Positions 1-64,000 of a DNA stretch of 64,000 bases are shown here, in pieces (within the stretch, counting starts at the first letter, position 1; every line of letters begins with the position of its first letter). The notes below the pieces were generated by a model. The model was not told the DNA's origin and ran no database searches. It worked only from the letters and a program-made list of their open reading frames with translations. The position numbers and the translations under genes are program-made. The DNA is taken from assembly GCF_038025025.1 (NCBI RefSeq), contig NW_027117338.1, forward strand, positions 2,852,001 through 2,916,000, in the 5' to 3' direction. The DNA comes from Phyllosticta citribraziliensis. Taxonomy: Eukaryota.

Positions 1-1
1 C

Positions 2-808
2 GCCTCGACCTTCAACTTCTCCATGCCCGAGGGCATGCCCAATGGCCAGTACACGCTTGCGTGGACCTGGTTCAACAAGGTCGGCAACCGCGAGATGTAC
101 ATGAACTGCGCCCCCATCAAGGTCACCGGCGGCGCCGACAACAACGACGTCTACAGCAAGCTCCCCGACATGTTCGTCGCCAACCTGCCCGCCGAGGAGT
201 GCGCGATTCCCGAGAACGAAAACTTTGACTTCCCCAACCCCGGCGACTCGGTCGTCACCGCCGAGTCCACCTCGGTTGGCGCCAGCCTCTCTGGAAGCAA
301 CTGCGCCGCCGTCACCATCAAGGGCGCCGGTGCTGGCAAGGCTGGCTCTGTTGCCTCTCCCACTGGCGACTCTGGCGCTGGTGCCACGTCTGCTCCCGCG
401 CAAACCACGCCCGCCTACGCCTCTCCTGCAAAGTCGACTCCGGCCGTCAACACGGGCGGCGTCTTTGCTCCCGGCGCGTCGAGCGCCGCCCAGCAGACAT
501 CATCGGCGGCGGCCGTTCCCGTCACCACCCCTGTCGCCGCCTCGACCCCTGCCACGGCCGCCGCTCCCGCCGGCACCGGCAGCTCCAGCTGCGTCCCCTG
601 CTCGACCGACGGCGCCGTCGTCTGCATGGGCTCGTCGCAGTTCGGCCTCTGCAACTGGGGCTGCGCCGTGCCTCAGGCCGTCGCCTCCGGCACCTCGTGC
701 ACCGACGGCAAGATTGTGCGCCGCGACGGCCGCGTCCTTCAGCGCAGCCACCTTCGCCGCGCGCACGACCGCGCCCTCGCCGTGGCCAAGCACCAGCACC
801 ACGCTTAA
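2..808 (+). CDS. AA11-type lytic polysaccharide monooxygenase, 3' part (5' end outside window), with S/T/A/P linker and C-terminal Cys-rich X278-like module
   Basis: The frame is open from base 2. YTLAWTWFNKVGNREMYMNCAPI is typical of AA11 catalytic domains. A low-complexity linker precedes CSTDGAVVC...FGLCNWGC...GTSCTDG. The N-terminal His brace is not visible. Confidence 0.8.
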   Translation, partial: ASTFNFSMPEGMPNGQYTLAWTWFNKVGNREMYMNCAPIKVTGGADNNDVYSKLPDMFVANLPAEECAIPENENFDFPNPGDSVVTAESTSVGASLSGSNCAAVTIKGAGAGKAGSVASPTGDSGAGATSAPAQTTPAYASPAKSTPAVNTGGVFAPGASSAAQQTSSAAAVPVTTPVAASTPATAAAPAGTGSSSCVPCSTDGAVVCMGSSQFGLCNWGCAVPQAVASGTSCTDGKIVRRDGRVLQRSHLRRAHDRALAVAKHQHHA

Positions 809-1540
809 GCGTGCGAGCCGTTCGTTCGTTCCCGCGTGCGCCGTCTGCCTGGCGCTCTCGGTGTGTACATATTGCGTGGTACATAGGGGTACAGGACCAG
901 CCAGCGAGCAAGCTAGCAGCTAGCAGCTAGCCACCACCATCGACGCTCTCTGTTGACCAGGCGAGATGTCAACCTGTTGCTGCTCTGCTGCTGCAGGCCT
1001 GTGGTTGGTGACGAGGATGAGATCATGATCAAAAACTTCACTTCTTCCCATCCGGGGGGCACCGCCTCTTCATGCGAGGACGGCCTCTCTTTTTTTCTGC
1101 TTCTTCCCCTTCGCAACCTTCTCTTCTGCGACTCGTTGTTGCGTTATTCGCATCTAGGGGGCGTTTCCAACCGTTCACTCCAGCGTCGTCGTCTTCTGTC
1201 CTTCACCGCTCCTACTTCCTTCCTTCCTTCTTTTCTCGTCAATCTGTCGCGCCCCGGCATACGCAACCAAGCGAAGCAACTGAACAACATTGTCTGACAA
1301 TGGGGGGATGGAGTTGGGGCTGGGTGGGTGGAGGAGGACAACACAAAGCAGGGCGGCTTCTAGCATACAGGCAGGCACGGACCGAAAATAGCATTCTGGC
1401 ATGGCACTTTCTTGCGCCTACTTCCTTTTCTTTCTTCACTTGCTTTACTTTTCATGATGGGTGTGTTTCGTGTACGCGACGACCTCTGTCCTTTGTTATA
1501 TGCTTTGTTCGTGAGAGGGGGAAAATGGGCGTCGTGCCGT

Positions 1541-1570
1541 GGTGGTGGTGGTGGTGGTGGTGGTGGTGGT
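1541..1570. repeat. (GGT)10 microsatellite
   Basis: Read directly from the sequence. Confidence 0.95.
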
Positions 1571-4150
1571 CTTTCTCCACATGTTTTCTCGTCTGCGGCG
1601 CTGGATATGCATCATCATCATCATACATACATAGCATAGCGGCATAGCCTATATCCTTTCTTCTACTTCTTGTACAAAATTCAATCAATCACGCAACGCA
1701 GTCTTGCAAACTCCAGTCCGTACGTCCTTCTCTCGCCTACGTATGTTGCCCTTCAGGCCCTTCCCTCTCTTGGAAAAGTGTACATGGTGTGCTGATCTGA
1801 TGTGACATGATGTACATACAGGTAGTGCGTCTCGTCGCCCTTGCTCCTCCCGCTCCCCATCCTCCTCCTCGTCCCCTCTCCCAGCCCCCCGCCCTCGACT
1901 CTCTGCACGTTGACGCGAAAGAAGAAGCGTGCATCACATACTCCCTCGCTCGCCCCGCTCCCCACAGATACTTGCATATGGTGCGACGGCGACGGCGACG
2001 CAGACGGACGCTCCAACAGTCTACTGCTTGCGTCGTCGTGGTCTGCACCGTCGTCCCGGTGCTTTGATGCTTTGATTCCCAGCCGCCCCCAACGAATCAA
2101 CCCGCCACACAGAGAACACGAAGTAGATGAAGCTGTGCGCGTAGTCTACATACCTCTCGACGTAAACATCGCCGCTTCAGTCGTCGTCGTCGTCGTCGTC
2201 GTATGACAAACTCCGCACAGGTCGAGTCCATCGAGTCCAGCGCCCTGCTGTACTGCGCCGTACTGCGCTGTGCTTGCTGTGCCTCGACCGTTTTGTGTTT
2301 CGGTGTACAGTACAGGCAAACATACATGTACATGTGGTCGGGTGGCACGATTGATGTCTGTTCCCGCATCTGGGCGGTTGGACAAGGTGGGGACGGTGCG
2401 AGGAGGGGAGTTGATGTGGGTGGGAGATCTGGCTGTCCGTCTGTCTCTGTCGATGTGGAGAGGAACAGGTGGAAAGGAAAAGTTGGCACGGCTCGTTGAC
2501 AGATGTCGGCGACGATCCAACAAACGACGGACAGAAAGACAGACAGCATCCCAGCCACCTACCTACCTAACCTGCCTACCTCTCTACTCTCCATCAATCA
2601 CCCCACACATCCCCATCCCCTTCCCCTCAACCCTCCCCTCCTCCCCTTTGCCACCCGCACAGCCCGACCAAACCCTCCCCTGACCATCACCACAACCCAC
2701 AACCCAAAAGCCGTCGCGTCGTGTGGCGGCGTGTCGTCGTCGTCCACGCCAAGCCCAAAGCTAAGCGGCCGAGCAGCGGCCCTGCCCGCAGCCCGTCCGA
2801 AACACGGTCCCCTGAACCTTAATCTCGCGTGCTGCGTCAAGTCGAGTCATGTCTTCGTTTGCTTGGTGTGGCTGGTGATTGGCCGAGGGCGCGCCGATGG
2901 GTGCGGGACGGCGTGCGGGAGAGACGCAGGGAACATGGGGGAGGAGAAGAGGGTGGTGGTGGGATGAGCAGGGGATGGGGAGATGTTGGTTGAGGGTAAG
3001 GGCGTGGGGTTTGGTTGAGGAGCGGAGATGGGAGATGAAGACATGAGAGACGAGAGAGGGGTGTTGGGGAGGGATGTGATGGAGGCTGGGTAGTAAAGGC
3101 CGTGGTAGTTGCTTCTGCCACCACGAACGGTGTACCTGACAGGAAGGTCGCAACAGAGCGTGTGATCAAAACTCGCAAGAAAAACCAAGCCGGCATCGTC
3201 GTCGCATCTGCCGCACGTCCAGATCGCGCCCAGCAGACGAGATTGGCGCTCCCCGTGCGGACGACCCTGCGCAATGGCTCCAGATTGGCGATTGACATCC
3301 CAATGTCCGAGTCATGGTCTTTGCGAAGACGCGGGTGAGACGTGCGGATGGGGCGAGAGATGAACGAATATCGTCCGGTTGCTTTTTGTGATGAGGATGG
3401 GGTGTGCAGGTGTTGTGCCTGCCCCTTTTGCGGGGCGGCCAGTGAAGGCGCTTAGTTGATGGGAAATGGGAGATGATGCACTGTTTTCTTGGGGGATGGA
3501 TGCTTGGGGATGTGTCGATGTCAAGGCCGTGCCGAGGTGTTTGCAATGCAGGTTCATGAGGTGCCAACTATGAAGTCGACGTGGGAGATGAGAGTTTGGT
3601 GTTGAATGTAGTGGACTGTTGCATCTGTGACTGGCCTTAGATTGGCGTTCTTGACAAAGCGTAGGGACATTGATATCAGTGACTAAGGTAGACTTCAGGA
3701 AATACAGTGCAGTCTTCTGGATATGATGAATGAGATGGCAGTCAAGTCCTGGCCGCAGTGTTGCGCCCGCGACCCAAAAGAGCTAGCGCAGGCGCGTCGT
3801 TAGCGCCGCTCGCTTAGGGCACGTGCCACCTGCAGCCTCTACTTAAGGCCGGCGGGCCCCCCTCCCCTCCGCTTCTTTTCTTCTTCATCCAGGTGCTCGG
3901 GCATTACGCGTATCAGTGAGGATTCGTCCGAGATCGCGTTTTTGCTAGTTGAAAACTACAACTAATGACCGCTTTTGTTGGTCTTCGGATCGGCAAGGAA
4001 TCTTTGGAACTCTGCTCTTGGCCTTGACCGGCCAGCCCGCTTTTCTTCGTCGTGCGTATTCGCCTTGCGCGGGTCCTCGGAGAAGATGCGTCCAACTTTG
4101 CTCACTGCGACCAAGGCTCTTTGCTGGAGTCCGTCTCGCCTGCCGCCACC

Positions 4151-5298
4151 ATGACTGGCACCGTTCTCATCACTGGCGGTCTGCTGCTTGCTCGCTGTCT
4201 TTGTCGTGATGGGCTGACCTCCGCCAGGCACTGGTCTGCTGGGTCGCCAGGTTGTCCGCGAATTTGTGTCGCGAGGCTGGAAGGCTGTTGGGACTGGATT
4301 GACGCGCGCCGACGCGTCGTCTACCCTCAAGCTCGATCTGCTCAACCACGGCGACGTGGAGAAGACGCTGGACGACATCAGGTGAGTGCTTCGCCATGCC
4401 AACGTCCGTGTCCTTGCTGATGGCGTCAAAGACCCGATGTCATCGTTCATTGTACGTGCTATTATTCCGAGTCTAGCGCTCCCATTCACAGGCCCCAGGT
4501 GCTGCAAACCGTTTCCCAGACTCTTGTTCCTCCAACCCTGACGGAGCGCGCGCCATCAATGTCGACGCCCCGGCCACACTGGCCCGTCTGGCAAGCCGCC
4601 GCAACATTTTTCTGCTCTACATAAGCACCGACTACGTCTTCCCCGGTACGCCTGGCGAGGCCCCATACGCGCCCGCCCATCCGCCCGATCCTCCAAACAT
4701 GTACGGCTTGACAAAGTGGGAGGGCGAAAAGGCGGTGCTGGAGGCCGCCGGTACAACAGAACAGGACGTGAGGCCTCTTTCTGCGGTGCTTCGCGTGCCT
4801 GTGCTCTACGGCAAGGCGCTGCGGCCTTCAGAATCGGCCGTCAACGTCCTGGTTGAGCAGATTCAAAAGGCCGCTGCGCTGGAGCCGTCCGAGCCCCGCA
4901 TCGCCATGGACCACTACGCCCAGCGCTACCCGACAAACACGTCCCAGGTCGCCCGCGTCTGCTTCGACATTTGCGAGCTGTACACGGCAAGGAGACAGCC
5001 TGCCGCCCAGTGGGGACAAGCAAAGCTCCCTGAGATATTGCACTTTTCGTCCGAGGACAAGATGACCAAGTACGAGATTTGTCAGGTCTTGGGGGATATT
5101 CTGGGCTTGCCGCTCGACGGTCTCGAGCCTTACACGCCGTCGCAGGAGCAGCTGGCGAGGGAAGAGAGTGAGGGCAACACGAAGAGGCCTTATGACTGCC
5201 ACTTGGACACGGCAGAGACCAAGGCTTTGGGAATTGATGTGAGCACCGTCAATTTCAGAAATTGGTGGCGGAAGGAACTTGGTGCGTATCGGCACTGA
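4151..5298 (+). CDS. RmlD-like extended SDR / methionine adenosyltransferase II beta subunit-like protein
   Basis: Exons 4151-4178, 4228-4381, 4432-4451, 4499-5298 give MTGTVLITGGTGLLG (GxxGxxG), PDVIVHCAANRFPD, ISTDYVF, YGLTK (YxxxK), LRVPVLYG, RYPT, RPYDCHL. Confidence 0.85.
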
Positions 5299-5594
5299 TG
5301 GGATATGGATGGCGTTGCTAGGGACATGGGCGGCATCTTGCTACCTTTGCGCGATTGTGATTTTTCTCCCTTTCTTTCATCATTTCGCGCTCTTAGTGTT
5401 CCAACATCGCAACGGATCTTGGTCGTGATGGTCTGAAATGAATGGATGCTTCGTTGATGTTCAGTTGGAAATCAAGTCAAGCGCTCACTTGCGATGCTAG
5501 CTGCAAATCGCCTCCGCTGTGCCTCTGAGGCCACCAATTGATGCCCTGCAGCTGAAGCCAATCCGATGGCCCAAGCGTTGCCAAGTGGTACTTT

Positions 5595-5635
5595 ACGCGT
5601 GCGCGTCTTGAGCGCGTTTCTCGGGAAATTCGCGT
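5595..5635 (+). promoter_or_regulatory. Cluster of MCB-like (ACGCGT/CGCGT) cell-cycle elements upstream of MCM5
   Basis: ACGCGT at 5595-5600 plus three more CGCGT cores within 41 bp, about 80-120 bp before the MCM5 ATG. Confidence 0.6.
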
Positions 5636-5711
5636 CAGCCTTTCAGCGCTTCCGGTCCTGCCCAAAGCACCGCACCGCATCCAAACACAACACCGACACT
5701 CGAACGTCAAG

Positions 5712-7969
5712 ATGGACAGGCAATCAGTCTACAGTCTTGGCCTTTTCCCGCTCAACGACAATGACAACGAGGACAACAACTCTCAAGTCCAGAAGCACTT
5801 GATTGATTTTGTGCTCTCCTATCACGTCGACAACATCTTCATCTACAGGTTCGTCCAGAAGCTTGCGACAGGCTTGTCAATGCTGATTGCCACACAGAGA
5901 CCAGATACGGGAGAATGCTCTCGTGAAGCAATACTTCTGCGACGTGGACATTTCGCACTTGATCAACTACAACGAGGAGCTCGCACACAAGTTGGCAAGC
6001 GCGCCGGCCGACATCATCCCGCTCTTCGAATCCGCGTTGAAGATTTGCACGCAGCGCATCGTATACCCCTCGCAAAAAGACATCAAACTCCCAAACCACC
6101 AGCTCATCCTCCACTCCTCCGCTTCCCAAATCTCCATCAGAGATCTCAACGCGACAAACGTCTCGCACCTCGTCAGAATACCCGGCATCGTCATTGGTGC
6201 CTCCACCCTCTCTTCCAAGGCCACAACTCTCCACATACAATGCCGCAACTGTGGGCACCCCGAAACTTTGCCTGTGACAGGAGGTTTCTCGGGCGTGTCG
6301 CTGCCCAGGACGTGTGGCCGGATTCGGTCAGATGGCGACGCGGGAGAAAAGTGCCCGCTCGACCCGTACTATGTCGTCCACGAAAAGTGTGCATTCATAG
6401 ATCAGCAGGTCTTGAAGCTCCAAGAGGCGCCCGACCAGGTGCCCGTCGGAGAGCTCCCGCGTCACATTCTCATCTCCGCAGACAGGTACCTCTGCAATCG
6501 CGTGGTGCCAGGGTCTCGATGCACGGTCATGGGAATCTTTTCCATTTATCACGCCAAGGGCGGAAAGGGAAACAACGCCGTCGCAATCCGCAATCCCTAC
6601 CTCCGTGCTGTTGGTATACAGTCGGACGTGGACCACACGATGAAGGGCAACGCCACGTTCACCGAGGAAGAGGAGCAAGAGTTTTTGGAGATGAGCAGGA
6701 GGCCGGACCTCTACGAGCTGATGGCAAGATGCATCGCCCCGTCCATCTACGGCAACCAGGACATCAAGAAAGCCATTGCATGTCTACTGTTTGGCGGCTC
6801 GAAGAAAATTTTGCCCGACGGCATGAAGCTGAGAGGAGATATCAACGTGCTCCTTTTGGGTGACCCTGGTACTGCCAAATCCCAATTGCTCAAATTCGTG
6901 GAGAAGGTCGCCCCGATCGCAATCTACACCTCTGGAAAGGGCTCTTCCGCAGCTGGTCTGACGGCCTCGGTGCAACGGGACCACAACACCCGCGAATTCT
7001 ACCTTGAAGGTGGTGCAATGGTGCTTGCCGATGGTGGTGTCGTTTGTATCGACGAGTTTGACAAGATGCGGGACGAGGACCGCGTTGCAATTCACGAAGC
7101 CATGGAGCAGCAGACGATTTCAATTGCAAAGGCCGGTATCACGACTATTCTAAACTCGAGAACGTCCGTCCTTGCGGCAGCCAACCCAATATTCGGCCGG
7201 TACGATGACCTCAAGACTCCGGGCGAAAACATCGACTTCCAGACGACCATTTTGTCTCGTTTCGACATGATTTTCATCGTCCGCGACGAGCACGAGCGCG
7301 GCCGTGACGAGAGGATCGCCAAGCACGTCATGGGGATTCACATGGGCGGCCATGGCGTTGAGGAGCAGGTACAAGCTGAGGTGCCGGTGGAGAAGATGAA
7401 GCGCTACATTACGTATTGCAAGCAGTAAGTTGACACGAGCGCGCTCACCATTGGATTTGGACTGACGTAGTTGTAGGAAATGCGCGCCCCGTCTTTCTGA
7501 CGAAGCCGCGGAGAAGCTGTCATCTCACTTTGTTAGCATCCGCCGACAAGTCCACGCGGCCGAGATGACGGCCAACGCACGGTCATCGATCCCCATTACT
7601 GTCCGCCAGCTCGAAGCCATTGTCCGCATCACCGAGTCGCTGGCCAAGATGACGCTGTCGCCGATTGCGACGGAAGCGCACGTCGACGAGGCGATTCGGC
7701 TTTTCTTGGGCAGCACCATGGACGCCGTCACGCAGGGCGAGGGTCAAGGCAATCGCGATCTCATGACCGAAGTCAACAAGGTGGAGGAACAGCTCCGGGT
7801 GCGTCTGCCCATTGGCTGGACAACCAGCCTGGCGGCGCTGAAGCGAGAATTCGTCGACGTGAAAGGCTACAGCGAGCAAGCGCTGAACCGGGCGCTGGTG
7901 GTGATGCAGAGGCGGGAGACGGTACAAATCCGACGCGGCGGAGCCCAAGTGCACCGCAGTGGCGTGTAG
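5712..7969 (+). CDS. MCM5: DNA replication licensing factor MCM5
   Basis: Exons 5712-5848, 5898-7424, 7477-7969. Zn finger CRNC...C...CPLDP, Walker [29 protein letters not shown], Arg finger [15 protein letters not shown]. Confidence 0.95.
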
Positions 7970-9251
7970 TTGAGAAATTGAGTTTATGGGGAGTAGATGT
8001 TGGGACCTGTAGGGTTAAGGCGTTCCTGGTTTTTTGTTATGCGTTTATGGGGGGGTGGGACGGGTTGGGGCGCGGGTGCAGACCGTTTTTGAACATCACG
8101 GGATCCTCGAGCAGGGATTGGAGGCGCATTGCAGATAGGAAATGATGCCAGATTCTGACCAAGCGCCGACGTGTGGCTAGCGACTTGACGTGCTGTCGTG
8201 CTGAAGAATTGGGTGTGCTAGAGTCTAGACACCCAAGATGAGGCCAGGCGCGGCGCGGCGAGGCGAGGCGACGAGAGGCAGTCGAGGGAGGGCTCAGCTA
8301 TCCCCACAGCAGCCGACAGGGTCAGGTCAATGTAGTGGTGTGTCGCCAAGGGGTCCTCGGCGACAGCGACAGCGACAGGGAGGGCAGATGGACTCGGACC
8401 GACTTGCCCCAGGCCAGCTCCACCCCGCACTGATGGAGTTATGGAGCGGAGAGCGGAGACTGGAGGGACAATCAGTGCCCTGGAGGCGATGATGACGATG
8501 TGGGGGATCGTAGCACACGGTCGTCGATCCGTCGATGGGATGGCGACTCGACCATTGATTGCAAACAAACAAGCACACCGGACGGACAGACAGACAGATC
8601 CACGCACAGGGATGGCGTCCGAGGCCAGCCGGGGTGCGGGCGGGCGGGGTGGAATCGGAGAGGAGGACGAGGAGTGCAGTGCTGCACCTCACGCTGTGGG
8701 TACAGTAGCTCTCACCACCGTCTCGACGCACGTAAGCGCGACGATGGGCAGCCATTTATGTCGGCCAGGGCAGGCCTGTGCCACCGCAGCTCGTGACGGA
8801 TGGCCGCAATCAGCAATCAGCAAGCAATCAGGAGAGGCTCGCAGTCCCAGGCCAAGGTCAAGGTCGTGGTCATGGAAGCTCTGACGTTGGTAACCAGGAT
8901 CCTGCGCCTTTAGCCGCCCTCGGTCCTGCACTCACGCCTTGAGCTTCTCACTCTTCCTCTTCCCTTCGCCTCCTCCTCCTCATCTCAACATCGACAACTC
9001 CCCCCAATTGCCCCCTCCGCCTGCGCCGCTGCACGCGACTGCCATTCCCGGCCACCCACAAGCAAGACGAATTCCTCGTCGCCGGGACCAGACTAGACCT
9101 CTCCCGCTCCATTCCTCCACACCTTACCACAGCTTCTCCACGCTGTACCACCTTCCGCTTGCCATTGTCCCGCCTCGCCAAGCTCGAATTACTTTACTCG
9201 TCCGCCGTCTCAACCATTCTGACCTAGATCACTTCTCCCCAGACACACACC

Positions 9252-11581
9252 ATGGCAGAGCCCGCCGCGCGAGACGTAGCCAATCACGTCCTGTTCGAGA
9301 TCGCGACGGAGGTGGCCAATCGAGGCAAGCTGCACCCATCTACAACGCCAAGGGCTCAAGCTGACAGTCTTTCCCAGTCGGAGGCATCTATTCCGTCCTC
9401 AAGTCCAAGGCTCAGGTCACGACTGCCGAATATGGAGCTTCCTACACGCTCCTCGGACCATGGAACCGTGCCTCGGCCACCGTCGAAGTCGAAGAGCTGC
9501 CGCCTCGAGACCCGGCGCTCATTGAGACAATCAAGGCCATGAACGAGCGCGGCATTGCTACCCTGTACGGACGCTGGCTCATTGACGGCGCTCCCCGCGT
9601 TTTGCTCTTCGACACGGGCACGGCCTACAAGTACCTTGACGAGTGGAAGGGCGATTTGTGGTCCACGGCTGGCATTCCTTCGCCACCCGGAGACGGCGAG
9701 ACCAACGAGACCATTGTCTTTGGATACCTAATTGCATGGTTCTTGGGAGAGGTAATCCCGATCCCTGCTGGCACAGTCAAGGTTCCCCGAGCTAATCGCC
9801 TCTAGTACGTCTGGCACGAGAAGAAGCGCGCGGTGGTTGCTCAATTCCACGAATGGCTTGCTGGTGTTGCAATTCCGCTCTGCAAGAAGCGACGCATCGA
9901 TGTTACGACCATCTTCACGACGCACGCGACGCTGCTTGGGCGGTATCTGTGTGCCGGCTCCGTCGACTTTTACAACAACCTGCAATACTTTGACGTGGAC
10001 GCAGAAGCTGGAAAGCGAGGCATTTACCACAGATATTGCATCGAGAGAGCGGCGGCTCACTCTGCGGATGTCTTCACAACCGTTTCGCACATTACTGCGT
10101 ACGAGAGCGAGCATCTCCTCAAGCGCAAGCCCGATGGCGTTTTGCCCAATGGGCTCAACGTCAAAAAGTTCTCCGCCACCCACGAGTTCCAGAACTTGCA
10201 TCAGCAGGCAAAGATAAAAATCAACGACTTTGTTCGGGGCCACTTCTACGGACACAACGATTTCGACCCAGAAAACACGCTGTACTTCTTCACCGCCGGC
10301 CGCTATGAGTACCGGAACAAGGGCGTTGACATGTTCATCGAGTCGTTGGCTCGTCTGAACCACCGGATGAAGAGCGCCAACTCGAATACGACCGTGGTCG
10401 CGTTCATCATCATGCCTGCGCAAACCTCGTCCTTGACGGTCGAGGCCCTCAAGGGCCAGGCCGTCATCAAGTCCCTTCATGACACGATTGACGTTATTTC
10501 GAAGAACGTGGGCAAGAAGTTGTTTGAGCGGTCGCTTGCCTGGCACGAGGGAATGGACCTTCCAGAAGACAAGGAACTCATTAGCTCCGCAGACAAGGTC
10601 ATGCTTCGCCGTCGACTGTTCGCCATGAAGCGCCACGGCCTTCCCCCGATTGTCACTCACAACATGGTCAACGACCATGACGACCCCATCCTCAACCAGA
10701 TCCGACGGTGTCAGTTGTTCAACCATCCAACGGACAGGGTCAAGATTGTCTTCCACCCCGAGTTTCTGAACTCTGCCAACCCTGTGCTCCCAATGGACTA
10801 CGATGACTTTGTGCGCGGCACGCACCTGGGTGTCTTTTCTTCGTACTACGAGCCTTGGGGATACACTCCGGCCGAGTGCACCGTCATGGGCGTTCCGAGC
10901 ATCACCACCAATCTGTCCGGATTCGGATGCTACATGGAGGAGCTGATTGAGAATGCACAAGACTACGGCATTTACATCGTTGACAGGCGGATGAAGGGCG
11001 TTGATGATTCGGTCAACCAGCTTTCGGATTACATGTTTGAGTTTACCAAGAAGAGCAAGCGCCAGCGCATCAACCAGCGCAACCGGACGGAGAGATTGAG
11101 CGACTTGCTCGACTGGAAGAGGATGGGCATGGAGTACGTCAAGGCTCGGCAATTAGCCCTGCGCAGAGGTAAGCTTGCGTCGAAGAGACTGCACAAGATG
11201 GCTGTACTAACAATGGCGGCAGCGTACCCCGATGCCTTTGAGGGAGATGTTGAGAGCGACTTTTTCGGAGCGGCCGAAGTCAAGATTTCTCGACCACTGT
11301 CGGAGCCAGGGTCTCCCAGAGACCGGTCCGGCATGATGACGCCTGGAGACTTTGCTTCGCTGCAAGAAGGACGCGAGGGACTGAGCACGGAGGACTACAT
11401 TGCGTGGAGGCTTCCGTAAGTGACTTGTTTGTGAGATTCGGGTGTTGTGCAGAGCTGACAGTATGACAGAGAGGAAGAGGACCCCGAGGAGTATCCGTTC
11501 CCGTTGACGCTGAAGACGAAAAAGCCGTCAGAGGGAGCCCTGTCGCCGGGCTTCTCGCCCGCGGTCAACGGTGCTTCTTAG
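9252..11581 (+). CDS. GSY1: Glycogen synthase (GT3)
   Basis: Introns 9325-9377 (GC-AG), 9752-9805, 11169-11222, 11416-11469. Motifs [56 protein letters not shown], and the C-terminal phospho-region [10 protein letters not shown]...MTPGD. Confidence 0.96.
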
Positions 11582-13064
11582 TGATGAGCATTTGTGAGAC
11601 GCGAGTGGGCATGGGCTTTCTGACAGGTCGACTGCTGGGGGGTTTTGGTTTCGGGGATTGTTTTTTTTTTTTTTTTCCCTGCAGGCTGAGCGTTCAGGAA
11701 CAGCCCCGGCTGTACATGGTGCATCCTACCTCATTTTAAACACGGGGCCCTGTATTCTACGAGATCACTCACTTTCTAATGACATTTCCTGAGAAGGTGA
11801 CGGGGTTTTGGAGGGGATCAGATCAGATCAGATCAGATGCATTTTGGTGTTGGCCGGATTAGGCAAGCGCAACAGGAGCGGTGGAGACCGGGGTTAGCCG
11901 TCCAGATGCACAGCCACGGTTGGTCACTGCAGAGACTGAGGGGCCGTGAGCATTGAATGACTTCAGCGAGGCATTTGCTGCCGCGTGGAACACCCTGGCC
12001 GTCCATCTGTGCGTTGGTTGGGTCCACGAGATATTTTCTTTGGTGGTGCTGCCGTCCATCTCGGAAACACCAACAGCAGTGCAGCATCCGAGACGGCAGC
12101 AGAGGCAGATGATGGCCTAGCAATGAAATGACAAGACAATCATGTGCCAAGTAAACAAAGACAGGCGGCGGCGTGCTTGTGCAAGCAACCTCACCCCAGC
12201 TTGCCAACGTTTCGACTTTGTCGTCGGCCAAAAGTTTGGGCCGGCAGAAACGTTTCACATGGCGTTCAGTTTCCCTGCAGCCGGGGGGTTGGTACTTAAG
12301 GCCGTCATTGACTGCTGCCGGCCAGGTGGAGAGAGACGTGGTCCTCGGGTGCGAGGAGCCGGGCGAGGTGGCTAGGTCTGGATGCCGCAACAGGATGTGT
12401 GTGCATTAATTAGCAGATTGGGATTCAAGAGGGCGCGCGAAGCAGAAAACGGCAGCCGAACAGATGGCGTCAAGTGGCGCAGTTCGCATCTAATGTCCAT
12501 GAGAGAGGTCGGCTGCTTGGCATCAGCCCGCGCGAACTGCTTGTGTGCGGGCGTGTGTGGGAGCCCCAGCACCCTGCGCACCCACCGCCCTCTACTGCTG
12601 CTATCTGACATTTTCCCCCTGCCCTGCTCATCGCCTCAGCTCTTCTTTCTTCTGTCGCTAGGTCATGTCCGCCTGGCCTCGCCCATTGCCGCACGCCTGC
12701 CGCAATTTTCCTCCTTGAACGTCGGTCGTGGTTCTTTGACTTTTGCCCACCACCACACACCACCACCGGCGCCTCCCCGACAACACCACCACCTCACCCG
12801 CACACGCCATGAATTGACGCGACCTTCTCTTCACGGCCGACAATTCTCCTTCACCTGCGGAAAACAGTCTCCTCGCCCGCTCCCTGCCGCCCATTTGGAA
12901 ACATCCCAGCCGCTTTCCTGCGGGGCGCCTTCCCCGCGAGCGAACGCGCCGTCTCTCCCTCTCGAGACTGAGGTCTTTATACCATCGCCTAATAGCCGGA
13001 CTTGTGCGACACGCCACCCACTCGCTCGGTCCCCTCGCACCGGACAGGGCGACCTCTCGGAATC

Positions 13065-15787
13065 ATGTTCAAACCCCTCATGGAGACGGGTTCATTCCTG
13101 AGGGAGCACGTCTTCAGCCACATCCCCAGGCGCATCCGCTTCCGCTGGCCGCGCTTCAATTTTATAGCTCTACACTGTACGTCTGCCACCGCCCGCATTC
13201 CTCAGGACAACTCTTCTGACACCTCACTCTCTAGACCTTTACCTCGTAATATGGACCCTCATCGGCTCCATCCTGATATACCCCGCCGGTCGCCTCGATT
13301 ATGTCGACGCCCTCTTCTTCGCCAGCGGCTCCGCGACGCAAAGCGGTCTCAACACCATCGACGTCAACAAGCTGCTATTCTACCAGCAGCTGGTTCTCAT
13401 GTTGGTGGCTTGCGTCTGCAACCCCATCTTCATCAACACCTTTGTCGTCTTTGTCCGCCTCTACTGGTTCGAGAAGCGCTTCCAGGGAATCGTCGCCGAG
13501 GCACGCAGCAAGAACCGCAACACGCGGTCCCGGACAAAGAGCGAGGCTATAGATGATAGGGATATTGGGCGAGAGGAGCAGGGCGTCAATGGCCGAATGA
13601 TTACGGTCATGCGCGACGCCGAGGGCCACGCCAAAGGCAGGAAGTGCAACGTCGATGGCGAGATGGATGAGAAGGACGCGTCCGCCCTGCAAACGGCAAA
13701 TCCGTCGTCGTCGAACAGTGGAAGTGGTCGCACAGCTACCCCTGAGGACAAGACTTCGTCTCCCGAAGGTCTGGCCGAGGACAGCACCGTAGACACAACC
13801 AACGACGAAAAGCATCCGATCAATCAGCCATTCACTCGAGACATCAAGTTTGCCGACGATGTCAACCCACCTGGCCCGCAAAAACGCATGTCCGACTATT
13901 CCAACTCGGATCGTATACCCGCCCGCCGGACGGCTGAGCAACATATAGCATTCGTTGAAAATCAGCGCAGGCCCAAGACGAAGGGCAGGCTATATATTCC
14001 CGGCCCGCGAGATTTCGACCGCGGCGACAAGCCGAAACGCGTGGATGACGAGGAGGGCAACCTGGCACTTGGGCCGGAGATGACCAATGACTCGGGTGCG
14101 CGAGGGAAGGACCAGGACGAAGCCCGACAACCCGCTGACAAGGTCGATCCCGATGTCGTTGGCAACGATGAGCACACCGGTTGGAGGAGACACTTCCATT
14201 TCAACGAGGAAGAAGATGGCTTCCGTGGGAGAGTGGGCTCTAGAGTTGCCAACATCCGGCGCCGAATCACCAATCAGAACGACGACGATGAACCTCCCAG
14301 CGGCCTGCGATCGAAGAACAGGACTTCGACGTTCAAGAGCTTCATGACGACAAGGAGTCAAGACCGCACGAACGATCCCATGCCATATCTCAGTTGGACG
14401 CCGACGATTGGTCGCAACTCGGCTTTCGTCGACTTGACGGAAGAGCAGAGGGAGGAGCTTGGTGGCATTGAGTACCGCTCCTTGAAGACATTGGCATTCA
14501 TTTTGGTGCTTTACTTCGTTGGGTTTCATCTGCTCGGCATGGTCTGTCTGCTGCCATGGATCATAAGGTCGAGCTACAATGGCAACGTCTTGAGGCCGGT
14601 CAGTGTCAACGCAACCTGGTGGTAAGTTTGATCATGACCGTTCGTTGAATGAGCGCTAACACTCTACAGGGGCTTTTTTACGCCGGCTTCCCTATTCAAC
14701 GATCTCGGCTTCACATTGACCCCGGACTCGATGATCTCGTTCCAGGATGCCGTTTTTCCCTTGCTGCTCGGAAGCTTCCTGATCATTATCGGCAATACTG
14801 GCTTCCCGTGCATGCTCCGCTTCGTCATTTGGATCGCCGAGAAGTTGGTTCCGTATGGCAGTAGTGTCTGGGAGGAATTGAGGTTTCTCCTGGATCACCC
14901 AAGACGGTGCTTCACGCTCCTCTTTCCATCGGGTGCCACGTGGTGGCTGTTTTGGGTTCTTGTGCTACTCAACGGCATTGACCTGATCTTCTTCATCATC
15001 CTCGACATTCACGACGACACGGTGACGGCACTCCCAGCTGGATATCGAGTCTTGGACGGTCTCTTCCAAGCCGCATCGACGCGCACTGCTGGGTTTGCGG
15101 TGGTCAACATTGCCGAGTTACATCCTGCGGTTCAAGTTTCGTACTTGATCATGATGTACATTTCCGTCTTCCCCATCGCCATTTCCATGCGCCGCACCAA
15201 CGTCTACGAAGAAAAGTCACTGGGCATCTGGGCAGGGGACAGCACCGAGGTTGAAGACGGGGACCAAATGCAGAGCTACGTCGGAACGCATTTCAGGCGA
15301 CAGCTCTCCTTCGATCTGTGGTACATCTTCCTGGGCTTCTTCTTCATCGCCATCATCGAAGGGTCACGGCTCGAAAATACCAACGACTACAGCTTCACGC
15401 TCTTCAGCGTACTCTTCGAAATCGTGTCGGCCTACGGCACCGTCGGCCTCTCGCTCGGCTACCCCAACGTCAACACGTCCTTCTCGGCCCAGTTCCGCCC
15501 CCTCTCCAAACTCATCATCATCGCCATGCAGATCCGCGGCCGCCACCGTGGCCTGCCATACGCACTCGACCGCGCCATCCTGCTGCCGTCGGAGAACCTG
15601 CATCGCAAAGAGGCCGAAGACGCCAGCCGCCGCGCCCGCCGCAACTCGGGCTTCTCGGAGCGCGAAAACAGCCGCGACGGCGACGGGCGCAACTTGTCTG
15701 GCGGCGGCGAGGGCCTCACGGGCGTGCGCACGGCGTCGACGCGCAGACCCAGCCAGGCGACGACGGCAAAGGACTGGATTGGCGGTA

Positions 15788-15820
<33 letters not shown>

Positions 15821-15987
15821 GTGGTGCTGTGAGTGGCTCCGCTGTCGACGACGAGATCACACCGGCGCCGCATCAGTGGCTTGGACGCAAGCCGCGCACG
15901 GGGAGTGCGGCGGGGCTGACGAAGTTGCTGTCGGGGGCGCTGAGCGCGGGACCTACGATGGGGCGGGAGCGCGAGAAGCATGCGTAG
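13065..15987 (+). CDS. TRK1: TRK/HKT family potassium transporter
   Basis: Introns 13177-13234 and 14622-14669. Four MPM filter motifs (ATQSGLNT, FNDLGF, TRTAGF, YGTVGLSLG), PYLSWTPTIGRNS, ELGGIEYRSLK, RGRHRGLPYALDRAILLP. Confidence 0.93.
15790..15825 (+). repeat. (GGC)9(GGT)3 coding repeat giving Gly12 in the TRK C-tail
   Basis: Read directly; in frame with the TRK ORF. Confidence 0.95.
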
Positions 15988-16889
15988 GACGCGCGGGTGC
16001 GGATGCGTTTTAGACTCGTTGGCTGGTTTGGTTGGTGAATTGGTGTTCTTTGCTTCTTCTTCTTGGGTAGCAGTCTAGCAAGCGCTTCGTCGTTTTCGTT
16101 TTATATATCCCCCCGCCGGCCCCGCTAGGTTGAGGTTTTTTTTTTCTGGCGGAAATGGCCAGCCAGTATGGTACCGTGGCCAGCAGTTTTTGGCTTTGGT
16201 CTTCGACTTGGGCTTTTCTTCGTAGACTCGTTCGTTCGTTCGTTCATTTGTGGATCTGACTTTTCTCTTTCTCCCTTTCTCTCTCGGCGCGCTCTTGCCT
16301 GGCTGCTGGCCTGTTTTCCGGCCCTTGCACAGCCAGCCAGCCGGTCGGGCCGCGCGCGTGTGAGCGAGCGGCCTTTTTTTCTTCTTCTTCCTCTCTCTTC
16401 TTTGTTTATATTGCTGTGAGTATGTATGTGTGTGTGTATCTAGATGATCTACCTGTTTCTAGCCTTTCCTCCCTTTTTTGTCTTTTGCCCCCTTCTGTTT
16501 TCTTTCTTTCTCTCCTTTTCGAAGTGTTGGCGTGCTTGAAGAGAATGGTTGGTGTGGTTGGGGTTGGAGTGGAGTGGAGTGGATTGGATTGGATTGGCTT
16601 GGCTTTGACGCGGTGTAGTAACTGACTGAGCGGAGACTGGCTGGATGGGTTTGGATTGGATTGGATGGAGTGGAGGGACGGAATCTTTGTGGCGGGTTTT
16701 GGCTGATGGCTGGTTGGCTGGCTTCCTGGCAGGGCGAAGCAAAGGAAAGGATACATAGGGATACGGTGTTGCAGGAGAGAGTTGGTGGCAGATCAAAGTC
16801 AAAGAGGAAGTCGAACAATGGATGAATCAATTCATGTCTCATAAACCATGCCATGCCATCATGCTATCGTCGACCTTTGACTTCCCACT

Positions 16890-16909
16890 CCCCCCCCCCC
16901 CCCCCCCCC
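16890..16909. repeat. C20 homopolymer (G20 on minus strand)
   Basis: Read directly; just 3' of the SPRY gene stop codon. Confidence 0.95.
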
Positions 16910-16915
16910 TGCTCA

Positions 16916-18148
16916 TCATTCCATCCCCTTCTCATCCGGCTTAAAAAGCCAATCCTCCCGATTGAAGAACACCTCAAAATCCACGCCGCCAAACAAGCCA
17001 ACCGCGCCATACAAGTCGCACTCGCCCTCCAGGCCCTCCTTGCCGCCGAGCGCGCGCTCGTCCAACTCGCCCGCCATGTCCCACCCACCAGCACGCTGGC
17101 CGTTGCGCGTGAAGAAGACATCAACAGCGACGCCGGGGATGCCTCTGCCGCCGCCACCGGTGCCGTACGCAGGAGGCGCGTCGCCAGTCGTCGGGGGCGC
17201 GCGGAAGACGAGGCCCAACCCCACGCGCTCGCCCGCGCCCCACGCCGTCGTGAAGTCCGCGCCGCCAAACGTGTCGTTGACGTAGCGGCGGCCGTCGTCG
17301 CCGTGCACGCCGAGCGACCCGCGCTGCCAGCCGGGCAGCCGCCACGACGGGTGCGGCGGCGCGACGTAGCCGATGGCGAGGCCGGCGTCTGCTTCCTCCA
17401 GCGATGGCGAGGTGGACGAGGAGGCGATGCCGCCGATGCCCAGGATGCCGAGTTCGAAGTAGACGGTCGTTGTTGCTGGTTTGGGGTAGGGGGAAGGGGG
17501 AGAGGGGTGGAGTAAGGGGTTGTGAGCGCGCGCGCTGTACAGCGGCAGCGCCGTGACAAGACATACGTCGCGGGCGCGGCTGTGCGAGCGGCCGGCGTAG
17601 TAGCCTGGGCGGTTTGCACGCCCTGTGCCGACGGCCGCGCGCAGCTCGCCCGCGAAGCACGACGGCGGACTGGCGAATGCGACGTGGCCGGCGCGCAGGG
17701 CGGCGAGCTGGGCCGGCGTCAGGTGCAGCGGCGACGAGAGCGGGTGCGCCAGGCACCACTTGTAGGCGGCTTCGCCGTCGGCGGCGCTGGCGTTGGCGGT
17801 GGGCGACACGGTATATGTGAGCGGTGGGGGAGGGGGCAGCAGCGCGTTGTCGGGGATGATGGTCCAGTCGTGGTACGGTGGCGGCTCAGCTGCCGCTGTT
17901 GACGCTGATGCTGATGCTGCTGCGGGTGCGGTCCAGTTTGGTGGTGGGCCTGGGGGAGGAGCATATTGTGTGGAGGATGAGGACGAGGCTTCTTGGTGCT
18001 GGTTGTATGCAGATGACGAGGAAGGTTTTTTGTCACTTCGGTTCTCTTCCAAGCTGCTATAGCTTGGCGGTGGCTCATAAGACTGACTTTGTCGCTCATT
18101 CCCGTCGCTATCATCGCGGTGGTGCAGTTTCTTGAAGAAGCTGCGCAT
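16916..18148 (-). CDS. SPRY-domain protein, Ssh4/Ear1-like, with PPxY motifs
   Basis: Single 410-aa ORF. SPRY-like motifs VYFELGI, IGYVAPPHPSWRLPGWQRGSLGVHGDDGRRY, VGLG, FFTRNG. PY motifs PPSY, PPPY, PPAY. Confidence 0.8.
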   Translation of the reverse strand: MRSFFKKLHHRDDSDGNERQSQSYEPPPSYSSLEENRSDKKPSSSSAYNQHQEASSSSSTQYAPPPGPPPNWTAPAAASASASTAAAEPPPYHDWTIIPDNALLPPPPPLTYTVSPTANASAADGEAAYKWCLAHPLSSPLHLTPAQLAALRAGHVAFASPPSCFAGELRAAVGTGRANRPGYYAGRSHSRARDVCLVTALPLYSARAHNPLLHPSPPSPYPKPATTTVYFELGILGIGGIASSSTSPSLEEADAGLAIGYVAPPHPSWRLPGWQRGSLGVHGDDGRRYVNDTFGGADFTTAWGAGERVGLGLVFRAPPTTGDAPPAYGTGGGGRGIPGVAVDVFFTRNGQRAGGWDMAGELDERALGGKEGLEGECDLYGAVGLFGGVDFEVFFNREDWLFKPDEKGME

Positions 18149-19217
18149 CTTGGTGGTTGTTGCGATGATGTGGATAACTGTTTGTTGGAAGAGATGGAGT
18201 TCAAGTGACGTAGCCTAGCTATTGCGCAGCGCTGCTGCCGTGTCCCGATTTTCTGATAGTTGTTGCAGTGCCAGAAGAGTCTCTGTTGAGGATGTTGTGC
18301 TGTGACTTGGATGATTCTTGGCTCAAGTTGGTTGTTGAAGCTTTGGTGATGACGGACTGCCGTCATACATGTAGTCAAGAGACTGGGACCAAAGAGGCTA
18401 GCGCGTGGCTGTGCTGAACGCCGCACTTCTTTCACCCCCTTCGTCCACCAAGCGCGTACAAGGTCGAAATTCCTACGTCAAGACACTCGAGCACTCTGGA
18501 CCAATCTGATGGATGTGAGGAAATGTGGGCAGAAGCAGAGTCGCTCAGATTGTTGGTTGTAACTGTGACACTTTACTTGGCGCGTGAGGTGCGGCGTATA
18601 CCATTCCTTTCTGTTTCTCTTGCCATCCGGAGGCGACAAAGACAAGCAGGCATGGCGTCAGCCCTGGCTTTATGATTCGTACATTTGCTGCCGGCGGCAG
18701 CAGGTTCGAGAACTGCTTAACATGAGTAGGCATCACATCCCCTCAGCCAAGCTCTACCAACAATCAGGAGTTAGGTAATAGAGAGCGGCAAACAGCCATC
18801 TGCAACCGCAGACGCTTCATTTCCTTGTTGAATAATACTAGTACAGGTGAGTCGAGAAGAGTAAAATGAGACATGATGAAGAGTAGGCCACCGCATGCTC
18901 TTGTCTCCAGAGTCCATCCAGTCCACCACCACGCAGAAGAGGCGATCAATCATCAGCCCCCAGCTACGAAAGCAACGCCCGCAATGCAGTATTTTGAGAA
19001 AAAAACACCTCGTCTGCCGCACCTCCCTAGTAGACAAGACAACAGAAAGAGCTTACAAAAAGGGGCGAAACCTAGCCCACACAAATACACATCCGTCCCG
19101 TTCAATTCTCGTCGTCAGTTTGAGGAAGATGAGAAACAAAAAACACCGCTCGCCATGCATCATGTCAAAAAGTCGAGGAGAGAGACACGTCTTTCGAAAC
19201 AGATAATACAGTTGCTA

Positions 19218-22200
19218 CTAGCGACGCCGCCGCACCCGATGCTCCTGCCCCTTCCGGTTCCTGCGCTTCCTGTCGGGCGGCGGGCCAAGCGGCACGTCCT
19301 TCATCTCCCACTCGCCGAACCTGACCATGTACTCGTCAACGTGCGGCCGTTCGTCGTCGTTGTCGTCGTTGTCATCATCGTCGTCGTTCGGCTCAGCTCC
19401 CGGCGTGGGCGGCACCGACGCCTTGGGCGTCGCGCTCGGCCGCGAGCCGGCCTCGTTGAAGTCTTCGTCGTCGATGTGCACCTCGTGCACAATCTCCTTT
19501 TGCGCGAGCTTGGCCGCTTCGGCGTCTTCTTGGTCTTCGATGCCTTCGAGGACGGGCCCCATTCCCGACGCGTCGGGGCCGCCCATGTTGCCGAGGACTC
19601 TGTCCATGGCGGCGCTTGCGTCGGCGTCTTCGGCTTCGGGAATCTCCTCCAGCGCGTCCTTGTACGTCAGCCGATTGAAGTAATCCGTCGTGAAGTCGCC
19701 CTTTTGGATAATGACATCATCCAACAGGCGCTTCTGGTTTGACTTGCGCAGGATGTTGGCCTCAATCGTGTACTCTGACACAAACCGGTAAATGTGCACG
19801 TCGCGAGTCTGGCCGATGCGATGGCAACGATCTTGACATTGCTTGTCCATGGCGGGATTCCAATCAAGGTCGTAGAAGATGACGGTGTCGGCGCCAGTCA
19901 GGTTGATTCCCAAACCACCCGACCTCGACGACAGGATGAAGCAGAGAATCCGAGGATCATTGTTGAAGCGGTCCGTCAAAATCTGGCGCTGCTCAATCTT
20001 GGTAGCGCCGTCAAGTCTGAGATAGCGGTGGCCATGGATGTTCAAGAATTGCTCCAACACATCGAGGACCTTTGTCATCTGAGTGAAGATTAAAGCGCGA
20101 TGACCGCCAGCTTGCAGTTCACGGAGGAGCTTGTCAAGCCGTTGCAGCTTTCCGCAGTCGAATTGCAACAGCCGCTTGTCGGGGAACGCAATGGACAAAC
20201 GGACTCGAGACTCGTGGAAAGGGTCCGGGCGCTTGACGTCTTGAGAAGCACGAACCATGCCTACTCCCTCTTCTCCCAAAGTCAGGAGCGGCATATCGTT
20301 GGCGACAGCAGCAGGCGTTACGCAGCTAAACTTTTGAACGGCGGTCTTCATGGCTTCTGAACGCTCCTCCAACGTCTGGACCATGTGTTGCCATGCTACA
20401 GGAGTGTTCATGTACCACTCAAGATGACTCTGCTTTTTCCGCGGTGCTCGAGCGGCGATGAGCTGCTGCGGGAAATCTTGAACCATAAGTCTATCGATGA
20501 GGCCTGTGCCATAGACTGGGGTCCTTTGGGCTCGCCGTTGCGTAAAGTGGAGGCAATTCTGGAAGTGCTCGAGTGTTGACCGGTGCGATGCTTGTTCGAG
20601 ATGATTGTGGATCGAGTCGAGCGATTGTCCCTCGATGCGGTCTGTCCTCTTCAGTCGCCGAGTCTGTCGCTCAATCAGACCCTCGAGCGGTCGAGTTGCC
20701 TGGATAGTTTGAATCCGTTTGGTGACGACCGACGAAGTCCGTTCCTTCTTGGGAATGATGAGATTGAGAAAGTCGAGGTCCAACTTGTCGGCCTCCTTCT
20801 CCTCGAGCAGGCGCTTACGAACGAGCAAGTCCTTGACCTCAAAATCGGCCACCACGGACCTTTCCATGGCGAAGGAAGTGACGATTTGGCGAGTCTCAAA
20901 AAGATCTGGATGGTTGCAAACCTTGCGCAAGGACATGAGGCAATTCATGATGGACATGTAGTTGCCGCCGGAAAGGATTTCCCTCGTGTCTGCCCGACCC
21001 ATGAACCCATCGTACAGTTGTCTTTGTCTTTTCGACAGACGGCAGTATACAACATGTTCGTACTTGCCAGGCATTTGCTTCTCGACGTCGACCTTCAGTC
21101 TCCGCAGAAGATACGGTCGCAATACCTCGTGCAATTGCTTGACGGTTGCTTGGGCTTCCGCATCGAGCTCTTGGCGGCCTTGGTCTAGAATCTGATTTGC
21201 GGGTCTAGCCATGGCCGTGGTGAAGTTGCTAAGAGCGGCAAAGCCGCCTTGCCCGTCGTCCCCTGACGGCATCAGAAAGAACAACAACGACCAGAGCTCC
21301 TGCAGATTATTTTGCAGCGGAGTGCCAGTGAGTAAAAGTCGCTTGTGCGTCTTGAAGTTGAGCAGCGTCTGCCAGCGTTGGGTCTGGAAGTTCTTGATGT
21401 TGTGTGCTTCGTCCAGAATGAGGTAATGCCAGCTCCGCTTCTTGAAGGCCGCGGCGTCGTGGAGGATAAGTTGGTAAGACGTGATGACCACGTTCCACAT
21501 GTCGTCGTTCATCCAGCCTTGTCGTTTACGCTTGCGCTCCTCTATGGATCCGTAGTATGCGAGGACTTTGAATCCCGGACAAAACTTCTTGAACTCCATC
21601 TCCCAGTTGAGCATGACACTGGTTGGTACCACGACAAGATGCGGACCCCAGATTTCTCGCTCGACAGCCAAGTGGGCGAGCAAGGCAATTGTTTGAATTG
21701 TTTTACCCAAACCCATTTCGTCGGCAAGAATACCATTGGTGTCCCCTTCGTAGAGCCCTGCCAGCCAGTCCAAACCTTCGTGTTGGTACGGGCGAAGTTG
21801 GCCGCGAAAGAGGGACGGGACTGGGGTCTTGGTCGACGGGACTATTTCTTCGATCGATTCGTCCTCGTGTACGGGAGCCCCGTTCTCTGCTTTCTCGATG
21901 TCTTTTGTAGGTTCAACGAAGCCGTTTGTGGTCGTTTTTGGAGAGTTCTGCGCATCGGCTTGGGCCGAGTCGGACGAGTCCACTGCATCGACTGCAGCTA
22001 GTTCTTCCACATGGCCATTCGCCTTGGGCTTGGAAATGTCGCCGTTGGTGTGAAGCTCTCCTGGGTCCTCTGTCGTATCCGCATCTGGGGATATCTCGGC
22101 AGCTGCGTCAACGTCCTGGCCAGGGTCCTCAATGCTCTCGGCAGCTTTCTTCTTGAGCTCGGCAATCTCTTGAGCGGAGAGAAATCCCATCATCCCAAGT

Positions 22201-24167
22201 CCAGCATCTTGTTCCGACGCGGAGCCGTCATCCTCATCCATAGAGCTCCCTTCCTCGCTGCCCGAGTCCATTTCAGTTCCAGAATCTTCATCGTCTTCGT
22301 CCATCAAAATATCATCCACCTCCTCGAGCTGCACCGTTGCGGGGTCGATGTCTTGCGGCGTGTCTCGACCAGAATCTTGATCGTTGCCATTGGGGAGATG
22401 CTTATCAGGTGCGCCGTCTCCATTGGTCAAAAGACTCGCCAATCCTGGCCCGTCATCCTCGTCTTCTCCCTCGTCCGTCTCTTCATCATCTGGTTCAATT
22501 TCGTCCGGCACTGACTGTAGGTTGGCGTATTTCTGTCGTAATTGTTCTTGCGTCATGTTGGCTTCGTCGTCGTCCGGGGCCGTTCCTTCGTCTTCTTCCC
22601 CAGTGTCCGACATGTTTTCCGAGTCCGACGAATCCTGGTCCGAACGCGACCCATCCATCCCGTCCGCAAGACTTGACGCTGGCCGAGTGCTGTCTAGGCG
22701 GCTTTCAGTCTCGCCTTCATCATCTTCGTCCACGAACGATTCAAAGTCTTCGTCGTCGCTGGTTTGCGCAGAGCCGGCCCTGTTTCGTCTCTCCTTGAGC
22801 AATGCGGTGGATTGATTGAGTAGCGATTTCATAGTCTGCTTGCCCAAAGCTTCTTGTTCCTCCAACCATTTTTCGTGTCGTCGCCTGTCCACCTCGACCT
22901 TGATGTTTTGCCACTGCTGGTTGAGATCCCGCACCAACTGCTTGTACCGCCGTTCCGCATAGTTCTTCTCCAGCGCCTCAATCTCCTCCTTCGTTTTCGG
23001 CCTCTCGGCCTCCTCTTTCGCCCACTTGGCTTCTTGTCGCGCTTGCCACACCTCCTTGCAATCGTAGGCCAGCTTCCGGGCTTGCGCAACGTGTAGGGCG
23101 TGCTCCTTGACCAGAAGTTTCTGAAAGTGACATGCATGTGTCGCGATGTGATTCCAAGGGCCATAGCTGGGTGGAGGTTCTTCCTCGGCATCCGCCGCCA
23201 AGACAGAACATCTCTGCTCATTCAAGACTCCGCCAGGTGCCGATGCCTCTATTATCCTCAACCGCAAACGTGCCTCCTCTTCGATTTGATCATTGGACAG
23301 CCTTGTAAAGTCTTCTCCGGCGAGGGGATCGTCGCTTTGGACCCATCCGGCAAAGGAAGAGTGTTTCGGTTGAGGCAGCGCGTGGTGAGGATGGAGATAC
23401 GGCAACTGTATTGGCCCCAACTTCAGCCTTAATCGCGGCGTTCGCGGTGATGTCATTGGCACGGCGTCCGGACTCCCGTCCGTCTGAGCAAACCCGTTGG
23501 TGTCGGTGGTCCAAGGAGCACGCGATCCCGCTGCGGCTTCGCTGATGCGGCCAGATTTCCTAGTTCCAGCAGCAGCCGGCGTCGAATTCGCAGCGACCCG
23601 CGACTTCTTGTTGCCAGTTTGTGATTGCGGTGGCGGAGATGCCTGGGAGTTTTTCGCTCGGCGAGGGCTGGTACGAGCGGGCGAGGGTGCAGGCGCGCTG
23701 GCTTTCGCCTTGGTGGCGGATTGGGGTCGAGCATGTTTCGCAGAAGGTGCGGAGGACGGGGTGGATCGATGACCGTTTTGGAGAGCTTTTGATTTAGCAG
23801 GTGTCGAGTTAGGTGTCGACTTTTGCAAGACGGCCTTTCGACTGCTCCGCCGCGTGTCTGTTTCTGGAGGCGCATTCATCCGGCCTGACCTCCGGCGACC
23901 GTCGACGACGAAGCTTGTAGGACCCTCGGCCTCGATCCTCTTCCAGGGCGGCGAAGGTGGGCGCGATAGCCTGGCCGGGTCATCGAGTTTGCGTCTCTTG
24001 GACGGGCGGCCCGAGGGCGCGCTGCCCGTGTCACTGCTGAAGTTGTCATCGGCGGCTCCATTCCTGACGGTAGAGCAGGCAAGAGTCGGTTGGGGCGTGG
24101 TGTCGAGCGAGTCGGACGCGTCGTGGGCCGTGTCATTTCGCTCGTCGAGAGCAGGCGTGTTTTGCAT
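19218..24167 (-). CDS. SWR1: SWR1 Snf2-family ATPase (H2A.Z deposition)
   Basis: Intronless ORF; first in-frame ATG at 24167. HSA-like helical region, acidic tract, GILADEMGLGKTIQ, LDEAHNIKNF, split ATPase with insertion, FDCGKLQ, QCQDRCHRIGQTRDV. Confidence 0.95.
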   Translation of the reverse strand: MQNTPALDERNDTAHDASDSLDTTPQPTLACSTVRNGAADDNFSSDTGSAPSGRPSKRRKLDDPARLSRPPSPPWKRIEAEGPTSFVVDGRRRSGRMNAPPETDTRRSSRKAVLQKSTPNSTPAKSKALQNGHRSTPSSAPSAKHARPQSATKAKASAPAPSPARTSPRRAKNSQASPPPQSQTGNKKSRVAANSTPAAAGTRKSGRISEAAAGSRAPWTTDTNGFAQTDGSPDAVPMTSPRTPRLRLKLGPIQLPYLHPHHALPQPKHSSFAGWVQSDDPLAGEDFTRLSNDQIEEEARLRLRIIEASAPGGVLNEQRCSVLAADAEEEPPPSYGPWNHIATHACHFQKLLVKEHALHVAQARKLAYDCKEVWQARQEAKWAKEEAERPKTKEEIEALEKNYAERRYKQLVRDLNQQWQNIKVEVDRRRHEKWLEEQEALGKQTMKSLLNQSTALLKERRNRAGSAQTSDDEDFESFVDEDDEGETESRLDSTRPASSLADGMDGSRSDQDSSDSENMSDTGEEDEGTAPDDDEANMTQEQLRQKYANLQSVPDEIEPDDEETDEGEDEDDGPGLASLLTNGDGAPDKHLPNGNDQDSGRDTPQDIDPATVQLEEVDDILMDEDDEDSGTEMDSGSEEGSSMDEDDGSASEQDAGLGMMGFLSAQEIAELKKKAAESIEDPGQDVDAAAEISPDADTTEDPGELHTNGDISKPKANGHVEELAAVDAVDSSDSAQADAQNSPKTTTNGFVEPTKDIEKAENGAPVHEDESIEEIVPSTKTPVPSLFRGQLRPYQHEGLDWLAGLYEGDTNGILADEMGLGKTIQTIALLAHLAVEREIWGPHLVVVPTSVMLNWEMEFKKFCPGFKVLAYYGSIEERKRKRQGWMNDDMWNVVITSYQLILHDAAAFKKRSWHYLILDEAHNIKNFQTQRWQTLLNFKTHKRLLLTGTPLQNNLQELWSLLFFLMPSGDDGQGGFAALSNFTTAMARPANQILDQGRQELDAEAQATVKQLHEVLRPYLLRRLKVDVEKQMPGKYEHVVYCRLSKRQRQLYDGFMGRADTREILSGGNYMSIMNCLMSLRKVCNHPDLFETRQIVTSFAMERSVVADFEVKDLLVRKRLLEEKEADKLDLDFLNLIIPKKERTSSVVTKRIQTIQATRPLEGLIERQTRRLKRTDRIEGQSLDSIHNHLEQASHRSTLEHFQNCLHFTQRRAQRTPVYGTGLIDRLMVQDFPQQLIAARAPRKKQSHLEWYMNTPVAWQHMVQTLEERSEAMKTAVQKFSCVTPAAVANDMPLLTLGEEGVGMVRASQDVKRPDPFHESRVRLSIAFPDKRLLQFDCGKLQRLDKLLRELQAGGHRALIFTQMTKVLDVLEQFLNIHGHRYLRLDGATKIEQRQILTDRFNNDPRILCFILSSRSGGLGINLTGADTVIFYDLDWNPAMDKQCQDRCHRIGQTRDVHIYRFVSEYTIEANILRKSNQKRLLDDVIIQKGDFTTDYFNRLTYKDALEEIPEAEDADASAAMDRVLGNMGGPDASGMGPVLEGIEDQEDAEAAKLAQKEIVHEVHIDDEDFNEAGSRPSATPKASVPPTPGAEPNDDDDDNDDNDDERPHVDEYMVRFGEWEMKDVPLGPPPDRKRRNRKGQEHRVRRRR

Positions 24168-24611
24168 GTCCACGTCTGGAGGACCAACAGGCGTCACTGC
24201 GGTCCTCCTCTGCACATGTGGGCCGGCGCCGGGGACAAGAAGAGCTAGCTAGAGCGATCGCGGGGACGGATAGACATGTATTCTAAGGGCGGGGGTTGGT
24301 GGCGACGAGTCGGAGGATAATGGTGAAGAAAAGCGATAAATTGTGGCTGCTGGGGGACGACTAGGAACAGAAGCGGGTGAGAAGAAGAGATGTGCGTGCG
24401 TGCGTGGGCGAAAGGCAGCCCACAATCGCCCGGGGACCCGCCGCCAAGCCGCGCAAGGACCGGCCGTCTACCCCGACAGCTCCTCGGTGACCTCAGGTTA
24501 CCACCACCATCGCCGCCGCTGGTGCTCGTCTGCCCGTCGAGCCCATTGCCCATCTGCTCGCATCGTCGGTGCCACTGCCCATCCTCCAACCTCACGCGCT
24601 GACGCGTCCAG

Positions 24612-25284
24612 ATGCTCTTTCGACGAATTGCTGCCCCGGCGGCCGCTGCTCGGCCACTGACCCGGGCCCTGCGTCCTGCCCTCACCAACACCTCGCGCCT
24701 CCAGGTCCGATATGCCTCGCAAGCCCCACCGGAGCCCGAGTTCGTGCTCGACCCAAACATCGATCCTGATCTGCAGGACCCGTTCATGGTCAGTCTTTGC
24801 GACAACCGCTCCCCAGCGGCAGCGCCGCCGTGCTCCTGAACATGCCGCGCCGCATGGACCAAGTCGGCTAACAGCTATATTCCGGCAAGTAGAATGGCGG
24901 ATACATCAACCCTCCGCCTGTGAAGCGCCAACACCGCGACCCTTACGGAGACTGGTGGGACAAGCAGGAGCGCCGCAACTTTGGCGAGCCCATGCACGAG
25001 GACAATGACATTTACGGCATGTTCAGCACCTGGGACTACACCCACTTCTCGGCGGGCTGGGGCTGGGTCTTGTTTGGCACTTTCGTCGCCACCTTTACCG
25101 GCTTCTGCTACACTGTCAAGCAGTTGTACCCGGACAAGCCCAGTGCGCCTCGGACCTTTGTTGATGGCTTGGAGAAGGAACTGGGTGGACCTGGAGCTCT
25201 GCCGGTGAGTTTGACCTGAGGCGACGAGCAAGAAAATGGCTAACAATCTTGCAGGCTAGGAAGGAAGGTGAAGACAAGTGGTAG
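24612..25284 (+). CDS. NDUFB8: NADH:ubiquinone oxidoreductase subunit NDUFB8 (ASHI)
   Basis: Exons 24612-24788, 24893-25204, 25255-25284. Arg-rich presequence, DPFMNGGY, RDPYGDWWDKQERRNFGEPMHED, one TM helix, YPDKPSAPR, GLEKELGG. Confidence 0.88.
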
Positions 25285-25729
25285 ATTCAAGAGTTTAGAT
25301 TTTCGGGGTCGTCTCACTTTTTTTAAACTGAAAGACTACGCCTGGAGCTCTCTGTTCGCGACGTGTACAATGTCAATTTTAGCGGACAAGAATCGAAGCC
25401 TGCCTTTTTGACATGGCTCACAACTGCCACTCCCTCAGGATGTTCAACAAACGGTGTTCATCTCAAAGTTGGAGCTGAGCAAGACAAGGCATCTTTCACA
25501 CAGGAGACAACTGAAATTTCTCAATTCTTGGTGAAACAACCCGTGCCATTCACCCAATGGAATAGCTACGTACCATCACAAGCGGCAGATGATGTCCCAA
25601 GCAAAGACAGAGGCCCAACCCTTAGCTCGTAGATTTCCCCCAAAATGAGATCCCAAATACATACAAGACATGGAAAGAACGGCCCGAGAAGACGGCAGTC
25701 GGACGAGGTGGCGGACAGCAACAGATAGC

Positions 25730-26732
25730 TTACAGCTTGGCCGTGGCGGTCTGCGAGGCCTTCTTGAGAATGGGCTCGGCCTTGGTGGCCTTCATGACGT
25801 CACCCTTGACCTTCAGCTTGCCCGACATGAAGAGCTTCTGCGCGTTTGCCTTGCCGGAGATGAGCTTGGAGAAGTCGTCGTCGGACATGAGGAGCGTGAC
25901 TGTGGCGAGGGAGCATGTCAGCGAATCACTTTTGAAATGACGACAAAAGCGCGTGTCTCGCCCGCTTTGCTCGACGTTGGCGCTGGTCAAGAGAGGCAAG
26001 GTGGTGAGGAGGTGATGGGTAGCTCGCCCCGTCATGTTGGCAAGCGTGCCATGCAAGAGTGGATGCGTCCCAGTTTCCCCAGACCCAGCTTCCCCAGACC
26101 CAGCCAGATCCGTTGCAGCGCAGCGCAGCGCCGCGGATTCGCCGATGACCGAAGCCGGAAGCAACCGAACATGTCGCGCTCGAGCCCCAGACCTCAGCAG
26201 ACCCAGACCGGCAGCAGAGCGCTCTCAGGCACCAGAGGAGGCGGCCTGTGAAGACGACCACGCGCTCGAGCTGAGCATGACAGCAGACGCCTGGTATCTC
26301 CCACTCCACGCGGCCAGACTGTGACAGCAACCAACCACCGACGAGCAAACCGAGCCAGCATCGAAGCAGGAGACTCACCGTCAGCCTTTCCACCCTCGGG
26401 CGCCGCACCCTTGCCCACCGCGCCCGTCTTCTTCAGATCAATATACCAGCTGTCGCTCTCGCCGGCCTTGTTCTTGATGGTGAAGGCGAAGATGGCGCCG
26501 CCCTTCTTGATGGCGTCCTTCTTGTCGGCGTCGTTGGACAGGGCCGAGGCGATGGCGTCAAAGGCCGCCGACGAGGGGATCTTGTCTACATGGCCGCCCT
26601 GTCAGTACAAACGCTGGATGCAAGAATGAAGGGATCGTCTGTCGGTCTTCGTGCCGAGGAGCTGTCGAGGAATGCAGGGTGTTGTGGGGGAAGCGCAGGG
26701 GAGCTGAGATGCGTACCGCTCTTGAGAGACAT
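25730..26732 (-). CDS. Peroxisomal sterol carrier protein 2 (SCP2)-domain lipid-binding protein
   Basis: Exons 26732-26717, 26585-26379, 25899-25730 give MSLKSDKIPSSAAFDAI...WYIDLK...ADVTLLMSDDDF...NAQKLFMSGKLKVKGDVMKA, ending in the PTS1 tripeptide AKL. Confidence 0.92.
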
Positions 26733-27469
26733 GGTGGTGGAAAACTCGGGTTGCGTGGGGAAGTCGGTGGAGGAGTGGATCGAGGGCGCGGAGAAGCGGG
26801 TGAGGATTCGGGGAAACAGGTAGAGTCGTATGGCGGTTTTATCAGGGCTTACGGGATGGTCAGGCAGTCGGGAGTTCGGTGTCCACGATGACGACCTCGA
26901 CAGCTCTAGCTCTGCCTCTGGCATGTGAAAGGGCCGAGGCAACGTGCCGGTGCTCGATGCGGAAGCTTGGGGCACGTGCGCTCCGTCGGTGTGCTTCTGG
27001 GCTTCTTCGGCCTGCCTCTCTCACAAGTCACAACGGCTTTGACTGCTGCTGTTTGTACGGCCGTAAAACGTGGATGGATGACACTATGAACGAGAGTCTT
27101 CCTCGCGTAAGTACCATATTCCCTGAGGATGGATGTCCATCGAAAGAAAAGAAAAAAGCCAAAGGCAGTCGTTGGGCGCGTGTGTCGTCCGGCATTCGTC
27201 AGTCGTAAGTTCAACCCAGTCCGTTGTTAGCTCCCCTGACCATGGACCCCCAACTTCCTCTCTTCATAACGCCGCTCGAGACCAGACCAGACCAGACCAG
27301 ACCGTACCGACCGTCACGTTTTCCGCCGCCTCTACCCGTTCCAGCAAAAACACCGCGTCGCCATGTGCTCCGATTCCTCCCAAGACTCCAACCGACGCCC
27401 GCATCCTGCCGTCGTGACCACCAAGGTATCCAAACAGCAGCAACGGTACATGTAAACAAGCGCCTAGCC

Positions 27470-29081
27470 TTAGCGCCAGGGGAAAGCGGCTCCCCGCAAA
27501 AACTTGCGCATGTGCTCTTCGCAGCCTTTAATCTGCTCCTTGGCCCTGGCCGCCGTCTTGCACGTACCCAGCCAGCGCTCAATCTTGGTGAGCCTCACTC
27601 CTTTGCCAGCGGCGGCCAGCTGCTCCGGCCTCAGGCCCACTGGACTCAGCACGATTGGCACGTCCATGAATTCGTGCTGCTCTCCGCCGCCGCCGCGGCG
27701 TTGCTTCCATGCCTCGTTGCCCGCCATCTTGGTCAGTGGCGCCAGCGCGTCGTCCCACGTCCCGCTGCGCAGCGTGATAGCCTCGAAGTTGAAGTCGACC
27801 AGCGTGCGGCGGTGCCGGTCGATGAAGGCGCTGATTTGAGACGCGTCCATGACGGCGTTTTCAAGCTCCATGTCACGCAGTTTGGCGAAGCGTAGCGTAC
27901 GTGGGCCAGTCCTATCCTTGCTACTTTTGCCATGGCTGCCATGATGGCCGGCTCCGCCATGTTGTGGACGCTTGGAGGACTCGCGACCGAGAGAGAGCGG
28001 AGAAGGTCCCTTCTCGCCAAGCCAGCGGAAGTGGAATCTCGTGACGCCATGCGCAAACTGGCGGAGATACGAGTTGAGAATGCGCATATGCTCGGCGTGC
28101 GAGAGCCCAGGAGAAGGCTCCATGTTCATGGTCAAATTGCGAATCTGTCCCCAGCGCTTGGTCGATGCCGGTGTTGATCCTGGTCCCATGTTTGGCCGGA
28201 GATAGAGCAGTCCAGCCGGATGCATTGCCGTCAGAGTAAGTGTGTCGAGGTCCTGCAAGGGCGCCCTCTCAACGGCCATTCTCAAAGATATCAAGGCGTA
28301 ATCCACTGCAGTGCGGCCACTACATGGCGCAGCGTCTTGATTGGGGCAGTCGATGCTCAAGTGGGAAAGGAATGGCATGGCAGTAAGAGCACGGATAAAA
28401 GCAGGCACGTTTGTTGCCGCATGGAAGAGCGGTGGGTATTGCTTGACAAGGAGGTCCGTCAATTCCCACGTGCCGTACTTTGGCTGTTTTGCTCGGCCAG
28501 AGGTCGCCGAAGAGTTTGGAACTTGCGGCTCGTAGTCAAGAGATATCTGCTCTCCGGTAGCGGGGTCGATCACAGGAGGCAAAAAGGTTGCCGGCGTGCG
28601 GAGCATTCGAAAGTTGAAAGTGCGGACATGGTGGCCAATGCGCTCCAATGCTTCCATCCTAGTGGTTTTGGAAAAGCTGCTCGGCTTGAAAGCGACAGAA
28701 AGCTCCTCGAAAAGAAAGGGCGCGACTCGGGTGCTGCAGTCGTGACAGACGAGACGGAGAGCCGAGAGCTCAGGGCGATTTACGTGGGAAAGAAAACGGT
28801 CACGGCATTCGTCCGACAACCAGAACCGAAGGAATGCCGGGCTGTTGGACATGACGAGGCTGCACAAAGACGTATTCGAATGCAGCGCTTAGGAAATCAG
28901 CAATTGGAGCAGGAGGGAGACCAGGAGACTCACATCGACTTCCAGCCGAAGACGGGGTCGGAATCTCTCCAAAGAGAAGTTTCTTGGAAGACTGGCTACC
29001 GTTGGTGTTGGCGCTGCCATTGCTCCTGTAAGTGTCGGTAGAAACCTTGCGGGCCAACGACTGCGGAGTGGAGTGATTCAT
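27470..29081 (-). CDS. Hypothetical fungal protein with F-box-like motif and LRR-like repeats
   Basis: Exon 29081-28934 is joined via intron 28933-28888 to the long ORF. LSHVNRPELSALRLVCH resembles an F-box. LxxLxL segments follow (LSHLSIDC, LDTLTLT, LRDMELEN). Confidence 0.7.
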
Positions 29082-30419
29082 GGGCGAGAAATAAAGTTTG
29101 TAAGTATTGACAAGAGGAATGAAGGACTGCTACCCGTAGCAGTGGTGTTGAAGAGAAGAGAGGCCTGAGGAGCGCAAGGCAGGACCCGGCAAACCATTTT
29201 TGGGCATTTTCTCGGCAGCTCGACGCAGGTATGAGTCAACGGAATGGCAGGCGGAAGTCGGAAGAGGGGAAGAAGAGGCACGAAGTCGCGAAAGTTGCGC
29301 GGTCGTGGAGGAGAAATAAATACGTGATGGACGCGATGACTGGACGTGGTGGGGAGTGGGGTGCATGGACGGCGGCTAACGGAGGCAGAGAGAGGGCCAA
29401 TGGCTGCCGGGACGCTGCATTGTTTCGAGACACTCCCCCGTTACATGTAGGTTGGTGGAATCAAAGGCCATTCAGTCGAGCGGGGTCTCTCGATGAATGC
29501 TTCGGTAGAATGTTTTCTCGATGGCGCCTGGGGTGGCATTCTCCACCGCACTTCCACCCACCGCAGCACGAGGCTAGGCTGCTTTAACCGTAAGGAAACC
29601 TGGGCTGCAAACGGAGCCGGACCGCACGCGTGGCCGAAACAACGACAATCCGGATGCAACCTGGAATTGAAGCAGGTCAGGGAGCTGCACGGCATGCCCA
29701 CCGGCCGCATACATACATATCAATGCACGGCAGTCGCCTTGTCGGGGCACGAGCATGAGGCGAGGCCCAGAGGCCAGAGGGAACATCTCACCTCACCTCG
29801 CAGTCGAGTCCCTCCCTCCCCCTCCTGTGGCTGATGGTGGCTCTCCCTCGGGCCTGTACCTAGTGACAGGAACCTAACTCCAGCTATCCTCATGGGTGAT
29901 GAAGCCAGCCAGACGGTGAGAGCAGACGAGAGCACGCATTCCGGCCTTGCCTGGCTTTCTGTGTCTCCGCATCCTCACTTGTCTCACTCACCGACCACCC
30001 TCCTCCCTCGACGTCCACATCCCCTCGCCCTCGCCCTCGCCCTCGTCCTCCTGCCGCCCTGGGCTGTCCCCTCCGCCTCGCCCTCTCCAGCGCTGGACGT
30101 CGCTTCGCTTCTGCCACAGTCCACTCCTTCGCCCTATCCGCTCGCTCCAGCTCCAGCTTCCGCCCATTTCCCCTTCCCCTTGCCCTTCCTCGTTCTCTCT
30201 CCACTCGCTCCACTCCACTCCGCGTGCGGCCTTGTTTTCAAGACACTGTCACCCAAGACGTCGTGCTCGCTTCAGCTCCCCGAATCAGCCAAGACATGGC
30301 TCTTCTACAACCTCCTCGCTACCCTCTTTAGCTACTCTCCCCTGCACGGCGTCATTAGCTGACCTCTCCCGTTCTCGCCGCGCCAAAAAGTCCCCTGATC
30401 CCCCGGGACTTTTTCGCAA

Positions 30420-33400
30420 ATGTTCAAGATGCGCATTCCCATCCGGGAGCAGCTCGGCTTGCTGGTACTGCTGACGTCGCTGCTCGCCCTCGCCGTCATA
30501 TCAATCGCAACATGGGTATGTGTTTTTGCTCCTGCTCCTCCGGCCTCTGTACGAATCTCACGCCTTTCCAACTAGGTGACGAACCACAACTTTGTTCTCG
30601 GAATTAGGTCAGTCAGGCAGACGCGCCTCAACACAACCCCAAGCCTCGTCACTAAATCCGCGCAGGGCTTCCAGATTGACCCTGACGGCTTCGCTCAAAG
30701 CAGCGCAACTAGCTTCGAACTTTTTGCTCATGCAATCGCTTGCTGGGGGCGTCGCGAGCCGGATCGTCATACAAGATTCATTGAAAAGATACAACGAAGG
30801 CGATGGTTCCTACAGAGCGAACTTCGACTGGAACAACGCCGAAACTGATCTGTCGGCCGTTTTCGATGGCGGGACAAACCTCTTGTTGCAAGCCCAACTG
30901 TGGCCAAAGACCTACGATGGACCCGCTTCAAACACCTCCGTCATCAAGGCAACTGCAACGTCGGCTCTAGGAAAACTACCGCTCCCAGCTCAACATGCCA
31001 ACGGAACCGAAGTCCACTTGGGCGACCCTGACCGAGGCTATCCTTCAAGGCTGTATCCAAATCTGACTTTCTCCACCCAAGGCATGCAAGATGGTTCCGA
31101 ATTGACCATTGCGCATTTTGGCAATCAAAATCTCAACAATACGGGTAGTCTCCTTCTCGGTCCATGGGAGCTCAATTCTTCGTTTGCCTTGCTCTCCTTG
31201 ACAACCCCCGTTATCAACAACACATCAGCCGATGATGTGCTGGGCTGGATCACTGTCGTTCTGGATGCAAGATTAATATACCAGGTCATAAACAGCACCG
31301 CTGGCATGGGGCTGTCGAGCTCCACCGTAATCGTTGGACCAACGGAAGTGACTAATCATTTTCCGCCCGGTGTACTCTACGACGACGACAGAGGAACTGC
31401 TCCCGAGTCCGAGCTTGTCAGATTCGTCATCCAGCCTTATGGTAAAAGTAAGATGCGCTCAGAGAAGACAAGTACCTCTACATCGAACTAATCTCTTTTT
31501 TCCAGACTCATATAAACGACATAGCTCCCACATCTTCGGCGAGGACAATTCGACCATGCCGTTTGACTACAGCAAATATCCAGCCGTGAAGAAGGTCCTT
31601 ACAGTCCAAAATGGAGATGAGAATAACTCCGGGAGCATGGTTTCGACGAAAAACGAAGAAGGCGACGTCCTGGCGGTTGGATATGCCATGCCGGATACTG
31701 TTCTGTGCGATTGGGTGGTTCTGGTCGAGGTGTCTCACGCCGAAGTGTGGCAGCCGATTTACAAACTGCGCAAAATCCTCCTCGCCTGTGTCTTTGGGAC
31801 GACCGGAGCCATGGCTCTCTTGATTTATCCCATCGCCCACTATTTCAGTCGGCCTATACGCCGGCTCCGAGATGCAACGCGTCTCTCTACGAATGCCTAC
31901 ATCGTCGACGACAAGAACCTGGACCCTGGCAAATTCGACGGACCAGATGAAGCCTCTGCAGCAGCTGCGCGTAAGAGGAAGTTTTTTGCAAAACTCAAAT
32001 TCTGGGGTCGCAAGAAATCCAAGCCAGCACAAGACTACGAGGACTCCGACAAGCGTCGCCTATTCAGAATCCCTGGGAAAGTCAAAGAAGGCAAGCACTT
32101 CATTTACGACGAGCTGACAGAACTTACGACCGTCTTCAACGAGATGACGGACGAATTGAAGATACAGTATGAGAAGCTGGAGGAAAGGGTGAAGCAGCGC
32201 ACCATGGAGCTAGAGGAGGCCATGAAAGCAGCAGAGGCCGCCAATGAGAGCAAGACGCTCTTTATTGCCAATCTTTCGCACGAGCTGAAGACTCCGCTGA
32301 ATGGCATTTTGGGAATGACGGCAGTCTGCATGTCAGAGGACGACCCACAGAAGATCAAAAAGTCCCTGGGCATCATATATCGAAGCGGAGACCTCCTGTT
32401 GAATCTCTTGACGGACCTTCTGACTTTCAGGTAAGCATAATCGCTCCCAGGACCTTGTGTCGCATTGGCTGAGACTATTCCCGTCTTTTTCAGGTGCATC
32501 AAAAGTTAGACTTGCACGCTAACTGGAAAACAGCAAGAACCAAATCGGCCACCAACAACTCAGCCTCGACGAAAAGGAGTTTCGCCTTCGCGATGTGAGC
32601 ACGCAGCTCTTGGCAATTTTCGACAAGCAAGCGCGGGAGAACAATATCAGCCTTTCTGTCAAGTTTGAAGGCCCAAATGATCTAGAAGATCTCACCCCGG
32701 AAGAAAGAGGTCCATCACCATTGGGGATCCGTAATGTGGGTCACATGGTTCTTTGGGGAGATCAACACAGAATCGTTCAGGTTCTCATCAACTTGATCTC
32801 GAACAGCCTCAAATTTACTCCAGCCGGTGGAACGGTGGTCTGCACGATGCGCTGCAATGGCGTCACAACGCCTACCACGAGAAGTCGAACGAGTCGGAGC
32901 TCGCTCAGTTCTCAACTGCCCAGGCGGGGATCCAATCGCAGCCCAAGGGCCCGTGGCAGAGGATCCGTCGGCTCTACGTCATCGGGAGCAACGACGAGGA
33001 ACATGTCTACGGCAAACCAAATCAACCCTCAGAAGCCAGGGCCGTATGCTCACATCATGGAGACACAGGCAGCCCCATCACCCCCACCAGGACCAACCCT
33101 CATGTTCGAGTTTGACGTAAAAGACACGGGCCCCGGCATTGCAGAGAGCATGCAGCAAAGGATATTCGAGCCATTCATGCAAGGTGACCTTGGACTGAGC
33201 AAGAAGTTCGGAGGCACAGGGCTTGGCTTAGCAATCTGCTCGCAGCTGGCTTCGTTGATGAAAGGCTCCATCAAGCTTAACAGTGTTGTCGGACAGGGCA
33301 GTACGTTTACCATGGAAATTCCACTGAGGCATGTGGGAACCTCAGCAGGCAGCTCAGAAGCATCAAGCTCTCATCTCCCAGATGCAGCGAGTGTCACCTA

Positions 33401-34213
33401 CAGTCGGCGAAGCAGTAAATCTATGGAAGCAACAACCACCTCACGGTCCCTTAGTACGGGCGACGATTGGACTGCAAGCAGACCGACCTGTTCATCTCAC
33501 AGCAATGTGACCAGTGGTCCGGTTTCATTCGACTCCAACTCAAAGCCCCGTCTCCTGGGCCTCCGGCAGCCCTTCTTCGCAGCGCCATCTCCATCAGGGT
33601 CACCGACCGACCAAGAAGCTGCAAGACAGCACCTGGTCGCTCAAGCTGGGGATCGCAAAATCAAGGTCTTGGTTGCCGAAGATAACAAGGTAGGCGTCCT
33701 GCCCGTCTGTTCAATTGTCACTGCTGACTCTGCCCCCAGACAAATCAAGAAGTCGTGCTTCGCATGCTCAAGCTCGAAGATATTTACGATGTTGCCATCG
33801 CCAAAGACGGTCAGGAAGCTCTCGACAAGGTCAAGGAGAGCATGGAAAACCACAATCCATATGATCTGGTTTTCATGGACGTTCAAATGCCGAATCTCGA
33901 CGGACTGCAGTCGACACGACTTATCCGAGAAGCTGGATACTCGGCACCCATTGTTGCTCTGACGGCCTACGCCGAGGAGAGCAATGTCAAGGATTGTTTT
34001 GACTCGGGGATGGATTATTTCTTGTCCAAGCCTATCCGGCGACCAGCGCTCAAACACGTCCTCAAGACGTACTGTCCGCCGATTCCCGAAGAAGCCGAGC
34101 CTTCTAGCAGCTCGCCACCCTCTTCGCCGCCGAAAGCCAGGGCAAAAGACGAGCCGTCTGCTTCTTCACCTCCTTTGCAAGAGCCTCAGTCGCCTATATC
34201 ACCAATGTCTTGA
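30420..34213 (+). CDS. SLN1: Sln1/TcsB-type membrane hybrid histidine kinase
   Basis: Introns 30516-30575, 30608-30665, 31442-31505, 32431-32533, 33690-33739. N-terminus (MFK)MRIPIREQL plus TM, second TM, H-box [13 protein letters not shown]-box [21 protein letters not shown], receiver AEDN...FMDVQMP...KP. The start may be 30429. Confidence 0.93.
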
Positions 34214-35333
34214 CGAACCGGTTCTCGAGACAGGAAGATTACTGTCGTCGCATCGCACTTCAGCGAGCTAGCTGCTTTAACCGGACGAGACGCAATTTTT
34301 CGCTTTTGTTCTCTTTCTTTCCAAACTTTCTGAAGGCTTGGGCTCATGGAGGTTGTTGTATATTTTGAGACCTGGCCAAATCCTCAGCCAGCTGTGAGCA
34401 TTGCATCAATACGCTGTTCGGCGTTGCAGGGCATATTGGCGTAGGTTTGAATTTTTGCGGAGAATCCATTAGCGCTGGGCGGCACCTGTTTTCCCCCCTG
34501 TCATTCCCACTTTGAGCATGTGTTTTATCGGGACCAGATCAGACGTAGTCGACAGTCGATGGTCTGTCTCTTTTACAGCAGAGGGGTCGAGCTATGGCTC
34601 TACTGGTGCAAGGTGTCGATGCCGTGGTGGTTGGAATGAAGCCACTCTGTCCTAGCTGACATTGAACATGTGCCCAAGGTGGTGTTGGGTAGCGATATGG
34701 TGCCTCGCGTAGTGCTTTGGCGTGGACGAATACAGGTGTTGAAGCGCTCGCTAGTGTTTTTTGTGAGACGGTGGACAAATGCCAAATGGATCTTGTTTGG
34801 CTGTGGGTGAGCTGGTGAGTGACTTGGCCTGGTCTTCCACAGCTAATAAAACACCTGCAGTGTGACCAGCAACTCATGAGCCAAAGATTCACTATAAAAG
34901 GGCCTACAAGGTATTCATGACGTGCAGGCGAGGCCGAATACGGGGAAATGCACGGTCCATCTGTAGACGGCTTGTTCGCTGCTTTTCCGCATTATTGTTG
35001 CTCAGCCTTGTCTACATCTGACGAGCCGGTTTGCAGCCCAGATTTCCCGTTTCCTACCTGGACCGTTTTCAATCTGCGACTTGTGGTGGTGTTTTGCATT
35101 GGCGTGGTTCGGCCGTCGCTGGAGTGTTGCGTGATGCCCCGTCCGCCTGGGCGGATTAGCAATTGCGGGCCTTTCGGCTGCCGACCAGTCGGGGCCCAAG
35201 CTCCGACGTTTTGCGTCATGGCCGTTACTTCAAAGGAAGTTCCTGATCTTCACACCTCTCACTTCCACTGAACAAGCCGACCTCCTGTCAGCCCAATCTC
35301 CTCCGAATCCATCCATCATATCCATCCGTCACA

Positions 35334-36625
35334 ATGTTCGCGCGCCAGGTCTTCCGTCCAGCAAACATGCTGAGGACTGTAAGCTCCATCGAACCAAGCC
35401 CCACTGCAAAGCTTCTCTACGTAGAGCTTCACTGACAAGCCATTGACGCCGAGCAGCAAGTTCGCCGCTACGCCAGTGAGTCTCCCAAGAGCAGCTCCAA
35501 CGCCGCTGCCTACGCGACCGTGGCGGCGGCCGCCGGAGCTGGTGCTTGGTGGTACAGCAGTTCAGGCGCTAAGGCTGCTGCTCCCGCTCCCTCAGAAGAG
35601 GCCAAAACCATTCCCGGCAAGGCCGACTCGCTTGCCTTCAAGGGCGGCGACCAGGGCTTCATCTCCCTGAAGCTGGAGGAGGTTGAGACCCTGAGCCACA
35701 ACACCAAGAGGTTCAAGTTCGCGCTGCCCGAGAGCGACAATGTTTCGGGTCTTCAGGTCGCCTGTAAGTTTGGGTTGAACTGCGGTCTTTTGAGTTGATG
35801 AGCTGACAAGGCAATAGCTGCGCTTCTGACCAAGTTCAAGGGTCCTGAGATGGAGAAGCCCGTCATTCGTCCCTACACTCCTACCAGTGACGAGGGTAAG
35901 ACTCGGACCGCCGCGAATCACAATTGAATAATGGCTGATGGTATATCAGACACCCGGGGCTACCTTGAACTGATTGTCAAGAAGTACCCTGATGGAGCCA
36001 TGTCGTCGTACATGCACGACATGGAGCCTGGCCAGCGCCTCGACTTCAAAGGCCCTATCCCCAAGTACCCGTGGACGCCCAACAAGCATGAGCACATTGC
36101 TCTGATTGCTGGTGGTACCGGCATCACGCCCATGTACCAGCTGATCCGCGCCATCTTGAAGAACCCCGAGGACAAGACCAAGATCTCTCTCGTCTACGGA
36201 AGCGTTTCGGAGCAGGTAAGAAGACGGTTGCCTCGTGCAGGGAATAAATCGCTAAAGTTTTGCCCAGGACATTTTGCTCAAGAAGGAGCTCCAGGAGTTT
36301 GAGAACACGTACCCCCAGCGCTTCCGCGCCTTTTACGTTTTGAACAACCCGCCCGAGGGCTGGAACCAGGGCAAGGGCGTCATCACCAAGGATCTGATCA
36401 AGACTGTGGTGCCAGAGCCCAAGGAAGGCGAAAAGGTCAAGGTCTTCGTCTGCGGCCCGCCTCCTCTGTACAAGGCCATCTCTGGCACCAAGAAGAGCCC
36501 AGCCGATCAAGGAGAGCTCGATGGTGCGCTCAAGGCAAGTTGTCATCCAAGCCAAGCCGCTTGGCATGTTGCTAACTTCTCAACAGGAGCTGGGTTACAG
36601 CAAAGACCAGGTTTTCAAGTTCTAG
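35334..36625 (+). CDS. MCR1: Mitochondrial NADH-cytochrome b5 reductase
   Basis: Five introns (35379-35456, 35764-35817, ~35895-35949, 36216-36267, 36535-36586). Presequence [10 protein letters not shown] anchor, [24 protein letters not shown]-terminal QVFKF. Confidence 0.92.
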
Positions 36626-37028
36626 ACGGTTGGAGCGATTTAGAAATGCTGCATAATCACTTGACAAGGAGTCGCCTCATTTTCTGATGATTATTCACGA
36701 ACCGTGCCAGTGAGTAAGCCTAGACTGCAGACCGTCACAAGTGCCGGACGACCCTGTTGCGTCATCATGTTTCACGTGTCCCTACATCGCTGCCGTTCAG
36801 TCCACCCCGGCCCGCTACGATCGATGGAACTTTTATATATGCACTGTGCGTCCCGCGCTGAAGTGAGGTATCCAATCCAAGTTCAGCCAGCTGCATCTTT
36901 GGTGTCCATGACTCCGCGTCGACGACGTCCTGGGTGCTCTAAGCGCCAAACTTGTAGGCATATCATCTTTGCAATGCCGCCCTTTGCAAAAGACAGCGCA
37001 TCTCTTTCACCGACGGCTGTAACTACTC

Positions 37029-39463
37029 ATGATGCAGTCGTTTCTCCAATACTGGAAGATCCGCGAGCGACTCGAGCGGCAACAGGAGCAACAACAAAAA
37101 GATTTGGAGAGAACGGGTGCTCTATCAGTGCTGGAAGAAGAAGCAACAGAGCCGAGCGACGAGAAATCGATCGAGTTAACCCAAACGTCGGATCTGTCAA
37201 CATGGGAGAGCAAAGACGACGACGAGAAACTCGACCTCGAGGGTGGTCAAGCCAGTGTACCCGCAAAACGAGTCTGTCTGGTGCCAAAAGCCAGACCTCT
37301 CCAACAATTACACACACGCCTCTCTTCGGACAACAACAGCATTGACGGCAGAGACTCGCGGCCTCCGACGCCGCCTCCCAAAAACGCCGGCTACAAGCCC
37401 AAACCCCCTGACCCCCCTCGACCCCCTCGTCCACCCAAACGCCTGCGGATCCGAACAGGTCCAGCCCAAAGCACCGCAACCCCTCATCCACCGCCTCCCC
37501 CTTTTGCTCCTCCTCCACCCCCACCCCAAGCCAACGCCTCATCCTCGTCTCTCAACCTGCAGATCCAACTGACGCACCACCCCCACGCGCGGCCGTCGAC
37601 GTACGGCGACGCCAACGCGCTCGGCGTGCTGCTGTCGGGCATCACGGTGCAGGCGCAGCCGTCAGCTGCCGACGGGAAGGTGTTTGTTGTCGAGCACGAG
37701 GACGGCGATCCGCTGGATCCGCACACGTGGAGCGTGTGGTCGCGCGTCGCGGCGACGCTGCTGATTGGCGGCATTGCGTTTGTGGTTGGCGTTGCGAGCA
37801 GTATTAACAGTGCGGTTGTGAAGGAGGTGGCGAGGGATTTTGAGGTCAGTGAGGAGGTTGCTACGCTGGCTACTGGTGAGTCTGTCTTCGTTTGTGTGTC
37901 TGTTTGCTACGTCGACTGCCAGTTTCTTCTACACTATCATCCACCTACTCCCTCAACAACCACCGCCCCTTTACAATCCACATTCCAACTCCACTAACCA
38001 CCCCCTCCCCTCTAGGCCGCTACCTCGTCGGCCTCGGCATCGGCGCCCTCTTCTCGGGGCCCTGCTCCGAGACGCTGGGCCGCAACCCCGTCTACGTGGG
38101 CACACTGTTACTCTACATGGTGTGCATCGCGGCGGCCGGTCTGGCGCCTAACGCGGGGGCGCAAATCGCGTTCCGTTTCCTGGCCGGCTTCTTTGGCAGC
38201 ACGCCGCTCACGTGTGCTGGTGGGAGCATTGCGGATTTGTGGAGTCCGCTTGATCGCGTCTATGCGTTTCCCGTGTTTGCCAATGCGGCGTTCATGGGGC
38301 CGGTTTTGGGTATGTAGGACTTTATGATTCCCCTGATGCTCCTGGCCCCCTGAAAATACACCACCACCCATAACTCTATCATCAACTAACCCGCCACGCA
38401 CACCACAGGCCCCATCCTCGGCAGCTTCATCGCCACCTCCCCCCACGTCACCTGGCGCATGGTCGAATGGACGTCCCTCCTCCTGGCCTTCCTCATCCTC
38501 ACGCTCCTCACGCTCTTCCAACCCGAGACCTACGCGCCCGTCCTGCTGCGCTGGAAAGCGCACCACCTGCGCCAGCTCACGCACGACGCGCGCTACGTCT
38601 CGGCGCCCGAGGCGCGCGGCGACACGTTCGGCTCGCGCCTGCGCGCCGCATTGATCCGGCCGTTCGTCCTCACGGCCACGGAGCCCATCATCGGCTTGAT
38701 CGGCGTGTATTTGACCGTCATTTACGTCGTGCTGTTTATGTTTTTGGACGGCTTTGATTACGTGTTTGGCCGCACGTACGGGACGAGTCAGGTGCAGACG
38801 GGTTTCTGCTTCGCGGGCATCGCCGTGGGCTTGTTTGGCGCGACGGCGTTGGCGCCGCTGGTGTATCGCTGGGCCAAGAGGGGGTGGGTGTGGTCGCCCC
38901 CTGGGGTTGCGGGCGGCGAGAAGACTCAGGGCCAGCAACAACAGCAAAAAGCCCTCCCCCCCGAGTTCCGCCTCTGGTACGCCATGCTCGGCGGCAGCAT
39001 CGCCATCCCGCTCAGCCTCCTCTGGATGGGCCTCACCGCGTCCCCCCGCATCCCCATCTGGAGCCCGCTGGCCGCCAGCGCGCTGTTCGGCTACGGCATC
39101 CTGGCCGTCTTCATTTCCTCCTACCTGTACATCATCGACACGTACGCGACCCTGTCGGCGTCGGCGCTGGCCAGCGTCACGCTGGTGCGCTACGTGGCTG
39201 CGGGCGCCATGGTCAGTGTGGGCGTGCCGTTTTATGAGCGCGTGGGCGTGCGCGGCACGTTGGGGATACTGGCTGCTGTGAGTGCGGTGTTGGCGCCATT
39301 GCCGTATGTGTTTTATTTTTATGGGGATAGGATTCGGGGACGGAGTGCGTGGGTTGATAGGGGGGGTGAGGGGGTGGGATGGGATGGGGACAAAAATATC
39401 AAGATGCGAGGGGGCATGTGGGACGTAGATATGAATGCGAGGTCCTCTATGAATTTTCACTGA
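37029..39463 (+). CDS. MFS transporter, DHA1 (drug:H+ antiporter) family
   Basis: Introns 37876-38015 and 38310-38408. Motifs DPLDPHTWS, GPCSETLGRNPVY, FRFLAGFFGS, GGSIADLW, PETYAPVLL, PEFRL, YIIDTY. Confidence 0.9.
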
Positions 39464-39540
39464 TGCGGATGCGGCGCTACTACTATGGACAGAAGACGGT
39501 ATGTCAGGACAAATGCCGCCCTTCTCTACGACGATATATT

Positions 39541-41493
39541 CTACTCTTTAATCATCCGCACCACCTTGTCGCAGTTCAACAGGCAGAACGGGTCAAACGC
39601 CTTTTTCATCTAGAGTTGATGCGTCAGTATACTGTTCAAACACAACGCGGGCTCAGACAGCTCACCTGTCTCATGAGATCCACAGTCGACTGGCCAACCT
39701 CGTGAGGCAGATAATCCCGCTTGACGAGGCCGACGCCGTGCTCGCCCGTCGCCGTGCCCTCCATCTCAATGGCGCGCTCGACCATGCGGTGCACGACGCC
39801 GTGGACCGTGTCGTACTCCTGCTCGTTGTAGATGAGGATGGCGTGGAAGTTGCCGTCGCCGACGTGGCCGACAATGGCGCCCAGCACGCCGTGCTTGTCA
39901 ATGTCGGCCTTGGTCTCCTCGATGATTTGCGGCAGCCGGCTGATGGGCACCGCCACGTCCGTCGTCCACACGCGGTCGGCCGCCGTCCGCTTCATGGCCA
40001 TGTCGCTCCAGAGCGCCTCCTTGCGCGCGCTCCACAGCGTGTCAGCCTCGTCTTTGCTACTGGCAAACTCAAACGTCTTGCTGCCGCTCGTCCTTGCGAG
40101 CTTTTGCACAATGGAAATGTCCTCCTTGACGCCGGCAGGCGTGCCAGAAAACTTGAAGAACAGTGTTGGGGCTTCGGCCCATTTCTTCGACGTGGTGCCT
40201 GCGTTGTTGATGCAGCGCATCTGCACGTCGTCGAGAATCTCAATGGCCGCAATGGGCACGCCGGCGCCGACCACCTTTTGCACGCAATCGGCAGCCTCGC
40301 GGATGCTTCTAAAGCTGGAAACGGCAACAGACGTGTTGAGGGGCTTGACGGTAAGCTTGAGTGTGGCTTCGGTCACTAAACCTAGCGTACCCTCGCTGCC
40401 AATGAAAACGCGGGTAAGGTCGTAGCCCGCACTGCTTTTCCGGGGCCTTTGTTTCGTCTTGACAACGGTCCCGTCCGCGAGGACAACCGTCAGCGACAAA
40501 ACCCAATCCTTCATGGTGCCGTAGCGATAAGCATTGGTTCCGGAACAACCGGTCCCAATCATGCCGCCAATCTGGGCGCCGGGCCCTGGGTCGGGAGGGA
40601 AAAACAACCCGTGCTCTTCCAACTCCTCGTTTAATGTTTGCCAGCCTACTGCTGGCTGCACCACCACGTCCATGTCGTCCTTGTTGAGCTTGACGATATG
40701 GTCCATCCGACAGAAGTCGATGCACACGCCGCCGAGCGTGGGCGTGAATTGCCCCTCCAGACTCGTGCCTCCCGAATATGGCGTCACGGGCAGCCGTCGG
40801 TCATGGCACACCTTCATAATCTCGCTCACTTCTTGTGTGTCGGCCGGTCTCACGATGAGAAAGGGCACTTCGTCCGGGCGCGGCGAGTAGGTGGACCAGT
40901 CGGAGCCCGAGTGCGCCTTGAGGTCGGCGTCGTTGAGGGAAACATTGTCCTTGCCAACAATGTCCTTGAAGTCCACCCATGCGGCTTGGTATGTGAATTT
41001 GGAGTGATCGTGGTAGATTTTGTTGTGAATTGAGTCGAGAGGCAACGTCGAATGCGTGTTTTCCGGCGCATGTAGTTGCGAGCCTTCCCAGTAGCACCAG
41101 ACAAAGCCAAATAAGACCACTGGAAGATTCAATGTCAGCAATTGTCAAGGTGACGAGAGGGAGCAACTCACAGACTGCAATTCCAGTGCGGCCAAGAATT
41201 TTGTTTGCTATTTCATTGCCTCCGTCGCGATTGGACGGATCGAAGCCCTTTGCTTGCAGCTCCTTTTGTTTCTGGACGCGGCGGTTGGTCACGTCCATGA
41301 GCTGCAGCTTGAAGGGTCTGGGCTTGCCCGAGGAATTCCATCTTCGTTGCAGACCTGAAACGTTGCGAGGGAAGGATGCTGCGGGTGCGGGTGCGGAGAA
41401 GCTGTGGGCGGCGGCAGTGGGGGAGTAGCGCCGGGGAGCCACGGCCAAGCGCTGGTGGTGGAGCGCAAGGCGGAGCGTGTTGGACGAAAGCAT
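39541..41493 (-). CDS. DLD1: Mitochondrial D-lactate dehydrogenase (cytochrome), FAD-linked oxidase
   Basis: Introns 41171-41120 and ~39665-39610. Presequence plus TM, SGGTSLEG, PPDPGPGAQIGG, GSEGTLG, GHVGDGNFH, GEHGVG, final exon MKKAFDPFCLLNCDKV. Confidence 0.92.
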
Positions 41494-42248
41494 GGGCGGC
41501 GGATGGACTGGACTCTCAGGCTGCGATGGTCATGGCCGGTTGCTGGAGGAAGAGAGTTGATGGTCAGGATACGGTGGCATGGGCAAGGTAAGCTGAGGCA
41601 AGGTTAGGTCCGTCGGCAGGTCGCCCGCGACAGAGTAGTGGAGCTCGGTGGTGCAGCAGCGGAACAGCAGCCTTTTTGGACCTCGACGCCATGGATTGCT
41701 TGCATCGCATCATCAAACAAACACCTAACCCTATCTTCACGCAAAATACGTATTCTGACACGCGCCACGTCGCGTTGGTTCGCCTGCACCTGACTAACGC
41801 GCAACCACCTGAATCAAGACGTTCAACATTTGCAAGATGAGATGCCTAGGTCCTGTAAAATGCCACAGAATGCCAACGTCTCGCAGTCCAAAAAGGTAGC
41901 CGTTCCTCTGTACCCACAAATGCAACCGTGTCTGCGTCACGCTGATGACAACGCAGAGAAGTAAATAAAAAATGATCCAAGTGAGCGACGGCCCAAGTCC
42001 CGTCAACGCCACGCTGTAAAATCCAAAACACCGTCCCAAGAGTTCCATGTATCAAGAAATGCAAATCAGAAAATGCCAAAAATGGAATACGATGCCCTGT
42101 CCCAGGCGGCGCGGTGGGGCAAAACCTCTTCAGACTTTTTGAAAACCACAACCGAAACCTAGGCACGCTTCCCCGCTGCCTGAATGCTCCCGGCCGACCA
42201 GGGAACATGCCGTGCACCGTCCGCCGAGAGCAACCCGCCTGCCCCTCG

Positions 42249-43568
42249 TCATAGGCACTTCAGCCGGAGCAGTCTCGTACGGAACCAGGCGACAAACGCT
42301 GCCCACCTCCCCTTGATAGGCCGGCGAGTGCGCTTTTTGTTTGCTGTAGCTCGCGTCGTCCGAGTGGTATTGCTCTGCAACACATATGGTGGCGCGTTGG
42401 AATTGTGGTGAGTAGTCTGCCCAGATACGGGCCTCGGAGGTATTGCTGGAGGGTCGTCTACAGTCTTTTCGTTGATCTCCTCCATCTCTGGTCTTTGATA
42501 TCGGTCCTCGGTCTTTGCTCTTTTTCGCTCTTCCCGATCCCGCTTCCGCAATGCCTCTTTTTCAGCCTTGCGCTCTTTGGCTTCCTCTTTGGCTTGAAAC
42601 TCTGCGCGCAATGCGCGGATACTTGCAGCACGAGAGGCGGGGTCAACTGGTGATTCGCGGCCGCGCACGAACCCAATGGCCTTGTCGAGCGAAGTTCGAG
42701 AGCTTGGAGAGTGAGCAAGGTCCGACTTCATCGTGTCGCGCCTCGAACGAGTGTGGTCGTAGAGATTGGACAAGCTCGTTTGAGACCGGCTAGGCATCCG
42801 GCTGATGGAACCACTCGAAAGCGAGTGAATGGGGGCCGGCGCATTGGGTGTTGACGAAGACATGGAGCCAGAGCGCCGTTGCGGGTCAAAAATGCCTTGT
42901 CGGTAGACATATTCGTCGTCGGACATGATGTCGCTTGCTTCAGGCAGGCGGTCGTTTTCTTCGTGGATAGAACCTGCTCTAGAATGCTCGCTCAAATCGC
43001 TAATCTGGCGGGGCGTATGGCGCAAAAAGGGAGCCGTCGGTTGGCGGAGGCCGCCAGAGCTAGCAGAATTCAACGAATTGCCGCTGGTGGACCGATTGTG
43101 ATTATGCCGTCTGTTGGCGGAAGCAAAGTGCACGTCGGCGACTGAGCGGGGACCGGTAGCATAGTCGTGAATGCCTAAGCCGGCAGGACTTCCAGAGTCC
43201 GGAGCAGGCAGCGAAAGATCGAGTGAGTTGTCTTCCCTGGTGTGGAGCTTGCGGAGATATGGCCTCAGTCTCCTTGCAGACACAAAGTCCAGGCTTCGGC
43301 GGCCCTCTTCCTGGGAGGAGGAAGTGGGGGTGTCCATTGATCGAGAAGCCAAAACGGCCAGGTCTGGAGAGTGCGAGGTGGTTGGGCTGCCAGTAGGAGC
43401 AGAAGAGTCGGAAGTGCCGCGCTTGTGCAGACGGGCGTGAGTTGGGACAGTTGGAGCGGATCTGGCATGGTCGTCGAGGCGCGGCGAGCTTGTGTAAGAC
43501 GCGTGGCGGTTCAACGAGGGCTTGGGTCCAACAGGAGGGAGCGAATAGCGGGGGTGCGAGGTGGCCAT
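42249..43568 (-). CDS. Hypothetical Ser/Arg-rich disordered protein with coiled-coil and amphipathic C-terminus
   Basis: Uninterrupted 439-aa ORF with good start context (ATCATGG). Ordered-looking blocks LRPYLRKL, LDLS, GLGI, a KEEAKERK coiled-coil and WAAFVAWFRTRLLRL. No recognised domain. Confidence 0.75.
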   Translation of the reverse strand: MATSHPRYSLPPVGPKPSLNRHASYTSSPRLDDHARSAPTVPTHARLHKRGTSDSSAPTGSPTTSHSPDLAVLASRSMDTPTSSSQEEGRRSLDFVSARRLRPYLRKLHTREDNSLDLSLPAPDSGSPAGLGIHDYATGPRSVADVHFASANRRHNHNRSTSGNSLNSASSGGLRQPTAPFLRHTPRQISDLSEHSRAGSIHEENDRLPEASDIMSDDEYVYRQGIFDPQRRSGSMSSSTPNAPAPIHSLSSGSISRMPSRSQTSLSNLYDHTRSRRDTMKSDLAHSPSSRTSLDKAIGFVRGRESPVDPASRAASIRALRAEFQAKEEAKERKAEKEALRKRDREERKRAKTEDRYQRPEMEEINEKTVDDPPAIPPRPVSGQTTHHNSNAPPYVLQSNTTRTTRATANKKRTRRPIKGRWAAFVAWFRTRLLRLKCL

Positions 43569-43693
43569 GATGGCGATGATGGCGATGATGATGATGATGT
43601 GAAGAGTGGATTGCGCAAGCGATTATTACCGCAGCATCGTGGGGTGATGTTGGGACCTGGGGACGGAAGGAGTCGTCGTAAGTCGCTGCGGAC

Positions 43694-43741
43694 GGCGTGG
43701 GCGTGGGCGTGGGCGTGGGCGTGGGCGTGGGCGTGGGCGTG
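43694..43741. repeat. (GGCGTG)8 hexanucleotide repeat
   Basis: Read directly from the sequence. Confidence 0.95.
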
Positions 43742-46245
43742 AGTGTTGGCGTAGGGCTGAGGAGGTGCTCCGCCGCGTGGGTGAGGCTGTGGAGGTGAGG
43801 TGGAGAATGTAGCGGAGGAGCAGCGCTGAGCTGATGGTGAGTTGGAGTAGTCGGGCGAGGGCGAAACGGAGTGGGCGTCAGCGCAACAAAGAGGACGGCG
43901 GATCCCCCTGCGGAGGAGTGTCGAGGAAATAGCGGGGGAGGGCACCTCAGGCCCCAGCGTCGCCTCACCAACGGCACAGGATATATTAGGTATCCGGCGG
44001 GCTATCACGACAGTGCCGGGGCCGGGCCTGCTCGCGGACCACAGGCAGAACACAGGGAGCAGAGCGGGGAACTTAAGGTTGAGGAGCAGCAGGAGGAGCA
44101 TGCAGAGCGACGAGGACGGGGACGGGGACGGTGACGAGACGAGACGAGACGAGACGAGACGAGCCGGAGACGGACACGGCGGAGGTGGAACAGAGACAGC
44201 CATACATACATGTAGCTATGACTTCAACATGAGCTCTTGTTGGCTCGTCGTCTGCTTCTGTTCCTCTCTGCCTCTCGCTCTCCCGGAAACTCAAGCCCAC
44301 CCGCCCGCCTGGTTCCTTGGCAGATCTGGTCATCGCTTATCTCGACGTGGATAAGCCAACTTTCCTAGGTTTCCTTGCTTGTTTTACCGGTAGCCAGTAG
44401 CCACCACTCACTATCTCTCTTCACCCATCCGACTGCTCCGCAAACGGCTTCCTTTTTACGAGAATCTCTTCAACACTGCGTCAAAGGCGGTGTCCATCGC
44501 GACCCACCCACTGCGCCGCTGCTTCGGACGAACCGTGGGGGCTTCAACCTCACCTCACCTCACTCCAGCCAGCCAAGCTAACCTAACCAGCTCTCCCCTA
44601 GCCACCTCGCCGCTCTCTGCCTCGCACTGCCGCTAATGCGCATCGCCATCTGTATTGCATCGTAGCTGCGTCGGGGTTGACGTTGACAGCCATCCGAGCT
44701 TCTTGCCTCTTCTCACCGTCTCGTTGCCGAAAATGCTGACGTGCTGCGGCCCAGCCTCTCTGCGGCTCAGCCATGCGCTTCCGAACATCTGCCTCCCAAT
44801 CATCGTCCCTACCCTCTCCCTGGCCAGACGTTGGCGTATGCCCGACAAGTCCGGATCCCTTCCTCTGAATTCCCGCGGCCACAGCTCGGCCCATCCTGCC
44901 TTCTCCTATCACGGCACTTGTCGCTTGTCCGCCTGCCTACTGGAGAGGATACCTACCTACGCCAGCATGCATGCAGACTGCAGACTGTCGTCTCGGTGCT
45001 GCCCATCGTCCATAGTACGGCGCCCCATCGATTTGAATCATGTCCTAGACGAAAGACATGCTAGCCACATGTAGCACTCCATCTCCAGCTTGTCTCCACT
45101 CGAAGCTTCTGCAACCCTTCCATCGGCGCTTCCCGCTTGCCCCAATCGCCTCTGATCTTCGTCTTCTTCCAAGACCCCAATCACTGCGTCCAGGGGGACA
45201 ATAATCATCGAAGCCATGGCATGACATGCGTCTGTCTCGCTCATTTCGCCATTTCCACGGCGCGAGATTATAGCCAGTGCTCAGACCTTGGTTCGGGCTC
45301 CTTCCCGCGTCGTCTGCCTCTTTCGACCTAACATGACCTCCCTTTGCTGCGGCGACCATCTCGCTTCTTGTCGCCCGCATTCTGACCTCATCATGTTGGT
45401 TCCAGTCAGGGCCGGCCCATGTCCAGTGACCCATGCGCCGTCGTTGACACCAGCCAATCAAAAATAGAATCACCCCTTGATACCAGCTGCAAGAAGAGCG
45501 CGCAATGTGCTTGCTCACTTCTTCCCTGAGGGGCCTTTGTCCAACACGTAGTCATCGGTAGGCTTGAAACATTTTCAATAATTTCAACCGAGTTCAAGAG
45601 GAATCTGAAGATCAGACAATTGACAGATGTGGTTGGTCGGAAGAGTGGACAGGCATTCTCTGGACCCCTTGCCTTTGTTGAGGCTCTTGTCCAGTGCGGA
45701 GTGCAGGCGGTGAGTGGCCGTTGGTGACCTGAATCCATCGACCGGGAATGCATCCGCACCGATGGAATGGCCGAGGCTTTGCCGCCGGAGCGGGAGAACC
45801 ATAGTCCGCCGTCGGCGACGATGCCTCCGGCTCCGCTGAACAGCAGCAGCAGCAGCAGCAGCAGCCCAGCTCTGACGTCCGTGTTGTCTCCCGTTTCGCA
45901 GACGCGGTCTGACTTCGAGTTTGCGCAAATAGACCTCTGTGTCCCGACCTGCGCGCGGCGCTTGCAACCCCATCAACCATCTGTCAGCCCTTGCCGACCC
46001 TTCCCCAGCCAGCCGTCAAGCTGTGTCGGACTTTGCTGCCCTCTCAAATTCTACCGCCGACCCACGATCCAGCAAAACAACAACGAACGACGCGCATCAC
46101 CGCCCCAGTCGCGTCTCCACGCATCAGCCGCTCTATCCTCGTCCACAATCCCGCTTGAACAGCGGTACCACCTCGTCCACTTGACAAAGCGACGCGGACA
46201 CGGCCGCCTTTTATTTGGAGACCCGGGTCTCGCCATTTCGCCACA

Positions 46246-49200
46246 ATGTCCAAACGCGGCGCTGATATACAGTTGTCCAAGGATGGTGGATTTCAAGGAG
46301 ACGGCGCAAATCAACAGACAGCGGATGAGAAGCCCCAGCGGGCCACGGCAGCGCAGTTGGCGAACAGAAAGTTAGTTGCCGTTTCCTTGTCTGACAGGCA
46401 GGGGTCTCGACGTCACCGCACTTTTGTGGTCTTGTCGTCGAACCAGCCTGTTGACATCTGAAATGCTATGATTGACTGACACATGATAGACTCAAGCCTT
46501 TGAAAGGCCGCACAAGGCCGGCTGGTTCTGTAGGTTCAGCCTCTCGCTACAGCGCCTCTCTTGCTGACCACCCTCTCTCAGACGTCTAGCAGTTTTCCCG
46601 GCGCATCCCAACCAGCTCCAGGTGGTGTAGGAAGCAATCCCTTCTCTAGCTCTGCCTTCACTCCTGCACCTGCACCTGCACCTGCACCTGCGAACAACGG
46701 ATTCAGCTTCAGCTTCGGCGGCCCGCCCTCTACTGCGTTCAATGCCCCTGCAAACGACGCAATGGACACTTCTGTGTCGCCTCAAAAACAACCCCCGCCT
46801 GCATCCAACAATCTCTTTGCGCAGTCGGCTTCAAGTGCCATGCCCTCATCTGGCTCCAACCTCTTTGCATCCTTCAGCAAACCAGACTCGGGGAACATGT
46901 TCAGCCAATCAACTTCTAGCAGCAACCCGTTCCAATTTGGTGCCACCACGTCCACTGCACCTCCAGCAAGTTCAAGTTCTCAGCCTGCGCAAAATCTCTT
47001 TGCTTCTGCAACACAGAATAACCAGGCAAGCTCGACACCTCAATCCTCTTCATCGCCGTTCAATTTTGGAGGCTTTTCGCAGGGTCAGAACAAGACAACT
47101 CCAGAGCCTGCCAACAATGCGCCTCCTCAATCTACTTTCAACTTCAATTTTGGTGCAAACACAGCCAGTGCATCTCAACCCGCGCCTGCTTTCTCCTTTG
47201 GGGCTCCGGCTCCGGCGAAGGATGCTCAGGAAGCCTCCAGCGCGCTTACGACTTCATCTGCACCTAGCACTTCTCAGCCAGCCCCAGCATTTTCGTTCAA
47301 CGCGCCTAGCACGACCAAGGACACTCCAGCTCCACTGGAAGCCCCCAAACCCTTCTCTTCAAGCACATCCTCGCAGCCTACGAGCGCCTTTACATTCGGT
47401 GCCACCAACGCGTCCAAAGATAGCGCCCCTAGCAGCTCCCCATTCTCTTTTGGAGCTCCATCCTCTTCGAAGCCGGCAGCCTCATCCGCGGCCGACCAGC
47501 CCAGCAGCAGTATCTCTCAACAAGCAAGCAGCTCAAACTTGTTCGCCGCCAAGCCCAACTTTCCCCCGTCCTCGCAAAAAAGCGGCAGCGACTCGAACGC
47601 GACTTCGAGTGCACCGTCGAATCCATTCACCTTTGCGACGAGCACCTCGACAGGATCGGCAACCGCGTTCTCGCCCGCAACTCCAGCCAAGACCACTCAG
47701 CCAACACCCTCCTTGTTTGGGTCTACGACGCCTGCACCATCGTTTACTCCGACGAAGGAACCGGACGCTCAGCAAGAAATCGGGAACAATGACAAGGCTG
47801 CGAGCAAAATCTCTACATCAGGCTCAAATTTATTCAAGCCCTCTGCTTCCACAACTGGCACTTCCACGGCGAGCAACTTGTTCGGAAGCATGACCCCTAA
47901 GCCGTCTGGTGGAGCAAACAACCTCTTTTCTTCCCCGAAGCCGGAAAACACCCCTGCCCAGTCCAACATGGAGAAAAGTGTATCCACGGCGAACCCTAGC
48001 AAGTCAGCGTTTGGACAATCCAGTAGCGGCAACATCTTTGCGGCCGCTGCGGCATCTAAGCCTTCAAACGAGCAATCCGAAGCTCCGGTGGTCAAACCTG
48101 TTCAGCTTGCTCAGCCTGCGCCTTCAAATGGCTCTGGCGAACATGGATCTTCTCCAACTTTCTCAAACAAATGGGAAGCAGACGTGTATAAGGACCCTGA
48201 GGAAGCATGGATCGAATTGAATCGATGGTGGAAGAACATGGTTGCAGAAGCGGACATTGGGCACGACTACTGGCGTCTCTGCGACTTCTACTTGGAGCAG
48301 CGTCTGAAAGTTCGGAAGCGCTTGGGTATCGCGAGGAGTGACGATCTGTTGGAGCCGGGTGATTACCCTATTAAGAGTCACTCGCATGAAAAGCCTCGAC
48401 AGAATGGGAGCGCTGCGGCTACTTCGCCAAAGAAACAACAGCAGGCTGCCATTCAGGACACGCCTCCTGCGGGTGCTGCTGGTTCCCAGACGGCAAACAT
48501 TTTCAGCAGCATCGTCAACAAGTCCTCGCAGTCTTCACCGCAAACCGCAGCGAATGGCTCTCAGTCGCCCGCGGCTGGTGCCTCGACCTCGAATGCGTTT
48601 GGTGCCTCGACCTCGAGTGCGTTTGGCGCCTCTACCTCCAAGACTCCTGTGAAAGCGGCGGCCCCCTTGGGCGACTCAACTTCGACAACCCCAGCTGGCA
48701 GTCCTGTGAAGCGAGATCTCTTTTCAGCGCAGACGCCATCCAAGTCTGGTCCGTCGGGCCAGCTCGGCAACACTGAAACTCCCAAGTTGTTTGATACAGG
48801 AGTTGCGAAGAGGAAATCTGGGGCCATCTCTGCTGATGATGCAGGCGACGTCACCCAGGAAAGCGCGCAGGAAAAGCGACAAAAGACAGATACGAATGGC
48901 GGGCTTCAGCCCCCTAGCTCGGGATTGTTTGGTGCTCCGTCACGCTCTCCAACTCCCGGTTCATCCGCGAACAACGGTTCTGTGCTGAACAGCGGAGCAG
49001 CCTCGCCAAACCCGAACAACCCCTTCAGCCATTTGTCCCAAGACGAAAGCACGGGCAGGGATGACGACGATGACGAAGACGAGGATGGCGAAGATGACGA
49101 TGAAGAAGCGGGTAGCAGCACTCCGACTCAGGAGCCCAAGACCGGTGCCGGTTTGTTCGGACGCATCACCAAGGACGACAGTGGCAAGTCAGTGTTTGGA

Positions 49201-49983
49201 ACGCCACCTGCGAAGAATGAAGCTGCGGGTACCAACATTTTCGGCTTTGCGCAGACTGGTCCTGTTAACAAGACCTGGAGTGGTGATTCTGAATCCCCTA
49301 TCAAGTTCAGCACCCCCCAGCCGGCTTCGTCGGCCACCGATGCCAAGCCATTCAACCCATTTGCAAGTTTGACAAAGACCACTGCCGCTCCATCCTCCGG
49401 AAGCGCATCCACACCATTCAAATTCAACCCTACTCCTGCCACGACCTCGGACAGTGGATCCGTGCTCGGCACCGCCTCGGGGTCACGAGCCGCCACACCC
49501 GGCCTCCCTTCGACTGGAGCCTCGGAAGCGGAAGACGACGAGGCGCCCGCCCCCGTTGATACCGAGTCGATCAAGCTCCGCACAGCCCTCACAGACGAGG
49601 ACAAATCGACCTACGACATCTTGTTCGACACGGACGACAAGGCAGTCTCGACGATGCGCCTCGTCGACAAGACGGAAGAGGAGCTTGCGGCGGACCCCAA
49701 GAAGCAGCCCAAGAAGTGGGTCGTGACGAACAAGGGGCCGCTCCGCGTCCTCAAGCACAAGGAGACGGGCGCCGGGAGCATCCTGCTCAAGGCCGAGCCC
49801 ATGGGCCGCGCCGTCATCAACTCGCGCCTGCAGGCCAACCTCATCTACAAGCGCGCCAAGCCCAAATTCGCCGCGCTGTCGCTGCCGCTCGAGGCCGGCA
49901 AGCTGGTCACCGTCTACGTCAAGTTTGAGGACGACGCTGATTGCACCAAGTTTGTCGACGTGTGCGAGTCGAACAAGTCGTGA
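46246..49983 (+). CDS. NUP2: Nucleoporin Nup2/Nup50-like (N-terminal importin-alpha-binding motif, FG/FxF repeats, C-terminal Ran-binding domain)
   Basis: Exons 46246-46370, 46490-46529, 46582-49983. MSKRGADIQLS...QRATAAQLANRKLK, many FSFG/NLF/NPF repeats, RanBD-like W...GPLRVLKHKETG...GRAVIN. Confidence 0.85.
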
Positions 49984-50846
49984 TTCGGCACCGCCGGCAT
50001 ACAGCATGCATGGAAAGAAAATTGTTGTTTTGTACTCTCGGGTTTCTCATCTAAAAGTTTTGGGGGATGGGATGAGATGGAGGGGGGGCGCCGCGCTCTC
50101 TCTGTCCTTCTCGTCTCTGCGTCACATTCGGTTTCCTATGCCTCCATCCTGGCGTTTTCGGCAAAGAGCAGAGCAGAGCAGAGCGAGCGTTGTTGTTGTC
50201 GTTGTCGTCGTTGACACGCGAAGAGGCTTCTCGCGTTTGGGATTGTCCTTGGCTCTTCCTTCTTGTGTCTACCTTTTTTCCTTTCTTATTGCCCTCCTTG
50301 ATGTTGGTAGGGTAGGCTGGATAGTGTAGGTAGAGAAGCGAGTTGGAAGAGTGGGTCGGTCTCCCAACACACGCCATGCGTCTGGCAACAGTCTCTGTCT
50401 TTTGTTTATGAGAGACGTTGGTCGTGGACTGACTGACGCCTGCGTGTCGTGATTTCCCCCACTGCACCAACCGCACCAGCTGTCGACTTGATCGTTTTGG
50501 GCTTGGTGCGTGGCGACTGAGCGAGTGAGCGAGTGAGAGCGAATGAGCGTATTTGGAGAGTTTGAGAGAAAGCGAGAGGAGAGGGGGCCAGACTGCGTTC
50601 CCGGTAAGGCAGCGAGCTGGTCTAATACAAACACTTCATCATATATATGTAGTATTGGAGCGTGGAGACCACACCAAGCACCCAAGGAAAAACAAAAGTC
50701 GAATTCACGGGTGGACGGAAGGTGGTTTAAACCCGGAAGATTCTTGAATACTTTCAATTGCGTCGCTCGCTTGCTGTGGCTATAACAATCGTCGCGTATT
50801 CTTTGAGCATCGTAGCTGGCTGGCTAAACACGACCTATGAACCTCC

Positions 50847-51209
50847 TGCTATACAGCAAGCAACCAACCAGGCCAGCCAGCGGCCAACCTACCAACGCAA
50901 CGCAACGCAAGCTCCGCCGCCCCTCGACACTCACGACGCAGGCCAGACTCAGCGTCACTCACTCACCACCCCCCACCTACCCGTCCAGCCACGGGTTAAG
51001 TGGTAGCAATACTCCTCCTTCCTGAGAACGAGTATTGCTACCACCTAACGCGTGAATGGACGGACAGTGCATGAGGTGCTGAGTGATGCTGTGCGTGTGT
51101 AGGGCTTAGTGGTGTATGTCGGGGGACGGCGGAGCTGGCGTCTGTCGGTGGGTGGGAGGGGCGGGCGCGTTGGGTATTTATGTGGTCATCTGGTTGAGTG
51201 GTTATAGTA
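50847..51209. repeat. Long imperfect inverted repeat (fold-back), candidate hairpin ncRNA
   Basis: 51000-51014 is the exact reverse complement of 51030-51044. Nested complementary blocks extend outward (see findings). Confidence 0.85.
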
Positions 51210-51374
51210 GCTTGTGCCCAGGTGGACTGCTGCTCGCTCGCTCGCCTCACTTTTTCGCCGTGGAATACTATCTCCGCTGCTACCACCCTCGACCAAGGCT
51301 GTGGTTGTGGTTGTGGCTGGCTGGCTGGCTGGCTGGCTGGCCAGATAAACAGACCTGGTGGATGATGTATGGAT

Positions 51375-51407
<33 letters not shown>
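51375..51407. repeat. (GCG)11 microsatellite
   Basis: Read directly from the sequence. Confidence 0.95.
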
Positions 51408-51634
51408 TTCTTAGTGCCAGCCAGCCAGCCCACGCCCAACGCCCCAACGCCCCAAGAAATTTCCTGATACGGTTTCAGAATTCTGTTGGAAGGTTGCGGG
51501 TGCTACATGCTGCCGGTGGCTGCTGGTGTTTTGAAGATCGACGTGCGCGCGCGCGCGCGCACGAAGCTTGACCTTGCTCTAGCAGTTCGCACTGTCCTGC
51601 CCTGCCCTGCCCTGCCCTGTCCTGTCTCGTCGGT

Positions 51635-51667
<33 letters not shown>

Positions 51668-53731
51668 CAGCTGCTGCACTGCGTCCTCGATTGGCTGCTC
51701 GGATTAGATGATGGAGAAACTGAGAGACTGAGAAAATGAGAAACCGCAGCGAGCAAGCAAGTCCCATTTGCAGGCGATGACCCAGATCAGAACCATACCT
51801 CCATGTCCCTTGCCATCCATGGTACCAGGCTCCTGATGCGGTGCGTGAGGTGTGCCGTGCTGCGCAATCCACATCCGCGTGGACAAGGCACCAGGCAGGG
51901 CAGGTGGGCGAAGTCGCACGCGCGTCGTCCCTCCCGTCTTGTCTTACATGGTACACGTCAGGTACGCGGGGCATCCGTACTCGCCTTTCCTTTCTGTGTT
52001 GTCTGCTCGCTCGCTCGCTTGCTGATGTAGGTCTCTTGTACCTATTTCCAGGCAGAATGTCTAAACGCGCGACAAAGGCACGCTGAGGCGGTGCTATGAT
52101 GTGCCGGACATGCCGGCCGGCCAGCAAAGGCAACGTGAGGCGTGAGCGCAACCAGCCCCAACCTACATAAGTAGACAGACAGTACGCAGCGTACGCACCG
52201 CAAGGCGAGGCGCGCATGCCAGCGGCCGTTTCCCGCACCGCAGCCAAGCAGCGACCATGCGATATGACGCGACGCGTCAGGGCGACAGACGGGCAAGCGG
52301 CGCAGTTCCACGCGCGACGGGCTGGGGTAAGAAGCGAGGTGAAGTGAGGAAGAAGAGGAGGCGGAGGCGGAGGACGGGAGGACCGAGGTCAAGACGAGGC
52401 GAGGTGAGGCGAGGTGAGGCGCATGATACAGGCAACCGACCACAGCCACTCATGGTATCATCGAATTCATCTGATCTGATATGCGGCCACGATATGCCTG
52501 GGGTGTCTTCATAGCGCGCTGCTTTCTTTCTCTTCTGCTCACTCGCTTGCTTCTTCAGCGCATGAGACCTCGAATTCCTCGTGCAGTTGCCTGGATGGGT
52601 GTGCCCGCCCGCCCGTCTTCTCTCCATCCATCCATCAACTTGCCAAACAAGGCTGACCATCAGCCTCAAGCAGTCTTGAACAAGCGAGGGCTTGGGTGTA
52701 TTTGCGCGAGTCGTCTGGTCTTGGTGTTTACGTTTGCGTGCTTGCTTGACAGTTGTCTCCTACCTGCACGCACCTTACGCGGGGCAGACGCGGTACTGGT
52801 ACCTGAGCAAGTTGGGCAGGAGCAAGACTCTTCCTCCCGTGTGCTTCTGCTTCGCTGTACAATGTTTTTCCAACCCAACCAACACCAACGCCGAATACGC
52901 ACAATGTAAACAAACACCCTTGAAGCCTCGTCTCGGTTAGCTCTTGGATGGAAAGAAAGCGGTGTCAAGTGATGTGAAATTATTTGCTTCCGTTCTCTCT
53001 AGCAGCAAGCAAGCTGCGACTGCCCCGTCACCCACCCCCGTCACCCCTGTGGCAGGCAGGCAGCATCCTCTGATACCATTGCCTCCTCGCTCGCTCTGAA
53101 AATCAAAAAAGCTGAAAAACCCCCTCCCATAAAACAAAACGCCGCGGTCTATGTTGAGGACGCCGTTCAACGATGATGATGATGATGCATGGCCGATGTA
53201 GGGAAAACAACAAGCAAAAAAGAGAAAAGGACTGCTCCTGCTGTCGACGACTGGACGGCTAGGCTTGGTGATACACGTGCGGGCAACGGGCACTATTAGA
53301 AGGTGTGATGATGATGAGGCGCTCCATCGCGGAAGAAAAAAGCAGCACACGAGAACTCTGTCATCCGTCCGGGTATTGTACCACGCGCCATCGGTGGTCA
53401 TCATCTGCTCTGGGAAACCAAAATGTGGAAAGAAAAAAGAATGCCAGCCTCCCCCGTGTTTCTCCATGCCACCCCCGCGCCCGCCGACCCCCTCGGAATT
53501 GGAAACAGTAACAACGCCTTGTAAATGTCGAAAAAAGAGTCATGTTGCGGCAGGTAGATGTGAGAGGCAGGTCGAGGTTAAGAATGTCTTTCTCAAACAG
53601 GCAACTTGGCTGGCCGCTCAGAACGCCCAGAATGTGCTCGGATTAACTCGTGTGGAAATTTCCTGGTATCATAGATTGGCTGGTGGTGATGTGGTGTGGT
53701 GTGGTGTGGGCCGTGAAAAAATTTCCCCTCG

Positions 53732-54541
53732 TCATGCCGACGCCGATGGCGGGGCGGGCGGGTGGTTTTGGTGATAGATGGTCGGTAATGAAAATTGGGA
53801 GACTTGGGCGCCGCTGCTAGCTGCGTAGTCGGTCCTCTCCAAGTACTTTTCCCAGTCGGCATCCATCATGACGTTGGGGGCACCCTGCTCGCGGCGTGCG
53901 GCAGCCTCGATGAGGCGTTGGTTGAGAGGAATGCCGATGCTTTCGATTTCCTCGTCGCTGTCGTCTTCCATGTCTTCGTCTTCAGCCTCGGTGGCCTGTT
54001 GCTGTTGTTGTGCGAGCAGTGCTGCCTGTTGCTGCGCAATCCGCCCTGCCGGTGCCGTGTCGCGGTTGTTCCGTACGTCCTCGATTTCAACCTCGATGTC
54101 CGTCTTGACCTTGATTTCCGAATTCTTGCGGGCGTTGCGCCTGGGCTGGCCCTGCCACGGACCAATTTCGTTGCCGGTGGTGTCGAGCACCTTGATGCCC
54201 TCGTCCCGCTCGTAGCGTTGCCTTGCCCATAGCGTGCCTTCCCAGCGACACAGGCTTGCAATCTCCGACTCGGTCAGACGCAAGTCGTCAAAGGCCCTGA
54301 AGAGACGGGCATGGTGAGGAAAGCGAGCCAGGCGTTTGCGGTGGGGACCGTGGGAGTAGTTGAGGCCGGGATAGCGTGCCTCGATTGTGTCTAGGGAACC
54401 GTAGAATGTGGCCGTCTCGATGCGAACCTCGCCGACGAGATTTTTGGAGAGATGGGCCGAGAAGGAGGAAGGGTCCTCTGGCCGTGGGTGAGGGAAGAGG
54501 TGGTGGTAGACCAGGACTGATATGGGTTGTTTTCTGTGCAT
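53732..54541 (-). CDS. Hypothetical protein with globular-looking N-terminal domain and Gln/acidic tail
   Basis: 269-aa ORF with good start context. Aromatic-rich N-half (YHHLFP, FYG, EARYPGLNY, WEGTLWARQRYE). No family recognised; the 3' end could be spliced. Confidence 0.75.
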   Translation of the reverse strand: MHRKQPISVLVYHHLFPHPRPEDPSSFSAHLSKNLVGEVRIETATFYGSLDTIEARYPGLNYSHGPHRKRLARFPHHARLFRAFDDLRLTESEIASLCRWEGTLWARQRYERDEGIKVLDTTGNEIGPWQGQPRRNARKNSEIKVKTDIEVEIEDVRNNRDTAPAGRIAQQQAALLAQQQQQATEAEDEDMEDDSDEEIESIGIPLNQRLIEAAARREQGAPNVMMDADWEKYLERTDYAASSGAQVSQFSLPTIYHQNHPPAPPSASA

Positions 54542-55386
54542 GATGGCGAGGGTGGAAGCAGAGAGCAGAGAGCAGAGTGAAGGGGAGAGGACAGGAGGCG
54601 GAGAGTAGAGGAGGAAGAGGGCGAGGAGTCGGAAGAGGAGAGAGTCGGAGTAGAGTGGTGGCGGCAGAATGGGAAGAAGGTTCCGGCGGAGGAGTCGGTG
54701 TGGCGGCGCAGCGCGTGAGGCAGGCGCGGGAACGGTGTATATAATGTAGCAGGAAGAAGCTCGGGGCGGAAATTACAGGAAGAGCAGTAGCGAATGGGGG
54801 GTTGGGCGAAAGGAGGTCATGTCGAAGCGTCCAGCGCACACGATTGCGGTGAGGATGATGCTGGCCGACTCACCTGTCGCCCCGTCAGCAAGCCACCGCC
54901 CGGCCTTGCTGCGACATGCGACATGGCAACCAGCGCACCGCCGTGATTCGGTCCGCCGCATGAACCGCCCGCCAGACGCCAGCGGCAGAAGACGCAATCT
55001 CCCCTCAAGGACTCCAGGCCAGGCCGCATGGAGTAAGGAAGAGGAACGAAAATGGAAAATGCAGCGATGGGCAGAGGGCGGTCTGGTCTGGTTGGTTTGG
55101 ACGGCTCGGATGGGACTGGAGTGTTTGGAACTGGAGTAGGGAGGACTACCGCCGCACCGTACTGTACTCAGGTCTCGGCGGCAGAGGCAGAGGCAGACGA
55201 CGGCATCGGGCCCGCGCGGCTCCTGTTCGCTGGCGGGTTGCCCGAGTCACGTGCGCCCTCTCAACCCCGTCCACCTCCGCTCCGACCCCGGCCCGTCTCT
55301 GCACCGACCTGGACCACCAACTGGACGGTACCTGGACGCCCGCAGCGGCTGGCGTACCATCAACCACCACCGACAACTCATTCATC

Positions 55387-57744
55387 ATGTCCACCTTCGA
55401 TGGCCTCGTCCACGGTCAGTCTCCCTCTCTCCTTCCTTCGTCCGCGCATCCAACCAACGTTCCCGCTGCGCAGAATTCCCCCACATCGCCATCGACCACT
55501 TTCGGACTTCTGTGCGCCCCAGCCCCCCGCTGGCCTGCTTCTTGAGCCATGTGCACTCTGATCACCTGCACGGCCTCGAGTCTCTGCGCTCGCCCTTTGT
55601 CTACTGCTCACCTGCCACCAGACAAGTATGTCATCATCACCACGAAACACCCTGGTCCCTCTCTCTGCTTTTCCCTGCATCTTTGTCGACTTTCCCCTGT
55701 CGCCCTGCGTTTCGCCACCACTTCATCTGCAGAAAATCTGCGAGCCGAACCTTCGTCATCACCCGCCGCCACAAGCCTTGGCTCGACATGTTTGGGATCC
55801 AGCCCTCCATGACCACTCTCCTCGTCTCACACGCCCCACTCGCATGTCTCAGCGGGCTCGAGCTTGATCACACCTTTGAATGTGAATTAAACCAAGTCCA
55901 ACCGTTGAACAATTGCACTTGCACATCTCCAGCGCTAGCCCAGCATCCACCTGCTGTCGCTGCAACCATGTCTACTCACCTTGCAGCAGATTCTACTCCG
56001 TCTGGTCAAGTATCCCCATCGCATCAACTTTGCCCGAGGTATCCTCGAGACGCGCCAGCAGACATACAAACACTTGAACAAGCTCCTCAAAACCGTTCCT
56101 TTAGAGACGCCCACGGTCATCGAGCTCTCGGCCGGAAATGAGATCCAAGTCACCCTGTTCGACGCCAACCACTGCGTTGGCGCCGTCATGTTTCTCATCC
56201 AAGGTCACGGAAAAGCCATCTTGTACACGGGCGACGTTCGAGCCGAACCTTGGTGGGTTGACTCAATTGTGCAAAATCCAATCTTGATTCCCTACACCCT
56301 GGGCAACAAGCGGCTGGACAAGATTTATCTGGACACGACCTTTGCTGGCACATCATGGATGTACCGAGAATTCCCCACCAAGGCCGACGGTCTGCAGGAA
56401 CTATTGGACAAGGTGTCCAAATACCCGCCGGACACGATATTCCACTTCAAGGCGTGGACGTTTGGGTACGAAAATGTGTGGATAGCACTGGCAGCGCACT
56501 TGGACACGCCGATACATGTCGATGACTACCGCTGGGGCCTATACAAATCGCTCGGGACCATCGACGGTACCCTACCGCAAGCGACCGAAGCCTCGCCCCT
56601 CGTTGGCTTCCACCTGGGCAACCACAAGAGAGACGGCTGTTTGACCCCCGACCCGAACGGCCGCCTCCACAGCTGTGAGCGAGGCGCCGGTTGTCCCACG
56701 GTCGACGCCGCTACCAACGACGACAACGTGGTTGTGCGCATTTTCCCCATCGTCAAGCGGCTGCCCGACGGCGCGGAAGTGGCTGAGCTAGGCCTCGGGG
56801 GCGGAAAAGGCGACCTGGACCTGGCCCACGAGCTGGAAGCCCCTGACGACCCGTCTATTTTGGGCCGGTTGAAAGACTTTCTCGCCAGCGAAATGGAAGA
56901 CCATGCTCTCGTGGCCCGGGTGATGGAGAGGTTCAGCAATGCACTGAAGAAGGGTAATGGCTGCCTCCGCCTTGACGCGGGGCTGGACGTTCTCCAGGGC
57001 GAGACGTCGCTCGACGGGATGCCGCTGCAGAGGCTGGTCGACATCTTGGCGCGCCTGGCAACCGACGACGAGGAGCAACCGTCAGGGGAGACCAGCGACT
57101 CGACGGCCGCGGCGGTCCAAACCGACCTCCCTCGCGTAATCACCTTTCCATATGCCCGCCACGCCTCGTACCTGGAGCTCTGCGATCTGGTAAAGGCCTT
57201 CAGACCCAAAGATCTCTACCCCTGCACCGTAGACCCCGCGACGTGGTCTTTGCAGGTCAGCATGAGACAATTGTTCGGCCACCTGTGCAGTGCCGACGTG
57301 TTTGCCCACGACGCCTACATGCTCGCTCTGCCAGAGGTGCGCAAGCGCTTGCGCGCAGCCGAGGAGGCGGATCTGGAGACGCAGCGGACGGATGGGAGTC
57401 CATCTGTTGTTCATCGTGACCATGACCCAGATACGGCCATGGCCCTCGACAACGAGAACAATAATGCCGCTAGTCAGCAGCCTGCTCACCACCCCAGCAC
57501 AACAAAACCCTCTTTTCTGACCTCCCAAACCCCCTCACCAACCGCCCAAGCTCACCCGCCATCATCGTCCGCCGCGCCAAGTAGTCTCGCCATCTCTGAG
57601 TTGTCGGAACCCAGCATCAGCGAGTGGGCCGCGCGCGCCGCTCGGCAGCAAGACGGCTTCACGTGGACGGATTTTGGCGGGCTGGTTAGTTCGCGACGGC
57701 GACGACGTGGTGGGGAGGATGGGGAGGGCGAGGAGGAGCTGTGA
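55387..57744 (+). CDS. Artemis/SNM1 (DCLRE1C-like) metallo-beta-lactamase/beta-CASP nuclease
   Basis: Exons 55387-55414, ~55474-55625, 55990-57744 give MSTFDGLVHEFP, FLSHVHSDHLHGL, DANHCVGAVMF, YTGDVR, YLDTTF, TFGYE, PYARHASY. Confidence 0.9.
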
Positions 57745-58343
57745 TGTGTTGGGTTGAGGTTGGGGTTGGGGTTGTGTGTGGGGTGGGGTGGTTGAGAGAG
57801 AGAGGGAAAGGAAGGGAAGGATGGGATATTTTAGGGGGGGATGGGTCAGGTATGAAGGCAGGTGGTTGAGCCGGACAGGACAGGATGATGACCGTAGTTC
57901 CTGAGATAGGTATGTAGATGTACCCTAGATACCCCCCGTAGACGGCATAGTCGACATGATTTCAATACTCTTTTGTTTCTTGCCCGCCGCTGTTGTCATT
58001 TCATTCTCCGTTAATGTTTGCTGGGCAAATCTGCCGTACGTACAGAAGCTAGCCCGTTGTTGAACTCTACCTACGCGTTCATGCGTACTTGGCCAGCAAA
58101 AGATGCCTCTCCCTTCCTTCCTTCCCTTTCATAAACACATGTCCACGTTTGCCTGTCTGTCTGTCTACCTTTGCGCCGGCTCATGATCACGTCCGACTAT
58201 CGAAACGAAATGCTTGGTTTGTTGGGCCATGACCGACTCAGTCCGCCATCATGGCAATAGTGCATGTGTGTGTTTGGGTGGTGTGCCGTGGTTGACAAGC
58301 ACAACGACTATTCATCCCTCCAATCCCTTTTTCTTCTTCGTTT

Positions 58344-59302
58344 TCATCTCGCCGAAGCCTTGCCGCCGAGCAGCGGCTTCTTCGCGCTCTTCCCACCCCT
58401 CAAGCCCTTGGCCTCGGTCCCACCAGCACCGTCGCCGTCCGCCGGCACCTCGTCGTCCAGCTCCATGGCGTCCTCCGCTGCGCCGTCGTCGTCCGCATCG
58501 GCCGCGGCAGCGCGCTTGGCGGCCGACTTCTCCTTGGTGTTGGTGTTGGTGTTGTCGTTGTCCGTGGGGAGCGTCTTCTCGACGACGGCGCGCACGGCGT
58601 CGGTCCTGCGCTTTCGAAGCTCGCGATCCAGCGCGCGCTTGCGGACGGCCGCCATCTCGGCCTCGAGGCTGGCCAGCGTGTCGTCGCAGCGGCGGCCCCA
58701 GTCGCCGAGCGCGGCGACGAGCGCGGCCGTGCTGCCGGGCGCCAGGTCGCGCAGCGGGGCGACGGACGTGATGCAGACGCGCGACGAGGCGGGGTCGAGC
58801 GTGGCGGTGATGAGGTGCGCGTAGATGGCCGTGATGAGCAGGTCTTCGAGGGCGCGCGGGGTGGGCAGGTCGAGGCGGGCTTGCAGCGTCGCGTACGAGA
58901 GGTTGGCGGGGTCGGCGGAGAGCGGCAGCAGCGAGAGGAGCTTCAGTTTGGTGGTTTGGGCGTCGGAGAGGGCGGGGAGCTGTGGTTTGGAGGCTGGGTT
59001 GACGACGTTAGACTTGGGCTGTCGTGGTCGTGGTCGTGAGGAGGGGCGTTTGGGGGTAGCTTACCGGCATAGTCTTGCCAGGTGCCCCAGGCAAAGATGT
59101 CGAGCAGCTGGAGGTATGCGGCATATTCGGAGGAGTCGCGCAGGGCTTGGATGGTTGGGGCGTGGAGCAGCTCGGCGAAGACGAAGGTGCTTGGTGCTGA
59201 AGTGGCTTGCACGATGAGGTCGGCGGCAGCGCGTGGGGAATTGGCCGACTTGCTGAGGGCCAAGAAGGGCTGGAGGGCGTTGAGGGCACGTGTCTGCTCC
59301 AT
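58344..59302 (-). CDS. CSN7: COP9 signalosome subunit 7 (PCI domain)
   Basis: Intron 59064-58994. MEQTRALNALQPF, APSTFVFAELL, LLDIFAWGTWQDY, KLKLLSLL, LEDLLITAIYA, APLRDL. Confidence 0.9.
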
Positions 59303-60289
59303 GGTGGTAGGGTAGGCGTGAGAGATGGAGGGGAGGATGGCGAGAGAATGGTTCGGGAGATAGGTGTGGTAGCAAGCAGCGGAGCGGAGGTGAGGTCAGG
59401 AAACAGAAGCCAGGTACCAGCCACAGGTGGTGTCTGTGCTGTGAGGTGAGGTGTGGAGGTGCCACGCCACAGGTGCGGGCGGGCGGATCCGATCTCCGGC
59501 CCCAAGGCGGTGAGGGAGGGATGCCTTAGGTTGGTGCCTCGTGATTGTTGGGCGCTTATGACAATGCCACCATGGGCCTGGATTGCTTCGGGTGCTCTTT
59601 TCGGACGCCAATGGCTGGCTTATCTAATTATTCAAGAGGCGGCACGCTGCCCTGGAGGGCTGGAGGGCTGGATGGTGCCCTATTTTCAGGAGTCGCACTC
59701 GCACCGGGTGGCTCAGGGACGCCGACATGGACTGTCGACAGCCTGAGGCCACGCGCTTTGAGCGCTGAAGCATCCAACGACGCGTAGAGAGCAACATGTA
59801 ACATGATCTGCAGTCTCGTCGTCGCAGACTGTGCAGACGTCGCGCTGCTGCGACAATGGCCCATCCTCTCTTTTCTTTCAGGACCTCGCTTGTGCTTCTT
59901 TGTATTTCCCGACCCCGACCGCCGCCACTTCCACCTCCGTCAGCTCCGCCGCTTCAGCCTCGTTGCAGAGCTGACGCTCACATCACCCACTTCCCGACGA
60001 GTCCAGCTGGTCTGCTTCTCTTCGCTTCTTCAACTTCTTCTTCGTGTCCTCTTTTTGTCATCCTCTCCCCCCGAATCCCCCTCTTCGCCATGCCCAACTG
60101 CTCTTGACCTAATCCCGACCGCCTGACCTCGCGCATTTCCACCGGAGCCCGCCCGCCTCTTAGGTCGCAGCGCTCCACCGTTTTCGCCGTACCCATACAG
60201 GGGTCTCGCCGATTGCGCGTCATACCCTGCTACCTATAGACCAGCCTCTGCTCGCCGCAACCTCTCGCGACTCCGTCTCTCTGCCCACC

Positions 60290-63200
60290 ATGGCGGCTCC
60301 TCCACCGACCGTCCACATGGCCACCACCACCCTCAAGGTCGAGGGCATGACCTGCGGCGCCTGCACATCCGCCGTCGAGAGCGCCTTCAACAACGTAGAC
60401 GCCGTGGGAAGCGTGTCCGTGAGCCTGGTCATGGAGCGCGCCGTCGTCCACCACGACCCTACCCGATTGCCTGCCGAAAAGATCAAAGACATGATTGAAG
60501 ATCGCGGGTTCGATGCTCAAGTCCTGTCCACCGACATGCCTCAAGAATCAACCTCCGACCTCTTGTACGACGCAGAAGCCGGCGCCTTCGTTACGACCAC
60601 CCTAGCCGTCGGTGGCATGACTTGCGGCGCGTGCACGTCGGCCGTCGAGGGCGCCCTCAAAGACGCCGCCGGTGTCAGGAACATAAACATATCCTTACTC
60701 TCGGAACGGGCCGTGGTAGAACATGATCCGGACGTGCTCAGCCCTGGAAAAATTGCGGAAATGATTGAAGACACGGGGTTCGACGCAAAAGTCTTGGAGA
60801 CAAAGGAATCTTTGGTGCAGTCTCAGCCCGCGACCCTGGGCCCGCAAATGCTCACGACCACCGTCGCCATTGAGGGAATGACATGCGGCGCCTGCACTTC
60901 TGCGGTGGAGGGAGGATTCAATGACCTGGAGGGAGTGGTCCAATTTAACATTAGCCTTTTGGCCGAACGTGCCATCATCACGCACGACCCACGGAAGCTG
61001 ACGCCCGAGCGAATCGTAGAAGCCATCGAAGACCGCGGCTTCGATGCCAAAATTATATCTTCAGTAGACGCGGCCCAGCGTTCAATATCCAGCACCGTCT
61101 CAAACCTCAAAATCTACGGCCTAGTGGACCCCGCAGCAGCCACCGACCTGGAAAGTGTCCTCGCGGCCCTACCTGGCGTTTCCAAGGCTTCCGTCAACTT
61201 TTCGTCCTCCAGAGCTTCACTCACCCATCACTCTGCGCTGACCGGCCTGCGAGCCATTGTCGAAGCAATCGAATCAGCTGGCTACAATGCGCTCGTATCT
61301 GACTCGGACGACAACAATGCGCAACTGGAGTCCCTCGCGAAAACGAAGGAGATACAGGAATGGCGGAGAGCTTTCAAGGTCTCTCTGAGCTTCGCAGTTC
61401 CGGTATTTCTGACGAGCATGATATTCCCCATGTTTCTTCCCTTTCTCGACTTTGGCCGCATACGCCTCGGCATGGGCCTGTGGCTCGGCGACGTTGTCTG
61501 CTTTACCCTGACTGTACCCGTCCAATTTGGCATCGGTCGTCGATTCTACAGATCCGCCTGGAAGTCGATCAAGCACGGCTCTCCGACCATGGATGTGCTC
61601 GTAGTCCTCGGAACTTCCGCTGCGTTCTTCTTCAGCGTGGCTGCCATGATTGTCTCCATCTTTACGCCCCCGCACTCGCGCCCGAGCACCGTCTTTGACA
61701 CCAGCACGATGCTCATCACTTTCATCACGCTTGGACGGTACCTGGAAAATCGTGCCAAGGGACAAACCTCAAAGGCCCTGTCACGGCTCATGTCGCTCGC
61801 CCCTTCAATGGCAACTATCTACGCCGATCCCATCGCCGCGGCAAAAGCTGCAGAAGGGTGGGATGTTGTGACGGAAAAGCTGAGCGATGACTTTGCCGGG
61901 AATGCCGCAGAAGAAAAGATTATACCCACGGAACTCATCGAAGTTGGAGACATGGTCATTCTGAAACCTGGAGACAAGATTCCTGCTGATGGCATCGTTA
62001 CGCGCGGCGAGAGCTACGTCGACGAGAGCATGGTTACCGGAGAGGCAATGCCCATTCTCAAAAAACAAGGGTCCAATTTGATGGCCGGTACGGTTAACGG
62101 AGCGGGCCGTGTTGACTTTATCGTGACTCGGGCTGGGCGCGACACCCAACTGTCGCAGATTGTCCGCTTGGTCCAGGAAGCTCAAACGTCTCGGGCTCCC
62201 ATCCAACGTCTTGCTGATCTTGTTGCTGGATACTTTGTGCCCATCATCATCACCTTGGGTCTGGCTACTTTTGTAAGCTGGATGGTTCTGAGCCATGTCC
62301 TCCCTCACCCGCCCAAGATCTTTCTGGATTATGAGAGCGGAGGCAAGCTGATGGTGTGCGTCAAATTGTGCATCTCGGTCATTGTCTTTGCTTGCCCCTG
62401 CGCACTGGGTCTCAGCACTCCTACGGCGGTCATGGTAGGCACGGGTGTAGGTGCTGAGCAAGGCATTCTTGTCAAGGGTGGAGCTGCACTTGAAAGTGCT
62501 ACCAAAATCACGCATGTCATCCTCGACAAGACGGGAACCTTGACTGTCGGCAAGATGAGCGTGTCCGGAACCAATCTTCAGCCTGCATGGAAAAGCTCAA
62601 AGCCCAGAGAACGCCTTTGGTGGACTCTGATCGGCCTGGCCGAATTGGGAAGTGAGCATCCTATTGCGCGAGCGGTTGTATCGGCGGCGAAAGAAAACCT
62701 CGGATTGGGTACTGAAGCAGCCTTTGACGGCAGCATTGGAGATTTCGAGGCAATAGTTGGCAAAGGCATCTCAGTCAGCGTCGAGGCCGCCATTTCCCCC
62801 GAGTCAAAGCGCTACAAGGTCCTCATCGGCAATGCCGACTTTCTGCGGTCTCGAGGAATCACCGTGCCCATCTCGTCAGAAGAATTGGGCTCGTCTACCT
62901 CTCTCGATTCAGATGTCAATGAATCGACCTACACTGGCGTCACCGTTATCCACACGGCCGTCGACAGCGAGTACACAGGCACCATCTGTCTTTCCGACAC
63001 ACTCAAAACTACCGCACGCGCCACTATCCGCGCTTTGGCCCGCCTCGGGGTGTCCTGTTCAATCGTCACCGGCGACCAACTTGCCCCGGCTCTGGCTGTC
63101 GCCCGCGCCATCGGCGTTCCCGCCTCCAACGTGTATGCCTCAGCTACGCCGTCGACCAAGCAAGAGATTGTCGAACAACTCCAGCGACCACTGCATCTCG

Positions 63201-63793
63201 GCGGCAAAGGCGAAGTAGTCGCCATGGTCGGTGACGGCATCAACGACTCGCCGGCCCTCGCAACGGCCTCAGTTGGCATTAGCCTTAGCAGCGGCACCGA
63301 CATCGCCATGGAAGCGGCCACGGTAGTCATCATGACGCCGGGCGACCTGCTCTCCATCCCCGCCTCGCTGCAGCTCAGCCAAACCATCTTCCGGCGCATC
63401 AAGCTCAACCTGCTCTGGGCGTGCGGCTACAACGTCGTCGGCCTGCCGTTCGCCATGGGCTTCTTCCTGCCGTGGGGCCTGACGCTGCACCCCATGGCCG
63501 CCGGCGCCGCCATGGCCTGCAGCAGCGTCAGCGTCGTCGCGAGCAGTCTGGCACTCAAGTGGTGGCGCCGCCCGCGCTGGATGTGCCTCGAGGTGCTGGA
63601 CCCGGAGGCCGCGGCGCTCGAGGGCGTGTCGGACAAGTCTGCCCATGGCTTCTCCTTGTCATTCGGTTTGGGTTCGTCGGTCAAGAACCTTGCCGGCGGC
63701 GTTCGGTCATTATGGAATGAGCGCGTATTGGGCCGACCGAGCCAGACCGTCGCGTACACGCCCGTCCCGTTGAGGGATATGGGCGATGTCTGA
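60290..63793 (+). CDS. CCC2: Copper-transporting P1B-type ATPase (Ccc2/ATP7-like)
   Basis: Intronless 1167 aa. Three GMTCGAC HMA domains, TGEA, CPCALGL, DKTGT, SEHP, GDGINDSP, YN and MACSS Cu(I) ligands. Confidence 0.96.
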   Translation: MAAPPPTVHMATTTLKVEGMTCGACTSAVESAFNNVDAVGSVSVSLVMERAVVHHDPTRLPAEKIKDMIEDRGFDAQVLSTDMPQESTSDLLYDAEAGAFVTTTLAVGGMTCGACTSAVEGALKDAAGVRNINISLLSERAVVEHDPDVLSPGKIAEMIEDTGFDAKVLETKESLVQSQPATLGPQMLTTTVAIEGMTCGACTSAVEGGFNDLEGVVQFNISLLAERAIITHDPRKLTPERIVEAIEDRGFDAKIISSVDAAQRSISSTVSNLKIYGLVDPAAATDLESVLAALPGVSKASVNFSSSRASLTHHSALTGLRAIVEAIESAGYNALVSDSDDNNAQLESLAKTKEIQEWRRAFKVSLSFAVPVFLTSMIFPMFLPFLDFGRIRLGMGLWLGDVVCFTLTVPVQFGIGRRFYRSAWKSIKHGSPTMDVLVVLGTSAAFFFSVAAMIVSIFTPPHSRPSTVFDTSTMLITFITLGRYLENRAKGQTSKALSRLMSLAPSMATIYADPIAAAKAAEGWDVVTEKLSDDFAGNAAEEKIIPTELIEVGDMVILKPGDKIPADGIVTRGESYVDESMVTGEAMPILKKQGSNLMAGTVNGAGRVDFIVTRAGRDTQLSQIVRLVQEAQTSRAPIQRLADLVAGYFVPIIITLGLATFVSWMVLSHVLPHPPKIFLDYESGGKLMVCVKLCISVIVFACPCALGLSTPTAVMVGTGVGAEQGILVKGGAALESATKITHVILDKTGTLTVGKMSVSGTNLQPAWKSSKPRERLWWTLIGLAELGSEHPIARAVVSAAKENLGLGTEAAFDGSIGDFEAIVGKGISVSVEAAISPESKRYKVLIGNADFLRSRGITVPISSEELGSSTSLDSDVNESTYTGVTVIHTAVDSEYTGTICLSDTLKTTARATIRALARLGVSCSIVTGDQLAPALAVARAIGVPASNVYASATPSTKQEIVEQLQRPLHLGGKGEVVAMVGDGINDSPALATASVGISLSSGTDIAMEAATVVIMTPGDLLSIPASLQLSQTIFRRIKLNLLWACGYNVVGLPFAMGFFLPWGLTLHPMAAGAAMACSSVSVVASSLALKWWRRPRWMCLEVLDPEAAALEGVSDKSAHGFSLSFGLGSSVKNLAGGVRSLWNERVLGRPSQTVAYTPVPLRDMGDV

Positions 63794-64000
63794 TTTGCAA
63801 CGGCCGCCCTTCTCTCTATCCCTATTTTGGTACATTTCCCCCCCTTTGCTGTAAAGGGTTTTCTTCATAGCGTACGTATTCAAGCGCGCTTTTTCTTGTT
63901 TCCTTGGAGCGAGCATCCATCTTGGTATTGGCGTTGCGCTTTTCTTCTCGTTGTGCACATACATACATATCCGCCGTTCAGTTGCTGCTTGCTTGCTTAC

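Follow-up and report, generated by a model that had tools for sequence, protein, structure and literature searches.

Fungal microRNA-like RNAs (milRNAs), first described in Neurospora, and the long inverted-repeat loci of Drosophila and plants, which give rise to hairpin RNAs (hpRNAs) and IR-siRNAs, are the described systems that come closest to the locus analysed here; an inverted duplication has also served as a model for the birth of miRNA genes. Fungal hairpin small-RNA loci have been re-analysed across 41 species, with 666 of 1727 published mi/milRNA loci confirmed (PMC9757828). According to the text of that study available to us, the hairpin has to be a fold-back that lacks secondary stems and leaves at most 20 bases unpaired in any loop of the duplex, and the reads mapped on it have to be of about 19-25 nt, to reach at least 0.5 reads per million and to derive to at least 80% from one strand; the top tier of loci additionally requires an intergenic origin and conservation in at least two genomes (PMC9757828). 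In the same portion of the study the well-supported fungal hairpins are short, and the natural occurrence and action of long hairpin RNAs in fungi are presented as a subject that still needs exploration. A further class of fungal small RNAs, the disiRNAs of Neurospora crassa, is Dicer-independent and tied to sense/antisense overlap, with small RNAs arising from both strands, as stated in the available part of PMC3764098.

The fold-back under study lies in a stretch of 64 kb of genomic DNA, referred to here as the window, in which intron sizes and the other genes fit a filamentous ascomycete. A preliminary description of this DNA had delimited it as a fold-back of about 360 nt (50847-51209, 363 nt) and had seen in it an unannotated small-RNA gene. 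The fold-back is real for its inner 240-270 nt or so, and not for the full 363 nt. Its parts are as follows:

50888..51014, unstranded: left arm, C/A-rich (+ strand), from gapped alignment and BLAST
51015..51029, unstranded: spacer of 15 nt between the perfect 15-mers
51030..51159, unstranded: right arm, G/T-rich (+ strand)
50981..51063, unstranded: core hairpin of 83 nt with pre-miRNA-like geometry, its arms of 39 nt being 85% complementary

When 50888-51014 is aligned, with gaps, to the reverse complement of 51030-51159, 99 of the 122 aligned columns match (81%) and the alignment resolves into ten collinear ungapped blocks with short indels between them; BLAST of the left against the right side returns an E value of 1.9e-12 for 50905-51014 / 51141-51030. 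On recount, the inner pairings came out just as first described, with 15 of 15 Watson-Crick (WC) pairs between 51000-51014 and 51030-51044, 30 of 34 between 50981-51014 and 51030-51063, 11 WC plus one GU among the 12 positions of 50950-50961 and 51080-51091, and 22 WC of 25 between 50905-50929 and 51117-51141. The counts for the two outermost blocks are also right (7 of 7 for 50865-50871 / 51190-51196; 6 WC plus one GU of 7 for 50847-50853 / 51203-51209), but these blocks are at chance level and do not belong to the element: the outer flanks share a single exact inverted 7-mer, where shuffles predict 0.83. Because the outer 7-mers are chance matches, the element measures about 240-270 nt and not 363, extending over 50888-51159 at most and over 50905-51141 securely. 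Beyond 50888 and 51159, the only sequences that match each other are the complementary microsatellites (GCCA)n and (TGGC)n, which lie at unequal distances from the centre and were not counted as part of the element.

The 363-nt interval folds at -190.9 kcal/mol as + RNA and at -188.6 kcal/mol as - RNA. Comparison with shuffled sequences, which the preliminary description had proposed as a check, places this fold far beyond chance (z -8.77 and -9.03, respectively, with 0 of 100 shuffles as good). To preserve the contrast in composition between the arms, C/A-rich on the left and G/T-rich on the right, each was also shuffled by itself; the z-score is then -8.9 and the best of 200 shuffles reaches -152.1 kcal/mol. 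Trimming the sequence to 50885-51162 gives z-scores of -10.08 (+) and -11.75 (-). By GC-corrected folding energy, the fold-back ranks 1 among 911 sliding segments of 280 nt along the 64 kb (residual z -3.8), and its two parts are the two longest among the seven inverted pairs (at least 24 nt, within 600 nt) of the whole window.

On either strand the RNA is predicted to form a single unbranched stem with one hairpin loop, the largest internal loop being of 7 nt (+) or 6 nt (-); this is the long imperfect hairpin of the earlier account, free of secondary stems. The predicted + strand stem has 104 pairs, including 3 G:U, and a 15-bp tip; that of the - strand has 109 pairs, including 13 G:U, and an uninterrupted tip of 20 bp, and the - RNA is the more stable by 9.4 kcal/mol (folds of 50885-51162). 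Wobble pairs had been said to favour each strand in different places, whereas their distribution, 13 G:U against 3, is unbalanced. The spacer contributes 3-4 extra pairs in the predicted folds, which reduces the terminal loop to 6 nt in the + RNA and 5 nt in the - RNA. For the core 50981-51063, the predicted fold comprises 33 pairs (-52.6 kcal/mol, longest helix 15 bp) as + RNA and 36 pairs (-58.1 kcal/mol, longest helix 20 bp) as - RNA.

As had been recognised from the beginning, the hairpin is flanked by the 3' ends of two convergent genes, whose stop codons at 49983 (+) and 53732 (-) bound an interval of 3.75 kb. RNA evidence on this region comes from two runs of the same organism, X1 and X2, which belong to two studies and were placed on the window as contigs; it therefore concerns cover and bridging, and not strand, ends, level or single-molecule linkage. 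The contigs of X1 present three GT..AG joints, skipping 46371-46489, 46530-46581 and 55414-55472, and such spliced contigs show that X1 contains RNA. The features of the region are:

45873..50578, + strand: upstream gene, one X1 RNA contig lying on 45873-46370 and 46725-50578
48536..51146, unstranded: X2 contig of 2611 nt containing upstream CDS, stop codon and hairpin core, with one letter different from the window, at 48930
50624..50660, unstranded: A/T-rich patch, some 330 nt short of the hairpin and just past the X1 gene contig, whose end is at 50578
51300..51680, unstranded: microsatellite cluster by the right arm, with (TGGC)7, (GCG)11, (GCCA)3.8, (GC)8, (CTGCC)6.6 and (TGC)14
52960..54771, - strand: downstream convergent gene, RNA contig with a CDS at 53732-54541 (269 aa)

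The first two of the X1 joints are two short introns of the upstream gene, and the placement of its contig passes over a repeat at 46655-46724. The long + ORF of this gene (1140 aa) stops at 49983, so that the hairpin follows about 0.9-1.2 kb past the stop codon. The name NUP2, under which the gene had been introduced, is unconfirmed, since its only Pfam match is a sub-threshold one to Nucleoporin_FG, at 17.2 bits where 32.2 are required, and neither a RanBD nor a Nup50 domain was found by Pfam in the 1140-aa ORF or in the 202-aa ORF upstream (45767-46372). No Pfam family is recognised in the downstream 269-aa protein, whose look-alikes in an Atlas search are only clusters of hypothetical proteins from Ascomycota, and a PDB sequence search gave no relative for either flanking protein. 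We take the A/T-rich patch 50624-50660 to be a plausible candidate for the main poly(A) region of the upstream gene, judging from fungal poly(A) signals; if so, the hairpin would lie about 330 nt downstream of it, in read-through RNA. On the other side of the hairpin, the 380 nt of 51300-51680 are unusually dense in microsatellites, which include (TGTGGT)2.8 and (CCCAACGC)2.6 besides those listed above, and the (TGGC)n and (GCCA)n tracts form perfect 15-nt inverted repeats (51315-51341 against 51416-51430).

The interval between the two genes had been called a gene-free gap, which is correct with respect to coding but not to RNA, as contigs cover it. It has no coding signal: Pfam recognises no family in any of the six gap ORFs examined (153-269 aa), and GC content differs between codon positions by 0.03-0.17 there, compared with 0.19-0.45 where the flanking genes are clearly coding. 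A tRNA scan of the interval found none, and Rfam (E up to 1) returned nothing at gathering score, its best match being Plastid-psbA-3 with 30.1 and 26.6 bits against 48.4. The core also gives a sub-threshold match to mir-92 (20.2 bits against 47). Both Rfam matches were set aside as identities for the core, being below gathering score, and are taken as generic hairpin matches.

X1 has depth in 30 of 30 bins of 45000-57000. Its contig of the upstream gene, of depth 698, ends at 50578; depth then is 141-167 over 50614-51816, a segment that includes the hairpin, 278-308 over 51817-53019, and 2284-5087 over the downstream gene, to be compared with 20-28 over the upstream promoter region (45000-45801). 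This minimum of 20-28 bounds any uniform DNA background, and the hairpin region is therefore transcribed above background. X2 is considered RNA only by guess: no spliced joint was seen in it, and its contig depths, varying from 3 to 257 within 12 kb, fit RNA. The X2 contig 48536-51146 is unbranched and, inside the hairpin, agrees with the window letter for letter; the X2 bins without cover in the gap (51817-52217) were not taken as evidence. Lack of transcription had been named as an observation that would speak against a small-RNA gene, and what is found instead is RNA contigs over the hairpin in two runs from two studies. However, the X2 contig is continuous with the upstream CDS and X1 depth covers the whole gap, so that the hairpin looks embedded in a longer 3' or read-through RNA and not like the separate gene unit originally envisaged.

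Throughout the non-coding interval 49984-53731, X1 depth is present in every bin and is higher at both ends, beside the genes. This covered interval may consist of long 3' UTRs, read-through RNA or long non-coding RNA. Read-through from the - strand gene, which has much deeper cover, is as possible a source of hairpin RNA as the upstream gene, and would agree with the better fold of the - strand. At its own 3' side, the downstream gene is covered by an X2 contig that starts exactly at 52960, about 770 nt past the stop codon, preceded by 27 loose letters that look to us like sequencing adapter; the position suggests a sharp RNA or fragment end, perhaps the 3' end of this gene. Both RNA runs also contain a joint of the "opposite strands" kind between 49054 and 53949, with many loose ends at 49062-49102. 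The sites 49054-49102 and 53949 encode acidic Asp/Glu runs (GAC/GAA/GAT repeats) and share at most 9 identical bases; the joints probably arose in assembly, as cross-links through further transcripts with acidic runs, and not from a rearrangement.

In evolutionary terms, the pattern of divergence between the arms bears on the origin of the element. Identity had been thought to be highest near the loop and to decay outward, and this had been used as an argument against a young MITE. Counted by block, matches amount to 32/38 beside the loop and 27/33 over 50905-50937, and to 13/16 for the three blocks farthest out; identity is about even along the arms, around 80%, without a convincing gradient, and the argument built on the gradient fails statistically. 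In simulations at 81% identity, 65% of alignments are expected to contain a perfect run of at least 15 at some point, and only the position of the perfect 15-mer, exactly at the loop, is somewhat out of the ordinary (P 0.043, post hoc test). The arms differ by 23 mismatches, 13 of transversion type, which pair on neither strand, and 10 of transition type. Of the mismatches, 8 are wobble-compatible in the - RNA but 2 in the + RNA, a split which, at a two-sided binomial P of about 0.11, amounts to a hint and no result. Judged from sequence, the mismatch spectrum is devoid of any excess of structure-preserving changes and carries no sign of selection for pairing. The even divergence of about 19%, together with the indels, leans towards arms that have decayed neutrally, as would an old inverted duplication left to itself. 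This evidence needs to be qualified, since the stems of real miRNA and hpRNA loci also have mismatches and bulges, and 81% arm identity is compatible with selection too. The better - strand fold and the G:U excess could, for their part, come from selection or from transcription-linked mutation on one strand.

Within the 64 kb there is neither a second copy of the fold-back nor a complementary target for it, all other BLAST matches being chance matches of 9-25 nt. The exact core hairpin had 0 matches among metagenome contigs, in collections with few fungal genomes, and a search for relatives through the C-terminal 300 aa of the upstream protein, in collections of the same kind, retrieved 597 stretches by pattern, of which 0 were confirmed. 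A 91-aa frame over the left arm gave no homologue in a large protein collection containing few fungi. Runs X6 and X8, which are labelled as other organisms, have nothing on the hairpin. They do contain short zero-difference contigs, of depth around 3, at 53161-53412, 45771-45956 and 50000-50212; these look like carry-over of abundant RNA or DNA, or like the organism being present in the samples, and not like conservation. The single truly diverged piece is that of X8 at 54155-54279, in the downstream CDS, with 17 other letters.

How, then, does this locus compare with the systems described? It shares with fungal milRNA loci an unbranched imperfect stem-loop situated in non-coding transcribed DNA, and its core has a short loop and a stem of 33-36 bp. 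It departs from them in that the fold-back, with about 105 pairs, is far longer than the well-supported hairpins in the available text of PMC9757828 and appears embedded in a longer 3' or read-through RNA. Examined as a milRNA locus, the hairpin has a valid fold (largest loop 6-7 nt), a transcribed precursor and a non-CDS position without Rfam or tRNA match, its transposon status being judged within the window only. The element thus resembles a possible milRNA precursor by structural and contextual rules, a resemblance that does not extend to class membership. With hpRNA loci it has in common arms of more than 100 nt, a presumed origin by inverted duplication and a long imperfect dsRNA that would yield heterogeneous siRNAs; what sets it apart is that neither a gene from which the segment was duplicated nor a target was found in the window. 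The stem as a whole would nonetheless find a better analogy in the hpRNA loci of flies and plants than in milRNA loci. The setting of the element, a gene-rich region with two convergent genes and RNA contigs between them, recalls that of disiRNA loci (PMC3764098), although the contigs are strandless here and, in the available part of that report, disiRNA loci do not depend on a hairpin.

The explanation that we prefer, and to which we would assign about an even chance of being correct, is that an old local inverted duplication is contained in read-through or extended 3' RNA, which would make the element a plausible Dicer substrate and a kind of "proto-hairpin" locus. A local inverted duplication of about 240-270 nt would have arisen between the convergent genes of a filamentous ascomycete, and the resulting hairpin would be transcribed within a longer RNA over the gap, namely RNA that extends or reads through past the 3' end of one or both genes. 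In such RNA a single stem of about 105 bp would form, with a perfect helix of 15-20 bp at its tip, and this stem would be a natural substrate for Dicer, provided that the usual RNAi enzymes are present in the fungus. Because the arms look neutrally decaying, any small RNAs produced would probably be heterogeneous by-products and not a selected, precisely processed milRNA. From the initial proposal of an unannotated small-RNA gene, a plausible precursor structure, non-coding and covered by RNA, is retained; the idea of a unit of its own is not supported, and the sequence leans to neutral decay. A more ambitious version, which we consider unlikely, would see here a natural long-hairpin RNA locus, born by inverted duplication within read-through RNA, whose predicted - strand form is diced into siRNA or milRNA-like RNAs acting in trans, or is cut in a way that ends read-through between the two genes.

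Opposed to the inverted duplication that we prefer is a milRNA or hairpin-RNA gene under selection, along the lines of the preliminary description, whose hairpin Dicer would process into defined small RNAs that load on Argonaute and regulate targets in trans. We regard this as somewhat unlikely, although the hairpin passes the structural criteria in the available text of PMC9757828 (no secondary stems, no loop above 20 unpaired bases), its 83-nt core has the short-loop geometry of the well-supported fungal loci reported there, it is positioned outside CDS, matches no Rfam family at gathering score and is overlaid by RNA contigs, and its - strand combines a 20-bp perfect apical helix with 13 G:U pairs. 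Confirmation of 666 out of 1727 reported loci, and the shortness of the well-supported ones in the text available, set a low prior for any candidate hairpin and a lower one for a fold-back of about 270 nt, and give the present candidate modest weight (PMC9757828). The mismatches, moreover, show no wobble enrichment, with 10 of transition against 13 of transversion type; no complementary target occurs within the 64 kb, and the collections searched, which hold few fungi, have yielded no conserved counterpart.

A size of about 270 nt is typical of MITEs. The element is, like MITEs and fold-back transposons, small, non-coding, intergenic and palindromic along its whole length, and a divergence of about 19% between arms with indels would fit an old insertion; the intergenic DNA around it is repeat-rich. 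That it is the relic of a non-autonomous transposon of this type, inserted in the intergenic region and decayed since, is nevertheless quite improbable, for the fold-back is single-copy in the 64-kb window, inspection of the sequence flanking 50888 and 51159 reveals no target-site duplication or direct repeat, and its termini are no better conserved than the centre (13/16 outermost against 32/38 loop-proximal). The last two features argue against a classical MITE, even if decay could hide both, and the passage of one unbranched X2 contig through the hairpin speaks weakly against near-identical expressed copies. Very improbable, in our estimate, is a role in RNA processing or fail-safe termination, in which an enzyme of RNase III type (Dicer or Rnt1/Pac1-like) would cut the stem co-transcriptionally, end the transcripts that run past the main poly(A) site and thereby limit convergent collision. 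We know of no such termination element described in filamentous ascomycetes. The arrangement would suit it, with convergent genes, X1 contigs across the whole gap, a hairpin situated about 330 nt past the A/T-rich patch near the end of the X1 gene contig, and an X2 contig ending at 51146, near the stem base on the right (51141-51159). Contig ends, however, differ from RNA ends, and X1 depth continues beyond the hairpin on both sides. Moreover, yeast Rnt1 sites consist of a stem with an AGNN tetraloop, whereas the 15-nt spacer here has a predicted apical loop of 5-6 nt and no such tetraloop.

Natural long hairpin RNAs are well known from flies and plants, and a transcribed hairpin of about 105 bp at a single locus, with a pre-miRNA-like tip, constitutes a clean test case for the origin of fungal small-RNA loci. 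It might further reveal if stems located past poly(A) sites shape 3' ends at convergent genes.

Elsewhere in the window there are two weaker inverted repeats, one at 2598-2993, with arms of 31 nt that are 77% complementary and 334 nt apart, and the other at 41657-41910, with arms of 30 nt, 80% complementarity and a separation of 194 nt. A cation transporter of TrkH type is split over two + ORFs, 13399-14622 and 14731-15984, likely because of an intron of about 100 nt.
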